This document shows positions 1 through 64,000 of a stretch of 64,000 nucleotides of DNA, piece by piece. Within the stretch, counting starts at the first letter, position 1. Every line of letters begins with the position of its first letter. Under the pieces are notes generated by a model, which was not told the DNA's origin, did not search any database, and saw nothing but the letters and a program-made list of their open reading frames with translations. The stretch is from Escherichia coli (GTDB lineage: Bacteria > Pseudomonadota > Gammaproteobacteria > Enterobacterales > Enterobacteriaceae): assembly GCF_030384885.1 (NCBI RefSeq), contig NZ_CP128613.1; one strand, 5' to 3'. The translations under genes and the position numbers were made by a program.

Positions 1-62
1 CGTAACCACTCCTGGTGACGCTGTTCTGCCATCGCTGCTGAATAGGGTGATTGTTGGGCCAT
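1..62 (-). CDS. trpR: Trp repressor TrpR, N-terminal part only (gene runs off the window start)
   Basis: Reverse complement from the ATG at 60-62 translates MAQQSPYSAAMAEQRHQEW..., the TrpR N-terminus; position downstream of slt matches K-12 order. Confidence 0.8.
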   Translation of the reverse strand, partial: MAQQSPYSAAMAEQRHQEWL

Positions 63-109
63 AATATGTCGCCATTGTTAGCGGGGGAAGCAAAATGCCT
101 CCCCCGGTT

Positions 110-127
110 GTACTCGCTAAAGAGTAC
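110..127. promoter_or_regulatory. TrpR autoregulatory operator in the trpR promoter
   Basis: Near-palindrome GTACTCGCTAAAGAGTAC (reverse complement GTACTCTTTAGCGAGTAC) about 50 bp upstream of the trpR start; matches the known trp-operator half-site pattern. Confidence 0.6.
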
Positions 128-151
128 GATAGCATATCATAAACGTGCGGA

Positions 152-2089
152 TCAGTAACGACGTCCCCATTCCGTGGCGCTCATCAACGTTGGTTTATCC
201 CCCATGAAATAGCGGTAGTAAGCGTCATAAGCCAGCACGTTCTTCACATAACCGCGCGTCTCGGAGAACGGAATACTCTCGACAAATGCCACTGCGTCGA
301 TACGACCAGCGCTGTTGCCGAGCCAGGTGCGCACTCGTCCAGGTCCGGCGTTATAAGCTGCTGAGGCGAAAATACGGTTATTGCCAAACTGCTGATAAAC
401 ATATTGCAGGTAACTGGTGCCGATGTTGATGTTCGTTTCCGGATCCAGCAATTGCCCAGGGCTGCTGTAGCCAGGAATAGAGAACATCTTCACCGTATGG
501 GTCGCCGTACCATGCATAATCTGCATCAGCCCGCTGGCCCCTACCGGTGACTTCACTTTCGGATTCCAGGCGCTCTCCTGACGGGCAATCGCCATTGCAT
601 AGCTTTGCGGGATGTCTTTGCCGTTGGTGTAACGTTCGAAGAGATCGTTGTAGGCCAGTGGGAATCGTTCTTCCAGATGATCCCACAACTTCCCGGCGAT
701 CGTCGCCTGAACGCTGAGATCCCACCATTGGTTGTTGAAAGCATACCGTGCCAGCTGTGCCTGCTCTGTTTTTGACTTGCTCTTCACCAGATTGGCCCAC
801 TCGCTGCGCGCGGTGTTATCGAGATTCCAGTACATCAACTCGCGCACGCGCGCCATCTCCGGCCCCTGAGTCAGGGTGCTGTCAACATTCTGCGGCGCTT
901 TATCAATCTTCAGCTCATACTCTTCGCCGATGCGCTGTGCAGCAACCATCGGGTAGAAACCACGCTGTTGCATGAGTTGATGCAGAATCTCTTTCGCTTC
1001 AGCTTCGCGTCCGCGTTCCAGCAATAAATCGGCCTGCCAGTAACGCCATTCATCTTTCTCTTTCGCTTCCATCGGCAAACGCGCCAGCCAGGTATTCAGG
1101 CCACGCCGATCGCCAGTACCAAGCGCCATCCGCACTCGGCGTTCAATCAACGAGGTGGATTGCGAGCGCATAATGGCGTCATCGCGCCATTTCGCCTGCT
1201 CGTCGGTGACATCGTTGCCCATCAAACGCCAGGCGACGATATCGCGCAGTTCCTGAATCTGATCTTCATTAAGCTGCTGTGCCTGAGCAAGCGATGGAAT
1301 CATCAGCCGTGCATTTTCAGCATCCTGCCGCGCCACGCTGGCAAACGCCACCGCCGCCATTTGACGGGTAAAATCGGTCGCACCGGTTGTACGCGCGAAG
1401 GTCAGTACCGTATTAGGGTTGTTCGCCAGAGAAATAATCGCCGAGGCGATAGTCTGGTAATCAGCAGGCATCTGCCCTGCCAGCACTGTCACCAGGCCTG
1501 TGTTACCCGCTTTCATCGCCAGACGGATACGCTCCAGATACGCCAGCGGATCTTGTTTGCCTGACGCACGCCAGACGCTAAATAACTTGTCACAGGCGTT
1601 AGGCTGGCTCTTGCCGGTTAGCCACAGCTCTTTCGCCCCTTGCCAGGCTTCTTCACTCTGCCCGGTGTTCCATTTCGCATAGTAGTAATTACATTGCGCT
1701 TCGGTAGTTCCGGGCTTTTCCGGGCTAAAGGCTAACAAACCACGCCAGTCTTCACGCCGCGCCAGTTCATTGACGAAACGAGATTGCAGCGTGCGAGCGG
1801 GAGGAAGCGTGGGGTTAGCGCGAACAAAGTTAGTGACCGTCACCGCCGGTTGATTCATCAGGTCATCGGTGATCTGGCGGTATTCCAGATAGGGATAAAG
1901 TGGATAATCCTTCAGTCCAGGCATCATTTGTTCGACCACATCCATTTGTCGATTATCCCAGGCCTGCTTAATTTGCGCGTAACGGCTACGCTGCTCATCC
2001 AGTGAGTCGGCTCGCGCCACGCTGCTGACCGTCAGCAGACAGACACCGACAGCCAACAGCCGCCAGGTAACGTGTTTGGCTTTTTCCAC
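152..2089 (-). CDS. slt: Soluble lytic murein transglycosylase Slt70
   Basis: 645-aa ORF with signal peptide, superhelical N-terminal region and C-terminal lysozyme-like domain; correct length and synteny. Confidence 0.95.
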   Translation of the reverse strand: MEKAKHVTWRLLAVGVCLLTVSSVARADSLDEQRSRYAQIKQAWDNRQMDVVEQMMPGLKDYPLYPYLEYRQITDDLMNQPAVTVTNFVRANPTLPPARTLQSRFVNELARREDWRGLLAFSPEKPGTTEAQCNYYYAKWNTGQSEEAWQGAKELWLTGKSQPNACDKLFSVWRASGKQDPLAYLERIRLAMKAGNTGLVTVLAGQMPADYQTIASAIISLANNPNTVLTFARTTGATDFTRQMAAVAFASVARQDAENARLMIPSLAQAQQLNEDQIQELRDIVAWRLMGNDVTDEQAKWRDDAIMRSQSTSLIERRVRMALGTGDRRGLNTWLARLPMEAKEKDEWRYWQADLLLERGREAEAKEILHQLMQQRGFYPMVAAQRIGEEYELKIDKAPQNVDSTLTQGPEMARVRELMYWNLDNTARSEWANLVKSKSKTEQAQLARYAFNNQWWDLSVQATIAGKLWDHLEERFPLAYNDLFERYTNGKDIPQSYAMAIARQESAWNPKVKSPVGASGLMQIMHGTATHTVKMFSIPGYSSPGQLLDPETNINIGTSYLQYVYQQFGNNRIFASAAYNAGPGRVRTWLGNSAGRIDAVAFVESIPFSETRGYVKNVLAYDAYYRYFMGDKPTLMSATEWGRRY

Positions 2090-2299
2090 AAGCGCATCCT
2101 CTAAGTGTCAATACATCAATGCAGCGTCATGCCGCGTAATAGATTTATGCTAACCAGTCATTGCCGTTTACGCCACGTTACGGACACTTTTTTACTTTTA
2201 CTGCGAGGGTGATCGACCGGCTGGGATTAGATAAGGAAACAGGCTACACTTCGCCTTTGAAAACTCATCATCACGATAAACATAGAGGCGAAGTCCAAC

Positions 2300-3967
2300 G
2301 TGGCTCAATTCGTTTATACCATGCATCGTGTCGGCAAAGTTGTTCCGCCGAAACGTCATATTTTGAAAAACATCTCTCTGAGTTTCTTCCCTGGGGCAAA
2401 AATTGGTGTCCTGGGTCTGAACGGCGCGGGTAAGTCTACCCTGCTGCGCATTATGGCGGGCATTGATAAAGACATCGAAGGTGAAGCGCGTCCGCAGCCA
2501 GACATCAAGATTGGTTACCTGCCGCAGGAACCTCAGCTGAACCCGGAACACACCGTGCGTGAGTCCATTGAAGAAGCGGTTTCTGAAGTGGTTAACGCTC
2601 TGAAACGTCTGGATGAAGTGTATGCGCTGTACGCCGATCCGGATGCCGATTTTGACAAGCTGGCCGCTGAACAAGGCCGTCTGGAAGAGATCATTCAGGC
2701 TCATGACGGTCATAACCTGAACGTTCAGCTGGAGCGTGCGGCGGATGCGCTGCGTCTGCCGGACTGGGACGCGAAAATCGCTAACCTTTCCGGTGGTGAG
2801 CGTCGTCGCGTGGCATTGTGCCGCCTGCTGTTGGAAAAACCAGACATGCTGCTGCTCGACGAACCGACCAACCACCTGGATGCCGAATCCGTAGCGTGGC
2901 TGGAACGCTTCCTGCACGACTTCGAGGGCACCGTGGTGGCGATTACCCACGACCGTTACTTCCTCGATAACGTTGCAGGCTGGATCCTCGAACTTGACCG
3001 CGGTGAAGGTATTCCGTGGGAAGGTAACTACTCCTCCTGGCTGGAGCAGAAAGATCAGCGTCTGGCGCAGGAAGCTTCACAAGAAGCAGCGCGTCGTAAG
3101 TCGATCGAGAAAGAGCTGGAGTGGGTACGTCAGGGAACTAAAGGCCGTCAGTCGAAAGGTAAAGCACGTCTGGCGCGCTTTGAAGAGCTGAACAGCACCG
3201 AATATCAGAAACGTAACGAAACCAACGAACTGTTTATTCCACCTGGACCGCGTCTGGGCGATAAAGTGCTGGAAGTCAGCAACCTGCGTAAATCTTACGG
3301 CGATCGTCTGCTGATTGATGATCTGAGCTTCTCGATCCCTAAAGGGGCGATCGTCGGGATCATCGGTCCGAACGGCGCGGGTAAATCAACCCTGTTCCGT
3401 ATGATCTCTGGTCAGGAACAGCCAGACAGCGGCACCATCACTTTAGGTGAAACGGTGAAACTGGCATCTGTCGATCAGTTCCGTGACTCAATGGATAACA
3501 GCAAAACCGTTTGGGAAGAAGTTTCCGGCGGGCTGGATATCATGAAGATCGGTAACACCGAGATGCCAAGCCGCGCCTACGTTGGCCGCTTTAACTTTAA
3601 AGGGGTTGATCAGGGTAAACGCGTTGGCGAACTCTCCGGTGGTGAGCGTGGTCGTCTGCATCTGGCGAAGCTGCTGCAGGTTGGCGGCAACATGCTGCTG
3701 CTCGACGAACCGACCAACGACCTGGATATCGAAACCCTGCGTGCGCTGGAAAACGCCCTGCTGGAGTTCCCGGGCTGCGCGATGGTTATCTCGCACGACC
3801 GTTGGTTCCTCGACCGTATCGCCACACACATTCTGGATTACCAGGATGAAGGTAAAGTTGAGTTCTTTGAAGGTAACTTTACCGAGTACGAAGAGTACAA
3901 GAAACGCACGCTGGGCGCAGACGCGCTGGAGCCGAAGCGTATCAAGTACAAGCGTATTGCGAAGTAA
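2300..3967 (+). CDS. ettA: Energy-dependent translational throttle EttA (ABC-F ATPase)
   Basis: 555-aa ORF with two ABC cassettes (two Walker A GxxGAGKST motifs, two LSGGE signatures). Confidence 0.95.
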   Translation: MAQFVYTMHRVGKVVPPKRHILKNISLSFFPGAKIGVLGLNGAGKSTLLRIMAGIDKDIEGEARPQPDIKIGYLPQEPQLNPEHTVRESIEEAVSEVVNALKRLDEVYALYADPDADFDKLAAEQGRLEEIIQAHDGHNLNVQLERAADALRLPDWDAKIANLSGGERRRVALCRLLLEKPDMLLLDEPTNHLDAESVAWLERFLHDFEGTVVAITHDRYFLDNVAGWILELDRGEGIPWEGNYSSWLEQKDQRLAQEASQEAARRKSIEKELEWVRQGTKGRQSKGKARLARFEELNSTEYQKRNETNELFIPPGPRLGDKVLEVSNLRKSYGDRLLIDDLSFSIPKGAIVGIIGPNGAGKSTLFRMISGQEQPDSGTITLGETVKLASVDQFRDSMDNSKTVWEEVSGGLDIMKIGNTEMPSRAYVGRFNFKGVDQGKRVGELSGGERGRLHLAKLLQVGGNMLLLDEPTNDLDIETLRALENALLEFPGCAMVISHDRWFLDRIATHILDYQDEGKVEFFEGNFTEYEEYKKRTLGADALEPKRIKYKRIAK

Positions 3968-3978
3968 TGCGTAAAATG

Positions 3979-4008
3979 CCGGATGCGGCGCGCCAGCATC
4001 GCATCCGG
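3979..4008. repeat. REP-like GC-rich hairpin downstream of ettA
   Basis: Inverted repeat CCGGATGCG...CGCATCCGG immediately after the ettA stop codon. Confidence 0.4.
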
Positions 4009-4022
4009 TAATAGTTAAATGA

Positions 4023-4319
4023 TTAATGGGAGGCAAGTTCCCGGAAAAAGGCAGGATTTTCTTTAATTGTGGCAAGTACTTTTGCAGCCAATCCCGTAGG
4101 ATTTCTTCGCTTCGATTCCCAGCTTTTAATGGTATCCACACTGGTTCCCAGAGCTTTTGCCATCTCACTTTGCGAAACGTTGAGTTGCTCACGAATAGCT
4201 TTAACATCCGCAATTTCGTAGCGGGTCACCCGTGCAGGTTCTTTTAAACCTTGTTTAATCTCGACAGCCTCTTCCAGAGAGGTTTTCAACTCATCAAAAA
4301 AACTCATTTTATACCTCAC
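4023..4319 (-). CDS. HTH (XRE-like) antitoxin of a type II toxin-antitoxin pair, HigA-like
   Basis: 98-aa ORF with a C-terminal helix-turn-helix (...SQSEMAKALGTSVDTIKSWESKRR...); lies directly downstream of, and overlaps, the toxin ORF. Confidence 0.65.
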   Translation of the reverse strand: MRYKMSFFDELKTSLEEAVEIKQGLKEPARVTRYEIADVKAIREQLNVSQSEMAKALGTSVDTIKSWESKRRNPTGLAAKVLATIKENPAFFRELASH

Positions 4320-4641
4320 CTTTGAGCAGTTTCGTCAACTTCTTTAGTTGAGCTTTTTCCGTATCTGTCAGACTGTCTTTGGCATTCTTCGGATAGGCCA
4401 TAATCAAATAAATAATCTCTTCCGTCGCCAGAAAGTAAATTATTCTGACACTGCCACTTTTTCCCTGTGAACCCGCAGCCATTCGGACTTTACGCAATCC
4501 ACCAGTCTGCTGAATGAGATCACCTTTATCGGGAGTTCCGATGAGTTCTTTTTGCAATTCCTTTAATTCATCATCGGTTGCAATCTGCTTGATCTGACGC
4601 GTAAACATTGGCGTCTCTATAAATATTATCGCCTTGCCCAT
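4309..4641 (-). CDS. RelE/ParE-superfamily toxin, HigB-2-like
   Basis: About 110 aa when started at MGKAIIF (the track ORF carries an N-terminal extension). Contains ...GGLRKVRMAAGSQGKSGSVRIIYF..., resembling the GKSGGxRxIY signature of HigB-2-type killer proteins. GGGAGGGG Shine-Dalgarno 4 nt upstream of the ATG. Toxin precedes antitoxin. Confidence 0.65.
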   Translation of the reverse strand: MGKAIIFIETPMFTRQIKQIATDDELKELQKELIGTPDKGDLIQQTGGLRKVRMAAGSQGKSGSVRIIYFLATEEIIYLIMAYPKNAKDSLTDTEKAQLKKLTKLLKGEV

Positions 4642-4732
4642 TACCCCTCCCTGGCAGGTACATTGTACACCAAAATGGAGTACTAAGTACACTTTTGAAT
4701 CAGTAATATCACTCAACATCTTATAAAGATGA

Positions 4733-5965
4733 TTATCCCTGCTCCCCCATCATCTCCCGCACCAGCTCCACGCAGCGCAGGAAACGGCTGTCGTAATCGT
4801 CTTCTTCAACCCGCACAAATTCGATATTGTTCTCTTCCAGCATCTCCACCAGCAAGTTCTGGAACTCTTTGCGATCCACCGAACTGCCGAGACTGCGTAA
4901 ACCATCCGCCACCCACGGCGTGTTGTTCTCCAGCAGAATCACCAGATCAAAACGGTATTCATCGATCAGCGCCTGTACGAACGGATGCTCGCGCCCTTCG
5001 TACTTTTTGCAGAACGCCTGAGTTGTCACAAAATCGGTGTCGATAAACGCCACTTTATTGGCATATTTTACTGCAAAATCAATATATTGAGCGTGTCCAA
5101 GCGCGATTTTATCGTAGTCGGAATACTGCAATGCAATCTCATCGCCGCCAAGATGCGAAAAGACATAATCGCGACCATATTCCCATGCACTGGTAGTGTT
5201 GAAGATATTGGCAAGTTTGTTTACCAGGGTGGATTTACCGCTCGATTCGCCGCCGAGGATCGCCACGGTGCGCACAAAGAACGGCTTCACTTCGGTGGGA
5301 ATATATTCCCAGTAGCGGAACGGGTTTTCGCGGATCTGCGCACCGCTGATACTCATAAAGGTGCGTTTCGGATCGACCAACACCGTTTCGATCCCCAGAT
5401 GTTCCATATACTGCGGCGCGTCGGCTTCTTCCGAGGTGTAGATCAGATCCGGCTGGATCCCTTTTTCAGCCATAAACTTTTTGATGCCGTTGCTCCACAC
5501 ATCCCAGCCATGCGGATACGGCTCCATGCCCTCTTCGTTGAAAGCATGAATGCGAATATTTTTCTGATATTTAAAAGTTTGCAATAACCAGCGCAGACGA
5601 TCCGGCACCGTGGGCTGCTGCGACATGGCGCTATCTTCGAACAACGCGCGGTCGCGGGTATCGTCAAAGCCCATAATGATATGCAGTTCGTCAACCTGAC
5701 TACAGGCACGCTGGATAAGGTAGATATGTCCGGTATGCAGCGGGTAAAACTTACCGAATACAACACCAATAGTTTTCTTCTGCCGGGGAAATTCAAGTCC
5801 CAAATAACGGTGCAACGCCTCCAGCTTTTGCGCGCTGGGGCTTTTAATTTTGGCATTCAGTAACTGGCTTAAATACCCTTTGGTCATACCGCTGGCATCA
5901 GCCACCTGCTGTAGCGTACAGCCCTGTTGCTTGATGGCAGTTTTCAGATAATCAAATGACGACAT
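4733..5965 (-). CDS. nadR: NadR: NAD regulator, NMN adenylyltransferase and ribosylnicotinamide kinase
   Basis: N-terminus MSSFDYLKTAIKQQG... with HTH, then nucleotidyltransferase and P-loop kinase domains; 410 aa from the internal Met. Confidence 0.93.
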   Translation of the reverse strand: MSSFDYLKTAIKQQGCTLQQVADASGMTKGYLSQLLNAKIKSPSAQKLEALHRYLGLEFPRQKKTIGVVFGKFYPLHTGHIYLIQRACSQVDELHIIMGFDDTRDRALFEDSAMSQQPTVPDRLRWLLQTFKYQKNIRIHAFNEEGMEPYPHGWDVWSNGIKKFMAEKGIQPDLIYTSEEADAPQYMEHLGIETVLVDPKRTFMSISGAQIRENPFRYWEYIPTEVKPFFVRTVAILGGESSGKSTLVNKLANIFNTTSAWEYGRDYVFSHLGGDEIALQYSDYDKIALGHAQYIDFAVKYANKVAFIDTDFVTTQAFCKKYEGREHPFVQALIDEYRFDLVILLENNTPWVADGLRSLGSSVDRKEFQNLLVEMLEENNIEFVRVEEDDYDSRFLRCVELVREMMGEQG

Positions 5966-5985
5966 ATCTCCCTCCGTATCTCTCA

Positions 5986-7368
5986 TTATAAGTCGTCGAA
6001 CACGCTAAGCGCGTCGGAGAGTTTTTTAACGCCAAAAATCTGCATCCCTTCCGGCGCTTTTTTCGGCACGTTGGCTGCCGGAACAATCGCCCGCCGAAAA
6101 CCATGTTTCGCCGCTTCAGAAATCCGCTCCTGGCCGCTGGGCACCGGGCGGATCTCCCCTGCCAGCCCGACTTCACCAAACACCACCAGATCCTGCGGTA
6201 GTGGTCTGTCGCGCAGGCTGGAAACCATCGCCAGCAGTAACGCTAAATCGGCACTGGTTTCGGTTACCTTCACGCCACCGACCACATTCACAAACACATC
6301 CTGATCGGCCATTTGCAACCCACCGTGACGGTGCAGCACCGCCAGCAGGATTGCCAGACGGTTTTGCTCCAGCCCTACTGCGACGCGGCGTGGATTCGCC
6401 ATCATCGAGTGATCGACCAGCGCCTGGATCTCCACCAGCAGCGGACGCGTTCCTTCCCACACCACCATCACTGAGCTGCCGGAGGTCACTTCATCGCCGC
6501 GACTTAAGAAGATGGCGGAAGGGTTGCTAACTTCACGCAGTCCCTGTTCAGTCATCGCGAAGACGCCCAGCTCATTCACCGCGCCGAAACGGTTTTTATG
6601 GCTGCGTAAGGTGCGGAAACGGGAATCGGCATCGCCGTCCAGAAGCACCGAGCAGTCGATACAGTGTTCCAGCACTTTAGGGCCTGCCAGCGAACCATCT
6701 TTGGTTACGTGCCCCACCATGACAATCGCCACGCCACGCGTTTTGGCGAAGCGCGTCAGATAAGCCGCCGTTTCACGCACCTGCGCCACGCTGCCAGGTG
6801 ATGATTGTACATCCGCCATATGCATCACCTGGATGGAGTCAATTACCATCAGCTTCGGTTGCTCTTCTTCGGCAATCAGGCAGATCTGTTCGATGCTGGT
6901 TTCCGACAACATATTGAGATTGTCAGTCGGCAGGCCGAGGCGATGAGCGCGCATTGCCACCTGTTGCAGCGACTCTTCGCCGGTGACATACAGCGTTTTC
7001 ATCTGCTGGGCCAGTTTGCACAGCGTTTGCAGTAGCAGCGTGGATTTCCCTGCGCCTGGATTACCGCCAATCAGAATGGCGCTTCCCGGCACCACCCCAC
7101 CGCCTAATACGCGGTCGAACTCTTTAAATCCGGTTGAAAAACGCGGCAACTCCTCAAGGCTGATATCGGAAAGTTTCTGGACTTTTGCCACCCCGGCGCT
7201 ACCGGCATAGCCACTGAGACGCTCGTTACGCGCCACCGTTGGCGACGCAGCAAGACGCACCTCGGTGATGGTGTTCCAGGCATGGCAGGCGCTGCACTGC
7301 CCCTGCCAGCGCGGATAATCGGCCCCGCATTCATTACAAACAAAGGCGCGTTTTGGAGCTTTTGCCAC
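5986..7368 (-). CDS. radA: DNA repair protein RadA (Sms)
   Basis: C4 zinc finger (CNECGADYPRWQGQCSACHAWN), RecA-like ATPase with Walker A GNPGAGKST, Lon-like C-terminal domain; 460 aa from a likely GTG start. Confidence 0.93.
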   Translation of the reverse strand: MAKAPKRAFVCNECGADYPRWQGQCSACHAWNTITEVRLAASPTVARNERLSGYAGSAGVAKVQKLSDISLEELPRFSTGFKEFDRVLGGGVVPGSAILIGGNPGAGKSTLLLQTLCKLAQQMKTLYVTGEESLQQVAMRAHRLGLPTDNLNMLSETSIEQICLIAEEEQPKLMVIDSIQVMHMADVQSSPGSVAQVRETAAYLTRFAKTRGVAIVMVGHVTKDGSLAGPKVLEHCIDCSVLLDGDADSRFRTLRSHKNRFGAVNELGVFAMTEQGLREVSNPSAIFLSRGDEVTSGSSVMVVWEGTRPLLVEIQALVDHSMMANPRRVAVGLEQNRLAILLAVLHRHGGLQMADQDVFVNVVGGVKVTETSADLALLLAMVSSLRDRPLPQDLVVFGEVGLAGEIRPVPSGQERISEAAKHGFRRAIVPAANVPKKAPEGMQIFGVKKLSDALSVFDDL

Positions 7369-7416
7369 GGTGTACCTCGTTAATACTGTGCCGCCCGCAG
7401 GATGACGGGCGGACAA

Positions 7417-8385
7417 TTACTTCTGATTCAGGCTGCCAGAGAGGATGCAGAATACCCCCATCAGGTCAGCGTGACGGATGGTGACTTCCGTCTTTTCATT
7501 CACTTTTGGCTTGGCATGGTAGGCAATCCCCAGACCTGCCGCTTTGATCATCGGCAGGTCGTTGGCACCATCGCCAATCGCCACGGTTTGCGCCAGCGGG
7601 ATTTCATACTCCTGCGCCAGGCGGGTCAGGGTTTTCGCTTTATACTGAGCGTCTACAATGTCGCCAATCACATTACCGGTAAATTTACCGTCCATGATCT
7701 CCAGTTCATTGGCTACTACGGCGGTCAGGCGCAGCTTATCGCGCAGGTATTCGGCAAAGAAGGTAAAACCGCCGGAGGCAATCGCCACTTTCCAGCCCAG
7801 CGTTTCCAGCTTGAGTACCAGTTGCGTTAAGCCTGGCATCAGCGGCAGATTTTCACGCACCTGTTGCAGAATATTGGCGTCAGCGCCTTTCAGCGTTGCC
7901 ACTCGACTGCGCAAGCTGGCGGTAAAATCGAGTTCGCCGCGCATCGCCCGCTCGGTTACTTCCGCCACCATCTCGCCGGTTCCGGCCAGTTTGGCAATTT
8001 CGTCAATACATTCAATCTGAATGGCGGTGGAATCCATGTCCATCACCAGCAGACCTGGCGTGCGCAGATGCGGAATTTTCCCCAGCGGCGCGACATCCAG
8101 TTGTGCTTCATGGGCCAGGCGCGTAGCCCGGGCGGTAAGCGAACCTGCCAGACGAATCACCTGATAATCTTCCACGCACCAGGCGGCAACAATCACCATC
8201 GCTGCGCCCAGTTTGCTTTGGTACTGGGTCAGACGTTGTTTATCCAGCCCACGACCATACAGCAGCCAGCCGCTACGACCTGCGTGGTAATCCAGTGGCA
8301 TCACTTCATCACCACTTAATGAAAGAGGCAGACCTGGCCATAAAGAGACATCTTCAGGAAGGTCGCACCAGGTAATGTTAGGCAT
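7417..8385 (-). CDS. serB: Phosphoserine phosphatase SerB
   Basis: HAD-family DxDST motif (VMDMDSTAIQ); 322 aa from MPNITWCDLPEDV... Confidence 0.93.
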   Translation of the reverse strand: MPNITWCDLPEDVSLWPGLPLSLSGDEVMPLDYHAGRSGWLLYGRGLDKQRLTQYQSKLGAAMVIVAAWCVEDYQVIRLAGSLTARATRLAHEAQLDVAPLGKIPHLRTPGLLVMDMDSTAIQIECIDEIAKLAGTGEMVAEVTERAMRGELDFTASLRSRVATLKGADANILQQVRENLPLMPGLTQLVLKLETLGWKVAIASGGFTFFAEYLRDKLRLTAVVANELEIMDGKFTGNVIGDIVDAQYKAKTLTRLAQEYEIPLAQTVAIGDGANDLPMIKAAGLGIAYHAKPKVNEKTEVTIRHADLMGVFCILSGSLNQK

Positions 8386-8490
8386 TAAGGCTCCTGTAAA
8401 ATCGTTCGAAGCAGGGAAAATAACGCATGAGGCTACCTTGTATCCATTGCTTCTGGCAACATTAAGTCTCAAATTTTCAAAGGGTGGAAG

Positions 8491-9135
8491 ATGGCTCGCA
8501 CAAAACTGAAATTCCGGCTGCATCGGGCAGTGATTGTCCTGTTCTGTCTTGCCTTGTTAGTGGCGCTGATGCAGGGGGCATCATGGTTTAGTCAAAACCA
8601 CCAGCGACAGCGTAATCCGCAGCTGGAAGAACTGGCCCGCACCCTGGCGCGGCAGGTGACGCTGAACGTTGCACCGCTGATGCGTACCGACTCACCGGAT
8701 GAAAAACGCATTCAGGCGATCCTCGATCAGTTAACGGATGAAAGCCGTATCCTCGACGCGGGTGTGTATGACGAACAAGGCGATCTTATCGCACGTTCTG
8801 GCGAAAGCGTCGAAGTGCGCGACCGGCTGGCGCTCGACGGTAAAAAAGCGGGCGGCTATTTTAACCAGCAGATTGTCGAACCCATTGCAGGGAAAAATGG
8901 TCCGCTTGGCTATCTGCGCCTGACGCTCGACACCCATACGCTCGCCACCGAAGCTCAACAGGTGGATAACACCACTAACATTTTACGCCTGATGTTGTTG
9001 CTCTCGCTGGCAATCGGCGTAGTGCTGACCCGCACGCTGCTACAGGGTAAACGCACCCGCTGGCAGCAATCCCCCTTCCTGTTAACCGCCAGCAAACCGG
9101 TGTCGGAAGAGGAAGAAAGCGAGAAAAAAGAGTGA
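8491..9135 (+). CDS. ytjB: Inner-membrane protein YtjB (Smp)
   Basis: 214-aa ORF with N-terminal transmembrane segment, in the conserved position between serB and lplA. Confidence 0.85.
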   Translation: MARTKLKFRLHRAVIVLFCLALLVALMQGASWFSQNHQRQRNPQLEELARTLARQVTLNVAPLMRTDSPDEKRIQAILDQLTDESRILDAGVYDEQGDLIARSGESVEVRDRLALDGKKAGGYFNQQIVEPIAGKNGPLGYLRLTLDTHTLATEAQQVDNTTNILRLMLLLSLAIGVVLTRTLLQGKRTRWQQSPFLLTASKPVSEEEESEKKE

Positions 9136-9162
9136 CCCATTACTACAAGAAAGGAAATCGTT

Positions 9163-10179
9163 ATGTCCACATTACGCCTGCTCATCTCTGACTCTTACGA
9201 TCCGTGGTTTAACCTGGCGGTGGAGGAGTGTATTTTTCGCCAGATGCCCGCCACGCAGCGCGTTTTGTTTCTCTGGCGCAATGCCGACACGGTAGTGATT
9301 GGTCGCGCGCAGAACCCGTGGAAAGAGTGTAATACCCGGCGGATGGAAGAAGATAACGTTCGCCTGGCACGGCGCAGTAGCGGTGGCGGCGCGGTGTTCC
9401 ACGATCTCGGCAATACCTGTTTTACCTTCATGGCTGGCAAGCCGGAATACGATAAAACGATCTCCACCTCGATTGTGCTCAATGCACTGAACGCGCTCGG
9501 TGTCAGCGCCGAAGCGTCCGGACGTAACGATTTGGTGGTGAAAACCGCCGAAGGCGACCGTAAAGTCTCAGGCTCGGCCTATCGCGAAACCAAAGATCGT
9601 GGCTTCCATCACGGCACCTTGCTACTCAATGCCGACCTTAGCCGCCTGGCAAACTATCTCAACCCGGATAAAAAGAAACTGGCGGCGAAAGGCATTACGT
9701 CGGTACGTTCCCGCGTGACCAATCTGACCGAATTGCTGCCGGGAATTACCCACGAGCAGGTTTGCGAAGCCATAACCGAGGCCTTTTTCGCCCATTATGG
9801 CGAGCGTGTAGAAGCGGAAATTATCTCCCCGGACAAAACGCCGGACTTGCCGAACTTCGCCGAAACCTTTGCCCGCCAGAGTAGCTGGGAATGGAATTTC
9901 GGACAGGCTCCAGCGTTCTCGCATCTGCTGGATGAACGCTTTACCTGGGGCGGCGTAGAACTGCATTTCGACGTCGAAAAAGGCCATATCACCCGCGCCC
10001 AGGTGTTTACCGATAGCCTCAACCCCGCACCTCTGGAAGCTCTCGCCGGACGACTGCAAGGCTGCCTGTACCGCGCTGACATGCTGCAACAAGAGTGTGA
10101 AGCGCTGTTGGTTGACTTCCCTGAACAGGAAAAAGAGCTAAGGGAGTTGTCGACGTGGATGGCAGGGGCGGTGCGGTAA
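9163..10179 (+). CDS. lplA: Lipoate-protein ligase A
   Basis: 338-aa ORF beginning [25 protein letters not shown]...; synteny. Confidence 0.93.
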
Positions 10180-10210
10180 CTCGCTGATTAAAATATCCAG
10201 GGAAGGAAAT

Positions 10211-10474
10211 ATGATCGATCTGAAGAACCAGGAACGGGAGATTATCAATTTAATGTTCAGCCAGGGTATATCCTGGCTAACCGCCGTGCGTATCAGGCAT
10301 AAACTATCACTTGCTGAAGTTAGTAAAATGTTGGGTATCTCGATTAATTCTCTAAAACAAATCGAAAAGACGGAACGGCTTAGTTCAAACATCAAAAACA
10401 AAATGGCAGGAATTTATGGTTGTCTGCCAGAGTTGCTGATATGCCCTTACTGGATGACGGCTGAACATAAATGA
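10211..10474 (+). CDS. Small XRE-type HTH protein, possibly a remnant of or replacement for yjjJ
   Basis: 87-aa ORF with an RBS-like GGAAGGAAAT before the ATG and a helix-turn-helix (LSLAEVSKMLGISINSLKQIEK). It sits where K-12 has the roughly 1.3-kb HipA-like gene yjjJ; the lplA–deoD gap here is only about 455 bp. Confidence 0.4.
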   Translation: MIDLKNQEREIINLMFSQGISWLTAVRIRHKLSLAEVSKMLGISINSLKQIEKTERLSSNIKNKMAGIYGCLPELLICPYWMTAEHK

Positions 10475-10572
10475 ATAGATTCGTGAATAGATACTCGAAT
10501 GGATTTAATTTTCTATCCATATGAAAAATAATAGTGAATCTATAAATCAGTTGCTATTGATGAATAAATACT

Positions 10573-10601
10573 AAAAAGCCGGAGCGGTCTCCCGCTCCGG
10601 C
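10573..10601 (-). terminator. Rho-independent terminator of the deo operon (downstream of deoD)
   Basis: GC-rich hairpin GCCGGAGCGG-TCT-CCCGCTCCGGC followed by a U-tract on the minus strand. Confidence 0.7.
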
Positions 10602-10634
10602 TTCACACGACAATCGCCTTTCAGCGAAACACAA

Positions 10635-11354
10635 TTACTCTTTATCGCCCAGCAGAACGGATTCCAGTGCGATTTTGATCATGTCGTTGAAGGTGGTCTG
10701 ACGCTCAGCGGCAGTGGTCTGCTCGTGAGTGCGGATGTGGTCAGACACGGTGCAGATGGTCAGGGCTTTCGCGCCGAATTCTGCAGCGACGCCGTAGATA
10801 CCAGCAGCTTCCATTTCCACACCGAGAATGCCGTATTTTTCCATCACGTCGAACATTTCGCCGTCCGGAGAGTAGAACAGGTCAGCGGAGAACAGGTTAC
10901 CAACGCGCGCATCAATGCCCAGTGCTTTAGCTGCATCTACTGCGTTACGCACCATGTCGAAGTCAGCGATAGCTGCAAAGTCATGGTCTTTAAAACGGAT
11001 GCGGTTAACTTTGGAATCGGTGCAGGCACCCATACCAATCACTACGTCACGCAGTTTTACGTGCGGCAGAACTGCACCACAGGAACCAACGCGAATGATT
11101 TTCTTCACGCCGAAATCGGTGATCAGTTCTTTAGTGTAGATGGAGCAGGACGGGATACCCATACCGTGGCCCATTACAGAAATTTTGCGGCCTTTGTAAG
11201 TACCGGTGAAGCCCAGCATACCGCGAACGTTGTTCACTTCACGAGCATCTTCAAGGAAAGTTTCAGCAATATACTTCGCACGCAGCGGGTCGCCTGGCAT
11301 CAAAACTACGTCAGCGAAATCGCCCATTTCTGCATTAATGTGTGGAGTAGCCAT
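10635..11354 (-). CDS. deoD: Purine nucleoside phosphorylase DeoD
   Basis: 239 aa from [17 protein letters not shown]...; the track ORF is N-terminally over-extended. Confidence 0.95.
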
Positions 11355-11410
11355 CATTTTATCCTTTTTGTGACATATTAAAGGCGGAGTCACTGCTCCG
11401 CCCAAATCCA

Positions 11411-12655
<1,245 letters not shown>

Positions 12656-12685
12656 TCAAATTTAAATGATCAGATCAGTATACCG

Positions 12686-14008
12686 TTATTCGCTGATACG
12701 GCGATAGACAGTCGGTGTGCTTTCCGGTGCTTTATCGGCAAGTTTAATTGCCGCTTTCACCGCTTTCGCCGCTTCCTGCCAGCTGTTTTCGTCTTTCGCG
12801 TGGATAACCGCCAGCGGACGCTGACCGTCTACCTGGTCGCCCAGACGCGCCATATCAGTAAAGCCGACGCTGTAATCGATGGTGTCAGATGCCTGACGGC
12901 GACCGCCGCCCATTGCAACCACTGCCATTCCCAGCGCGCGGGTATCCATTTCACTGACAAAACCTTCGGTATCAGCATAGACTGCTTTCGTCAGCATCGC
13001 TGTCGGCAGATACTTCGCGTAGTTCTCAACGAAGTCGGTCGGGCCTTTTTGTGCCGCTACCATACGACCAAAGACTTCTGCCGCTTTACCGTTGTCCAGC
13101 ACCGCCTGCAATTTCGCGCGCGCTTCGGCGTCATCTTTCGCCAGTTTGCCGGAGATCAACATCTCCACGCACAGTGCCATCGTGACATCAAACAGACGCG
13201 GGTTACGATACTCACCAGTCAGGAACTGCACCGCTTCACGAACTTCAACCGCGTTACCGGCACTGGAGGCCAGCACCTGATTCATGTCGGTGAGTAGCGC
13301 GGTGGTGCGCACGCCAGCACCGTTAGCCACGCCAACAATCGCTTCGGCAAGGGCTTCAGAGAGTTCGTAGGTCGGCATAAACGCGCCGCTACCGACTTTC
13401 ACGTCCATCACCAGCGCATCCAGACCTTCCGCCAGTTTCTTCGCCAGGATCGAGGCGGTGATAAGCGGGATGGAATCCACGGTTGCGGTAATGTCGCGGG
13501 TCGCATAGAAACGTTTATCCGCCGGAGCCAGCGAGCTGGTCTGGCCGATAATCGCCACGCCAACATCTTTAATAATTTCGCGGAAACGGTTGTCATCCGG
13601 GAAGATGTCGAAGCCAGGGATGGATTCCAGTTTGTCGAGCGTACCGCCAGTATGGCCGAGGCCGCGACCGGAGATCATCGGAATATAGCCGCCGCAGGCA
13701 GCCACCATCGGCCCTAACATCAGCGAAGTCACATCGCCGACGCCGCCGGTGGAGTGTTTATCAACAATCGGGCCATTCAGATGCAGGCTTTTCCAGTCGA
13801 GAACGGTTCCTGAATCTCGCATCGCCATGGTCAGCGAGACACGCTCCGGCATTGTCATATCGTGGAAGAAAATGGTCATCGCGAGGGCGGCAATCTGCCC
13901 TTCGGAGATAGTGTTGTCGCGAATGCCGTTGATAAAGAAGCGAATTTCTTCATCGCTCAGCGCATGACCATCACGTTTTTTACGAATAATTTCTTGTGCG
14001 AGAAACAA
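12686..14008 (-). CDS. deoA: Thymidine phosphorylase DeoA
   Basis: 440-aa ORF beginning [29 protein letters not shown]... Confidence 0.95.
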
Positions 14009-14147
14009 GGTAACCTCCCGTGGAATAAGTTTGAAGGCGTTGTTGCCAGATGGCGGATGTTGTTATTGCCTGATGCAATGCTGACGCATCTTATCAGGCC
14101 TACAGGGGTACTCGACCCATAGCATCCACCCTCTGGCAAAAGGCAGC

Positions 14148-14927
14148 TTAGTAGCTGCTGGCGCTCTTACCGTCGCCGTGGCCCAGCGCTTTCAGCAGGC
14201 TTGCCAGCAGGCTGGAAGCACCAAAGCGGTAGTGACGCGCATCAGCCCAGTCAGCACCGAACAGTTCATCTGCAATCGCGAGATATTTCTGCGCATCTTC
14301 CGCAGTACGCACGCCGCCCGCCGGTTTGAAACCAACGGTTTTCTCTACGCCCATATCACGGATCACTTCCATCATGATGCGCGCGCTTTCCGGCGTCGCG
14401 TTCACTGCTACTTTACCGGTAGAGGTTTTGATGAAATCAGCACCCGCTTTAATGGATATTTCAGACGCTTTGCGGATCAGCGCTTCGTCTTTCAGTTCGC
14501 CGGTTTCGATGATCACTTTCAGCAGTACATTCGCTGCTGCGCAAGCCTCTTTACAGGCTTTCACCAGATCAAAACCAACCTGCTCGTTACCCGCCATCAG
14601 TGCACGGTACGGGAACACCACATCAACTTCATCGGCACCGTAGGCGATTGCCGCACGGGTTTCTGCCAGCGCGATTTCGATGTCGTCGTTACCGTGTGGG
14701 AAGTTAGTTACCGTAGCGATACGGATTTCCGGGGTGCCCTGCTCTTTCAGCGTTTTGCGAGCAATCGGGATAAAGCGAGGATAGATACAGATAGCGGCGG
14801 TATTACCGACCGGAGTTTTGGCCTGATGACACAGAGCGATCACTTTCTCGTCGGTATCGTCGTCATTCAGGGTGGTCAGGTCCATCAATTTCAGTGCACG
14901 CAGGCTGCTTGCTTTCAGATCAGTCAT
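14148..14927 (-). CDS. deoC: Deoxyribose-phosphate aldolase DeoC
   Basis: 259 aa from [26 protein letters not shown]... Confidence 0.95.
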
Positions 14928-14971
14928 TTCATTCTCCTGGCTTGTCGCCAATAAAATTCACCTTGCGAGTT

Positions 14972-14987
14972 TGTTAGTATTCTAACA
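14972..14987. promoter_or_regulatory. DeoR operator, promoter-proximal
   Basis: TGTTAGTATTCTAACA, one mismatch from the DeoR palindrome TGTTAGAA/TTCTAACA, 45 bp upstream of the deoC start. Confidence 0.6.
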
Positions 14988-15185
14988 TCGACTCCGCAAC
15001 ACACTTCGATATACATCACAATTAAGGAAATCTACTTACAAAATTGCATTACTGTAATGCGATCTGGTTCAAATAATTCACTTTCAAATGAATGCGTCAG
15101 TGGTGGCAAACGCATCAGGATCAAAGTGAACATCACGAAACTTCTTACAATGGCGCATCACCTTCGGCATAAAAAGGAACAGAAG

Positions 15186-16736
15186 ATGCCCACTTCTCAT
15201 GAAAATGCACTGCAACAACGTTGCCAGCAAATTGTCACCAGTCCGGTACTTAGCCCGGAGCAGAAGCGCCATTTTCTGGCGCTGGAAGCAGAAAACAATC
15301 TGCCTTACCCACAGCTTCCTGCCGAAGCCCGCCGCGCGCTGGATGAAGGTGTAATCTGCGATATGTTTGAAGGTCATGCGCCGTATAAACCGCGCTATGT
15401 CTTACCCGATTACGCCCGTTTTTTGGCCAACGGTTCCGAATGGCTGGAGCTGGAAGGCGCAAAAGATCTTGATGACGCACTCTCTCTGCTGACCATTCTT
15501 TACCACCACGTTCCTTCGGTCACATCGATGCCGGTCTACCTGGGGCAACTGGATGCGTTGTTGCAACCGTATGTTAGAATTCTAACACAAAACGAGATCG
15601 ATATTCGAATAAAACGTTTCTGGCGTTACCTCGACAGAACCCTGCCAGATGCCTTTATGCACGCCAATATTGGCCCGTCTGATTCGCCCATTACCCGTGC
15701 GATTTTACGGGCAGATTCAGAGCTGAAGCAGGTTTCACCTAACCTGACTTTTATCTACGATCCTGAAATCACCCCTGATGACCTGCTGCTGGAAGTGGCG
15801 AAAAACATCTGTGAATGTAGCAAACCGCACATCGCCAACGGTCCCGTGCATGATAAAATTTTCACAAATGGGGGCTACGGGATTGTGAGCTGTTACAACT
15901 CACTGCCGCTGGCGGGTGGTGGCAGTACGCTGGTACGCCTTAACCTGAAAGCCATTGCCGAGCGCAGCGAATCGCTGGATGACTTCTTTGCGCGCACTCT
16001 ACCGCACTACTGCCAGCAGCAGATCGCCATCATCGATGCGCGGTGTGAATTCCTCTATCAACAATCACACTTCTTTGAGAATAGCTTCCTGGTGAAAGAA
16101 GGGCTGATTAACCCTGAACGTTTTGTGCCAATGTTTGGCATGTATGGGCTGGCGGAAGCGGTTAACTTGCTGTGTGAAAAAGAAGGAGTTGCCGCGCGTT
16201 ACGGTAAAGAAGCCGCCGCAAATGAAGTGGGTTATCGCATTAGCGCGCAACTGGCGGAGTTTGTCGCCAATACCCCCGTGAAATATGGCTGGCAAAAACG
16301 CGCCATGTTACACGCACAGTCGGGGATAAGTTCCGATATCGGCACCACGCCGGGCGCGCGTTTGCCGTATGGCGATGAGCCAGATCCGATCACCCATCTG
16401 CAAACTGTCGCCCCGCATCATGCTTATTATTATTCCGGCATCAGCGACATTTTGACGCTCGACGAAACCATCAAACGTAATCCGCAGGCGCTGGTACAGC
16501 TTTGCCTCGGTGCCTTTAAAGCCGGAATGCGTGAATTTACCGCCAATGTCAGCGGTAACGATCTGGTTCGCGTTACCGGTTATATGGTGCGTTTGTCGGA
16601 TTTAGAAAAATATCGTGCCGAAGGTTCACGTACCAATACCACCTGGCTGGGAGAAGAAGCCGCACGCAACACTCGTATTCTGGAACGCCAGCCGCGCGTT
16701 ATAAGCCATGAACAGCAGATGCGCTTTAGTCAGTAA
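15186..16736 (+). CDS. yjjI: Glycyl-radical-enzyme-like protein YjjI
   Basis: 516 aa from [11 protein letters not shown]...; C-terminal RVTGY glycyl-radical-type motif; immediately followed by a radical-SAM activase gene. Confidence 0.85.
15573..15588. promoter_or_regulatory. DeoR operator, distal, perfect palindrome
   Basis: Perfect 16-bp palindrome TGTTAGAATTCTAACA, 601 bp from the proximal operator, consistent with the dual-promoter, looped deo control region; it lies inside the annotated yjjI reading frame. Confidence 0.6.
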
Positions 16737-17571
16737 GATTATCCCCTTCTCCTGCGTTGACGGGCCAGGTAGTCGTCTGGCTCTGTTTTTACAGGGCTGT
16801 AATCTGCGCTGCAAAAACTGTCACAATCCGTGGACAATGGGGCGCTGTAATGATTGCGGGGAGTGCGTGCCACAGTGTCCGCATCAGGCGTTGCAGATTG
16901 TTAACAGCAAAGTAGTGTGGAACGCAGCCGTCTGCGAGCAGTGTGATACCTGCCTGAAGATGTGTCCACAACATGCCACGCCAATGGCGCAATCCATGAA
17001 CGTGGACGAGGTGCTTAGTCACGTCCGCAAAGCGGTGCTGTTTATTGAAGGGATAACGGTAAGCGGCGGTGAAGCCACGACCCAGTTGCCGTTTGTGGTG
17101 GCGCTGTTTACTGCTATCAAAAATGATCCACAACTGTGTCATCTCACCTGTCTGGTGGACAGTAACGGCATGTTGAGCGAAACCGGCTGGGAAAAATTAC
17201 TCCCGGTGTGCGACGGCGCGATGCTCGATCTCAAAGCGTGGGGAAGCGAATGTCATCAACAGCTAACCGGACGCGATAATCAGCAGATTAAGCGCAGCAT
17301 CTGTTTGCTTGCAGAGCGCGGTAAGCTGGCGGAACTGCGTTTGCTGGTAATCCCTGGCCAGGTGGATTATTTGCAACACATCGAAGAACTGGCGGCGTTT
17401 ATCAAGGGACTTGGCGATGTTCCGGTACGCCTGAACGCGTTTCATGCCCACGGCGTGTATGGCGAGGCGCAAAGCTGGGCGAGCGCCACGCAGGAAGACG
17501 TTGAGCAGTTGGCTGATGCGTTACGGGAGCGCGGGGTGAGCCGGTTGATATTTCCGGCGCTGTATTTGTGA
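16708..17571 (+). CDS. yjjW: Glycyl-radical enzyme activating protein YjjW (radical SAM)
   Basis: CxxxCxxC radical-SAM motif (CNLRCKNC) plus two ferredoxin-like Cys clusters; 287 aa; overlaps the yjjI stop. Confidence 0.88.
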
Positions 17572-17572
17572 C

Positions 17573-17800
17573 ATGCCGGATGCGGCCTACGGTTCGGCAC
17601 AGACTTGTAGGCATGATAAAACGCGTCAAGCGTCGCATCAGGCATTGTGCGCCAACTGCCGGATGCGGCGTGAACGCCTTATCCGGCCTACGGTTCGGCA
17701 CAGACTTGTAGGCATGATAAGACGCGTCAGCGTCGCATCAGGCATTGTGCGTCGACTGCCGGATGCGGCGTGAACGCCTTATCCGGCTTACGAAGGGCAA
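17573..17800. repeat. REP/BIME cluster
   Basis: Two near-identical copies of a roughly 95-bp unit containing GCCGGATGCGGCGTGAACGCCTTATCCGGCCTAC palindromic elements. Confidence 0.8.
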
Positions 17801-17801
17801 A

Positions 17802-18584
17802 CTACCCACGAACGTTAAACACCGCATACGTGTTATTAAGCAACACTTCGGCAATCTCATCCGCGGGTTCCGGGCGTAACTCGCATAGCACGGCAAACAC
17901 ACGGGCGGCCTGCTCCGGGTGATTAGGCTGCCCCTGAAAACCATTGAGCGGCATATCCGGCGCGTCGGTTTCCAGCAACAACGATGCCAGCGGCAGCTTT
18001 GCGATGACATCGCGGGTTTTACTGGCGCGTGGATAGGTGATAGTACCGCCTACGCCAATTTTGTAGCCCAGCTGCACAAACCGTTCGGCCTGTTGCAGGC
18101 TGCCAGAAAAACCATGAACCACACCAGTGCGTGGCAAATTTTGGCGTTTAAGATGCATCGCCAGTTTGTCGTGCGTGCGCCGTGAATGAAGGATCACCGG
18201 CAGATCGTAGCGTTTCGCCAGTTTCAGTTGTTCATCAAGCAACCACTGCTGCCTCTCAAATTGCGGATCGTCACCAAAGAGATCCAGGCCGATCTCCCCC
18301 ACCGCCACCACCTTCGTCGGACGTCTTCCCAACGCCTGCTGTAACTGATCCAGCGATGCATCGTTATGTTTTTCCAACATCCCCGGATGCAACCCTAAAG
18401 CGGCATACAGCGGTTGATAATTTTCCGCTAACGCCTGCACGCGGGCAAAATTTGCCGCCTCGGTGGCCGGAACAATGATCTTGCCTACGCCCGCTTGTGC
18501 CGCGCGTTGCAGGCTGGCCTCTTCATCGCCACTAAACGGCGGGAAATCAAAATGGCAGTGGGTGTCGATAAAACGGCAAGTCAA
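17802..18584 (-). CDS. yjjV: TatD-family metal-dependent DNase/hydrolase YjjV
   Basis: 260-aa ORF with TatD-like HxH start (FIDTHCHFDFPPF); synteny. Confidence 0.85.
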   Translation of the reverse strand: MTCRFIDTHCHFDFPPFSGDEEASLQRAAQAGVGKIIVPATEAANFARVQALAENYQPLYAALGLHPGMLEKHNDASLDQLQQALGRRPTKVVAVGEIGLDLFGDDPQFERQQWLLDEQLKLAKRYDLPVILHSRRTHDKLAMHLKRQNLPRTGVVHGFSGSLQQAERFVQLGYKIGVGGTITYPRASKTRDVIAKLPLASLLLETDAPDMPLNGFQGQPNHPEQAARVFAVLCELRPEPADEIAEVLLNNTYAVFNVRG

Positions 18585-19654
18585 GCCAAATCCTCATTGT
18601 TAAATGTCGGGTCGTTCGCCTGTGGAGCGTCTATCACCTCGGCAACCAGCGTATCGTTGGCGACGGGCGCAGGCGGAATAACGATCGACTCCGGCGTCAC
18701 CACCGGCACCAGATGGCGGCTCAGCGGCGCTTTTTCAGTCAATAACTTACCGACCGTTGCCAGAAAATAACGCCCGCATAAACGCCCAAGTTTATAGTCT
18801 TCACGCAGCGCCGGAATCCGACTGCCGAGCGCGATACTATGTAATGGCTTCGGCGGATAAATTTCGAATATCCGCAGCTTGCCCGGTGGTTTCTCAATAA
18901 ATTGCTGAATCTCACGATAGCTGGTTTCATGATGCTGCACCAGATTGACCAGCGGCTGCAGGCTACTGTCACCCAGCCAGCGTTCCATGCGTTTGAACCA
19001 CTGTGGCGTGTAGTACATTTGTGACGGCACAGTGCGGATGACGACCAACGTTTTTGCTCCCTGCCTTGCCGCCTCTTTAACCGGGATCGCATCACTGATC
19101 CCACCATCCAGGTAGTTAATACCTTCCAGCGACACTCCGCTACGATAAAAGCCAGGTATCGCACTGGAGGCGCGAATCACATCCAGCCAGTTCTGTTTGT
19201 TTGGCAAAAAGTAATTCGGCGCATAGTCATCCTGACGACAAGCGCACATATAAAACGATTTGCCGCTGTCAAATAGCCGCGCTGCGGTGTCCATTTGCAA
19301 CGGCATCTGGCTTGCGGTGGCCTCCACCAGCCAGTCGAGATCGATAAGATTTCCTCCACGGACAAAGCGCAATGGATCGAAAAATTCGCGTTTTGTGGTA
19401 TAGCGCATGATGACTTTGCGCGCGTAACCGGGCTGATTGCAGATATACGCCGAGAGGTTCTGCGCCCCGGCAGATGTGCCGAGATAAAGATCGAAAGGAT
19501 TAAACTGCGCGCGCATAAACTCATCCAGCACGCCAGCTGTGAAAATTCCACGCTGCCCGCCGCCTTCGCACACCAGAGCTATTCGTCCAGGCTGGAACGG
19601 CCTTAGCGACAACGGCGCAATATTACCAAGCGTTACAGGTATTCGCTGCCCCAC
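18581..19654 (-). CDS. yjjU: Patatin-like phospholipase YjjU
   Basis: Patatin motifs GGGxRG (CEGGGQRGIFTAG) and GTSAG; start probably an internal GTG (track ORF extends to 19690). Confidence 0.8.
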   Translation of the reverse strand: MGQRIPVTLGNIAPLSLRPFQPGRIALVCEGGGQRGIFTAGVLDEFMRAQFNPFDLYLGTSAGAQNLSAYICNQPGYARKVIMRYTTKREFFDPLRFVRGGNLIDLDWLVEATASQMPLQMDTAARLFDSGKSFYMCACRQDDYAPNYFLPNKQNWLDVIRASSAIPGFYRSGVSLEGINYLDGGISDAIPVKEAARQGAKTLVVIRTVPSQMYYTPQWFKRMERWLGDSSLQPLVNLVQHHETSYREIQQFIEKPPGKLRIFEIYPPKPLHSIALGSRIPALREDYKLGRLCGRYFLATVGKLLTEKAPLSRHLVPVVTPESIVIPPAPVANDTLVAEVIDAPQANDPTFNNEDLA

Positions 19655-19775
19655 CTCTGCCTTCCTGTTTTTGTTGTGAAAGAATGACAAAGTAACGCAA
19701 TTTATTATTCGCTAAAACCGCAAAAGCCAGTCCGCTGGACTGGCTTTGGATAAAATTTTCTTAATGGTCTGAAAT

Positions 19776-19937
19776 CTAGGGTCGTTTTCGGCCCATGAAC
19801 AAACTCACCAGGAACAGAATAATCCCGACGACAAAGACAATTTTAGCTGCGCCCGCAGCGGTACCGGCCAGACCACCAAACCCAAGTGCGGCGGCGATTA
19901 ACGCGATAACCAGAAATATGATGCCCCAACGAAACAT
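19776..19937 (-). CDS. ytjA: Small membrane protein YtjA (DUF1328)
   Basis: 53-aa hydrophobic [25 protein letters not shown]... Confidence 0.7.
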
Positions 19938-20063
19938 AAGCGTCTCCTTTACCATAGTTAATGTCACCGCTTGATATGAGCGTGAAAATCACTCAATGCG
20001 ATATTTTTAGTGTGGTGCACATCGCGCCTCCCGACAAAGTTCGGGAGGTCGAATTACGACGAA

Positions 20064-20669
20064 TTACTTAGTTTTCAGATCATTTTTAACGCTTTTCACA
20101 CCATCTACCGCTTTGGCGATACTTTCAGCACGGTCGCTCTGTGCCTGAGAATCTACGGTACCGGAGAGCTGAACCACACCATCGGTGGTTTCAACTTTCA
20201 CTTTACGTGAAGGGACGATATCGTCCGCCAGCAGCTTGGCTTTGATTTCACTGGTGGTGGCGGTGTCACCCGCGTAGCCCTTCACAGAGCCTTCTTTAGC
20301 GTCGCGAACGTGCAGTTTGTCGCTGACAGAGGTCACGCCCTCAACACCTTTCGCCACTTTCACCGCCTCTTCGGCCTGGGCCTGGCTTTCAACGAAACCG
20401 CTCAGAGTCACGACTTTTTGATCGGTTTTGACAGAGATATCGGTGCTCTTGATGTTGTCATGATCCACCAGGGCCGCCTTCACTTTCGCGGTGATAGCGC
20501 TGTCATCCATGAAATTACCGACTTTATTCATAGAGCTATCGACTTTTTGCCCTGCGCTTTCATTGGTTGTCTGCGCGTTGTTTTCTGCGTAGGCAGAGCC
20601 GGTCGCGACGGCAGAGGTCAACATTACAGCCAGCAGAGTTTTCGAAATCTTCAGTCTTGTCATAGTCAT
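20064..20669 (-). CDS. osmY: Osmotically inducible periplasmic protein OsmY (two BON domains)
   Basis: 201 aa from [28 protein letters not shown] (signal peptide). Confidence 0.92.
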
Positions 20670-21061
20670 CGATTTATTCCTGTATGTTTGCTCGTAATTT
20701 GAGCCTGGCAACACGAGGTTGCATTGCTGAATAGGGAGAGACTTCACCCTCTACAGAAGTCAATGGTCTCCATCACAAAATCGATGGGTGATGAATAACG
20801 ACCATTACAGCCTCTGAATCAGTTATTAATATCGGTAGAATGACAATCGACGGCTTTAGATACTGATATCTACGCATTGAACGGTATTTAACGCCGTCAG
20901 AAATGTCATTACTTTGTTAAATATAGATCACAATTTTGAAACCGCTCGGGATATCAGCGAAAACATAAGCAAAAGTGAATGTTTTAAGAACATTCCGTAA
21001 GCGGCTAATAAGGAAGGGAAATTGACAGGGCGCAGCGGCTACCGCGCCCTGGAGGCAAGAA

Positions 21062-22651
21062 TTAATGCTCGCGAGTCTGGTGGAACTGAACGTCCGGATA
21101 ACGTTCCTGCGCCAGGCGCAGGTTGACCATGCTGGTAGCGATGTAAGCGAGGTTATCGCCGCCATCAAGCGCCAGTTGGCTTTCGTTCTTACGCTTGAAC
21201 TCTTCGAATTTCTTCGCGTCCGCACATTCTACCCAGCGTGCAGTGGCAACGTTGACTGACTCATACACTGCTTCAACGTTGTATTCGCTCTTCAGGCGCG
21301 CTACCACCACATCAAACTGCAGCACACCAACCGCACCAACGATCAGGTCGTTGTTGGAGATCGGACGGAACACCTGCACCGCCCCCTCTTCGGAAAGCTG
21401 TACCAGCCCTTTGAGCAGCTGTTTTTGCTTCAGCGGATCTTTCAGGCGGATACGACGGAACAGTTCCGGCGCAAAGTTCGGGATACCGGTGAACTTCATC
21501 ATCTCACCCTGGGTAAAGGTGTCGCCGATCTGAATAGTGCCGTGGTTGTGCAGACCAAGGATGTCGCCCGGATACGCTTCTTCAACATGCGAACGGTCGC
21601 CCGCCATAAAGGTCAGCGCGTCGGAGATCACCACATCTTTCGCGGTGCGCACCTGGCGCAGCTTCATACCTTTTTCATATTTACCAGATACCACACGCAT
21701 AAACGCCACGCGGTCGCGGTGTTTCGGGTCCATGTTGGCCTGAATTTTAAATACGAAGCCGGTAAATTTATCTTCGCTCGCCTCTACGATACGGGTATCA
21801 GTCTGACGCGGCATCGGCGCAGGTGCCCACTCTACCAGGCCATCCAGCATATGATCGACGCCGAAGTTACCCAGCGCAGTACCAAAGAACACTGGAGTGA
21901 TTTCGCCCGCAAGGAACAATTCTTTGTCGAACTCGTTAGACGCGCCTTTCACCAGTTCCAGTTCGTCACGCAGCTGCTGTGCCAGATCTTCACCAACCGC
22001 AGCATCGAGATCCGGATTATTCAGCCCTTTAACAATGCGGACTTCCTGAATGGTGTGGCCTTTACCGCTCTGATAGAGATAGGTTTCGTCTTTATAAAGG
22101 TGGTAAACACCTTTAAACAGCTTGCCGCAGCCAATCGGCCAGGTGATCGGCGCACAGCCGATTTTCAGCTCGTTCTCAACTTCATCGAGCAGCTCCATCG
22201 GATCGCGGATATCACGGTCAAGTTTGTTCATAAAGGTGAGGATCGGCGTATCGCGCAGACGGGTAACTTCCATCAGCTTACGGGTACGATCTTCAACACC
22301 TTTTGCGGCGTCGATAACCATCAGGCAGCAGTCCACCGCCGTCAGGGTACGATAGGTATCTTCCGAGAAGTCTTCGTGCCCGGGGGTGTCGAGCAGGTTA
22401 ACCAGGCAGTCGTGATACGGAAACTGCATCACAGACGTGGTAATGGAGATCCCACGCTGCTTTTCCATCTCCATCCAGTCCGACTTAGCGTGCTGGTTGG
22501 AACCACGGCCTTTTACTGTACCGGCGGTCTGAATGGCCTGTCCGAACAGCAGCACCTTCTCGGTGATGGTCGTTTTACCGGCGTCCGGGTGAGAAATAAT
22601 GGCAAAAGTGCGGCGCTTCGCCACCTCTTGCAAATAAGGAGACAACGTCAT
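21062..22651 (-). CDS. prfC: Peptide chain release factor 3 (GTPase)
   Basis: 529 aa from [28 protein letters not shown] (G1 motif), DTPGH. Confidence 0.95.
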
Positions 22652-22741
22652 AATTCTTTCTTCTTGAGTAAGCGGCATCGCGCCGCGCTTGTTGAAAACG
22701 AAAAATTGCGGCTATTTTACCCATCAATGGGGGGGAGGCAA

Positions 22742-23419
22742 TCAGTGTTTACACAGGAGCTGCTCCAGTTCGTGCAACGAAGAAACGGTCCAGGTAGGCG
22801 CGATGCCTTCTGGTTGCTCGCGATTGTGCGCATTCAGCCAGCAGGTCGCAAGCCCGGCGTTGATGCCACCGAGAATATCGGACTCGGCAGTGTCGCCAAC
22901 CATCAGCACGCGTGAACGGTCAGGATTGCCCGCCTGTTCCAGCGCATAATCGAAAATTTTCTTATTCGGTTTGGCTACGCCAACTTCTTCGGAAATCACC
23001 AGCAAATCGAAATAATCACGCAGGCCCGTGCGTTCCAGACGCACTTGCTGCAAGGCGCTAAAGCCGTTGGTGATGATGCCGATTTTGGCGTTGCCGCGAA
23101 TGGCATTAAGCAGGGAAACCGCGCCCGGCAGCGGCGTGCAAATTTCCGCCATCGCATTAATGAAGGCCTCGTTGAGTTTACCTGGCTCGACGTTCAGCCG
23201 TTCGGCCCAGCTCTCAAAACGCCCGTGCTGAAGCTGTAATGAAGTGATCGCGCCGTTTTGATAATCTACCCACAGGGGCTTGTTAACGGCCTGATAGTCC
23301 TGAAAATCTTCAGCGGTAAAAGTGACGCTGTAATCAAGAAACATCCGCTGCAGGCCGGTGAACGAGTCAAAGGTAAACAGCGTTTCATCGGCATCAAAGA
23401 AAATCCAGTCCCACTTCAT
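22742..23419 (-). CDS. yjjG: HAD-family pyrimidine 5'-nucleotidase YjjG
   Basis: 225-aa ORF with HAD motif [10 protein letters not shown]. Confidence 0.9.
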
Positions 23420-23433
23420 TATTCCACCTTGTC

Positions 23434-23880
23434 TTACATACTGATTGGCAACGCCATGATGATGGCGTCTTCGCGACCGTCCTTGGTGGGGTAGTAATTG
23501 CGGCGAATCGTCGCCTCGTTAAAGCCTAAACTTTCGTACAGGGCAATGGCGGCAGCGTTTGAGGCACGGACTTCCAGCCATAGCGTCGCCACGCCGCGTT
23601 TTTCCAGTTCGTCGATCAGATGTTCCAGCAGCGCCCTTCCCAGTCCCTGACGCTGATAGTCAGGATCGACCGCAATATTGAACAATGTAGCTTCATCCAG
23701 CACCACTTGCGTAATCGCAAACGCCGCCATTTTGCCGTTTTGCGTTAACTGAAAGTTGAGATAACGCTCGCCCTGATTACTGGCAAAGGTTTTTTCACTC
23801 CACGGAAAGGCGTGGGCGCGTTGTTCAATGTGGAAAGCCGTTGGTAAATCAGTCGTTTCGAGGGAAGAAATCGTGTTCAT
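23434..23880 (-). CDS. rimI: Ribosomal protein S18-alanine N-acetyltransferase RimI
   Basis: 148 aa from [12 protein letters not shown]...; GNAT motif [10 protein letters not shown]; start overlaps the holD end. Confidence 0.92.
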
Positions 23881-24262
23881 ATGTGCAAATTTGTTGCCAT
23901 AACGCGGCGCGTGCCGTTGGGTTTGCCCGTAATTCGGTGAGCGCCGGTGATGCCACCTGAGCGCCTTCCAGTGATAGCGGTTCATCAGTACCCAACCGCC
24001 AGCTGTTGCAGCGACTGCCTTGCGGCAGCATCGCGATTTTTTCTGGCGTCAGTTGCAGCACTTGATCGGGGCTGACGGTTAATGCACGCAGAACATCGCT
24101 CACCAGAGGATCGGTCAGGGCGGGAAGATCGTTTGCCACCATCACCAGACGGACGTGTGCCGGGATCGCAATGGCAATCTCCCCCTGCAACGCGCCAGGG
24201 CGACGCAGCGACCACTGGGTAATGCCCAGCTGCTGTAACTGCCAGTCTCGTCGGGATGTCAT
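23849..24262 (-). CDS. holD: DNA polymerase III psi subunit HolD
   Basis: 137-aa ORF; known holD–rimI overlap arrangement. Confidence 0.92.
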   Translation of the reverse strand: MTSRRDWQLQQLGITQWSLRRPGALQGEIAIAIPAHVRLVMVANDLPALTDPLVSDVLRALTVSPDQVLQLTPEKIAMLPQGSRCNSWRLGTDEPLSLEGAQVASPALTELRANPTARAALWQQICTYEHDFFPRND

Positions 24263-24364
24263 AGCGAATCGCTCCTGTTGTCAGGGGCGCAAATATAGCA
24301 AATTCGTCGATACCGCGCCAACATATGGCTATAATCGCCGCCAGTATCAATTGAGGAGCATTCC

Positions 24365-25396
24365 ATGTCTGCATTTACCCCGGCAAGTGAAGTCTTGCTG
24401 CGTCACAGTGATGATTTCGAACAAAGCCGTATTCTGTTTGCCGGAGACTTACAGGATGACCTGCCCGCGCGTTTAGATACCGCGGCCAGCCGTGCTCATA
24501 CCCAGCAATTCCACCATTGGCAGGTGTTAAGCCGCCAAATGGGTGATAACGCCCGTTTTAGCCTGGTGGCAACGGCGGATGACGTCGCAGATTGCGATAC
24601 GCTGATTTACTACTGGCCGAAGAACAAACCGGAAGCCCAGTTTCAGTTAATGAATTTACTTTCTCTGCTGCCGGTGGGGACGGATATTTTTGTTGTTGGC
24701 GAGAACCGCAGCGGCGTGCGCAGCGCCGAGCAGATGCTTGCAGATTATGCGCCGTTGAATAAAGTCGACAGCGCCCGTCGCTGTGGCCTCTATTTTGGTC
24801 GTCTGGAAAAACAGCCGGTATTTGATGCCGATAAATTCTGGGGCGAATACAGCGTCGATGGCCTGACGGTGAAAACGCTGCCTGGCGTGTTTAGCCGCGA
24901 CGGTCTGGATGTCGGTAGCCAGTTGCTGCTCTCGACGTTAACTCCGCACACGAAAGGTAAAGTGCTGGATGTCGGCTGCGGTGCAGGCGTTCTTTCAGTT
25001 GCCTTTGCACGCCACTCACCGAAGATTCGTCTCACGTTGTGCGATGTTTCTGCGCCAGCAGTTGAAGCCAGCCGTGCAACACTTGCGGCCAACGGTGCTG
25101 AAGGTGAAGTCTTTGCCAGCAACGTCTTTTCTGAGGTGAAAGGTCGTTTTGATATGATCATCTCCAATCCGCCGTTCCACGAGGGGATGCAAACCAGTCT
25201 GGATGCAGCACAAACGCTGATTCGCGGCGCGGTGCGTCATCTTAACAGCGGCGGCGAGCTGAGAATTGTGGCGAACGCCTTCCTGCCTTACCCGGACGTG
25301 CTGGATGAGACATTTGGCTTCCATGAAGTGATCGCGCAAACCGGGCGCTTCAAGGTGTATCGCGCCATTATGACCCGCCAGGCGAAGAAAGGTTAA
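24365..25396 (+). CDS. rsmC: 16S rRNA (guanine1207-N2)-methyltransferase RsmC
   Basis: 343-aa ORF with SAM-binding [11 protein letters not shown] and NPPFH motifs. Confidence 0.93.
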
Positions 25397-25399
25397 GTA

Positions 25400-25585
<186 letters not shown>

Positions 25586-25696
25586 GGACATTTTTCCAGC
25601 AATTACACCTCCGTCGATAATTAACTATTGACGAAAAGCTGAAAACCACTAGAATGCGCCTCCGTGGTAGCAATTCTTTTTAAGAATTGATGGTAT

Positions 25697-25783
25697 GCGA
25701 AGGTGGCGGAATTGGTAGACGCGCTAGCTTCAGGTGTTAGTGTCCTTACGGACGTGGGGGTTCAAGTCCCCCCCCTCGCACCA
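25697..25783 (+). tRNA. leuQ: tRNA-Leu (CAG), copy 1
   Basis: 87-nt sequence GCGAAGGTGGCGGAATTGGTAGACGCGCTAGCTTCAGGTG...CGCACCA: long variable arm, CAG anticodon, encoded CCA. Confidence 0.93.
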
Positions 25784-25811
25784 AAAACCACGTTGATATT
25801 GCTCGCACTGG

Positions 25812-25898
25812 GCGAAGGTGGCGGAATTGGTAGACGCGCTAGCTTCAGGTGTTAGTGTTCTTACGGACGTGGGGGTTCAAGTCCCCCCCCTCGCACCA
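25812..25898 (+). tRNA. leuP: tRNA-Leu (CAG), copy 2, with one substitution in the variable arm
   Basis: Identical to copies 1 and 3 except GTGTTC in place of GTGTCC (C to T) in the variable-arm stem. Confidence 0.93.
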
Positions 25899-25931
25899 AA
25901 CGAGGCGATATCAAAAAAGTAAGATGACTGT

Positions 25932-26018
25932 GCGAAGGTGGCGGAATTGGTAGACGCGCTAGCTTCAGGTGTTAGTGTCCTTACGGACGTGGGGGTTCAA
26001 GTCCCCCCCCTCGCACCA
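25932..26018 (+). tRNA. leuV: tRNA-Leu (CAG), copy 3
   Basis: Identical to copy 1. Confidence 0.93.
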
Positions 26019-26056
26019 ATTATCTTTACTTCCTTTCTTGTTTCTTCCTTGTTTTT

Positions 26057-26293
26057 TCATCCCTGATTCCAGTTCATTATCATCAGCATGACGCCAGCAA
26101 TAAGCGCCAGGCACGATGGTAGCAAAATGTAATGCCGTAACTGTTTGTGATACAACATCACTGGCGTCAACACCAATCCCATCAGAATAACAATCCGCCA
26201 CTGATCCGGCGATAAATCCCCATACGTCAGCCCTGCAATCAGCAATCCTGGCAGCAACACTCCCCAGCCACTGCCCAGCATACGTTGCAACAT
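26057..26293 (-). CDS. yjjZ: Small inner-membrane protein YjjZ
   Basis: 78 aa from MLQRMLGSGWGVLLPGLLIAG...; hydrophobic; position between the tRNAs and fhuF. Confidence 0.6.
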   Translation of the reverse strand: MLQRMLGSGWGVLLPGLLIAGLTYGDLSPDQWRIVILMGLVLTPVMLYHKQLRHYILLPSCLALIAGVMLMIMNWNQG

Positions 26294-26311
26294 GGTTTCA
26301 TCTCTTTCATT

Positions 26312-26330
26312 GATAATGATAACCAATATC
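26312..26330. promoter_or_regulatory. Fur-box-like sequence in the yjjZ/fhuF intergenic region
   Basis: GATAATGATAACCAATATC resembles the Fur consensus GATAATGATAATCATTATC; a second half-site (AATCATTATCATT) lies at about 26401-26419, just before fhuF. Confidence 0.5.
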
Positions 26331-26433
26331 ATATGATAATTTTTATCATTTGCAAGCCAGAGAAATCCCTTGCTATCGGGTAAACCTATCGCTAGGATTA
26401 GCAATCATTATCATTTAGATTACTATCCCGATT

Positions 26434-27222
26434 ATGGCCTATCGTTCCGCACCGCTCTATGAAGATGTTATCTGGCGAACGCATCTCCAGCCGCAGGATG
26501 CTGGACTTGCAGAAGCAGTACGGTCGACGATCGCAGAAAATCGTGAACATTTGCTGGAGTTTATCCGCCTGGATGAACCCGCCCCATTCAGTGCCCTGAC
26601 GCTGGCGCAATGGTCATCACCGAATGCGTTAAGTTCTCTGTTAGCTGTTTATTCCGATCATATCTACCGCAATCAACCAACGATGATCCGCGAGAATAAG
26701 CCGCTGATCTCCCTGTGGGCGCAATGGTACATCGGCCTGATGGTGCCGCCATTAATGCTGGCCCTGTTAACGCAGGAAAAAGCATTAGATGTGTCGCCGG
26801 AACATTTCCACGTTGAGTTTCACGAAACCGGACGCGCCGCCTGTTTCTGGGTCGATGTGTATGAAGATAAAAACGCAACACCACATTCACCGCAGCAGCG
26901 AATGGAAACGTTAATTAGCAAGGCGCTTGTTCCGGTTGTGCAAGCATTAGAAGCGACTGGAGAAATTAACGGTAAACTTATCTGGAGTAATACCGGTTAT
27001 TTGATCAACTGGTACCTCACTGAGATGAAGCAGCTGCTCGGCGAGGCGACGGTTGAATCGCTGCGCCATGCCCTCTTTTTTGAGAAAACGCTCACTACCG
27101 GTGAAGATAATCCACTCTGGCGTACCGTGGTGCTGCGCGACGGCCTGCTGGTGCGCCGCACTTGCTGCCAGCGTTATCGCTTGCCGGATGTGCAGCAATG
27201 TGGTGACTGTACGCTGAAATAG
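26434..27222 (+). CDS. fhuF: Ferric-siderophore reductase FhuF (2Fe-2S)
   Basis: 262-aa ORF ending with the C-terminal Cys cluster CCQRYRLPDVQQCGDC. Confidence 0.92.
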   Translation: MAYRSAPLYEDVIWRTHLQPQDAGLAEAVRSTIAENREHLLEFIRLDEPAPFSALTLAQWSSPNALSSLLAVYSDHIYRNQPTMIRENKPLISLWAQWYIGLMVPPLMLALLTQEKALDVSPEHFHVEFHETGRAACFWVDVYEDKNATPHSPQQRMETLISKALVPVVQALEATGEINGKLIWSNTGYLINWYLTEMKQLLGEATVESLRHALFFEKTLTTGEDNPLWRTVVLRDGLLVRRTCCQRYRLPDVQQCGDCTLK

Positions 27223-27260
27223 AAAAATTTGCCGGGGAAGTAAACCCGGCATTAAGCGTA

Positions 27261-27938
27261 TTAATAGGGGTGCAACACGTTACTTGCTTCGCAATGACGC
27301 ATACATAACAGAATGTCCGCGGCCTCCAACAACCCTGCATCAGAACTGACGCCCAGTTTCGACATTACATTAAATTTATGCGCGCGGATCGTTTTGATAT
27401 TGCGTTTAAGCTGCTCGGCAATTTGTGTCATTGAGTAGCCACGCGACATAAAGCGCAATATTTCTCTCTCCGTCGGGCTTAGCGTCCGGCTTTGGTTAAT
27501 GTACCACTGATTGTTCAATCGGTCGGTCGCCTGACGCACACCATTTAATGACAAAAAGAGTTCTTGATGAAAAATCTCCAGCGTCGACGCTTTACTTAAT
27601 ACACCGTCCAGCGGTGATGGCGACAATGAACCAATCAGCCGAGCTTCAATATCATCATCCGCAATAACTAAACGTCGGGTACGCGGAAACTTAATCGCCA
27701 GTTCAGTCAGGCAAGATAATCCCTCTCTGCGTTTACTTCTCATGGCAGAAAAAGAAAAAATGACCGCCGCAAATGAGATCCGCGACATGGCATCCTGAAA
27801 TGACTCCTGACTGGTATAGATATGGAGCTTATAAGGGTTACCCGCAAATTTTCTGAATAAACTCTCAATACCGATACTGCTCATGACGCATTTTTCTATG
27901 AGTGCGACATTTCTCTTCTTAATTCGGCTGTGTTCCAT
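27261..27938 (-). CDS. bglJ: LuxR-family transcriptional regulator BglJ
   Basis: 225-aa ORF with C-terminal LuxR-type HTH; overlaps yjjQ. Confidence 0.88.
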
Positions 27939-28621
27939 TCTGCGGCATCTCCATAAACAGAAGGCAAGTTAAGTTCTCTTGCACCCTGCGCGCTATTTAT
28001 CCATGCATACATTTCAGCGTTGCTGTGAATTGCCAGTCGACGCATCGCACTGTTTTTTTGGGCGCTGATAGTTTTATTACTTTTCTTAAGCAATGAAGCT
28101 ATCTGGTTGATGCCCCATCCTTTACCTAATAGCCGCAGTACTTTGCGCTCTGAAAGAGTGAGAATAACGGAGCGATAGCTAAAATCATGCGTTTCAGTCA
28201 TTGCCGGAGAGGTCAGCATGGCACTGATACGCTCTGCGTGCGTATTGCCAGAACGCACGGTCTTGACCAGATTCTCAATGGGTTCAACATCAGACAATAA
28301 TGTCGCCGTAGGGCACATGAGCAGTTCTACCGCCTGGGAATACCAGGAGCGTGACACCATGAAAACCCAGTGAATTTCCCGATATTGTGAGATTAAAGAA
28401 TAATAATGCTCACAAACAGAACGAGGATCTTCACTTTCACCGGCTAAATCTGCAATAACTAATCCGGAACGACGTAATTGTAATAAGGTAAGGTCCTCCG
28501 CAGAGGCGCTGGATATTATTTCATATTCAGGGAAGTGAGTCCTCATGACCTCTTTTAACCCTGCTTGCATAACAGGTATTTTACTGATAACAATTCCATT
28601 TTTGCAGCATCCTGGCAACAT
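27896..28621 (-). CDS. yjjQ: LuxR-family transcriptional regulator YjjQ
   Basis: 241-aa ORF with C-terminal LuxR-type HTH; upstream of and overlapping bglJ. Confidence 0.88.
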
Positions 28622-29241
28622 ATTTCCTCCACATCCACTGTCTAAAAATCATGATGGTCTATTCAGGATATTCATTCCTTAAATGTTTCCAGCAAATTAA
28701 TAGATTAAGCGAATAAATTATCCTTTGCATTCACTTTCATATCAGCATACTCCTGCTGCACAATAACTCCACTGCATGTGTCAGAAGGTTAGCATCAAAT
28801 GATAACCTGGTGAAATAGCCTGGAGACATTTAAAATATCTACATTAAGTTGTTAGAAATACTTAATGAAAAACAGAATTCTCATTCATTTAATTTATAAT
28901 TAAAAAATATTTCTTCTCGCAAAATAAAAAATCACACAATCAATATTTATTCAATAAAATCTGATAGTTTTATCTTTTGTAAAGCCTAAAAAAGCACTCA
29001 GTTATCGATAATCCCGATTCGTAAAAACCAGACCATACATTCATTATGTCGATAATATTCACGTTATAATTTATTTACAGCTTGAGATTATTCGTTTTTT
29101 ACCCTCCGAGCCTCTCCCGATAACCAGGATTAATCAGCGCAATTTTGATCTTAACCTGCCGCAAAACAACCGCGCTTCATGATACAAATGGATTCTCATA
29201 ATTTGAACAATACGCAGCGCGTCTATGACAAAGGGCGAGTT

Positions 29242-30476
<1,235 letters not shown>

Positions 30477-30583
30477 AATTGCCTCACTTAAAGCACGCGG
30501 ATGAGAGACAGCCTCCTCTCCTCCGTGTGTTACTATAAAAGTTATCTCCCTTCTCGTTCATCGTTCCATATTTGAGAAACAGT

Positions 30584-31123
30584 ATGTCTTCCAGAGTTTT
30601 GACCCCGGACGTCGTTGGTATTGACGCCCTGGTACACGATCACCAAACCGTTCTGGCAAAAGCTGAAGGCGGTGTGGTTGCCGTATTTGCTAACAATGCC
30701 CCGGCGTTTTATGCCGTCACGCCTGCGCGCCTGGCTGAACTGCTGGCGCTGGAAGAAAAGCTGGCGCGTCCAGGAAGCGATGTCGCTCTGGACGATCAAC
30801 TCTATCAGGAACCGCAAGCCGCTCCCGTTGCTGTACCCATGGGGAAATTCGCCATGTATCCGGACTGGCAACCCGATGCCGACTTTATCCGCCTGGCGGC
30901 GCTATGGGGCGTGGCGCTAAGAGAGCCGGTGACCACCGAAGAACTGGCCTCATTCATTGCCTACTGGCAGGCGGAAGGTAAAGTCTTTCACCATGTACAG
31001 TGGCAACAAAAACTGGCGCGCAGCCTGCAAATCGGCCGTGCCAGCAACGGCGGACTGCCGAAACGAGATGTGAACACGGTCAGCGAACCTGACAGCCAAA
31101 TTCCACCAGGATTCAGAGGGTAA
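30584..31123 (+). CDS. dnaT: Primosomal protein DnaT
   Basis: 179 aa from [30 protein letters not shown]... Confidence 0.93.
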
Positions 31124-31125
31124 CG

Positions 31126-31863
31126 ATGAAAAACGTTGGCGACCTGATGCAACGCCTGCAAAAAATGATGCCTGCCCATATCAAACCCGCATTCAAAACG
31201 GGCGAAGAACTGCTGGCCTGGCAGAAAGAGCAAGGGGCAATCCGCTCCGCCGCTCTCGAACGTGAAAACCGGGCGATGAAAATGCAGCGCACCTTTAACC
31301 GCTCCGGTATTCGTCCACTGCATCAGAACTGCTCCTTTGAGAACTATCGCGTTGAGTGTGAAGGGCAGATGAATGCGTTAAGCAAAGCACGCCAGTATGT
31401 CGAAGAGTTTGACGGCAACATCGCCAGCTTCATCTTTTCTGGCAAGCCAGGAACCGGCAAAAACCATCTGGCGGCGGCAATCTGCAACGAGCTACTGCTA
31501 CGCGGTAAATCCGTATTGATCATCACCGTGGCCGATATTATGTCGGCGATGAAAGATACCTTCAGGAATAGCGGTACCAGCGAAGAACAACTGCTTAACG
31601 ATCTGAGCAACGTTGATCTGCTGGTGATCGATGAGATCGGTGTGCAGACCGAATCAAAATACGAAAAAGTGATCATCAACCAGATCGTCGATCGCCGCTC
31701 TTCTTCCAAACGCCCAACCGGGATGCTGACCAACAGTAATATGGAAGAGATGACCAAGTTGCTGGGCGAACGCGTGATGGATCGTATGCGCCTGGGTAAC
31801 AGTTTGTGGGTGATCTTCAACTGGGATAGCTACCGTAGCCGGGTAACGGGTAAAGAGTATTAA
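31126..31863 (+). CDS. dnaC: Helicase loader DnaC
   Basis: 245-aa ORF with Walker A GKPGTGKNHLA; directly follows dnaT. Confidence 0.95.
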   Translation: MKNVGDLMQRLQKMMPAHIKPAFKTGEELLAWQKEQGAIRSAALERENRAMKMQRTFNRSGIRPLHQNCSFENYRVECEGQMNALSKARQYVEEFDGNIASFIFSGKPGTGKNHLAAAICNELLLRGKSVLIITVADIMSAMKDTFRNSGTSEEQLLNDLSNVDLLVIDEIGVQTESKYEKVIINQIVDRRSSSKRPTGMLTNSNMEEMTKLLGERVMDRMRLGNSLWVIFNWDSYRSRVTGKEY

Positions 31864-31911
31864 TCCCCGTTTCTGGCGGTATACTGCGACACAATTCCAC
31901 ATTGAGTAATA

Positions 31912-32406
31912 ATGATGAAAACTGTTAAACACCTTCTGTGCTGTGCCCTTGCCGCCAGCGCATTAATTTCCACCGGGGTGCATGCTGCATCCTGGAAAGA
32001 TGCGCTCTCCAGCGCCGCCAGCGAACTTGGCAACCAAAACAGCACGACACAAGAAGGCGGTTGGTCGCTCGCTTCATTAACTAGCTTGCTTAGCAGCGGG
32101 AACCAGGCCTTAAGCGCAGATAACATGAACAATGCCGCAGGCATACTGCAATACTGCGCGAAGCAGAAGTTGGCTTCGGTAACCGATGCCGAAAACATCA
32201 AGAACCAGGTGCTGGAAAAGCTGGGCCTGAACAGTGAAGAGCAAAAAGAAGACACCAACTATCTGGATGGCATTCAGGGTTTGCTGAAAACCAAAGATGG
32301 TCAGCAACTCAATCTGGATAACATCGGAACGACTCCGCTGGCAGAAAAGGTGAAAACCAAAGCCTGCGATCTGGTGTTAAAGCAGGGGCTAAACTTCATT
32401 TCCTGA
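31912..32406 (+). CDS. yjjA: Periplasmic protein YjjA
   Basis: 164-aa ORF with signal peptide MMKTVKHLLCCALAASALISTGVHA. Confidence 0.85.
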   Translation: MMKTVKHLLCCALAASALISTGVHAASWKDALSSAASELGNQNSTTQEGGWSLASLTSLLSSGNQALSADNMNNAAGILQYCAKQKLASVTDAENIKNQVLEKLGLNSEEQKEDTNYLDGIQGLLKTKDGQQLNLDNIGTTPLAEKVKTKACDLVLKQGLNFIS

Positions 32407-32659
32407 TCCGCGAAACGCCGCGTTTTAGCTGTTACCCGGCTGACGCGGCTCTCTCCTGCCCTTTTCCCTGCTCCTGGACGGTTTTCCCCCTGTTACACGG
32501 GAAGCGACCGTAATCAAAAAAGTCTGTTTATAAACTAATTCCTAACAACATCGCATTTTTTTGACACTAGAATTGCAGCAATATGGCGACGCCATTACAT
32601 TGTGCTTCTCAAAAAGCTTAAACGTTGGCTAAACGGCCCGGTTTAGTGAGGATCGCCCG

Positions 32660-34951
32660 TTGTCAGAACTACTCTCTTTCGCCCTTTTTCTCGCCTCTGT
32701 GCTCATTTACGCATGGAAAGCGGGACGTAACACCTGGTGGTTTGCAGCCACGTTAACGGTGCTGGGGCTATTTGTCGTTTTAAATATCACCCTGTTTGCC
32801 AGCGACTATTTTACTGGTGATGGTATTAACGACGCGGTTCTCTATACCTTAACCAACAGCCTGACCGGTGCTGGCGTCAGCAAATACATCCTGCCGGGTA
32901 TCGGCATTGTGCTGGGGCTGACGGCGGTGTTCGGTGCGCTGGGCTGGATCCTGCGCCGTCGTCGTCATCATCCGCACCATTTTGGTTACAGCCTGCTGGC
33001 ACTCTTACTGGCGCTGGGTTCAGTGGATGCCAGCCCGGCATTTCGTCAGATAACGGAACTGGTGAAATCCCAGTCACGCGACGGCGACCCGGACTTTGCG
33101 GCTTATTATAAAGAGCCGTCGAAAACTATCCCTGACCCGAAACTCAACCTGGTTTATATCTACGGCGAAAGTCTCGAGCGAACCTATTTTGATAACGAAG
33201 CTTTCCCGGATCTCACGCCTGAACTGGGCGCGTTGAAAAATGAAGGCCTGGATTTCAGCCACACGCAGCAGCTGCCAGGAACGGATTACACGATTGCGGG
33301 CATGGTGGCTTCTCAGTGCGGCATACCGCTGTTTGCCCCCTTTGAAGGCAACGCCTCCGCCTCTGTCTCCAGCTTCTTCCCGCAGAACATCTGTCTGGGC
33401 GATATCCTGAAAAACTCGGGTTATCAGAACTATTTCGTGCAGGGCGCGAATCTGCGTTTTGCCGGTAAAGATGTTTTCCTGAAGTCGCACGGCTTCGACC
33501 ATTTATATGGCTCAGAAGAGCTGAAAAGCGTGGTGGCAGACCCACACTATCGCAACGACTGGGGATTCTACGACGATACCGTGCTGGATGAAGCGTGGAA
33601 AAAGTTTGAAGAGCTTTCCCGCTCTGGCCAGCGATTCTCACTGTTTACCCTGACGGTCGATACCCATCACCCGGATGGTTTTATCTCGCGCACCTGTAAC
33701 CGCAAAAAATATGATTTTGACGGTAAGCCAAATCAGTCATTCAGTGCGGTAAGTTGCAGCCAGGAGAACATCGCAACGTTTATCAACAAAATCAAAGCAT
33801 CACCGTGGTTTAAGGATACCGTTATCGTCGTCTCGTCTGACCATTTAGCGATGAACAACACGGCGTGGAAATACCTCAATAAGCAAGATCGCAATAATCT
33901 GTTTTTCGTCATTCGTGGCGACAAGCCGCAGCAAGAGACGCTGGCGGTGAAGCGTAACACGATGGATAACGGCGCGACGGTGCTGGACATTCTCGGTGGC
34001 GATAACTATCTCGGACTTGGTCGTAGCAGTTTATCCGGGCAGTCAATGTCGGAAATCTTCCTCAATATCAAAGAGAAAACATTGGCGTGGAAGCCAGATA
34101 TCATCCGCCTGTGGAAATTCCCTAAAGAGATGAAAGAGTTCACCATCGACCAGCAGAAAAACATGATTGCCTTCTCGGGTAGCCATTTCCGTTTGCCGCT
34201 GCTGTTGCGGGTTTCAGACAAGCGCGTGGAACCGCTGCCGGAAAGTGAATACTCAGCACCACTGCGTTTCCAGTTGGCCGATTTTGCTCCACGCGACAAT
34301 TTCGTCTGGGTTGACCGTTGCTATAAGATGGCACAACTCTGGGCTCCGGAACTGGCACTTTCCACCGACTGGTGTGTCTCGCAAGGGCAGCTTGGCGGTC
34401 AGCAAATTGTCCAGCATGTTGATAAAACAACATGGAAGGGCAAAACGGCATTTAAAGATACGGTCATCGACATGGCGCGTTACAAAGGCAATGTCGATTC
34501 GCTGAAGATTGTTGATAACGATATTCGCTACAAAGCCGACAGCTTCATTTTTAACGTCGCCGGTGCGCCGGAAGAGGTGAAACAATTTAGTGGGATTTCC
34601 CGTCCGGAGTCGTGGGGCCGCTGGTCCAACGCGCAGTTGGGCGATGAAGTCAAAATCGAGTACAAGCATCCGCTGCCGAAGAAATTTGACCTGGTGATTA
34701 CCGCCAAAGCATACGGCAATAACGCCAGCCGTCCTATTCCGGTACGCGTAGGCAATGAAGAACAAACCCTTGTGCTGGGCAATGAAGTAACCACCACCAC
34801 GCTGCATTTCGATAACCCAACCGATGCTGACACGCTGGTGATTGTGCCACCTGAACCCGTCTCAACCAATGAAGGGAATATCCTCGGACACTCGCCGCGT
34901 AAGCTTGGTATCGGCATGGTGGAAATTAAAGTGGTGGAACGTGAAGGGTAA
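32660..34951 (+). CDS. opgB: Phosphoglycerol transferase I (OPG biosynthesis)
   Basis: 763-aa ORF with N-terminal transmembrane segments and sulfatase-like domain; synteny. Confidence 0.92.
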
Positions 34952-35085
34952 TTCCTGACTGATTTGTAGGTCGCATAAGGTGCGACCTACACACCTTCTC
35001 CGGCTCACAACACATTATTAAGAAACAAAAAAAACAGCGCCCAACACTTCCCCGGACGCTGCATGGCAACTTTAATAATCTCGCC

Positions 35086-36111
35086 TTATAAGAAAGTAAT
35101 TACACCCTTAATCAACTCACGGTTGTTAATCACATCGCGCTCATAGGTTTCTGCCAGCGTGGCGAACGGATAGCGATGGGTTAACATCATGTCGGCAGTG
35201 ATTTTTCCTTCCGCCATCAGTCGACCGACTTTAGCGAAATCTTCCGGCGTGGCGTTGCGGCTGCCCATCATCGTCGTTTCTTTTTTATGGAATTCCGGAT
35301 CGGAGAACTGCAACTCACCTTTAAACAGACCGACAAATACCACCGTGCCGCCGTGACGAATCAGATTTACGGTGTTATTCATCGCATGTTGATTACCTGT
35401 CGCGTCGATCACTTTCTGCGCCAGCGAACCACCAAACTGCGCCCGCAGCTGCGCGTCAAAATCTTCGGCTGACGGGTCCAGCACGGGCAACTCCAGACGC
35501 GTTGCCACATGTTCTCGGCGTGCCGGACTGGTATCCGCCACCACCACCTGTGCGCCATCAGCTTTAGCGATTGCCGCCGCGCCCAGACCGATTGGCCCCG
35601 CCCCGACCACCAGCACCTGCTCGCCGGGAGCAATGGCTGCACGACGCACCGCATGTGCGCTAATAGCGAAAGGTTCAATCAATGCTGCCGCCTGCGGGTC
35701 AATACCGTCTGCGGGCAAAATGTTCGCCACCGGCACGCTCAAATACTCACTAAAACCACCATCCTGATGCACACCAATGACTGAAATTTTTTCACAGCAA
35801 TTGGTTCGACCGCTTTTACATGCCGGGCATTGCTGACAGGCAACATAAGGGATCACAGCAACTTGCTGACCATTTTTAAGATCAGCAATATTTTTACCCA
35901 GCCCAACAATCTCCCCACATATTTCATGGCCTAAAACGCGTGGATAACTAAAAAATGGTTGATTTCCACCCCAGGCATGAATATCGGTACCGCAAATCCC
36001 GACAGACTTAATTTTTATTAATGCTTCATTGTCACCCGGAATAGGTATCTCACGTTGTTTCCAGACTAATTCTTTCGGCTGCTGGCAAATTAAAACATTC
36101 ATCGTAGACAT
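35086..36111 (-). CDS. lgoD: L-galactonate 5-dehydrogenase (zinc-dependent ADH family)
   Basis: GHEICGEI zinc-ADH motif and Rossmann GAGPIGLG; about 340 aa from an internal Met. Confidence 0.88.
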   Translation of the reverse strand: MSTMNVLICQQPKELVWKQREIPIPGDNEALIKIKSVGICGTDIHAWGGNQPFFSYPRVLGHEICGEIVGLGKNIADLKNGQQVAVIPYVACQQCPACKSGRTNCCEKISVIGVHQDGGFSEYLSVPVANILPADGIDPQAAALIEPFAISAHAVRRAAIAPGEQVLVVGAGPIGLGAAAIAKADGAQVVVADTSPARREHVATRLELPVLDPSAEDFDAQLRAQFGGSLAQKVIDATGNQHAMNNTVNLIRHGGTVVFVGLFKGELQFSDPEFHKKETTMMGSRNATPEDFAKVGRLMAEGKITADMMLTHRYPFATLAETYERDVINNRELIKGVITFL

Positions 36112-36249
36112 GATTCGGCTCTCCATTTTTTGTTGCCTTAGATATCAATGAAAATGAAAAATGGCAGCGGAACGGAAAATCTGTTTTGTGAAAACACACG
36201 CATAAAAATGTTTTAAATCGGGTTTTAATGGACTCACAAGGAGGAAAAT

Positions 36250-37164
36250 ATGAGTCGCTCACAAAATTTACGCCACAATGTGATTAACCAGGTCATTGAT
36301 GATATGGCGCGGGGTCACATCCCTTCCCCACTTCCATCGCAAAGTGCGCTGGCGGAAATGTACAACATCAGCCGCACCACAGTGCGCCATATTCTCAGCC
36401 ACTTACGCGAATGCGGCGTCTTGACGCAGGTTGGAAACGACTATGTTATTGCGCGTAAACCTGACCATGATGACGGTTTCGCCTGTACTACCGCTTCAAT
36501 GAGTGAACAAAACAAAGTGTTTGAGCAGGCTTTTTTCACGATGATAAACCAGCGCCAGTTACGCCCAGGGGAAACTTTTTCTGAACTGCAACTGGCTCGG
36601 GCCGCGGGTGTCAGCCCGGTTGTAGTAAGAGAATATCTTTTAAAATTCGGTCGTTATAATCTTATTCAGAGCGAAAAGCGCGGCCAGTGGAGCATGAAGC
36701 AATTCGATCAATCCTACGCCGAGCAGCTGTTTGAGCTACGCGAAATGCTCGAAACTCATTCACTTCAGCACTTTCTCAACCTACCTGATCATGATCCCCG
36801 CTGGCTGCAGGCGAAAACCATGCTCGAACGTCATCGGCTACTGCGTGACAACATCGGCAATAGCTTCCGCATGTTCTCGCAACTTGACAGAGATTTTCAC
36901 TCCTTACTGCTTTCAGCTGCCGATAATATCTTTTTTGATCAATCGCTTGAGATCATCTCAGTCATCTTTCATTTTCACTATCAATGGGACGAAAGCGATC
37001 TTAAACAGCGCAATATCATTGCCGTCGATGAGCATATGACCATTCTCAGCGCTCTGATTTGCCGCAGTGACCTGGATGCCACCCTTGCGCTCCGTAACCA
37101 TTTGAATTCAGCTAAACAATCAATGATTCGATCCATTAATGAGAACACGCGTTATGCTCATTAA
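36250..37164 (+). CDS. lgoR: GntR/FadR-family regulator of L-galactonate catabolism
   Basis: 304-aa ORF with N-terminal GntR-type HTH; synteny. Confidence 0.85.
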   Translation: MSRSQNLRHNVINQVIDDMARGHIPSPLPSQSALAEMYNISRTTVRHILSHLRECGVLTQVGNDYVIARKPDHDDGFACTTASMSEQNKVFEQAFFTMINQRQLRPGETFSELQLARAAGVSPVVVREYLLKFGRYNLIQSEKRGQWSMKQFDQSYAEQLFELREMLETHSLQHFLNLPDHDPRWLQAKTMLERHRLLRDNIGNSFRMFSQLDRDFHSLLLSAADNIFFDQSLEIISVIFHFHYQWDESDLKQRNIIAVDEHMTILSALICRSDLDATLALRNHLNSAKQSMIRSINENTRYAH

Positions 37165-37378
37165 GTACGGATTAAAAACAGCAAACTATTAGCGGGTGCA
37201 CGGTTTTATCAAAAGATAAATACCGGAAAATTCCCGCTTACCTATGCTCACAATCAGTCGACTAAAAATGTTTTTGTGAGCGGTAGTAAAGTCCTAAAAC
37301 TTTTACCTGCCGTTAATGTCAACCTTGCGTAATGCACAATTACGTAAACAATTAAAATTATAAATACAGGAGTCCGGC

Positions 37379-38740
37379 GTGGAAAAAGAAAATATCACCC
37401 TCGATCCGCGTTCTTCATTTACTCCATCTTCGTCGGCAGATATTCCCGTGCCACCAGATGGATTAGTTCAACGCAGTACCCGAATTAAACGCATTCAAAC
37501 CACCGCCATGTTGTTATTATTTTTTGCGGCGGTAATCAATTATCTCGACCGCAGTTCACTGTCGGTAGCAAATTTAACGATTCGTGAAGAATTGGGATTA
37601 AGTGCCACCGAAATCGGCGCTTTGCTCTCCGTGTTTTCACTCGCTTACGGGATTGCGCAACTTCCTTGCGGCCCACTATTGGATCGTAAAGGCCCGCGCC
37701 TGATGCTGGGACTGGGGATGTTCTTCTGGTCACTGTTCCAGGCAATGTCTGGCATGGTGCACAGCTTTACGCAGTTCGTGTTGGTGCGTATAGGTATGGG
37801 GATTGGTGAAGCGCCGATGAACCCATGCGGTGTAAAAGTCATTAACGACTGGTTCAACATCAAAGAGCGCGGACGCCCGATGGGCTTCTTCAACGCAGCT
37901 TCTACCATTGGCGTTGCCGTAAGCCCACCGATTCTGGCGGCGATGATGCTGGTGATGGGCTGGCGCGGGATGTTTATTACCATTGGTGTGTTGGGTATTT
38001 TTCTCGCCATCGGTTGGTATATGCTCTATCGCAACCGCGAGCACGTAGAACTGACTGCCGTTGAACAAGCCTATCTCAATGCCGGTAGCGTCAATGCCCG
38101 CCGTGATCCACTCAGTTTTGCTGAATGGCGCAGCCTGTTCCGTAACCGCACAATGTGGGGAATGATGCTCGGATTCAGTGGCATCAATTACACTGCGTGG
38201 CTGTATCTGGCCTGGCTTCCTGGTTACCTGCAAACAGCCTATAATCTGGATTTAAAAAGCACAGGATTGATGGCGGCTATCCCTTTCCTGTTTGGGGCTG
38301 CCGGGATGCTGGTCAACGGTTACGTTACCGACTGGCTGGTCAAAGGGGGAATGGCTCCGATTAAAAGCCGTAAGATCTGCATTATTGCCGGGATGTTCTG
38401 TTCTGCCGCCTTTACGCTGGTCGTACCGCAAGCGACAACATCCATGACGGCGGTTCTGCTGATTGGCATGGCACTGTTCTGCATTCACTTTGCTGGAACA
38501 TCCTGCTGGGGATTGATCCATGTCGCTGTCGCTTCTCGCATGACTGCATCGGTGGGCAGTATCCAGAACTTTGCCAGCTTCATCTGCGCTTCTTTCGCGC
38601 CGATCATTACTGGTTTTATTGTCGATACCACCCACTCATTCCGTCTGGCGCTAATCATCTGCGGTTGCGTCACCGCGGCGGGTGCACTGGCATACATCTT
38701 CCTGGTTCGTCAGCCGATCAACGACCCACGTAAAGATTAA
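37379..38740 (+). CDS. lgoT: MFS L-galactonate:H+ symporter
   Basis: 453-aa, 12-TM MFS transporter; apparent GTG start. Confidence 0.88.
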   Translation: MEKENITLDPRSSFTPSSSADIPVPPDGLVQRSTRIKRIQTTAMLLLFFAAVINYLDRSSLSVANLTIREELGLSATEIGALLSVFSLAYGIAQLPCGPLLDRKGPRLMLGLGMFFWSLFQAMSGMVHSFTQFVLVRIGMGIGEAPMNPCGVKVINDWFNIKERGRPMGFFNAASTIGVAVSPPILAAMMLVMGWRGMFITIGVLGIFLAIGWYMLYRNREHVELTAVEQAYLNAGSVNARRDPLSFAEWRSLFRNRTMWGMMLGFSGINYTAWLYLAWLPGYLQTAYNLDLKSTGLMAAIPFLFGAAGMLVNGYVTDWLVKGGMAPIKSRKICIIAGMFCSAAFTLVVPQATTSMTAVLLIGMALFCIHFAGTSCWGLIHVAVASRMTASVGSIQNFASFICASFAPIITGFIVDTTHSFRLALIICGCVTAAGALAYIFLVRQPINDPRKD

Positions 38741-38747
38741 TTTCCCT

Positions 38748-38781
38748 ATGCCCGATAACATTTTGCTTATCGGGCATTTTA
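38748..38781. terminator. Hairpin terminator between convergent lgoT and tsr
   Basis: ATGCCCGATAA...TTATCGGGCAT inverted repeat followed by TTTT. Confidence 0.6.
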
Positions 38782-38787
38782 TGGCGA

Positions 38788-40443
38788 TTAAAACGTTTCC
38801 CAGTTCTCTCCGCTATCTGCCACGGCCATTTTACGCGGCGCAGCTGGCGTCACGGTTTTTACCACAGCCGATGTTTCACGCTGCTGTTGCTGAATCCGGA
38901 ACACTGCCACAGCTTCGGTCAGGCGACTGGCCTGCTCTTCCAGCGCGGCGGCGGCAGCGGCAGATTCTTCCACCAGCGCAGCGTTCTGTTGAGTTACCCG
39001 GTCCATCTCAGCAACCGCTAAGCCAACCTGATCGATACCACGGCTCTGCTCATCAGAAGCCGAAGCAATTTCGCCCATAATGTCCGTCACGCGGGTCACA
39101 GCGCTGACAATCTCTGCCATGGTTTCCCCGGCGCTTTCGACCAGCGTAGAGCCAACATCCACTTTGCCCACCGAGTCTTCAATCAGGCTTTTAATTTCGC
39201 GAGCCGCCTGAGCGCTACGCTGGGCCAGATTACGCACTTCTCCCGCAACCACCGCAAAACCGCGCCCTTGCTCACCCGCACGCGCTGCTTCAACCGCCGC
39301 GTTCAAAGCCAGAATATTGGTCTGGAAGGCAATGCCGTCAATTACGCTGATAATATCGGCGATTTTCTGCGAGCTGGTGGAGATATCGCGCATGGTCTGC
39401 ACCACGTTATCCACCACTTTGCCGCCACGTTGCGCCGTTTCGGAAGCACTTAACGCCAGGTGGCTGGCCTGACGCGCATTTTCGGCGTTCTGCTTCACCG
39501 TTGCGGTCAGTTGCTCCATGCTGGCTGCCGTCTCTTCCAGCGAAGCGGCCTGTTGCTCGGTGCGCGAAGAAAGATCGTTATTGCCGGTGGCGATTTCGCT
39601 GGCACCGCTATAGATAGCATTGGCCCCGTTGCGCACATCACCGACGGTACGCATCAGCTCTCCCTGCATATGGCGCAAACTCTCTGCCAGTTGCCCCATC
39701 TCATTAGAACCATCCACCTCAATCGGTTTCACCAGATCGCCACCTGCAATATGACGAATGCTGTCAATCAGGCGATTCATTGGCGCTACCAACGAGGCTT
39801 TAATACCGAACCAGACGGCGAAGATGACTGCCAGTACGACGATCATCACGCCCACCAGAATCCACATCGCCTGGCTGTAGGAGGCATTGTTATCGCTGAC
39901 AGCGATATCATAGAGCCGATCGTTTTGCTCCATGTAAGCCACATACTGCTTCTCGAAACCGTCCTGATATCCCTGAGTCGGCTGATCAAAGAATTCGTTG
40001 ATTTTGCCTGCACCTAACAGTTGGATCAGTTCCGCCAGCGCATTGTGATAAATATCGTAATTACGTTTGATCTCTGCCGCTGCGGCGGTGCTCTGACGCG
40101 GGTCACGCGGCAATGCTTCGTAATCCGCCCAGTTTTTTTCCGCCTGTTTCAGCGAAATACTGGCACTCTGCATCAGCTCGGCAACGGTTGAACCGCTACC
40201 AATATTGTTCTGATCCATCATGTAGCGGATACCTGCGCGGTTGAGGGTGTTACGCGTCTGCAACAACGCGACCCAGCTGCCATTCAGCGTGGATTGCTGT
40301 TGGCGAATGGTTTGTAAAACAGTGAAATTTTCTTTGTCATTCTTTAAGGCATTAAAGAACAGACCGCCTGATGTCAGTTGTAAAAGGCCAAAAACGGCCA
40401 AAACCAGCAGTAAGCTGGTCACGATCTTGATACGTTTTAACAT
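38788..40443 (-). CDS. tsr: Serine chemoreceptor Tsr (methyl-accepting chemotaxis protein I)
   Basis: 551 aa from [22 protein letters not shown]...; HAMP and methyl-accepting domains; C-terminal NWETF pentapeptide. Confidence 0.95.
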
Positions 40444-40582
40444 GGTTTCTCTTTCCACTAGACAGATACACTGGTTGTCGGCCTGGTGGTGGAAAACTTT
40501 ATGCTGTGGAAAAGCGTCGGCACTGCTTTTGTTGCAGCAAACTTGCGTTTTTTGTGAGGGTCACACTCTATAGCGGCAGTTT

Positions 40583-41488
40583 ATGGTACAAAGTATCAAT
40601 CTTCTTCGAACCAGTGATACTCCTATGGCTTATAGCATCGATATCATCTCCTGCATTACCGAACGATTTATGGCGTTAACAGCCACTGAAAAGCGTATCG
40701 CACAATTTATTCTTGATGATGTCCCCGCCGCGGTGGAACTGCCAATTGCTGAGCTGGCACGGTTAACGCAAACCAGTCAGGCGTCGGTGACGCGTTTTGC
40801 CCGTGCTCTGGGGTGTAAAGATGTCCGCGAGCTGAAAGTCAAACTGGCGCAGTCACTGGCTATCGGGCAGCGGTTTATTCTCGATGTACCGGATCTTGAC
40901 GGTGTTCAGGGGATCTACGAAGCGATTATTAGCGTGCTGGAAACGCATCGTCGTTCGCTGGATATGAATGCCATCAGCCAGGCGGTAAGCTGGTTAAGTC
41001 AGGCGCGGCAAATTCTTGCATTGGGAACTGGCGGCGGTTCCACCATCTGTTCACAGGAGATTCAGTACCGTTTATTCCGTCTGGGGCTACCTGTGGTTAG
41101 TCAGAATGATGCCCTGATGATGAGAATGATGTGCTCGGCAGTGATGCCGCAGGATGTGGTGATTGTGCTGTCGCTGGGCGGTTATACACCGGAAATCATC
41201 GAAAGTGCGGCAATCGCCCGTCAGTATGGCGCGCGTGTTATTGCCATTACGCCAGCACAAACACCGCTGGCGGAACAGGTGGATCTGGTATTGCCGTTAC
41301 TGGTTCAGGAAAGTGATTACATCTTTAAGCCCACCCCTTCCCGCTACGCGGTGTTAGCCATGGTCGATGTACTGGCAACAGAACTGGCAATGGCAAATAA
41401 AGCGCAGGCGAAAGATCGCCTGCGGCGGATAAAACTGGTGTTAGACAGCCACCGTGGGGGCGCTAACCGCCAGCCACTTGGCGATTAG
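40583..41488 (+). CDS. RpiR/MurR-family transcriptional regulator (HTH plus SIS sugar-phosphate-binding domain)
   Basis: N-terminal HTH (EKRIAQFILDD...ELARLTQTSQASVTRFARALG) and C-terminal SIS-like region; true start may be the Met at 40625. Absent between tsr and btsT in my recollection of K-12. Confidence 0.75.
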   Translation: MVQSINLLRTSDTPMAYSIDIISCITERFMALTATEKRIAQFILDDVPAAVELPIAELARLTQTSQASVTRFARALGCKDVRELKVKLAQSLAIGQRFILDVPDLDGVQGIYEAIISVLETHRRSLDMNAISQAVSWLSQARQILALGTGGGSTICSQEIQYRLFRLGLPVVSQNDALMMRMMCSAVMPQDVVIVLSLGGYTPEIIESAAIARQYGARVIAITPAQTPLAEQVDLVLPLLVQESDYIFKPTPSRYAVLAMVDVLATELAMANKAQAKDRLRRIKLVLDSHRGGANRQPLGD

Positions 41489-41497
41489 CATTGTCGG

Positions 41498-42967
41498 TTA
41501 TGCTTCTTCAGGTTTGGTGATCACGACACTCTGGTTTTCACGCTCATTGGTGATAATAGCCAGAGCTTCTTCCCGGCTGACCTGACTTGCTGGCGTTACC
41601 AGCGTCACCACTACGCCAGCGAACAGGCTGCCCAGCACTGACGGAATACACGGGTTACCCCAGTAAGCCAGCCAGTCGGCATTCATCAGCACCACAATGG
41701 ACATCACCATACCGCTCACTAACGCCGCCAGCGCGCCCTGCCAGTTAAAGCGTAGCCAGAAGCGACCGAGAATCGAGCAGATAAACAGCCCGGACATCAG
41801 CATCGAAATCATTTTGGTAATGTAGCTGATGATGTCATTAGAGGTCAGAGCAAAGACCAGCGCCAGGCCAATAACAAAGGTCAACATACAGCGTGAGTAA
41901 GTAATGGCCTTGTCCTCCGGCGGCATTCTGCCGGTAATCATGGTGTAGACGTCGCGCATCATAATCGCCACCGCCGCGATGGCATCGGAGCTGGCGGAAG
42001 ACATGGTGGCTGAAAGCCCGGCAATCAGCACCACCAGCCCAAGAATGGCAGGTAAGAAACTGGTCGCGAACAAGAAGGCGTAGTTGCTGTTTTCCAGATT
42101 TGGGTTCATGGTGAACGCCGCCATGCCGATAATGGCAGGCAGAATCGAGAAGAACAGATACAACACGCCAGTAATAACAAATGAACGCCGTACAGAGGGA
42201 ACGTCTTTTCCCGAGTAAATACGCTGGCGATAAGATGGTGTGGCCAGTACGCCGACACCAATAACCAGCGCCAGCGAAAGCGCAGGCAGCACGCCCATTT
42301 TATCAATCGCAAACAGGCTCATCGCTTTTGGGTCCATCGCCTGTTCAATCGCACTCCAGCCACCAACGTGAACAACGGCAAGAATAGCCATTAATATAAA
42401 GCCAAAGAACAGAATTAGGGCCTGAATAGTATCTGTCCACACTACCGCCGAATAACCGCCGATAATAACGTAAATCGCAAAAGCTAAGGCAATAATTAAT
42501 TTTGCCACCGTAAGATCAATACCTGTTGCCCAGGCAAGATACATACTTCCACCTAATATATGCGCCCCCAGCCAGCCAATAGAGGCAATAAATATCATCA
42601 GGCCGACAATATTTTTAATTAAATGGCTGCCGCCAGTATAATAAGATATTTCTTCACTCATGGTCATAAAACGTAATTTACGTACCGGTGCAAACAGCCA
42701 CGCCACCAGTAATATACCTACGGCCCCACCGACGCCATAAAGCATTCCGGCCCAGCCATTGCTGTAGCCAAAGCCCACTGCGCCCATACTGGAACCCGTG
42801 CCAACCATCGTGGCAACGGTTGACCCCAGCGTCAGAAACAGCGGCAGCGAACGCCCGCCCAGCAGAAAATCTTCTCCGCTTTTCTGATTACGAGAAACAA
42901 ACCAACCAAGCCAAATCATGGCGATGGCATAAATAATAAAGCCGACTAAAAAGATATGACTGTTCAT
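41498..42967 (-). CDS. Sodium:solute symporter family transporter
   Basis: 489-aa polytopic membrane protein with SSS-like N-terminal region (GGRSLPLFLTLGSTVATMVGTGSSMGAVGFGY...). Confidence 0.75.
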   Translation of the reverse strand: MNSHIFLVGFIIYAIAMIWLGWFVSRNQKSGEDFLLGGRSLPLFLTLGSTVATMVGTGSSMGAVGFGYSNGWAGMLYGVGGAVGILLVAWLFAPVRKLRFMTMSEEISYYTGGSHLIKNIVGLMIFIASIGWLGAHILGGSMYLAWATGIDLTVAKLIIALAFAIYVIIGGYSAVVWTDTIQALILFFGFILMAILAVVHVGGWSAIEQAMDPKAMSLFAIDKMGVLPALSLALVIGVGVLATPSYRQRIYSGKDVPSVRRSFVITGVLYLFFSILPAIIGMAAFTMNPNLENSNYAFLFATSFLPAILGLVVLIAGLSATMSSASSDAIAAVAIMMRDVYTMITGRMPPEDKAITYSRCMLTFVIGLALVFALTSNDIISYITKMISMLMSGLFICSILGRFWLRFNWQGALAALVSGMVMSIVVLMNADWLAYWGNPCIPSVLGSLFAGVVVTLVTPASQVSREEALAIITNERENQSVVITKPEEA

Positions 42968-43069
42968 AATTCACATCCTGCCAGTAGAGAGAGAATAATG
43001 TAAGAGTTCCCGGAGTGCTGAATGTATTCAGCACTCAATTGCGGTCTGTTTTTTTAATTCTTAAATTTA

Positions 43070-43465
43070 TTAGCGGGTCGCGTTATAACAGGTCACATCG
43101 ACTTCGACTTTACAATCGACAACCAGATCAGCCACACAACAAATACGTGCAGGCGGATTCTCGCCAAAAAATTCTCTGAATACTTTATTAAATGACTGGA
43201 AATAGCGGGCGTCGGTCAGGATCACTTTCACGTGAACCACATCCGCCAGGCTATAACCGGTTTCAGTCATGATGTCGACACAGTTTTGGATCGCCAGTCG
43301 TGACTGTTCAACGATTCCGCCTTCTATCACTTCACCGTTTTTCATGGGTGTTTGCCCGGAGACGTACAGCCAGCCGCCCGCCTCAACCGCCCTGGCAAAA
43401 GGCAAATGCTGCCCGCCAGTGCCTGTTCCACCTTCCGTACCGTAACGTTTAATGCTCATATTCAC
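43070..43465 (-). CDS. RidA/YjgF-family reactive-intermediate (enamine/imine) deaminase
   Basis: About 130 aa with RidA-like fold signature (...ARICCVADLV...); directly downstream of the aminoacylase gene. Confidence 0.7.
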   Translation of the reverse strand: MNMSIKRYGTEGGTGTGGQHLPFARAVEAGGWLYVSGQTPMKNGEVIEGGIVEQSRLAIQNCVDIMTETGYSLADVVHVKVILTDARYFQSFNKVFREFFGENPPARICCVADLVVDCKVEVDVTCYNATR

Positions 43466-43468
43466 TCC

Positions 43469-44920
43469 TTAATGTGAGGTCTGCCGGCGCAGGAAGCGTC
43501 CCGCACGGCCTGTAATATGTTTATCGCGACCATAGCTCATAACGCCGTTCACCATCACCGCCTCAATGCCATCTGCCGGGCGTTTGGGATCAGAAAAGCT
43601 GGCAACATCACGAATGGTTTGTGGATCGAACAACACCAGGTCCGCAAAATAGCCAACTTTCACCAGTCCACGCTGGGGCAGGCGAAAACGGCTGGCAGAA
43701 AGCCCGGTCATTTTGTGGATAGCCGTGGTCAGTGGGAATAAGCCTTCATCACGGCAATAGTGGCCCAGCACACGAGGGAAGGCGCCCCATAAACGTGGAT
43801 GCGGCATGGGATCATTGGGCAGGCCGTCAGAGCCAATCATACTGACCGGATAACTCAACACTCGGCGGACGTCGCGCTCGTCCATGTTGTAATAGATAGC
43901 CCCGGCAGGCATTAGCAGCTTCGCGGCCTCCAGCATACTCATCTGCCAGTCGATGGCGATTTGCGCCAGTGTTTTTCCGGCCTGCTGCGGATGTGTTTGT
44001 GACCAGGTGATCACAATATCGAATTCGTCGGTGACTTGTTTGAGATCCAGCGTTGATGAACTGGCTGAGTAAGGGTAGACATCGCAGCCAATTTCCTGGT
44101 GTTGACGCATTTGGTCAAAAAAAGCCAACGTTTCTTTTGTCCGCCCCCAGTTTTTCGCCCCGGCGCATTTATGGTGGGAAACCACGACAGGCACTTTGCC
44201 ATGACGCCCAATACGAAACGCCTCATCCAGGGCATCGAGAATCGGTTCAAATTCAGAACGCAGATGGGTGGTATAAACGCCCTTCTCACCGGCTAATTCT
44301 TCCGCCAGCGCCATGACTTCTTCGGTAGTCGCCTGAAATGCTGTGGCATAGGCCAGCCCGGAACTTAACCCCAGCGCCCCCTGACTCAACGCCAGACGTA
44401 AGTCGGCACGCATAGCGGCAATTTCATCCACCGTCGCCGGGCGAAACAGGTCGTCCATATGGTTATTACGCAGCGCCGTATGACCAATCAGCGTGCCAAC
44501 GTTCAGTGACGGCCTGGCTGCTTCCACTGCCTGGGCATAGCTTTCAACGGTAGGATAAATAAAGTGCTCTGCTTCCCCCAGCAGATTCATCGGGTCAGGA
44601 ACTTCGCCTTTCATTTTCGCCGACGCCGCACTGATCCCGCAGTTACCGACAATCACCGTGGTGATCCCCTGGCTGATCTTTGGCAGATATTCCGGGATGC
44701 GAATAACGTTGATATCGTCATGGGTATGAACGTCGATAAACCCTGGTGCCAGCACCCGCCCTTCCCCGTCAATGACCTGCTGCGCCGTAACGTTAAGCGC
44801 AGGGGCAATATCGACAATCCGATCACCTGTTATTGCCACGTCACCGCGAAATTCAGGGCCGCCGCTACCGTCGATAACGGTCACATTTTTGATTAACCAG
44901 TCAACCTGCATGTTCGTCAC
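43469..44920 (-). CDS. N-acyl-D-amino-acid deacylase (D-aminoacylase), amidohydrolase superfamily
   Basis: 483-aa ORF with metal-binding HxH near the N-terminus (GFIDVHTHDD) and D-aminoacylase-like architecture. Confidence 0.7.
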   Translation of the reverse strand: MTNMQVDWLIKNVTVIDGSGGPEFRGDVAITGDRIVDIAPALNVTAQQVIDGEGRVLAPGFIDVHTHDDINVIRIPEYLPKISQGITTVIVGNCGISAASAKMKGEVPDPMNLLGEAEHFIYPTVESYAQAVEAARPSLNVGTLIGHTALRNNHMDDLFRPATVDEIAAMRADLRLALSQGALGLSSGLAYATAFQATTEEVMALAEELAGEKGVYTTHLRSEFEPILDALDEAFRIGRHGKVPVVVSHHKCAGAKNWGRTKETLAFFDQMRQHQEIGCDVYPYSASSSTLDLKQVTDEFDIVITWSQTHPQQAGKTLAQIAIDWQMSMLEAAKLLMPAGAIYYNMDERDVRRVLSYPVSMIGSDGLPNDPMPHPRLWGAFPRVLGHYCRDEGLFPLTTAIHKMTGLSASRFRLPQRGLVKVGYFADLVLFDPQTIRDVASFSDPKRPADGIEAVMVNGVMSYGRDKHITGRAGRFLRRQTSH

Positions 44921-45111
44921 TCCATTTCTGCAATGGTGACAAGTTAACCATTTACAAGGACGAAAAACAGTGGAAAACTACGCAAAACCCAGATGATTTT
45001 CTGATACTTTTATTCATAAATCATAAGATAAATAAACTAAATATTTATATTTCATTTAGTTACAAATGATACTCATATCCGATACGGTGAAAAACTTAAA
45101 AGGTGAATGTT

Positions 45112-46332
45112 ATGAAATACCACTCTGAACCTCTGGTTCCCCATAAATCTGCCCTGATGCAAATGCCCGCAAATCTCCTTGCCGAAGATGTCTGTTTACC
45201 TGCCGCGATCATTAAAAAGCAGGCCCTGGAGAACAACATTACGTGGATGCAGCGTTATGCTGACGCGCGCGGCGTTTCACTGGCACCGCACGGTAAAACG
45301 ACCATGACGCCGTGGATTTTTCAGGCGCAGCAGGCCGCAGGTGCCTGGGCAATAGGTGTCGGTAGCGCATGGCAGGCTGGTGCGGCAATGGCGAGCGGTA
45401 TTCAGCGAGTGCTGATGGTTAACCAGTTGGTCGGCAAGGCGAATATGCAGTTGATTGCCCAGTTGCAACGGCATTACCCGACGGTCGATTTTATCTGCTG
45501 TATCGACAGCATTGAGAACGCCCGCGCTTTGTCTGCCTTTTTTGCCAGTCAGCAACAGACACTGAACGTGATGATTGAGTTGGGTGTTCCCGGCGGACGC
45601 TGTGGTTGCCGCTCAACGGATGCCGCACTGGCACTGGCTAAACAGGCGGCCCAATTACCAGGGCTACGTCTGCGCGGGCTTGAGTTATATGAAGGTGTTT
45701 TACACGGTGACGATCCACAACCGCAGGTAGAAGCACTGCTGCGGGATGCCGCACAACTGGCCTGTGATATGGCAAGTCTGGTTGATGGCGAGTTTATTCT
45801 CACCGGAGCAGGCACTGTCTGGTATGACGTGGTGTGCAATATCTGGCTGGCGGCAGAAAAGCCTGATAACTGCCGCATTGTTATTCGCCCTGGCTGCTAC
45901 ATCACTCACGACACCGGGATCTACGACGCGGCACAACAACAGTTGCTTGCCCGCGATCCTGTGGCCTGCGATCTGGCAGGCGATCTCACATCTGCGCTGG
46001 AACTGGTCGCCATGGTGCAATCGGTGCCGGAAGCTGATCGTGCGGTGGTAAATTTTGGTAAGCGTGATTGCGCCTTCGACGCCGGACTGCCGCAACCAGT
46101 CGCCCACTATCGCAACGGCAAATCACTGGCATTTGATCCACAGGCGATTCGCAGTACAGGCATTATGGATCAGCACTGCATGTTGCAACTGTCAGCTAAT
46201 AGCGACGTGCAAGTGGGGGATATTCTGGTGTTTGGCACATCGCATCCGTGCCTGACCTTCGACAAATGGAAAACGTTGTTATTGGCTGATGACGACTACA
46301 ACGTACTGGCGGAATTAGACACTCTCTTCTAA
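45112..46332 (+). CDS. PLP-dependent alanine-racemase-fold enzyme, DSD1 / D-threonine-aldolase / D-serine-dehydratase-like
   Basis: About 406 aa; PHGKT motif (putative PLP-lysine) typical of the DSD1/D-threonine aldolase family; RBS-like AAAGGTG upstream. Confidence 0.65.
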   Translation: MKYHSEPLVPHKSALMQMPANLLAEDVCLPAAIIKKQALENNITWMQRYADARGVSLAPHGKTTMTPWIFQAQQAAGAWAIGVGSAWQAGAAMASGIQRVLMVNQLVGKANMQLIAQLQRHYPTVDFICCIDSIENARALSAFFASQQQTLNVMIELGVPGGRCGCRSTDAALALAKQAAQLPGLRLRGLELYEGVLHGDDPQPQVEALLRDAAQLACDMASLVDGEFILTGAGTVWYDVVCNIWLAAEKPDNCRIVIRPGCYITHDTGIYDAAQQQLLARDPVACDLAGDLTSALELVAMVQSVPEADRAVVNFGKRDCAFDAGLPQPVAHYRNGKSLAFDPQAIRSTGIMDQHCMLQLSANSDVQVGDILVFGTSHPCLTFDKWKTLLLADDDYNVLAELDTLF

Positions 46333-46337
46333 GAATA

Positions 46338-46369
46338 CCCCTTCGGTTAATTATCGAAGGGGCATTTTT
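46338..46369 (+). terminator. Rho-independent terminator after the DSD1-like gene
   Basis: CCCCTTCG...CGAAGGGG hairpin followed by a T-tract. Confidence 0.7.
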
Positions 46370-46415
46370 ATTGTGATCTCAATCACATATCCACCCGACG
46401 AATAATTCTTGCCCA

Positions 46416-46443
46416 ACCGCTTACCGCCATTCCTGACCGCTTA
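46416..46443. promoter_or_regulatory. BtsR (YehT) response-regulator binding site upstream of btsT
   Basis: Direct repeat ACCGCTTA – 12 nt – ACCGCTTA, matching the described ACC(G/T)CTTA direct-repeat motif, about 140 bp upstream of the btsT start. Confidence 0.55.
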
Positions 46444-46584
46444 CGTCCCTAAAATAACCACTCAGTTATTTACCTTACTTTACGCGCGCGTAACTCTGGC
46501 AACATCACTGCAGGATAGCGGTCAATTTACCTCCTCAAACGCAACGCAAACCTAGAACGGCTTCGGCCAACTATTAATCAATAC

Positions 46585-48750
46585 ATGCCAGGTTTTACTA
46601 TGGATACTAAAAAGATATTCAAGCACATACCCTGGGTGATTCTCGGAATCATCGGTGCATTCTGCCTCGCGGTAGTTGCATTACGTCGGGGGGAGCACGT
46701 CAGTGCCCTGTGGATCGTGGTCGCCTCTGTGTCGGTGTATCTGGTGGCTTATCGCTACTACAGTCTGTACATCGCCCAGAAAGTGATGAAACTCGACCCC
46801 ACGCGCGCGACGCCTGCGGTTATTAACAATGACGGTCTGAACTATGTTCCGACCAACCGTTACGTGTTGTTTGGTCACCACTTCGCCGCTATCGCCGGTG
46901 CGGGTCCGCTGGTTGGTCCGGTTCTCGCCGCGCAGATGGGCTACCTGCCTGGCACTCTGTGGCTGCTGGCGGGGGTAGTGCTGGCCGGTGCGGTACAGGA
47001 CTTTATGGTGCTGTTTATCTCCTCTCGCCGTAACGGTGCATCTCTCGGTGAGATGATCAAAGAAGAGATGGGGCCAGTGCCGGGGACTATCGCGCTGTTT
47101 GGCTGTTTCTTAATCATGATCATCATCCTCGCCGTTCTGGCGCTGATTGTGGTTAAAGCCCTGGCCGAAAGTCCGTGGGGTGTCTTCACCGTTTGCTCAA
47201 CCGTACCAATTGCGCTGTTTATGGGTATCTACATGCGCTTTATCCGTCCGGGACGTGTAGGTGAAGTCTCTGTTATTGGTATCGTGCTGCTGGTTGCCTC
47301 TATCTACTTCGGTGGCGTAATTGCTCACGATCCGTACTGGGGTCCGGCACTGACCTTTAAAGACACCACCATTACCTTCGCGCTGATTGGCTATGCGTTT
47401 GTTTCCGCACTGCTGCCGGTGTGGCTGATCCTCGCACCGCGCGACTATCTGGCAACCTTCCTGAAAATCGGCGTTATCGTCGGCCTGGCGCTGGGTATCG
47501 TGGTGTTGAACCCGGAACTGAAAATGCCTGCGATGACGCAGTACATTGACGGTACTGGCCCGCTGTGGAAAGGCGCTCTGTTCCCGTTCCTGTTCATCAC
47601 CATCGCCTGTGGTGCGGTATCTGGCTTCCACGCGCTGATCTCTTCCGGTACGACGCCGAAACTGCTGGCTAACGAAACCGACGCGCGTTTCATTGGCTAC
47701 GGCGCAATGCTGATGGAGTCCTTCGTGGCGATTATGGCGCTGGTTGCTGCATCCATCATCGAACCGGGTCTTTACTTCGCGATGAATACCCCGCCTGCGG
47801 GCCTTGGCATCACCATGCCTAACCTGCATGAAATGGGTGGCGAGAACGCGCCGATCATCATGGCGCAGCTGAAAGACGTTACCGCACACGCGGCAGCGAC
47901 TGTCAGCTCCTGGGGCTTCGTGATTTCGCCAGAGCAGATCCTGCAAACCGCGAAAGACATTGGTGAGCCTTCTGTCCTGAACCGTGCAGGTGGTGCGCCG
48001 ACGCTGGCGGTAGGTATCGCTCACGTGTTCCACAAAGTGCTGCCGATGGCTGACATGGGCTTCTGGTATCACTTCGGTATTCTGTTCGAAGCCCTGTTCA
48101 TCCTGACCGCGCTGGATGCGGGTACCCGTTCTGGCCGCTTTATGCTGCAAGACCTGCTGGGTAACTTCATCCCGTTCCTGAAAAAAACCGATTCTCTGGT
48201 TGCCGGTATCATCGGTACTGCGGGCTGTGTGGGTCTGTGGGGCTACCTGCTGTATCAGGGCGTGGTCGATCCGCTGGGCGGCGTTAAGAGCCTGTGGCCG
48301 CTGTTCGGTATCTCCAACCAGATGCTGGCAGCCGTAGCGCTGGTACTGGGCACCGTTGTGCTGATTAAGATGAAGCGCACCCAATACATCTGGGTGACTG
48401 TTGTTCCGGCTGTATGGCTGCTTATCTGCACCACCTGGGCGCTGGGCCTGAAACTGTTCAGCACCAACCCGCAGATGGAAGGCTTCTTCTATATGGCAAG
48501 CCAGTACAAAGAGAAGATTGCTAACGGTACTGACCTGACGGCACAGCAGATTGCCAACATGAACCACATCGTTGTGAACAACTACACCAACGCGGGCCTG
48601 AGTATTCTGTTCCTGATTGTGGTGTACAGCATCATCTTCTACGGTTTCAAAACCTGGTTGAAGGTGCGTAACAGCGACAAACGTACTGACAAAGAAACAC
48701 CGTACGTTCCAATCCCGGAAGGCGGCGTGAAGATCTCTTCGCACCACTAA
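46585..48750 (+). CDS. btsT: CstA-family pyruvate/H+ symporter BtsT (YjiY)
   Basis: 721-aa polytopic CstA-family ORF; synteny with yjiX and yjiA. Confidence 0.92.
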   Translation: MPGFTMDTKKIFKHIPWVILGIIGAFCLAVVALRRGEHVSALWIVVASVSVYLVAYRYYSLYIAQKVMKLDPTRATPAVINNDGLNYVPTNRYVLFGHHFAAIAGAGPLVGPVLAAQMGYLPGTLWLLAGVVLAGAVQDFMVLFISSRRNGASLGEMIKEEMGPVPGTIALFGCFLIMIIILAVLALIVVKALAESPWGVFTVCSTVPIALFMGIYMRFIRPGRVGEVSVIGIVLLVASIYFGGVIAHDPYWGPALTFKDTTITFALIGYAFVSALLPVWLILAPRDYLATFLKIGVIVGLALGIVVLNPELKMPAMTQYIDGTGPLWKGALFPFLFITIACGAVSGFHALISSGTTPKLLANETDARFIGYGAMLMESFVAIMALVAASIIEPGLYFAMNTPPAGLGITMPNLHEMGGENAPIIMAQLKDVTAHAAATVSSWGFVISPEQILQTAKDIGEPSVLNRAGGAPTLAVGIAHVFHKVLPMADMGFWYHFGILFEALFILTALDAGTRSGRFMLQDLLGNFIPFLKKTDSLVAGIIGTAGCVGLWGYLLYQGVVDPLGGVKSLWPLFGISNQMLAAVALVLGTVVLIKMKRTQYIWVTVVPAVWLLICTTWALGLKLFSTNPQMEGFFYMASQYKEKIANGTDLTAQQIANMNHIVVNNYTNAGLSILFLIVVYSIIFYGFKTWLKVRNSDKRTDKETPYVPIPEGGVKISSHH

Positions 48751-48758
48751 CCGTGTTT

Positions 48759-48786
48759 AGCCCCGCTTCGGCGGGGCTTTGTTCTT
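48759..48786 (+). terminator. Hairpin after btsT
   Basis: AGCCCCGC-TTCG-GCGGGGCT followed by TTGTTCTT. Confidence 0.55.
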
Positions 48787-48799
48787 ATCAGAGTGAACT

Positions 48800-49003
48800 A
48801 TGTTTGGTAACTTAGGACAGGCAAAAAAATATCTCGGCCAGGCGGCAAAGATGTTGATTGGCATTCCAGACTACGACAACTACGTCGAGCATATGAAGAC
48901 CAACCATCCCGACAAGCCGTACATGAGCTATGAAGAATTCTTCCGCGAACGCCAGAACGCGCGCTACGGCGGCGATGGTAAAGGCGGTATGCGCTGTTGT
49001 TAA
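48800..49003 (+). CDS. yjiX: Small protein YjiX (YbdD/YjiX family)
   Basis: 67-aa [31 protein letters not shown]...; co-located with the CstA-family gene. Confidence 0.85.
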
Positions 49004-49013
49004 TGGAGAGAGC

Positions 49014-49970
49014 ATGAACCCGATTGCAGTTACCCTACTCACCGGTTTTTTAGGCGCAGGCAAAACCACCCTGCTGCGCCATATTCTTAATGAACAGCAC
49101 GGCTACAAAATTGCCGTGATTGAAAACGAATTCGGCGAAGTCTCCGTTGATGATCAACTGATTGGCGACCGCGCCACGCAGATCAAAACGCTGACCAACG
49201 GCTGCATCTGTTGTTCGCGCTCCAACGAGCTGGAGGACGCGCTACTCGACCTGCTGGATAATCTCGACAAGGGCAATATTCAGTTCGACCGTCTGGTCAT
49301 TGAATGCACAGGCATGGCCGATCCCGGCCCGATTATTCAGACCTTTTTCTCCCATGAGATTTTATGCCAGCGTTACCTGCTGGACGGCGTGATTGCGCTG
49401 GTGGATGCGGTACATGCCGATGAGCAGATGAACCAGTTCACCATCGCCCAGTCACAGGTTGGCTACGCCGACCGCATTCTGCTGACCAAAACCGACGTCG
49501 CAGGCGAAGCAGAAAAACTGCGTGAACGCCTGGCGCGCATCAACGCCCGCGCACCGGTCTACACCGTCACCCACGGCGACATCGATCTGGGCCTGCTGTT
49601 CAACACCAACGGTTTTATGCTGGAAGAAAACGTCGTCAGCACCAAACCACGTTTCCACTTTATCGCGGATAAACAAAACGATATTTCGTCGATTGTGGTG
49701 GAACTGGATTACCCGGTAGATATCAGCGAAGTTTCCCGCGTGATGGAAAACCTGCTGCTGGAGTCGGCGGATAAACTGCTACGTTACAAAGGGATGCTGT
49801 GGATTGACGGCGAACCTAATCGCCTGTTGTTCCAGGGCGTCCAGCGCCTCTACAGCGCCGACTGGGACCGCCCGTGGGGCGATGAAAAACCGCATAGCAC
49901 TATGGTGTTTATCGGGATTCAGCTGCCGGAGGATGAGATTCGGGCAGCGTTTGCGGGGTTGAGGAAGTAA
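49014..49970 (+). CDS. yjiA: CobW/COG0523-family metal-binding GTPase YjiA
   Basis: 318 aa from MNPIAVTLLTGFLGAGKTTLL (Walker A); CICC motif. Confidence 0.92.
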   Translation: MNPIAVTLLTGFLGAGKTTLLRHILNEQHGYKIAVIENEFGEVSVDDQLIGDRATQIKTLTNGCICCSRSNELEDALLDLLDNLDKGNIQFDRLVIECTGMADPGPIIQTFFSHEILCQRYLLDGVIALVDAVHADEQMNQFTIAQSQVGYADRILLTKTDVAGEAEKLRERLARINARAPVYTVTHGDIDLGLLFNTNGFMLEENVVSTKPRFHFIADKQNDISSIVVELDYPVDISEVSRVMENLLLESADKLLRYKGMLWIDGEPNRLLFQGVQRLYSADWDRPWGDEKPHSTMVFIGIQLPEDEIRAAFAGLRK

Positions 49971-49979
49971 GGGGTTATG

Positions 49980-50010
49980 GGCCGGATAAGGCGCAGCCGC
50001 ATCCGGCCTG
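49980..50010. repeat. REP element
   Basis: GCCGGATAAGGCGCAGCCGCATCCGGC palindromic unit between yjiA and mrr. Confidence 0.6.
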
Positions 50011-50015
50011 ATATT

Positions 50016-50930
50016 TCACTCAAAATAGTCCATATCCAGTTTCGGCACCTTCAACAAACGTGAAGAAACCCCTACTTCGTTTTCGATCATTAAGTGCACC
50101 AGGCGTTCCCCATCAACCAACACCATACCCTCGACGGATTGGGCAAAGTCACGCGCCTGAGAAGTAAATCCAGAAGTGGTAATAAACACCCCACGTTTCG
50201 CTTTTTGCCCAGCCAGTGCGCCGTAAAATGCCTGTAATTCTGGCCTGCCTACAGTATTCTGCCAACGTTTTGCCTGAACATAAACTTTCTCCAGGCCAAG
50301 TTTATCAAGCGATATCACACCATCGATGCCACCATCTCCAGTACCGCCAACACGCTGCAAATCATCACGGTGGCCGCCATACCCCAGGCGATGCAAAACA
50401 TCCAGAACAATGACTTCAAAGCGCGAAGGAGAAACCTGCAATAAGTTTTCCAGAACCTCATCAGCCACCGCATCACGAAGCTCTTTTAGCGCCTGATCTA
50501 ACCGATCGTCCGGGCTGCTCTTTGCAAGTTCTTCATGATCGGGAGAGTCGGCTTTCGGATCTAAATCGACGGCATCCGGCCGTGACTTAAGTTTGACATT
50601 CACAAAAGCGAAGGCCAGATGGTTCGTCTCCTGCTCCGTCATTGGCTGGGGATGAGACGCAACCCAGTCAAAACCCGCAGGAGTCAGGCACCATTTGCCA
50701 CGCGACAAACTTTGCGACAACCCGGCACGTTTTAAACGGTCATGCGCCCAGCCTGCACGATTTTTATAAACAAGTTGTCCGCTGGTAATGACTTTCGCTC
50801 GCTGGCTGTCATCCAGTCCTAATGCATCCGCGGCAGCCTCATGAACATCACGCGCGGCTGCACCTTCCGGTTTTGTTGCCAGATAACGCAGAACAGGTTC
50901 AATAAATTTGTCATAGGTAGGAACCGTCAT
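50016..50930 (-). CDS. mrr: Mrr modification-dependent (type IV) restriction endonuclease
   Basis: 304-aa ORF with N-terminal winged-helix region and C-terminal Mrr-cat nuclease domain; adjacent to hsdR. Confidence 0.9.
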   Translation of the reverse strand: MTVPTYDKFIEPVLRYLATKPEGAAARDVHEAAADALGLDDSQRAKVITSGQLVYKNRAGWAHDRLKRAGLSQSLSRGKWCLTPAGFDWVASHPQPMTEQETNHLAFAFVNVKLKSRPDAVDLDPKADSPDHEELAKSSPDDRLDQALKELRDAVADEVLENLLQVSPSRFEVIVLDVLHRLGYGGHRDDLQRVGGTGDGGIDGVISLDKLGLEKVYVQAKRWQNTVGRPELQAFYGALAGQKAKRGVFITTSGFTSQARDFAQSVEGMVLVDGERLVHLMIENEVGVSSRLLKVPKLDMDYFE

Positions 50931-51117
50931 AGTACATCCTTGCAGAATCAGGTAGATGTTTTTCGGCTACTATAACACTACCAAAATAGACGAACACGTT
51001 AGAAATGAGTCAGTTGCTGTGACCGTGGTCATTGCCCGGAAAGGTACAGAAAGCTAAGATGAGATGTTATGGGCCTTAAATATTTGGACAGGCCCGCACA
51101 GCAATGGATTAATAACA

Positions 51118-54100
51118 ATGATGAATAAATCCAATTTTGAATTCCTGAAGGGCGTCAACGACTTCACTTATGCCATCGCCTGTGCGGCGGAAAATAACTA
51201 CCCGGATGATCCCAACACGACGCTGATTAAAATGCGTATGTTTGGCGAAGCCACAGCGAAACATCTTGGTCTGTTACTCAACATCCCCCCTTGTGAGAAT
51301 CAACACGATCTCCTGCGCGAACTCGGCAAAATCGCCTTCGTTGATGACAACATCCTCTCTGTATTTCACAAATTACGCCGCATTGGTAACCAGGCGGTGC
51401 ACGAATATCATAACGATCTCGACGATGCCCAGATGTGCCTGCGGCTCGGGTTCCGCCTGGCTGTCTGGTACTACCGTCTGGTCACCAAAGATTATGACTT
51501 CCCGGTGCCGGTGTTTGTGTTGCCGGAACGTGGTGAAAACCTCTATCACCAGGAAGTGCTGACGCTAAAACAACAGCTTGAACAGCAGGCGCGAGAAAAA
51601 GCGCAGACTCAGGCGGAAGTGGAAGCGCAACAGCAGAAGCTGGTTGCCCTGAACGGCTATATCGCCATTCTGGAAGGCAAGCAGCAGGAAACCGAAGCGC
51701 AAACCCTGGCTCGCCTTGCGGCACTGGAAGCACAGCTCGCCGAGAAGAACGCGGAACTGGCAAAACAGACCGAACAGGAACGTAAGGCTTACCACAAAGA
51801 AATTACCGATCAGGCCATCAAGCGCACACTCAACCTTAGCGAAGAAGAGAGTCGCTTCCTGATTGACGCGCAACTGCGTAAAGCAGGCTGGCAGGCCGAC
51901 AGCAAAACCCTGCGCTTCTCCAAAGGCGCACGCCCTGAACCCGGCGTCAATAAAGCCATTGCTGAATGGCCGACCGGCAAAGATGAAACGGGTAATCAGG
52001 GCTTTGCGGATTATGTGCTGTTTGTCGGCCTCAAACCCATCGCGGTGGTAGAGGCGAAACGTAAAAATATCGACGTTCCCGGCAAGCTCAATGAGTCTTA
52101 TCGCTACAGCAAATGCTTCGATAATGGCTTCCTGCGGGAAACCTTGCTTGAGCACTACTCACCGGATGAAGTGCATGAAGCGGTGCCGGAGTATGAAACC
52201 AGCTGGCAGGACACCAGCGGCCAACAACGGTTTAAAATCCCCTTCTGCTACTCGACCAACGGGCGCGAATACCGCGCAGCAATGAAAACTAAAAGCGGCA
52301 TCTGGTATCGCGACGTGCGTGATACCCGTAATATGTCGAAAGCCTTACCCGAGTGGCATCGCCCGGAAGAGCTGCTGGAAATGCTCGGCAGTGAACCGCA
52401 AAAACAGAATCAGTGGTTTGCCGATAACCCTGGCATGAGCGAGCTGGGCCTGCGTTATTATCAGGAAGATGCCGTCCGCGCGGTTGAAAAGGCAATCGTC
52501 AAGGGTCAACAAGAGATCCTGCTGGCGATGGCGACCGGTACCGGTAAAACCCGTACGGCAATCGCCATGATGTTCCGCCTGATCCAGTCCCAACGTTTTA
52601 AACGCATTCTCTTCCTTGTGGATCGCCGTTCTCTTGGCGAGCAGGCGCTGGGGGCGTTTGAAGATACGCGTATTAACGGCGACACCTTCAACAGCATTTT
52701 CGACATTAAAGGTCTGACGGATAAATTCCCGGAAGACAGCACCAAAATTCACGTTGCCACCGTACAGTCGCTGGTGAAACGCACCCTGCAATCAGATGAA
52801 CCAATGCCGGTGGCCCGTTACGACTGTATCGTCGTTGACGAAGCGCATCGCGGCTATATTCTCGATAAAGAGCAGACCGAAGGCGAGCTGCAGTTCCGCA
52901 GCCAGCTGGATTACGTCTCTGCCTACCGTCGCATTCTCGATCACTTCGATGCGGTAAAAATCGCCCTCACCGCCACCCCGGCGCTGCATACGGTGCAGAT
53001 TTTCGGCGAGCCGGTTTACCGTTATACCTACCGTACCGCGGTTATCGACGGTTTTCTGATCGACCAGGATCCGCCGATCCAAATCACCACCCGCAACGCC
53101 CAGGAGGGAGTTTATCTCGCCAAAGGCGAGCAGGTTGAGCGCATCAGCCCGCAGGGGGAAGTGATCAACGACACCCTGGAAGACGATCAGGATTTTGAGG
53201 TCGCCGACTTTAACCGTGGCCTGGTGATCCCGGCGTTTAACCGCGCCGTCTGTAACGAACTCACCAACTACCTTGACCCGACCGGGTTACAAAAAACGCT
53301 GGTCTTCTGCGTCACTAATGCTCATGCCGATATGGTGGTGGAAGAGCTGCGTGCCGCGTTCAAGAAAAAGTATCCGCAACTGGAGCACGACGCGATCATC
53401 AAGATCACTGGTGATGCCGATAAAGACGCGCGCAAAGTGCAGACCATGATCACCCGCTTCAATAAAGAGCGGCTGCCCAATATCGTGGTAACCGTCGACC
53501 TGCTGACGACCGGCGTCGATATTCCGTCGATCTGTAATATCGTGTTCCTGCGTAAAGTACGCAGCCGCATTCTGTACGAACAGATGAAAGGCCGCGCCAC
53601 GCGCTTATGCCCGGAGGTGAATAAAACCAGCTTTAAGATTTTTGACTGTGTCGATATCTACAGCACGCTGGAGAGCGTCGACACCATGCGTCCGGTGGTG
53701 GTGCGTCCGAAGGTGGAACTGCAAACGCTGGTCAACGAAATTACCGATTCAGAAACCTATAAAATCACCGAAGCGGATGGCCGCAGTTTTGCCGAGCACA
53801 GCCATGAACAACTGGTGGCGAAGCTCCAGCGCATCATCGGCCTGGCCACGTTTAACCGTGACCGCAGCGAAACGATAGATAAACAGGTGCGTCGTCTGGA
53901 TGAGCTATGCCAGGACGCGGCGGGCGTGAACTTTAACGGCTTCGCCTCGCGCCTGCGTGAAAAAGGGCCGCACTGGAGCGCCGAAGTCTTTAACAAACTG
54001 CCTGGCTTTATCGCCCGTCTGGAAAAGCTGAAAACGGACATCAACAACCTGAATGATGCGCCGATCTTCCTCGATATCGACGATGAAGTGGTGAGTGTAA

Positions 54101-54630
54101 AATCGCTGTACGGTGATTACGACACGCCGCAGGATTTCCTCGAAGCCTTTGACTCGCTGGTGCAACGTTCCCCGAACGCGCAACCGGCATTGCAGGCAGT
54201 TATTAATCGCCCGCGCGATCTCACCCGTAAAGGGCTGGTCGAGCTACAGGAGTGGTTTGACCGCCAGCACTTTGAGGAATCTTCCCTGCGCAAAGCATGG
54301 AAAGAGACGCGCAATGAAGATATCGCCGCCCGGCTGATTGGTCATATTCGCCGCGCTGCGGTGGGCGATGCGCTGAAACCGTTTGAGGAACGTGTCGATC
54401 ACGCGCTGACGCGTATCAAGGGCGAAAACGACTGGAGCAGCGAGCAATTAAGCTGGCTCGATCGTTTAGCGCAGGCGCTGAAAGAGAAAGTGGTGCTCGA
54501 CGACGATGTCTTCAAAACCGGCAATTTCCACCGTCGCGGCGGGAAGGCGATGCTGCAAAGAACCTTTGACGATAATCTCGACAGCCTGCTCGATAAATTC
54601 AGCGATTATATCTGGGACGAACTGGCCTGA
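51118..54630 (+). CDS. hsdR: Type I restriction enzyme R subunit HsdR
   Basis: 1170 aa from MMNKSNFEFLKG...; SF2 helicase motifs (LLAMATGTGKT Walker A, DEAH-like VVDEAHRG). Confidence 0.95.
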   Translation: MMNKSNFEFLKGVNDFTYAIACAAENNYPDDPNTTLIKMRMFGEATAKHLGLLLNIPPCENQHDLLRELGKIAFVDDNILSVFHKLRRIGNQAVHEYHNDLDDAQMCLRLGFRLAVWYYRLVTKDYDFPVPVFVLPERGENLYHQEVLTLKQQLEQQAREKAQTQAEVEAQQQKLVALNGYIAILEGKQQETEAQTLARLAALEAQLAEKNAELAKQTEQERKAYHKEITDQAIKRTLNLSEEESRFLIDAQLRKAGWQADSKTLRFSKGARPEPGVNKAIAEWPTGKDETGNQGFADYVLFVGLKPIAVVEAKRKNIDVPGKLNESYRYSKCFDNGFLRETLLEHYSPDEVHEAVPEYETSWQDTSGQQRFKIPFCYSTNGREYRAAMKTKSGIWYRDVRDTRNMSKALPEWHRPEELLEMLGSEPQKQNQWFADNPGMSELGLRYYQEDAVRAVEKAIVKGQQEILLAMATGTGKTRTAIAMMFRLIQSQRFKRILFLVDRRSLGEQALGAFEDTRINGDTFNSIFDIKGLTDKFPEDSTKIHVATVQSLVKRTLQSDEPMPVARYDCIVVDEAHRGYILDKEQTEGELQFRSQLDYVSAYRRILDHFDAVKIALTATPALHTVQIFGEPVYRYTYRTAVIDGFLIDQDPPIQITTRNAQEGVYLAKGEQVERISPQGEVINDTLEDDQDFEVADFNRGLVIPAFNRAVCNELTNYLDPTGLQKTLVFCVTNAHADMVVEELRAAFKKKYPQLEHDAIIKITGDADKDARKVQTMITRFNKERLPNIVVTVDLLTTGVDIPSICNIVFLRKVRSRILYEQMKGRATRLCPEVNKTSFKIFDCVDIYSTLESVDTMRPVVVRPKVELQTLVNEITDSETYKITEADGRSFAEHSHEQLVAKLQRIIGLATFNRDRSETIDKQVRRLDELCQDAAGVNFNGFASRLREKGPHWSAEVFNKLPGFIARLEKLKTDINNLNDAPIFLDIDDEVVSVKSLYGDYDTPQDFLEAFDSLVQRSPNAQPALQAVINRPRDLTRKGLVELQEWFDRQHFEESSLRKAWKETRNEDIAARLIGHIRRAAVGDALKPFEERVDHALTRIKGENDWSSEQLSWLDRLAQALKEKVVLDDDVFKTGNFHRRGGKAMLQRTFDDNLDSLLDKFSDYIWDELA

Positions 54631-54830
54631 CACGTATACACTTCATCCTTCAGGCTGCCTCTGCGTTGGCTGCGCTCGTTCACCCCGGTCACGTACTTCT
54701 GTACGCTCCCGGGGATTCACTCACTTGCCGCCTTGATGCAACCTGAATGATTTTGTGTATATTACCCTCGGCAATTTCTTCTTCTGCGGCCCGATGAATT
54801 TGGGCCGCTGCTTAATTTACGGAACTCACA

Positions 54831-56420
54831 ATGAACAATAACGATCTGGTCGCGAAGCTGTGGAAGCTGTGCGACAACCTGCGCGATGGCGGCGTTTCCT
54901 ATCAAAACTACGTCAATGAACTCGCCTCGCTGCTGTTTTTGAAAATGTGTAAAGAAACCGGACAGGAAGCGGAATACCTGCCGGAAGGCTACCGCTGGGA
55001 TGACCTGAAATCCCGTATCGGCCAGGAGCAGTTGCAGTTCTACCGTAACCTGCTGGTACATCTGGGCGCCGACAATCAAAAGCTGGTGCAGGCAGTGTTC
55101 CAGAACGTCAACACCACCATTACCCAGCCGAAACAGTTGACCGAGCTGGTCAGCAATATGGATTCACTGGACTGGTACAACGGCGCGCACGGTAAGTCGC
55201 GCGATGACTTCGGCGATATGTACGAAGGGCTGTTGCAGAAGAACGCGAATGAAACCAAGTCTGGCGCGGGCCAGTACTTCACCCCGCGTCCGCTGATTAA
55301 AACCATTATTCATCTGCTGAAACCGCAGCCGCGTGAAGTGGTGCAGGACCCGGCGGCAGGTACGGCGGGCTTTTTGATTGAAGCCGACCGCTATGTTAAG
55401 TCGCAAACTAATGATCTGGACGACCTTGATGGCGACACGCAGGATTTCCAGATCCACCGCGCGTTTATCGGCCTCGAACTGGTGCCCGGCACCCGTCGTC
55501 TGGCACTGATGAACTGCCTGCTGCACGATATTGAAGGCAACCTCGACCACGGCGGCGCAATCCGTCTGGGCAACACCCTGGGCAGCGACGGTGAAAACCT
55601 GCCGAAAGCGCATATTGTCGCCACTAACCCGCCGTTTGGCAGCGCCGCAGGCACCAACATTACCCGCACCTTTGTTCACCCGACCAGCAACAAACAGTTG
55701 TGCTTTATGCAGCATATTATCGAAACGCTGCATCCCGGCGGTCGTGCGGCGGTCGTGGTGCCGGATAACGTACTGTTTGAAGGCGGCAAAGGCACCGACA
55801 TCCGTCGTGACCTGATGGATAAGTGTCATCTGCACACCATTCTGCGTCTGCCGACCGGTATTTTTTACGCGCAGGGCGTGAAAACCAACGTGCTGTTCTT
55901 TACCAAAGGGACGGTGGCGAATCCGAATCAGGATAAGAACTGTACCGACGACGTGTGGGTGTACGACCTGCGTACCAATATGCCGAGCTTCGGCAAGCGC
56001 ACGCCGTTTACCGACGAGCATTTGCAGCCGTTTGAGCGCGTGTATGGCGAAGACCCGCACGGTTTAAGCCCGCGCACTGAAGGGGAATGGAGTTTTAACG
56101 CCGAAGAGACGGAAGTTGCCGACAGCGAAGAGAACAAAAACACCGATCAGCATCTGGCCACCAGCCGCTGGCGCAAGTTCAGCCGCGAGTGGATCCGCAC
56201 CGTGAAATCCGATTCGCTGGATATCTCCTGGCTGAAAGATAAAGACAGCATCGACGCCGACAGCCTGCCGGAGCCGGATGTGTTAGCGGCAGAAGCGATG
56301 GGTGAACTGGTACAGGCATTGGGTGAACTGGATGCGCTGATGCGTGAACTGGGGGCGAGCGATGAGGCGGATGCACAGCGTCAGTTGCTGGAAGAAGCGT
56401 TTGGTGGGGTGAAAGAATGA
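54831..56420 (+). CDS. hsdM: Type I R-M N6-adenine DNA methyltransferase subunit HsdM
   Basis: 529-aa ORF with NPPF catalytic motif (IVATNPPFGSAAG) and SAM-binding region. Confidence 0.95.
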   Translation: MNNNDLVAKLWKLCDNLRDGGVSYQNYVNELASLLFLKMCKETGQEAEYLPEGYRWDDLKSRIGQEQLQFYRNLLVHLGADNQKLVQAVFQNVNTTITQPKQLTELVSNMDSLDWYNGAHGKSRDDFGDMYEGLLQKNANETKSGAGQYFTPRPLIKTIIHLLKPQPREVVQDPAAGTAGFLIEADRYVKSQTNDLDDLDGDTQDFQIHRAFIGLELVPGTRRLALMNCLLHDIEGNLDHGGAIRLGNTLGSDGENLPKAHIVATNPPFGSAAGTNITRTFVHPTSNKQLCFMQHIIETLHPGGRAAVVVPDNVLFEGGKGTDIRRDLMDKCHLHTILRLPTGIFYAQGVKTNVLFFTKGTVANPNQDKNCTDDVWVYDLRTNMPSFGKRTPFTDEHLQPFERVYGEDPHGLSPRTEGEWSFNAEETEVADSEENKNTDQHLATSRWRKFSREWIRTVKSDSLDISWLKDKDSIDADSLPEPDVLAAEAMGELVQALGELDALMRELGASDEADAQRQLLEEAFGGVKE

Positions 56421-57805
56421 GTTTCAACTCAACATCAAAAGAATTAATTGAGCAAAATATCAATGGGTTACTTTCAAGCCATGAGAGCTGGTTACGTATT
56501 CCAATGGATTCCGTAGCAAACATCACAAACGGTTTTGCTTTTAAGTCGGCAGAATTTAATAATCGTAAAGATGGTGTACCATTAATTAGAATTCGTGATG
56601 TTCTTAAAGGTAGTACATCGACTTATTACTCGGGGCAAATTCCTGAGGGATATTGGGTATATCCCGAAGACTTAATCGTGGGAATGGATGGTGATTTTAA
56701 TACAACTATATGGCGCTCGGAGCCCGCTCTGTTAAATCAACGAGTATGTAAAATCGAAGTTCAGGAAGACAAATACAATAAAAGATTTTTCTATCATGCC
56801 TTACCAGGATATTTATCCGCAATCAATGCAAATACGTCCTCGGTTACTGTAAAGCATCTTTCTTCCAGGACACTTCAAGATACCCTACTTCCGTTGCCAC
56901 CACTTGCCGAACAAAAAATCATCGCTGAAAAACTCGATACGCTGCTGGCGCAGGTAAACAGCACCAAAGCACGTCTTGAGCAAATCCCACAAAACCTGAA
57001 ACGTTTTCGTCAGGCGGTGCTTCATGTTGCAGTGAGCGGGAAATTAACTGAAAAATGGCGATTAGAAAATGCAACTTTAGAAAACTCATACGAATGGAAG
57101 GTGCAATCTTTATCTGATCTTGGTGTTTTAGCTCGAGGTAAATCTAAACATCGACCTAGAAACGATCCTCGCCTATTTGGGGATAAGTATCCATTTATTC
57201 AAACAGGTGAAGTTGCCAATAGTTCAGGAAGAATTAAAAGAGCAAATAAATTTTATAGTGAGTTTGGTTTATCACAAAGCAAGCTATTTCCAAAAGATAC
57301 CTTATGTATAACTATTGCTGCCAACATTGCGGATACAGCCATATTAGAGATTGAGGCATGTTTCCCGGACAGTGTCGTTGGTTTCATTTCTGATAAAGAT
57401 AAATCTCATGTATCCTTTGTGAAGTATCTAATTGATGTTAACAAAGATAATCTTGAAGCATTTGCACCAGCTACAGCACAAAAAAATATTAACTTAAAGG
57501 TTTTAAACGAACTTAAACTTCCTATTCCTGATATTAAAGAACAAGCCGAAATCGTTCGCCGCGTCGAGCAACTCTTCGCCTACGCCGACACCATAGAAAA
57601 ACAGGTCAACAACGCCCTGGCCCGCGTCAACAACCTGACGCAATCCATCCTGGCAAAAGCGTTCCGTGGTGAACTCACCGCCCAGTGGCGGGCCGAAAAC
57701 CCGGATTTGATCAGCGGAGAAAACAGCGCCGCCGCGTTGCTGGAAAAAATCAAAGCTGAACGCGCAGCCAGCGGGGGTAAAAAAGCCTCACGTAAAAAAT
57801 CCTGA
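56417..57805 (+). CDS. hsdS: Type I R-M specificity subunit HsdS (type IA family) with non-K-12 target-recognition domains
   Basis: 462-aa ORF overlapping the hsdM stop. Central (LPPLAEQKIIAEKLDTLLAQV...) and C-terminal (EQAEIVRRVEQLFAYADTIEKQVNNALARVNNLTQSILAKAFRGELTAQWR...) conserved regions are type IA-like; both variable domains differ from my recollection of the K-12 protein. Confidence 0.85.
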   Translation: MSFNSTSKELIEQNINGLLSSHESWLRIPMDSVANITNGFAFKSAEFNNRKDGVPLIRIRDVLKGSTSTYYSGQIPEGYWVYPEDLIVGMDGDFNTTIWRSEPALLNQRVCKIEVQEDKYNKRFFYHALPGYLSAINANTSSVTVKHLSSRTLQDTLLPLPPLAEQKIIAEKLDTLLAQVNSTKARLEQIPQNLKRFRQAVLHVAVSGKLTEKWRLENATLENSYEWKVQSLSDLGVLARGKSKHRPRNDPRLFGDKYPFIQTGEVANSSGRIKRANKFYSEFGLSQSKLFPKDTLCITIAANIADTAILEIEACFPDSVVGFISDKDKSHVSFVKYLIDVNKDNLEAFAPATAQKNINLKVLNELKLPIPDIKEQAEIVRRVEQLFAYADTIEKQVNNALARVNNLTQSILAKAFRGELTAQWRAENPDLISGENSAAALLEKIKAERAASGGKKASRKKS

Positions 57806-57817
57806 ACATTATTTTCT

Positions 57818-57842
57818 GGCGCACCTTTCCGGTGCGCTTTTT
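57818..57842 (+). terminator. Rho-independent terminator after hsdS
   Basis: GGCGCACC-TTTCC-GGTGCGC followed by TTTTT. Confidence 0.7.
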
Positions 57843-57937
57843 ATTATTTCACGCCAATCATAACCCACATAAATATATTTAAATCATTCCAGAAATTGCC
57901 CATTTTATTCTATTTTTAGCTGGACTTTCCCCATATT

Positions 57938-57957
57938 TACTGATGATATATCCAGGT
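57938..57957. promoter_or_regulatory. LexA (SOS) box upstream of symE
   Basis: TACTGATGATATATCCAGGT has the CTG-N10-CAG form of the LexA consensus (TACTGTATATATATACAGTA), about 80 bp upstream of the symE ATG. Confidence 0.5.
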
Positions 57958-57961
57958 ATTT

Positions 57962-58038
57962 AGCGCGGTGCGGATGTGCGCCAACACACCCGCACCGCTA
58001 ATCACAATCCCTATTTCTAAGGAATAGTAATCATGACT
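57962..58038 (-). ncRNA. symR: SymR cis-antisense sRNA (approximate bounds)
   Basis: On the minus strand a TAGAAT -10-like hexamer lies just inside the symE 5' end with a predicted start near 58038; a perfect 9-bp inverted repeat (GCGGTGCGG...CCGCACCGC, 57963-57997) sits at the expected 3' end. Consistent with the known ~77-nt SymR overlapping the symE start. Confidence 0.4.
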
Positions 58039-58374
58039 GACACGCATTCTATTGCACAACCGTTCGAAGCAGAAGTCTCCCCGGCAAATAACCGTCAATT
58101 AACCGTGAGTTATGCGAGTCGCTACCCGGATTACAGCCGTATTCCCGCCATCACCCTGAAAGGTCAGTGGCTGGAAGCCGCCGGTTTTGCCACCGGCACG
58201 GCGGTAGATGTCAAAGTGATGGAAGGCTGTATTGTCCTCACCGCCCAACCACCCGCCCCCGAAGAGAGCGAACTGATGCAGTCACTGCGCCAGGTGTGCA
58301 AACTGTCAGCGCGTAAACAAAAGCAGGTGAAGGAGTTTATTGGGGTGATTGCCGGTAAACAGAAAGTCGCGTAA
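58033..58374 (+). CDS. symE: SOS-induced type I toxin SymE (AbrB/SpoVT-fold, promotes RNA cleavage)
   Basis: 113-aa [37 protein letters not shown]...; located between hsdS and mcrB as in K-12. Confidence 0.88.
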
Positions 58375-58535
58375 CAGCGTTTACTCCCGGTTAACCACCG
58401 GGAGCCTTCCACTGACTCAATAGAAACTTTCCCCCTCAGTAAATATTTACCAGTCTGATTTTGCAGTAAAAATCTATTGTTTCAGTACGTTGCGAAAGCG
58501 ATAATAGAGGCTTAGCAATGAGGAAGGCATATCTT

Positions 58536-59915
58536 ATGGAATCTATTCAACCCTGGATTGAAAAATTTATTAAGCAAGCACAGCAACAACGTTCGCAATC
58601 CACTAAAGATTATCCAACGTCTTACCGTAACCTGCGAGTAAAATTGAGTTTCGGTTATGGTAATTTTACGTCTATTCCCTGGTTTGCATTTCTTGGAGAA
58701 GGTCAGGAAGCTTCTAACGGTATATATCCCGTTATTCTCTATTATAAAGATTTTGATGAGTTGGTTTTGGCTTATGGTATAAGCGACACGAATGAACCAC
58801 ATGCCCAATGGCAGTTCTCTTCAGACATACCTAAAACAATCGCAGAGTATTTCCAGGCAACTTCAGGTGTATATCCTAAAAAATACGGACAGTCCTATTA
58901 CGCCTGTTCCCAAAAAGTCTCACAGGGTCTTGATTATACCCGGTTTGCCTCCATGCTGGACAACATAATCAACGACTATAAATTAATATTTAATTCTGGC
59001 AAGAGTGTTATTCCACCTATGTCAAAAACTGAATCATACTGTCTGGAAGATGCGTTAAATGATTTGTTTATCCCTGAAACCACGATAGAGACGATACTCA
59101 AACGATTAACCATCAAAAAAAATATTATCCTCCAGGGGCCGCCCGGCGTTGGAAAAACCTTTGTTGCACGCCGTCTGGCTTACTTGCTGACAGGGGAAAA
59201 GGCTCCGCAACGCGTCAATATGGTTCAGTTCCATCAATCTTATAGCTATGAGGATTTTATACAGGGCTATCGTCCGAATGGTGTCGGCTTCCGACGTAAA
59301 GACGGTATATTTTACAATTTTTGTCAGCAAGCTAAAGAGCAGCCAGAGAAAAAGTATGTTTTTATTATAGATGAAATCAATCGTGCCAATCTCAGTAAAG
59401 TATTTGGCGAAGTGATGATGTTAATGGAACATGATAAACGAGGTGAAAACTGGTCTGTTCCCTTAACCTACTCCGAAAACGATGAAGAACGATTCTATGT
59501 TCCGGAGAATGTTTATATTATCGGTTTAATGAATACTGCCGATCGCTCTCTGGCCGTTGTTGATTATGCCCTGCGCAGACGATTTTCTTTCATAGATATT
59601 GAGCCAGGTTTTGATACGCCACAGTTCCGGAATTTTTTACTGAATAAAAAAGCAGAACCTTCATTTGTTGAATCTTTATGCCAAACAATGAACGAGTTAA
59701 ACCAGGAAATCAGCAAAGAGGCCACTATCCTTGGGAAAGGATTCCGCATTGGGCATAGTTACTTCTGCTCCGGGTTGGAAGATGGCACATCTCCTGATAC
59801 GCAATGGCTTAAGGAAATTGTGATGACGGATATCGCCCCTTTACTCGAAGAATATTTCTTTGATGATCCCTATAAACAACAGATATGGACCGACAAATTA
59901 TTAGGTGACTCATAG
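58536..59915 (+). CDS. mcrB: McrB, GTP-dependent 5-methylcytosine-specific restriction subunit (AAA+)
   Basis: 459 aa from MESIQPWIEKFIKQAQQQRS...; Walker A GPPGVGKT; AT-rich coding sequence. Confidence 0.93.
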   Translation: MESIQPWIEKFIKQAQQQRSQSTKDYPTSYRNLRVKLSFGYGNFTSIPWFAFLGEGQEASNGIYPVILYYKDFDELVLAYGISDTNEPHAQWQFSSDIPKTIAEYFQATSGVYPKKYGQSYYACSQKVSQGLDYTRFASMLDNIINDYKLIFNSGKSVIPPMSKTESYCLEDALNDLFIPETTIETILKRLTIKKNIILQGPPGVGKTFVARRLAYLLTGEKAPQRVNMVQFHQSYSYEDFIQGYRPNGVGFRRKDGIFYNFCQQAKEQPEKKYVFIIDEINRANLSKVFGEVMMLMEHDKRGENWSVPLTYSENDEERFYVPENVYIIGLMNTADRSLAVVDYALRRRFSFIDIEPGFDTPQFRNFLLNKKAEPSFVESLCQTMNELNQEISKEATILGKGFRIGHSYFCSGLEDGTSPDTQWLKEIVMTDIAPLLEEYFFDDPYKQQIWTDKLLGDS

Positions 59916-60961
59916 TGGAACAGCCCGTGATACCTGTCCGTAATATCTATTACATGCTTACCTATGCATGGGGTTATTTACAGGAAATTAAGCAGGCCGA
60001 CCTTGAAGCCATTCCCGGTAACAATCTTCTTGATATCCTGGGGTATGTATTAAATAAAGGGGTTTTACAGCTTTCACGCCGAGGGCTTGAGCTTGATTAC
60101 AATCCTAATACAGAAATCATTCCTGGCATCAAAGGGCGAATAGAGTTTGCTAAAACAATACGCGGCTTCCATCTTAATCATGGGAAAACCGTCAGTACGT
60201 TTGATATGCTTAATGAAGACACGCTGGCTAACCGAATTATAAAAAGCACATTAGCCATGTTAATTAAGCATGAAAAGTTAAACTCAGCCATCAGAGATGA
60301 AGCTCGTTCACTTTATAGAAAATTACCGGGCATTAGCACTCTTCATTTAACTCCACAGCATTTCAGCTATCTGAATGGCGGAAAAAATACGCGTTATTAT
60401 AAATTCGTTATAAGTGTCTGCAAGTTCATCGTCAATAATTCTATTCCAGGTCAAAACAAAGGACACTACCGTTTCTATGATTTTGAAAGAAACGAAAAAG
60501 AGATGTCATTACTTTATCAAAAGTTTCTTTATGAATTTTGCCGCCGTGAATTAACGTCTGCAAACACAACCCGCTCTTATTTAAAATGGGATGCATCGAG
60601 CATATCGGATCAGTCACTTAATTTGTTACCTCGAATGGAAACTGACATCACCATTCGCTCATCAGAAAAAATACTTATCGTTGACGCCAAATACTATAAG
60701 AGCATTTTTTCACGACGAATGGGCTCAGAAAAATTTCATTCTCAAAATCTTTATCAACTGATGAATTACTTATGGTCGTTAAAGCCTGAAAATGGCGAAA
60801 ACATAGGGGGCTTATTAATATACCCCCACGTAGATACCGCAGTGAAACATCGTTATAAAATTAATGGCTTCGATATTGGCTTGTGTACCGTCAATTTAGG
60901 TCAGGAATGGCCGTGTATACATCAAGAATTACTCGACATTTTCGGTGAATATCTCAAATAA
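59915..60961 (+). CDS. mcrC: McrC, nuclease subunit of McrBC
   Basis: 348-aa ORF starting at a GTG that overlaps the mcrB stop; PD-(D/E)xK-like C-terminal region (...IVDAKYYK...). Confidence 0.92.
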   Translation: MEQPVIPVRNIYYMLTYAWGYLQEIKQADLEAIPGNNLLDILGYVLNKGVLQLSRRGLELDYNPNTEIIPGIKGRIEFAKTIRGFHLNHGKTVSTFDMLNEDTLANRIIKSTLAMLIKHEKLNSAIRDEARSLYRKLPGISTLHLTPQHFSYLNGGKNTRYYKFVISVCKFIVNNSIPGQNKGHYRFYDFERNEKEMSLLYQKFLYEFCRRELTSANTTRSYLKWDASSISDQSLNLLPRMETDITIRSSEKILIVDAKYYKSIFSRRMGSEKFHSQNLYQLMNYLWSLKPENGENIGGLLIYPHVDTAVKHRYKINGFDIGLCTVNLGQEWPCIHQELLDIFGEYLK

Positions 60962-61017
60962 GCGGTAAGTTTTATAGAAAATACCGCTCCCGACACCACA
61001 TCGGGAGCGGCTCATCA

Positions 61018-61353
61018 TCAGGAGGCGATCACCTCCACCAGCACATCCGTTGCCCAGCTCTCTTCACTGTTGACCACATTCCCTTCCTGACAAGCTTGAT
61101 CCATTTTGACTAACTGGAAAGAAACGTCATCGCGGAAATCAAAGTAATGCCATTGCGATGAAAAGTTGATGCGCCAGTAGCCCATCCCCTGATCGAAGCG
61201 GATCTTCAATACCTGACCATCCTCAAAAGTCACCGTCAGTTTACGATGGTGAGGGATATCGCGCGGCGAGTCGAACACCGTCAGTTCTACCGGCCTGCCC
61301 AGCGCAGCAGCAAACCACTGATCAGCGAAATCCTGAAAATCCGCTATGCTCAT
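61018..61353 (-). CDS. Hypothetical protein, downstream member of a coupled gene pair
   Basis: 111-aa ORF whose ATG overlaps the stop of the upstream 277-aa ORF (ATGA overlap); no motif I can recognise. Confidence 0.4.
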
Positions 61354-62183
61354 CCAGTCATGGAAAGGCCGGTTAGCAGTCCATTCAAAAAATGCGTTCC
61401 TGTTTCATCATCTAACGGTATTGGAAACTCGCTTCGCCAGGTAGGGTGAACCTTATCAAGCTGTTGTACTGGTTCTTTGTGATTTATTAGGTTGTGAGTA
61501 AGTACTAAGGAATTGAGGTTATCAGCCATATGACTGATAAGTTCTACAGAGGTATCTTCGCTAAAAACAGTAGGCAGCGCTGATTTTTCTATGACAGCTC
61601 TTGCCAGCGAAAGGGCTGAAAAACCTGACTGCTTTGCTTGCTCATATTGTCCAAGGATCCTGGAGAAAACAGCCAGAAAGCGACTGTCTGATTCTTTGAG
61701 TAGCCGGAAAGGTAAACCACCTTCACTGAATAATGTTCCGAGAAAATTGCGTCGTTCAGATTCATAAAATCGAATTGGGCGCAGCCAGTAATCTTCCATC
61801 CCTTTCGGTACGATAGTACCAAGCTCTGTGGCGGTGAATGAAATCCCTATTTTTTTATATATAGGGTCCCACGTCCATCCGCATTGCCGTTCATAATCCC
61901 TGCGGTACCACTCAGAGCAAAAAAGAACAAAACAGGCAGCAAAGTCCCTATTACATATATTAGATTGTGATTGACCGACTGCACGGAGTAGCTGCGTTAA
62001 TTGGGTATATTCATCATTGGTTGCATGATATTCATAAAGAGGACGGCCATCCGGTTGTCTCAACCCTCTAAGATTCACAAAGTTACTTAGCCAGGAAGTA
62101 CATTTTACCCATGAAATGTATTCTGATTGACCCAAAGCAAGCTCCTTAGAGATAAAAGATACAAAAACAAAACCCCACAACAT
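61350..62183 (-). CDS. Hypothetical protein, upstream member of a coupled gene pair (may correspond to part of the K-12 yjiV/yjiT pseudogene region)
   Basis: 277-aa ORF convergent with mcrC; weak RBS; preceded by a markedly AT-rich spacer of about 460 bp. Confidence 0.4.
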
Positions 62184-62643
62184 TTCTAATTTGAAAGAAA
62201 ACCTTTCAGAATATTGTATAGTTACTCAGGCGGCAACAACTATTTTTTCAGGTCGATACTATAAATCAATTTTAGATAAAAATGATATCAACCATCTATT
62301 AATCACAACTCATTTATCACCTGATTTTATAATTTCAAATGAAAATAAATCTCAAACAATCAAAAAGTATTCAGTAGCTGACATTTAACTTTCCAGGATA
62401 TAAAACAATTAGAGAAACTGCACAATAGCGAATAATGAGAGTTGTAAAGTCAGTCAAAAAACACAAGTAATCACTGTGCGTTTTTTGACCGTTATCGACA
62501 TGAGTTTAAAGAGGTTAGTGAAGAAGATATTCCTGTACACTCCATACCTATTGATGAATTGTCTCGGGAAAATTTTTATAACTTAATATAAAAACATAAA
62601 AACGTTTTATTATATATAAATCTATATCCCCCCTCACTCCACA

Positions 62644-62808
62644 TCCTCCCTGCGTAACCCGATATCCCTCAACCGCTCATCACTCATCTGCTGTAACACG
62701 CGTCGGGTCTGCATTTGCCGCCGCCAACGCCTCACCGCCTGCCAGAGTTGCACAAGGCCGATAAACGGCGCTTTAGCTCTGTTTTCGTGAAATTCCATCT
62801 GCTGCCTC
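62644..62808 (-). CDS. yjiS: DUF1127-family small protein YjiS
   Basis: Not in the supplied track (under 60 aa). Reverse-strand translation gives MEFHENRAKAPFIGLVQLWQAVRRWRRQMQTRRVLQQMSDERLRDIGLRREDVE (54 aa). Confidence 0.75.
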
Positions 62809-62974
62809 CTCATCTTTCAGAGGCTTCATCATCCGCCTTCTGGCAGTTCACAATACAGATGCAAATATTAGTTTTATTTAACATACAGACAGGTTAAAAC
62901 AACATCTGCATCCGGTTTTTTAGCCTCATCTGTACCGGTTTTTCTCTCTGTATGGTCCAAATAAGGAGTACAGC

Positions 62975-64000
62975 ATGACGCGTTATCAACATCTGGCGAC
63001 TCTGCTTGCCGAACGGATTGAGCAAGGGCTGTATCGTCACGGGGAGAAATTGCCGTCGGTGCGCAGCTTAAGTCAGGAGCACGGCGTCAGTATCAGCACC
63101 GTGCAGCAGGCGTATCAGACGCTGGAGACGATGAAGCTCATCACTCCGCAGCCGCGTTCGGGTTATTTTGTCGCACAACGTAAAGCCCAGCCGCCAGTAC
63201 CGCCGATGACGCGTCCGGTGCAGCGCCCGGTGGAAATTACCCAGTGGGATCAGGTGCTGGATATGCTGGAGGCGCATAGCGACAGTGCCATTGTTCCGTT
63301 AAGCAAAAGCACGCCGGATGTCGAAACGCCCAGCCTGAAACCGCTGTGGCGGGAGCTAAGCCGGGTGGTGCAGCATAATCTGCAAACCGTTCTCGGTTAT
63401 GACTTGTTAGCCGGTCAGCGAGTATTGCGAGAGCAGATTGCCCGCCTGATGCTCGACAGCGGCTCGGTGGTCACCGCCGATGACATCATCATCACCAGCG
63501 GCTGCCATAACTCGATGTCGCTGGCGTTAATGGCAGTGTGTAAACCGGGCGATATTGTCGCGGTCGAATCCCCCTGTTATTACGGTTCGATGCAGATGCT
63601 GCGCGGCATGGGCGTGAAAGTGATTGAAATCCCAACCGATCCAGAAACTGGCATCAGCGTTGAAGCGCTGGAACTCGCGCTGGAACAGTGGCCGATTAAA
63701 GGCATCATTCTGGTGCCAAACTGTAATAATCCGCTGGGATTTATTATGCCGGACGCACGCAAACGGGCCGTTCTCTCTCTCGCTCAGCGTCATGATATTG
63801 TGATTTTTGAAGATGATGTCTACGGCGAACTGGCGACGGAGTATCCGCGCCCGCGGACCATTCATTCCTGGGATATCGACGGGCGAGTGCTGTTGTGCAG
63901 CTCGTTCAGTAAAAGCATTGCACCAGGCCTGCGCGTGGGCTGGGTCGCGCCGGGACGTTATCACGATAAACTGCTGCATATGAAATATGCCATCAGCAGC
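62975..64000 (+). CDS. yjiR: MocR-family regulator YjiR (GntR HTH fused to aminotransferase-like PLP domain); 3' end beyond the window
   Basis: Not in the supplied track (no stop within the window). Translation from the ATG at 62975 gives MTRYQHLATLLAERIEQGLYRHGEKLPSVRSLSQEHGVSISTVQQAYQTLE... (GntR HTH), then an aminotransferase fold with SFSKSIAPGLRVGW (PLP-lysine motif); RBS AAGGAG upstream. Confidence 0.85.
   Translation, partial: MTRYQHLATLLAERIEQGLYRHGEKLPSVRSLSQEHGVSISTVQQAYQTLETMKLITPQPRSGYFVAQRKAQPPVPPMTRPVQRPVEITQWDQVLDMLEAHSDSAIVPLSKSTPDVETPSLKPLWRELSRVVQHNLQTVLGYDLLAGQRVLREQIARLMLDSGSVVTADDIIITSGCHNSMSLALMAVCKPGDIVAVESPCYYGSMQMLRGMGVKVIEIPTDPETGISVEALELALEQWPIKGIILVPNCNNPLGFIMPDARKRAVLSLAQRHDIVIFEDDVYGELATEYPRPRTIHSWDIDGRVLLCSSFSKSIAPGLRVGWVAPGRYHDKLLHMKYAISS

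Follow-up and report, generated by a model that had tools for sequence, protein, structure and literature searches.

The two minus-strand open reading frames (ORFs) that lie between mcrC and yjiS in the stretch of Escherichia coli DNA analyzed here (64,000 nucleotides, hereafter "the window") are, we conclude with high confidence, the inactivated remnant of a Druantia type III operon, druH-druE, represented in K-12 by yjiT-yjiV. The upstream ORF is a stump of druH, and the downstream ORF is the last 111 codons of druE; the two are joined out of frame across a deletion junction at 61374/61375. As to system, the pair is already known rather than uncharacterized. The only feature of the locus that merits follow-up is the druE-side breakpoint, which recurs to the nucleotide in other E. 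coli alleles.

The two ORFs and their homologues

The original prediction described a pair of minus-strand ORFs sharing an ATGA stop/start overlap, and both the ORF listing of the window and inspection of its sequence contain that pair (Table 1), with the TGA stop of the upstream ORF (ORF1) at 61352-61350 and the ATG start of the downstream ORF (ORF2) at 61353-61351. It was also right in describing the pair as convergent with mcrC, in assigning it to the slot that yjiT/yjiV occupies in K-12 between mcrC and yjiS, and in calling the mcrC-yjiS interval short (about 1.7 kb): the interval measures 1672 bp here, versus 4996 bp in K-12 and 10201 bp in a strain with an intact operon. GC content is approximately 51% in ORF2, 40-45% in ORF1, and approximately 30% in the upstream intergenic DNA of the window, the change falling at the ORF boundary; this step was the earliest clue that two distinct pieces of DNA had been joined.

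Table 1. Features of the druH-druE remnant and its flanks (window coordinates)
Feature	Coordinates	Strand	Basis or remark
mcrC, intact, 348 aa, convergent flank	59915..60961	+
Native intrinsic terminator of druE (13-bp stem, then T-run), between convergent druE and mcrC	60983..61011	-	Retained in the remnant
ORF2, 111 aa	61018..61353	-	ORF listing of the window
'druE tail, 358 nt: last base of codon 1996, codons 1997-2114, and native stop	61018..61375	-	DruE3 match
ORF1, 277 aa, druH' stump	61350..62183	-	DruH3, YjiT_fam, and 9tud matches; codon view
Seven aberrant codons plus TGA (druE codons 1997-2004, misframed)	61350..61373	-	Codon comparison with intact druH and druE
Deletion junction, TA in both parents	61374..61375	.	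blastn against L004 and K-12
druH-derived coding DNA, codons 1-254, TTG start at 62135	61376..62135	-	Annotated start of intact homologues
AT-rich intergenic region upstream of druH, 27-36% GC	62184..62633	-	99% identity to K-12
yjiS (DUF1127), conserved flank upstream of druH	62634..62798	-

The start codon used in ORF1 is probably TTG 62135 rather than ATG 62183, because the TTG is annotated as the start in intact homologues; the ATG lies 16 codons upstream of it. A Shine-Dalgarno-like AAGGAG is found at 62147-62142, and a product initiated at the TTG has 261 aa, not 277. The native druH promoter is presumably located within the AT-rich intergenic region, where a simple scan found no sigma-70 consensus upstream of druH.

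Neither product had been credited with a recognizable domain, and the pair had been put forward as having an uncharacterized function; profile searches instead return DruH and DruE, the two proteins of Druantia type III. ORF1 matches the PADLOC DruH3 profile (PDLC00049; E=7.1e-139) over positions 3-257 of 1100 only, and the NCBIfam model NF038336 (YjiT_fam, STY4851/ECs_5259) over positions 1-237 of 1090 only; at 340.4 bits, it exceeds the curated cutoff of that model (150 bits) as a fragment of a family member. It also aligns with the DruH structure (PDB 9tud_A; E=1.3e-19, chain residues 12-248 of 1119). In a blastp alignment, ORF1 residues 17-270 correspond to DruH/YjiT residues 1-254 of 1096, with 96.9% identity to intact DruH, and the last seven residues (TGLSMTG) are druE DNA read in the wrong frame. 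ORF2 matches the PADLOC DruE3 profile (PDLC00037; E=1.2e-21) over positions 1955-2053 of 2055 only. It comprises DruE residues 2004-2114 of 2114 at 95.5% identity, ends at the native stop, and, by residue position and the published domain order, represents the extreme C-terminal end of the DruE PLD region. The original view that these are not chance ORFs is borne out, both being strongly homologous to real proteins.

A Pfam-A scan of both ORFs gave no match even at E<=10. In precomputed tables, the same DruH N-terminal protein matches PF27201 (YjiT_N) and PF27205 (YjiT_2nd), and the null result evidently arises from a library older than these two families. A PDB search with ORF2 found nothing; even for intact DruE, the alignment with 9tu7 is confined to residues 5-2089. 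For Druantia type III, structures have been solved (9tud, DruH; 9tu7, DruE) and several mechanistic papers appeared in 2025-2026; published work already classes DruH with YjiT, a family known from the immigration control region (PMC13192584).

A deletion junction and the origin of the ATGA overlap

An intact operon occupies the same slot in strain 24AR0357 (locus L004), in the order mcrC, druE, druH/yjiT, yjiS. In L004 coordinates, druE (2114 aa) spans 9001-15345 and druH/yjiT (1096 aa) spans 15358-18648, separated by a 12-nt spacer (15346-15357), and both proteins are full length relative to the PADLOC profiles (DruE3 1-2053/2055; DruH3 1-1099/1100). When the mcrC-yjiS interval was compared by megablast with 5426 complete E. 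coli genomes, the query split at 61374/61375, the right part matching K-12 yjiT-yjiS (99.6%) and the left part matching the 3' end of a "helicase-related protein." Junction mapping by blastn resolved the window as L004 sequence up to 9358 (the druE tail) joined to sequence from 17887 onwards (druH, on the side of higher window coordinates), with a 2-bp TA microhomology at the junction. Compared with the intact L004 operon the window lacks 8528 bp, and compared with the yjiT/yjiV pseudogenes of K-12 it lacks 3322 bp.

The window ORFs derive from DruH and DruE of Druantia type III (subtype III-A; e.g., EDL933 OI-172, ATCC 8739), and the remnant keeps the collinear order of the operon (druH upstream of druE) and its strand. 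It still sits in its chromosomal slot within the immigration control region, between both native flanks (yjiS among them), and still ends with the original stop and terminator. The DruH part is 97% and the DruE part 95.5% identical to the intact E. coli allele, but only 23% of DruH and 5% of DruE remain, joined out of frame: a pseudogene scar rather than a system. Collinear with longer intact homologues, with essential domains lost and the frame disrupted, the locus has the features of a deletion remnant. The original hedge that the ORFs may be fragments of a decayed gene therefore comes close to the mark, as they are collinear pieces of intact druH and druE, adjacent and in the same order. 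Collinearity with one longer intact homologue had been named as an observation that would tell against an operon; two such genes were found rather than one, and the operon reading fails in spirit if not to the letter.

We propose that a single deletion took out the 3' part of druH (codons 255-1096), the spacer of 12 nt, and most of druE (codons 1-1996), its ends being joined out of frame at the TA microhomology. The parent would have been either an intact operon, with the loss of 8528 bp, or an array already resembling the K-12 pseudogenes, with the loss of 3322 bp.

Direct comparison with K-12 yjiT/yjiV (b4342/b4486), annotated by PGAP as incomplete genes for "protein YjiT" and "DEAD/DEAH box helicase," identified both window ORFs as pieces of the same ancestral operon at the same locus, the window being the smaller cousin. 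Identity to K-12 is 99.1-99.6% for the druH part and the region upstream of it, and the tail protein corresponds to the K-12 allele carrying three further replacements. K-12 keeps 503 druH codons and approximately 2.9 kb of druE and carries two internal deletions (L004 9788::11973 and 14113::17140), whereas the window has only one junction, located elsewhere, and is shorter by another 3322 bp. Other internal deletions of the operon have produced in-frame DruH::DruE fusions in LR-64-2 (921 aa) and in OZ547217/TB06053 (550 aa), the latter with a druE breakpoint exactly as in the window. The in-frame joins predict chimeric proteins, whereas the out-of-frame join of the window yields two ORFs. Such chimeras constitute an annotation trap, RefSeq calling them intact "STY4851/ECs_5259 family protein."

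The out-of-frame join also accounts for the ATGA. After DruH codon 254 (CTA), the misframed druE DNA reads ACC GGC CTT TCC ATG ACT GGA TGA; these bases in intact druE are read as GGT AAC CGG CCT TTC CAT GAC TGG ATG AGC, encoding G1996 to W2003, M2004, and S2005. Codon by codon, the ATGA is thus the internal Met2004-Ser2005 codons of DruE. The intact druH/druE boundary is the 12-nt spacer, approximately 6 kb upstream of the ATGA, so that in homologous loci the ATGA lies inside druE and not, as in a coupled gene pair, at the boundary of complete genes. The stop/start overlap is confined to alleles in which an out-of-frame junction or a frameshift lies just upstream. One allele has a plain frameshift and is read as 2003 + 111 aa.

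Translation from the native druH start would give 254 DruH residues and seven aberrant ones and would end at the TGA within ATG AGC; an ORF finder would then take the next ATG (Met2004) as the start of a 111-aa ORF that reaches the native druE stop and terminator. The ATGA serves as stop and start only through the wrong frame into which the deletion shifted the druH stump; the overlap thus results from the deletion and does not reflect evolved coupling. Any out-of-frame junction at the druE-side site yields the same overlap, which recurs in many unrelated alleles. We accordingly abandon the claim that the ATGA is evidence for a translationally coupled two-gene operon: it is internal to druE and becomes a stop/start only through the misframed stump. 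That a deletion alone can create such an overlap is a second trap for annotation.

Distribution of the allele and probable loss of function

The exact 277-aa product occurs on five Logan contigs, of which the four inspected match the window at 100% identity across 3-4.4 kb, and the same allele is present in at least four independent Logan assemblies. The pair is called as 261 + 111 aa in GCA_904842275.1 (on a 684-kb contig) and in further assemblies, the deposited products being CAD6047753.1, "Uncharacterised protein" (261 aa), and CAD6047769.1, "putative DEAD-box helicase-like protein." Junction sequence is identical in all eight loci compared. The exact window junction is absent from the 5426 complete E. 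coli genomes, approximately 12% of which (648) have any druE sequence here; most of the 3' half is present in no more than 283 of those 648. A metagenome scan for non-intact junctions (ATCCAGTCATGGAAAGGCCGGTTAD) gave 0 matches.

Only the gap in the complete-genome collection led us to consider that the ORF pair might be an artefact of assembly or annotation, such as a collapsed or chimeric contig, and nothing was found in favor of this idea. Independent assemblies in Logan, ENA, and NCBI, built from separate sequencing runs, agree on the junction at 100% identity, and it is therefore not an assembly artefact; sister junctions occur in the closed genomes HS-01, TB06053, and OZ547217. We regard an artefact as scarcely credible.

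In DruH, an N-terminal globular domain is followed by six Ig-like domains and a C-terminal domain; an ssDNA/ATP pocket lies at residues 670-1067, and defense is abolished when either the N-terminal domain or the remainder is present alone (10.64898/2026.05.12.722862). In DruE, residues 1-1723 (RecA core, eWH, OBZ, and MZB) are required for defense and the C-terminal PLDs are dispensable (10.64898/2026.05.13.724758). Neither protein is full length in the remnant, which has DruH residues 1-254 of 1096 (23%) and DruE residues 2004-2114 of 2114 (5%; 1997-2114 at the DNA level). Absent are the RecA1/2, eWH, OBZ, MZB (DUF1998), and Zn-binding parts of DruE and the Ig5/C-terminal ssDNA/ATP pocket of DruH. 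Because the helicase domains of DruE and the pocket of DruH are missing, we infer from the published truncation data that the remnant would not function in Druantia phage defense.

Some expression may persist. With the 5' region and the terminator both retained, transcription may still run between them, and the DruH N-terminal piece, judging from its PF27201 and PF27205 matches, could be produced and fold on its own. Decay of the druH' sequence has yet to show: two synonymous and one non-synonymous codon changes separate it from K-12, too few to be informative.

These retained elements raise the alternative of a selected two-gene module, in which the DruH N-terminal part, as a sensor, decoy, or regulator, is coupled to a small DruE C-terminal peptide. 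The domain matches, the native 5' region, Shine-Dalgarno sequence, and terminator would all suit such a module, as would the presence of the allele in at least eight assemblies and the recurrence in many genomes of a 111-aa ORF with an ATGA overlap. That recurrence, however, stems from a common breakpoint and not from conservation. The partners of the 111-aa ORF vary (druH stumps of 86-909 residues, internal fragments of druE, and mdtM), none of them being conserved; some alleles with the same junction site are in-frame fusions; and HS-01 keeps only approximately 264 bp of druH. Neither half of DruH defends alone, and with the exact junction in 0 of 5426 complete genomes the allele belongs to one minor lineage. 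We therefore consider a functional module highly improbable and retain the interpretation of the locus as an inactivated remnant.

The pair had been singled out as the most plausible place in the window for an uncharacterized function. As a fragment of a known Druantia type III system it loses that standing: the best candidate for an uncharacterized defense gene in the window is a dead piece of a described one, a result whose value is mainly negative, and efforts to clone the pair or challenge it with phage would be wasted.

A recurrent, base-precise breakpoint in druE

Sister junctions emerged first from the mapping of sister alleles and then from locating other alleles of the 111-aa product and mapping the junction in each. 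In gene orientation, the druE-side breakpoint (L004 9358; window 61375) reads CCCCGG|TAACCGGCC, and the right end |TAACCGGCC is common to 11 distinct deletion junctions in public E. coli assemblies. The first sisters to be found were those of TB06053/OZ547217, joined to druH at approximately 17351-17354, and HS-01, joined at approximately 18381-18386 with a 5-nt filler. Left partners of the 11 junctions are spread over 13.7 kb, and the deletions measure 0.6-13.7 kb. The partners lie in druE (L004 9984, 10353, and 10896), in druH (L004 15922, 17354, 17505, 17637, 17889 in the window, and 18381), and at two positions in mdtM, the latter representing deletions of approximately 13.7 kb that also removed druH, yjiS, yjiR, and rpnD.

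All 11 junctions are deletions, with no inversions. At 10 of them, the parental partner site starts with TA at the breakpoint, and the remaining one has the 5-nt filler; the homology reaches into the retained side and no other (TA, TAA, TAAC, TAACC, or TAACCG). At least five tail alleles are represented among the events. The haplotype switches at the junction both in the window and in HS-01: mcrC and the tail of the window differ by 2.1-2.6% from K-12 and L004, and the segment from druH' to yjiS differs by 0.4-0.9% from K-12. This common breakpoint explains why the overlap of an upstream stop with the start of the 111-aa ORF recurs in many genomes. The coincidence of 11 junctions at one nucleotide is not an ascertainment effect, because a junction anywhere in a stretch of approximately 60 nt would still have given a 111-aa ORF call.

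The microhomology of the window junction, just 2 bp (TA), is typical of illegitimate recombination, and other endpoints are in use at this locus (K-12 9788::11973 and 14113::17140; LR-64-2 10475::17353; the 242/299-aa alleles), as would be expected if the scar were a one-off, random microhomology-mediated deletion whose endpoint has no special property. Those other endpoints are represented by a single junction each; the right end of the 242/299-aa alleles lies 13-14 nt from the recurrent breakpoint. Against a random event, 11 junctions on at least five tail alleles end identically at |TAACCGGCC, 10 of the 11 microhomologies start exactly at the first retained base, and the chance that all 11 would fall on one nucleotide within approximately 60 nt is vanishingly small. 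A random deletion is thus improbable, and the scar in the window was most likely made by a site-favored process.

More tentatively, and with slightly less than even confidence, we suggest that the druE-side end is a nucleotide-precise, one-sided deletion hot spot at which at least 11 independent deletions, in different E. coli lineages, arose from a 3' end or break repeatedly created at a single phosphodiester bond. The pattern would fit joining or priming from a fixed 3' end, on the window plus strand ...GGCCGGTTA-3'. Such an end might stem from nicking or cutting at a specific site, from the cryptic end of a transposon or recombinase, or from a replication stall, after which end joining or template switching would complete the deletion. 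Processes of this general kind include microhomology-mediated (alternative) end joining, template switching by a polymerase whose 3' end is fixed, and deletion coupled to insertion sequence (IS) excision (IEE-type). Their likeness to the druE junctions lies in the invariant end, the 2-6 nt of homology at the terminal base, the occasional filler, and the restriction to deletions; no IS was seen at the junction site. To our knowledge, no agent creates a break or 3' end at CCCCGG|TAACCGG.

Several specific explanations were tried and set aside. The HS-01 junction, which has GCAGTCCAT in common with that of the window, finds no support as a derivative of it: the flanks are of a different haplotype, and a parental-type allele identifies the 5 nt as filler rather than allelic sequence. 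A cryptic IS end was sought by searching 72,556 plasmids (blastn) with the 61 nt that lie inside the fixed end, which returned only chance matches of approximately 19-25 nt, and no IS was seen exactly at the breakpoint among the mapped alleles. One ISApl1-like element lies 18 nt upstream of the breakpoint, in AP027474.1 only. IS5 (YTAR), IS608 (TTAC|), and integrons (G|TT) have target rules that do not match the partner sites. A BstEII-type site (GGTNACC) overlaps the break, but cutting there would leave ...GGTTAC, and the genome has >1000 such sites; we regard it as coincidence. DNA structure at the breakpoint is limited to a 4-bp CCGG hairpin (z-scores of -0.9 and +0.4). The sequence CCGGTAACCGG forms a quasi-palindrome there. 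The CCGGTTACCGG motif is not enriched elsewhere in the window. An Rpn nuclease, rpnD being approximately 3 kb away, was rejected on the published finding that RpnA shows no sequence specificity (PMC5350276).

We found no report of this breakpoint in the literature on yjiT/yjiV and the immigration control region. If the hot spot is real, a site-specific activity recurrently inactivates Druantia type III in natural E. coli while sparing the neighboring mcrBC, and the locus would provide a case of one-sided, microhomology-mediated deletion in the wild. If an activity that generates DNA ends does act there, it would offer a testable case of how systems are lost from defense islands.

Recurrent deletion endpoint in druE

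The base at which the druH stump (ORF1) is joined to the druE tail (ORF2) in the window is also the endpoint of other deletions. Eleven different deletions, ranging from 0.6 to 13.7 kb, have the druE endpoint /TAACCGGCC (the slash marking the break; window 61375, or position 9358 of L004, the intact druE-druH locus of strain 24AR0357), identical to the base; they come from loci L005, L006, L012, L013, L015, L019-L025, and L030. Their partner ends lie in druE, druH, and mdtM. Microhomology beginning with TA is found at 10 of the 11 junctions, and a 5-nt filler at the remaining one. No inversion at this endpoint was found among the junctions mapped in the loci examined, and no insertion sequence occupies the exact site in these loci. 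In L016, an IS30-family element resembling ISApl1, whose transposase carries HTH_38 and rve domains, interrupts druE; the hot-spot base lies 18 nt downstream of the insertion. A Chi octamer within ORF2 is probably without bearing on the breakpoint, because it would stop RecBCD arriving from mcrC but is in the wrong orientation to stop RecBCD coming from the junction.

Features of the immigration control region in the window and in compared loci (L-numbers)
Feature	Location	Strand	Record or product	Description
DruH::DruE chimera, LR-64-2	L003 6997-9762		WP_206746689.1, 921 aa	DruH 1-437 + DruE profile positions 1564-2054
DruH::DruE chimera, OZ547217	L012 1534-3186		WP_021558990.1, 550 aa	~432 DruH residues + last ~118 residues of DruE
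Chi octamer GCTGGTGG	window 61035-61042	- (druE sense strand)		inside ORF2
IS30-family element	L016 3028-3951		AP027474.1, GCA_036493855.1; 307-aa transposase	in druE
druE fragment, BL21(RP)	L002 9057-12419			last 3363 bp of druE
mcrB, 24AR0357	L004 6406-7686			annotated pseudogene

Chimeras and other broken druE alleles

Two E. coli records, LR-64-2 and OZ547217, encode proteins labeled in RefSeq as an intact "STY4851/ECs_5259 family protein", although both are in-frame deletion chimeras of DruH and DruE. The flanks of the two alleles are identical, and their druH-side breakpoints agree within 2 nt, a coincidence that hints at a second recurrent endpoint, GGACT/TAAAGC.

Other alleles are broken within druE. 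A frameshift in L014 (ENA ERZ27275915) yields ORFs of 2003 and 111 aa with an ATGA overlap like that of the window, and in L019 and L022 druE genes with internal deletions adjoin an intact 1096-aa druH. A widespread and more divergent arrangement (L031-L042) has DruE C-terminal ORFs of 242 and 299 aa, with yjiN, an rpn gene, and the druE C-terminal fragment beside mcrC, without mdtM, yjiR, yjiS, or druH; its internal druE deletion runs from about 10079 to 9346 of L004, the right end being 13-14 nt off the hot-spot base.

In the single BL21(RP) record examined, the immigration control region is more extensively rearranged: the terminal druE fragment abuts the mqo-yojI-alkB-ada region, and a truncated hsdS lies beside mokC/nhaA. 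The identical 3363-bp fragment, compared by itself, is also present in other BL21 derivatives and in E. coli C.

In 24AR0357, Druantia III is intact and mcrB is annotated as a pseudogene, whereas in the window mcrBC is intact (58518-59915 compared) and Druantia is destroyed. These opposite states may be a coincidence, since the comparison covers two genomes only.

ORF1 and the haplotype change at the junction

ORF1 probably does not begin at the ATG at 62183 that the ORF finder chose; in intact homologues the annotated start is a TTG (window 62135) with AAGGAG 6 nt upstream. An on-demand Pfam-A scan of the ORF1 protein (window 61353-62183) matched no family, a result of limited weight because the Pfam version differs from that of the precomputed tables, which assign PF27201 (YjiT_N) and PF27205 (YjiT_2nd) to an identical protein. 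The same tables place PF27116 (YjiV_N) on larger DruE N-terminal products in L013, L014, L016, and L023, and PF09369 (MZB) on those of the last three.

Haplotypes were compared across the junction (window 60000-61375 versus 61374-63000). The mcrC gene and druE tail diverge by about 2.1-2.6% from both K-12 and L004, with five private substitutions in ORF2, whereas the segment from the druH stump to yjiS differs by 0.4-0.9% from K-12. The haplotype of the window thus switches at the junction, and HS-01, which carries another deletion allele, exhibits the opposite pattern. A recombination or import event whose end lies at the junction could account for this switch.

What the first reader, a model, noticed from the sequence alone, without database searches (positions are those of the whole stretch)
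62184..62643. Very AT-rich spacer of about 460 bp between yjiS and the hypothetical gene pair
GC content drops sharply across this stretch (long A/T runs such as ATAAAAACATAAAAACGTTTTATTATATATAAATCTATAT). It may be the promoter region of the downstream pair, the scar of a deletion relative to K-12 yjiT/yjiV, or horizontally acquired DNA. The 65-aa ORF inside it (62191-62388) has low-complexity, AT-driven composition and is unlikely to be real.
Basis: seen in the sequence. Interest (0 to 1): 0.25.

Follow-up and report, generated by a model that had tools for sequence, protein, structure and literature searches.

The report
AT-rich upstream region of yjiT/druH
This very AT-rich 0.5-kb stretch is the ordinary, already catalogued intergenic region between yjiS and yjiT of E. 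coli K-12-like strains, most likely the H-NS-bound promoter and leader of a now-broken Druantia III phage-defence operon, and it is not a deletion scar.

Summary
Window 62184-62633 has 28.7% G+C against a 51.1% window mean, the lowest 450-bp stretch in the 64 kb.

It is not a deletion scar. Window 64000-61374 aligns without gaps to K-12 MG1655 at 99.0%. The spacer is 99.6% identical to K-12 and 100% identical to strain 2013C-4282. The real deletion junction lies at 61374/61375, about 760 bp inside the neighbouring gene.

The "hypothetical gene pair" is what remains of a Druantia type III defence operon. The 277-aa ORF holds the first 254 codons of DruH (= YjiT). The 111-aa ORF is the C-terminus of DruE. 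8,528 bp are missing relative to the intact relative.

The spacer is the first DNA of the variable immigration control region. It occurs in 631 of 5,426 complete E. coli genomes. In the others, similarity stops at the yjiS stop codon.

Published genomic SELEX on K-12 places an RpoD holoenzyme site and an H-NS site in this spacer, with the promoter TTGAGA-18-TATAAA. That sequence lies at 62355-62326 (minus strand) and is invariant in eight alleles.

The true yjiT start is the TTG at 62135, so the non-coding stretch is 62136-62633. The 65-aa ORF carries in-frame stops in three alleles and is not a gene. The finding is ordinary and already known.

The parts
62136..62633 (-). Non-coding AT-rich spacer between the yjiS stop and the yjiT/druH start (498 bp, 29.3% G+C). 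It is the first DNA of the variable immigration-control-region cassette.
   Evidence: Composition. Gapless collinearity with K-12 4571916-4572413. Present in 631 of 5,426 genomes, single copy, chromosomal. Similarity of the other genomes ends at window 62624-62634.
62634..62813 (-). yjiS (DUF1127 small protein), the conserved framework gene. K-12 and PGAP annotate a 54-aa version inside this 59-aa ORF. A C-run (62628-62633) abuts its stop codon.
   Evidence: ORF list. Annotation of matching DNA in thousands of genomes. C-run length varies from 5 to 8 among alleles.
62451..62491 (-). Conserved palindromic hairpin (18 pairs, A6/U6-containing stem). Its role is unknown. Candidates are the 3' end of the yjiS transcript, an insulator, or a protein operator.
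   Evidence: Inverted repeat I2. RNA fold -20.1 kcal/mol, z = -4.88, 0 of 200 shuffles as stable. Stem unchanged, or changed to a wobble pair, in 9 alleles. No U-tail follows it, and the terminator scan finds nothing.
62326..62355 (-). Best candidate sigma-70 promoter of yjiT/druH: TTGAGA-18 nt-TATAAA.
   Evidence: The same hexamers are published for the K-12 yjiS>yjiT spacer, with RpoD and H-NS SELEX binding (PMC3946193). Unique exact match in the window. Best score (10 of 12) in my relaxed scan. 0 of 30 positions vary among 8 alleles. It fails the stricter scan because the -10 hexamer lacks the final T.
62142..62147 (-). Shine-Dalgarno AAGGAG, 6 nt upstream of the TTG start codon of yjiT/druH (62135-62133).
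   Evidence: Sequence. Invariant in alleles. The K-12 and PGAP start maps to 62135. The DruH profile begins at residue 17-19 of the long ORF.
61374..62135 (-). druH' (= yjiT'): the first 254 codons of the 1,096-aa DruH, followed by 7 out-of-frame codons and a stop at 61350-61352. Pseudogene.
   Evidence: PADLOC DruH3, E = 7e-139, profile positions 3-257 of 1100; NCBIfam YjiT_fam. 100% identical to L012 19966-20727.
61374..61375 (.). Deletion junction with 2-bp TA microhomology. 8,528 bp are missing relative to the intact druHE of strain 2013C-4282, and 3,322 bp relative to K-12.
   Evidence: BLAST end-points. Junction sequences. No complete genome carries this junction in one piece.
61018..61375 (-). 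druE' (the end of K-12 yjiV): the last ~119 codons of the 2,114-aa DruE helicase. The 111-aa ORF is read from an internal ATG.
   Evidence: PADLOC DruE3, E = 1.2e-21, profile positions 1955-2053 of 2055. Collinear with the end of K-12 yjiV and with L012 11080-11437.
62191..62388 (+). 65-aa TTG ORF: a chance ORF, not a gene.
   Evidence: In-frame stops in strains 789 (two), 602354 and AJ1; the other changes are almost all amino-acid-changing. No family match in PADLOC or NCBIfam. PGAP calls it in PEC408 but not in the other seven full-length annotated relatives inspected, where the spacer carries no feature.

Best explanation
The stretch is the native 5' regulatory region of yjiT (= druH), the first gene of a Druantia type III (druH-druE) anti-phage operon. 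That operon sits at the yjiS-proximal edge of the E. coli immigration control region.

Read on the minus strand, it contains in order:
- the untranslated tail of yjiS;
- a conserved 18-pair palindromic hairpin (62491-62451);
- a sigma-70 promoter, with TTGAGA-18-TATAAA at 62355-62326 as the best candidate;
- a leader of about 180 nt with no predicted structure;
- a strong ribosome-binding site (AAGGAG) and the TTG start at 62135.

Its extreme AT content makes it a binding platform for the xenogeneic silencer H-NS. H-NS most likely keeps the promoter low, with transcription factors modulating it. In this strain the promoter now drives only a 261-aa DruH stump, because an 8.5-kb deletion further downstream (junction 61374/61375) destroyed the operon. 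The spacer itself is untouched.

Shown here: composition, collinearity, accessory distribution, gene identities, start codon, and non-coding status. Shown by others on the 99.6%-identical K-12 sequence: RNA polymerase and H-NS binding in vitro, and plus-strand (K-12 orientation) transcripts inside yjiT. Inferred: the exact promoter hexamers, silencing by H-NS in vivo, and the role of the hairpin.
For: Position and strand: the spacer lies between the yjiS stop (62634) and the yjiT start (62135), all on the minus strand.

Gene identity: DruH3 at 7e-139 and DruE3 at 1e-21. The intact druH (1,096 aa) and druE (2,114 aa) lie behind a 100%-identical spacer in strain 2013C-4282.

Published binding: PMC3946193 Table 3 lists 'yjiS > HNS > yjiT, TTGAGA-18-TATAAA' among RpoD-holoenzyme SELEX sites that overlap H-NS sites. 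That sequence occurs once in the window, at 62355-62326 on the minus strand. It is the best hexamer pair in the spacer and is invariant in 8 alleles up to 5.6% diverged, where 9-18% of sites vary in the segments on either side of it.

Other published signals: a sigma-32 ChIP-chip target from Wade 2006 maps into the spacer, though it was not reproduced. YiaU ChIP-exo reports binding and differential expression for yjiT. Tiling arrays detect sense-strand transcripts inside yjiT in K-12 (coordinates shifted by +1,977 to version 3, a shift that one search supports).

Comparison within the window: the only other trough below 33% G+C is the yjjP/yjjQ spacer, also H-NS-marked in the same paper.

Other Druantia III loci also have an upstream G+C dip: a 474-bp spacer in Pseudomonas luteola and a 211-bp spacer on an E. 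coli IncF plasmid.

Decay pattern: the spacer is complete in every lineage inspected where druHE has decayed by deletion (K-12, HS-01, AJ1, 602354 and this window). In a sixth, AMSCJX03, an IS1 cuts it.
Against: - The built-in promoter scan finds no site in 61900-63000, against 3.8 expected from shuffles. The candidate -10 hexamer TATAAA lacks the highly conserved final T, and the 18-nt spacing is not optimal.
- No transcription start site was mapped here.
- SELEX is an in-vitro assay with a resolution of a few hundred bases.
- The RpoS SELEX peak maps about 200 bp inside yjiT rather than in the spacer.
- The sigma-32 ChIP signal was not reproduced.
- Invariance of 30 bases among closely related alleles is weak evidence (about 0.04 by chance at 10% variable sites).
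- No H-NS ChIP data for this exact strain or sequence were available to me.
Confidence: 0.8

Rival explanations
1. The stretch is the scar of a deletion relative to K-12 yjiT/yjiV, that is, junction DNA left where genes were lost.
For: A deletion relative to K-12 does exist nearby: 3,322 bp of K-12 (4573176-4576497) are absent.
Against: Window 64000-61374 aligns to K-12 4570549-4573175 with no gap at 99.0%. The spacer alone is 99.6% identical to K-12 over all 450 bases. The break in collinearity is at 61374/61375, 761 bp left of the spacer, inside the yjiT coding sequence.
Confidence: 0.01
2. The stretch is compositionally foreign filler with no regulatory role. Its AT-richness would simply reflect the base composition of the donor of the cassette, and yjiT would be transcribed by read-through from yjiS.
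For: The spacer is accessory DNA, present in 631 of 5,426 genomes and beginning exactly at the yjiS stop. The neighbouring mcrBC genes have 38-40% G+C. No canonical terminator separates yjiS from yjiT, so read-through is possible.
Against: The genes it travels with are not AT-rich enough to explain 29%: druH has 45% and druE 51% G+C. RNA polymerase holoenzyme and H-NS bind the K-12 copy in vitro. The spacer is retained at 94-100% identity in lineages whose druHE genes have decayed independently. A -20 kcal/mol hairpin stands between yjiS and the candidate promoter.
Confidence: 0.12
3. The stretch encodes an unannotated small protein (the 65-aa ORF or a shorter one) or a small RNA.
For: PGAP calls the 65-aa ORF in strain PEC408. 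The 36-aa ORF at 62476-62586 is open in all 9 alleles. The hairpin at 62451-62491 is unusually stable.
Against: The 65-aa ORF has in-frame stops in 3 of 8 full-length alleles, and its other changes are almost all non-synonymous. Every substitution seen inside the 36-aa ORF changes an amino acid. Neither ORF has a family match. No Rfam family reaches even half of its gathering score. The 200-nt leader folds no better than shuffles (z = +0.42). K-12 RefSeq annotates nothing here.
Confidence: 0.05

Closest known systems
The yjiS-yjiT intergenic region of E. coli K-12 MG1655 (NC_000913.3 4571916-4572413)
   Same: It is the same locus. The two are gaplessly collinear and 99.6% identical over the spacer, with the same flanking genes and orientation. 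The spacer is listed as an RpoD and H-NS binding spacer with promoter TTGAGA-18-TATAAA in PMC3946193.
   Different: Two base differences (62588 and 62398). Downstream, K-12 keeps 505 codons of yjiT and 2.7 kb of yjiV, whereas this strain keeps 254 codons and 0.36 kb.
H-NS-bound AT-rich promoter spacers of accessory genes in E. coli, such as the yjjP/yjjQ-bglJ spacer in the same window
   Same: Both are about 0.5 kb and below 33% G+C. They are the two lowest troughs of the 64 kb. Both are marked as RpoD-binding and H-NS-binding spacers in the same SELEX study.
   Different: yjjP/yjjQ is a divergent spacer in core DNA with experimentally studied silencing (my own knowledge). The yjiS-yjiT spacer is co-directional, belongs to an accessory cassette, and has no in-vivo study that I could find.
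Upstream regions of other Druantia type III (druHE) operons
   Same: druH is the first gene, preceded by a non-coding stretch with a G+C dip: 474 bp in a Pseudomonas luteola plasmid and 211 bp in an E. coli IncF plasmid next to Zorya II. [quoted passage not shown]
   Different: I made no sequence comparison with these spacers. The 30-nt promoter string is absent from the representative genomes of 100,044 species. The dip here is deeper (29% against 45% in druH). A Marinobacter locus has only 77 bp upstream.

Membership tests
Deletion scar relative to K-12 | A break in collinearity with K-12 inside the interval | tested here: not met
   Gapless alignment of window 64000-61374 to K-12 4570549-4573175. 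The spacer matches K-12 over 450 of 450 bases at 99.6%. The junction is at 61374/61375.
Sigma-70 promoter region | -35 and -10 hexamers close to consensus at 16-18 nt spacing, upstream of and co-oriented with a gene | tested here: inconclusive
   TTGAGA-18-TATAAA at 62355-62326 (minus strand) scores 10 of 12 and is the best in the spacer. The stricter scan reports no site because the -10 hexamer lacks the final T.
Sigma-70 promoter region | RNA polymerase holoenzyme binding and a mapped transcription start | not testable with these tools
   Binding is published for the K-12 copy by genomic SELEX (PMC3946193). I found no start-site mapping. Sense transcripts inside yjiT are reported in PMC3009722.
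H-NS-silenced xenogeneic DNA | AT-rich relative to the genome, and accessory | tested here: met
   29% against 51% G+C. Present in 631 of 5,426 genomes, with the boundary at the yjiS stop.
H-NS-silenced xenogeneic DNA | H-NS occupancy, and derepression in an hns mutant | not testable with these tools
   An in-vitro H-NS SELEX site is marked for the K-12 spacer. I retrieved no in-vivo data. The 10-mer high-affinity motif has only one 2-mismatch match in the spacer (62551-62560).
Immigration control region variable cassette | Located between the framework genes yjiS and yjiA, with alternative contents among strains | tested here: met
   In 2013C-4282 the order is yjiA-mrr-hsdRMS-symE-mcrBC-druE-druH-spacer-yjiS. 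ST131 and other strains have symE directly next to yjiS. O157 has GmrSD and DUF262 genes there. The ICR is defined in PMC3874165.
Druantia type III defence system (the downstream 'gene pair') | A full-length DruH (about 1,100 aa) followed by a full-length DruE helicase (about 2,100 aa) | tested here: not met
   Only DruH profile positions 3-257 of 1100 and DruE profile positions 1955-2053 of 2055 remain. 8,528 bp are deleted relative to the intact operon. These are remnants, not a functional system.
Protein-coding gene (65-aa ORF 62191-62388) | Reading frame kept open, with purifying selection among alleles | tested here: not met
   In-frame stop codons in strains 789, 602354 and AJ1; mostly non-synonymous differences. 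No family hit.
Known RNA family (Rfam 15) | A score at or above the family's gathering threshold | tested here: not met
   The best hits inside the spacer are eukaryotic or archaeal snoRNA models at 12-17 bits against thresholds of 36-65.

The most novel reading that the evidence does not exclude
The AT-rich spacer, with its conserved hairpin, is a dedicated control switch for Druantia III. H-NS would hold druHE silent, and infection would relieve the silencing, for example through phage anti-H-NS proteins or titration of H-NS by AT-rich phage DNA. Expression of the defence would then be coupled to the same host factor (H-NS/StpA) that a 2026 preprint finds associated with DruE during infection. 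A second, weaker possibility is that the C-run and TTTCCCCCTCA motif at the yjiS stop is a recombination site used for cassette exchange in the immigration control region.
Probability: 0.08. Interest if true: 0.45.

Novelty: already known. Interest (0 to 1): 0.08.

Why it matters
It matters little as a discovery. The stretch is a known K-12 intergenic region, already catalogued as an RNA-polymerase and H-NS binding spacer.

Its practical value is for annotation:
- It moves the deletion end-point to 61374/61375.
- It corrects the yjiT start to the TTG at 62135.
- It removes a spurious 65-aa ORF.
- It identifies the two 'hypothetical' ORFs, and K-12 yjiT/yjiV, as remnants of a Druantia type III operon.

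The locus also shows that Druantia III at this site has been deleted or truncated in different ways in different E. coli lineages, while its upstream region was left complete in most of them. If the native regulation of druHE is ever studied, this spacer is the obvious place to start.

Tried and rejected
- Rfam at a permissive E-value over 60900-63100 gave only sub-threshold snoRNA and miRNA noise.
- The built-in promoter and terminator scan of 61900-63000 found no sites of either kind. I kept the published promoter only as the best candidate.
- Folding the presumed 200-nt leader gave z = +0.42, so there is no structured leader or riboswitch-like element.
- Folding the 130 nt after the yjiS stop gave z = -1.34, which is not significant and shows no canonical terminator.
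- The H-NS high-affinity 10-mer search gave a single 2-mismatch hit in the spacer, which is uninformative.
- The repeat search found only short AT-rich chance pairs apart from the hairpin.
- Phage and plasmid collections: no phage match, and the single 'plasmid' hit is a 4.9-Mb chromosome filed as a plasmid. This gives no sign of a mobile-element origin.
- An exact search for the 30-nt promoter string in one genome per species (100,044 species) gave 0 hits, so no relatives of the spacer outside E. coli were obtained.
- I considered reading TTTCCCCCTCA (58428) and CCCCCCTCA (62628) as a target-site duplication of one inserted cassette. I dropped this because strain AJ1 shows mcrBC and druHE to be separable cassettes.

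Full report
**1. The observation**

The stretch is as AT-rich as described. G+C is 0.287 over 62184-62633 and 0.291 over the stated 62184-62643. The window mean is 0.511, and the standard deviation of 450-bp windows is 0.055. Only 0.07% of all 450-bp windows are as low, and the window-wide minimum (0.278) starts at 62177 (profile). The quoted A/T string is at 62588-62627, and the 65-aa TTG ORF is at 62191-62388.

The surrounding ORFs on the minus strand are yjiS (62634-62813), a 277-aa ORF (61350-62183) and a 111-aa ORF (61018-61353). mcrB, mcrC and symE lie to the left on the plus strand, and yjiR lies to the right.

**2. It is not a deletion scar**

BLAST of the reverse-complemented window against K-12 MG1655 gave two gapless blocks:
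- window 64000-61374 = K-12 4570549-4573175 at 99.0%;
- window 61375-57536 = K-12 4576498-4580337 at 97.7%.

The only break in collinearity is therefore at 61374/61375, where 3,322 bp of K-12 are missing. The whole spacer lies inside the first block. On its own it matches K-12 strains over 450 of 450 bases at 99.6%, and strain 2013C-4282 at 100%.

**3. What the 'hypothetical gene pair' is**

- The 277-aa ORF matches PADLOC DruH3 (E = 7e-139, profile positions 3-257 of 1100) and NCBIfam YjiT_fam.
- The 111-aa ORF matches the last 100 positions of DruE3 (E = 1.2e-21).

In strain 2013C-4282 the same locus reads yjiA-mrr-hsdRMS-symE-mcrB-mcrC-druE (2,114 aa)-druH/yjiT (1,096 aa)-spacer-yjiS. The window is 99.99-100% identical to that strain on both sides of a clean 8,528-bp gap (L012 11438-19965) with 2-bp TA microhomology.

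The gap is not a multiple of three. DruH codon 254 therefore runs into 7 out-of-frame codons and a stop. The 111-aa ORF is the DruE tail read from an internal ATG. No complete E. coli genome carries this junction in one piece.

Other lineages carry different deletions or truncations of the same operon:
- K-12: yjiT of 505 codons plus the yjiV pseudogene;
- HS-01;
- AJ1;
- 602354.

DruH is assigned to the YjiT family, and the immigration control region context is noted, in a 2026 preprint.

**4. Where the spacer belongs**

Of 5,426 complete E. coli genomes, 3,783 match the 2-kb query. Most do so only from query position 1725-1735 onward, that is, from window 62624-62634, which is the yjiS stop codon and the C-run next to it.

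The spacer itself is in 631 genomes. It is always chromosomal and single-copy, and it lay next to yjiS in every genome inspected. Identity is 94-100%, apart from one record in the 80-90% band. It is absent from phages and from true plasmids.

Strains without it have symE about 42 bp from yjiS, or other defence genes such as GmrSD and DUF262 in O157. The spacer is therefore the first DNA of the variable cassette of the immigration control region, which is defined as lying between yjiS and yjiA (PMC3874165).

'Horizontally acquired' is right in that sense. It does not by itself explain the composition, because druH has 45% and druE 51% G+C. The extreme AT content is specific to the non-coding stretch.

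**5. Anatomy of the spacer (minus strand, the direction of yjiS and yjiT)**

I aligned nine alleles and tallied variable sites.

- **Start codon.** The ATG at 62183 is ATA in two alleles, and in HS-01 it is lost and followed by an in-frame TAG. The TTG at 62135, 6 nt after AAGGAG (62147-62142), is invariant. It is the K-12 and PGAP start and corresponds to the start of the DruH profile. The non-coding stretch is therefore 62136-62633 (498 bp).
- **Candidate promoter.** PMC3946193 lists the K-12 spacer 'yjiS > HNS > yjiT' among RpoD-holoenzyme SELEX sites that overlap H-NS SELEX sites, with the promoter TTGAGA-18-TATAAA. That string occurs once in the window, at 62355-62326 on the minus strand. 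It is the best hexamer pair in my relaxed scan, and none of its 30 positions vary among eight full-length alleles. The caveat is that the -10 hexamer lacks the final T, so the stricter scan reports nothing.
- **Hairpin.** A palindromic hairpin at 62491-62451 folds at -20.1 kcal/mol (z = -4.88; 0 of 200 shuffles as stable) and is conserved. It has no U-tail and is not a canonical terminator.
- **Leader.** The leader of about 180 nt is the most variable part (18% variable sites) and folds no better than shuffles.
- **IS1 insertion.** In strain AMSCJX03 an IS1 sits inside the candidate promoter spacer.

**6. Other published signals on the K-12 copy**

- A sigma-32 ChIP-chip target labelled yjiT lies at 4570170 in version-2 coordinates, which maps inside the spacer. 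It was not reproduced.
- An RpoS SELEX peak lies about 200 bp into yjiT.
- YiaU ChIP-exo reports binding and differential expression for yjiT.
- UV-repressed sense transcripts lie inside yjiT.

The conversion from version 2 to version 3 (+1,977) rests on my own knowledge. It is consistent with the placements inside mcrC and mcrB.

**7. Coding and RNA alternatives**

- The 65-aa ORF has in-frame stops in three of eight alleles, and its other differences are mostly non-synonymous.
- The 36-aa ORF stays open, but every substitution in it changes an amino acid.
- Neither ORF has a family match.
- Rfam gives nothing near threshold.
- K-12 RefSeq annotates no feature in the spacer.

**8. Comparison with other Druantia III loci**

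DruH homologues on plasmids are also first in the operon and are preceded by a G+C dip. The upstream stretch is 474 bp in Pseudomonas luteola and 211 bp, shared with a divergent Zorya II, on an E. coli IncF plasmid. A Marinobacter plasmid has only 77 bp. The 30-nt promoter string is absent from one representative genome of each of 100,044 species. A 2026 preprint still speaks only of a 'native putative promoter' for druHE.

**9. Verdict**

The stretch is the upstream regulatory region of the downstream genes and is accessory DNA, but it is not a deletion scar. The 65-aa ORF is not real.

The most likely mechanism is a sigma-70 promoter and leader of yjiT/druH embedded in H-NS-binding AT-rich DNA. 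In this strain it drives only a truncated pseudogene. This is the known K-12 yjiS-yjiT intergenic region, so the finding is ordinary and already known, and interest is low.

Noticed in passing
window 61374-61375 (with 61018-62135): A private 8,528-bp deletion with 2-bp TA microhomology fuses druH codon 254, out of frame, to the last ~119 codons of druE. No complete E. coli genome has this junction in one piece. K-12, HS-01, AJ1 and 602354 each carry a different deletion or truncation of the same Druantia III operon, so the operon has decayed in different ways at this site.
   Followed up: yes
window 28622-29178: This is the only other stretch below 33% G+C in the 64 kb. It is the divergent yjjP/yjjQ-bglJ spacer: its flanking ORFs are 99-100% identical to K-12 YjjP and YjjQ. 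The same SELEX paper also marks it as an H-NS and RpoD binding spacer.
   Followed up: partly
window 58428-58438 and 62628-62636; L005 5995-6009: TTTCCCCCTCA lies just downstream of symE and resembles CCCCCCTCA at the yjiS stop, where similarity to other E. coli genomes ends. The 'empty' ST131 site has a single TTTTCCCCCTCA between symE and yjiS. The C-run length varies from 5 to 8 among alleles. It could be a recombination or junction motif of the cassette system, or chance.
   Followed up: partly
window 62451-62491: A conserved 18-pair palindromic hairpin (-20.1 kcal/mol, z = -4.9) lies in the middle of the spacer, about 100 nt upstream of the candidate -35 hexamer. It has no U-tail, and its function is unknown.
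   Followed up: partly
L010 3288-4000 (strain AMSCJX03), corresponding to window ~62339: An IS1 is inserted inside the spacer of the candidate yjiT promoter. Everything from there to hsdS is replaced in that strain.
   Followed up: no
window 60988-61009; L002 5814-5836: The hairpin CTCCCGA-CACCACA-TCGGGAG lies between mcrC and the druE remnant. It is the same hairpin that lies between symE and druE in strain AJ1, which lacks mcrBC. This suggests that mcrBC is a separate cassette inserted beside a shared bidirectional terminator.
   Followed up: no
window 62183 versus 62135: The longest-ORF start of yjiT (ATG at 62183) is not conserved. The TTG at 62135, with the AAGGAG ribosome-binding site, is the real start, so a longest-ORF call overextends the gene by 16 codons.
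   Followed up: yes
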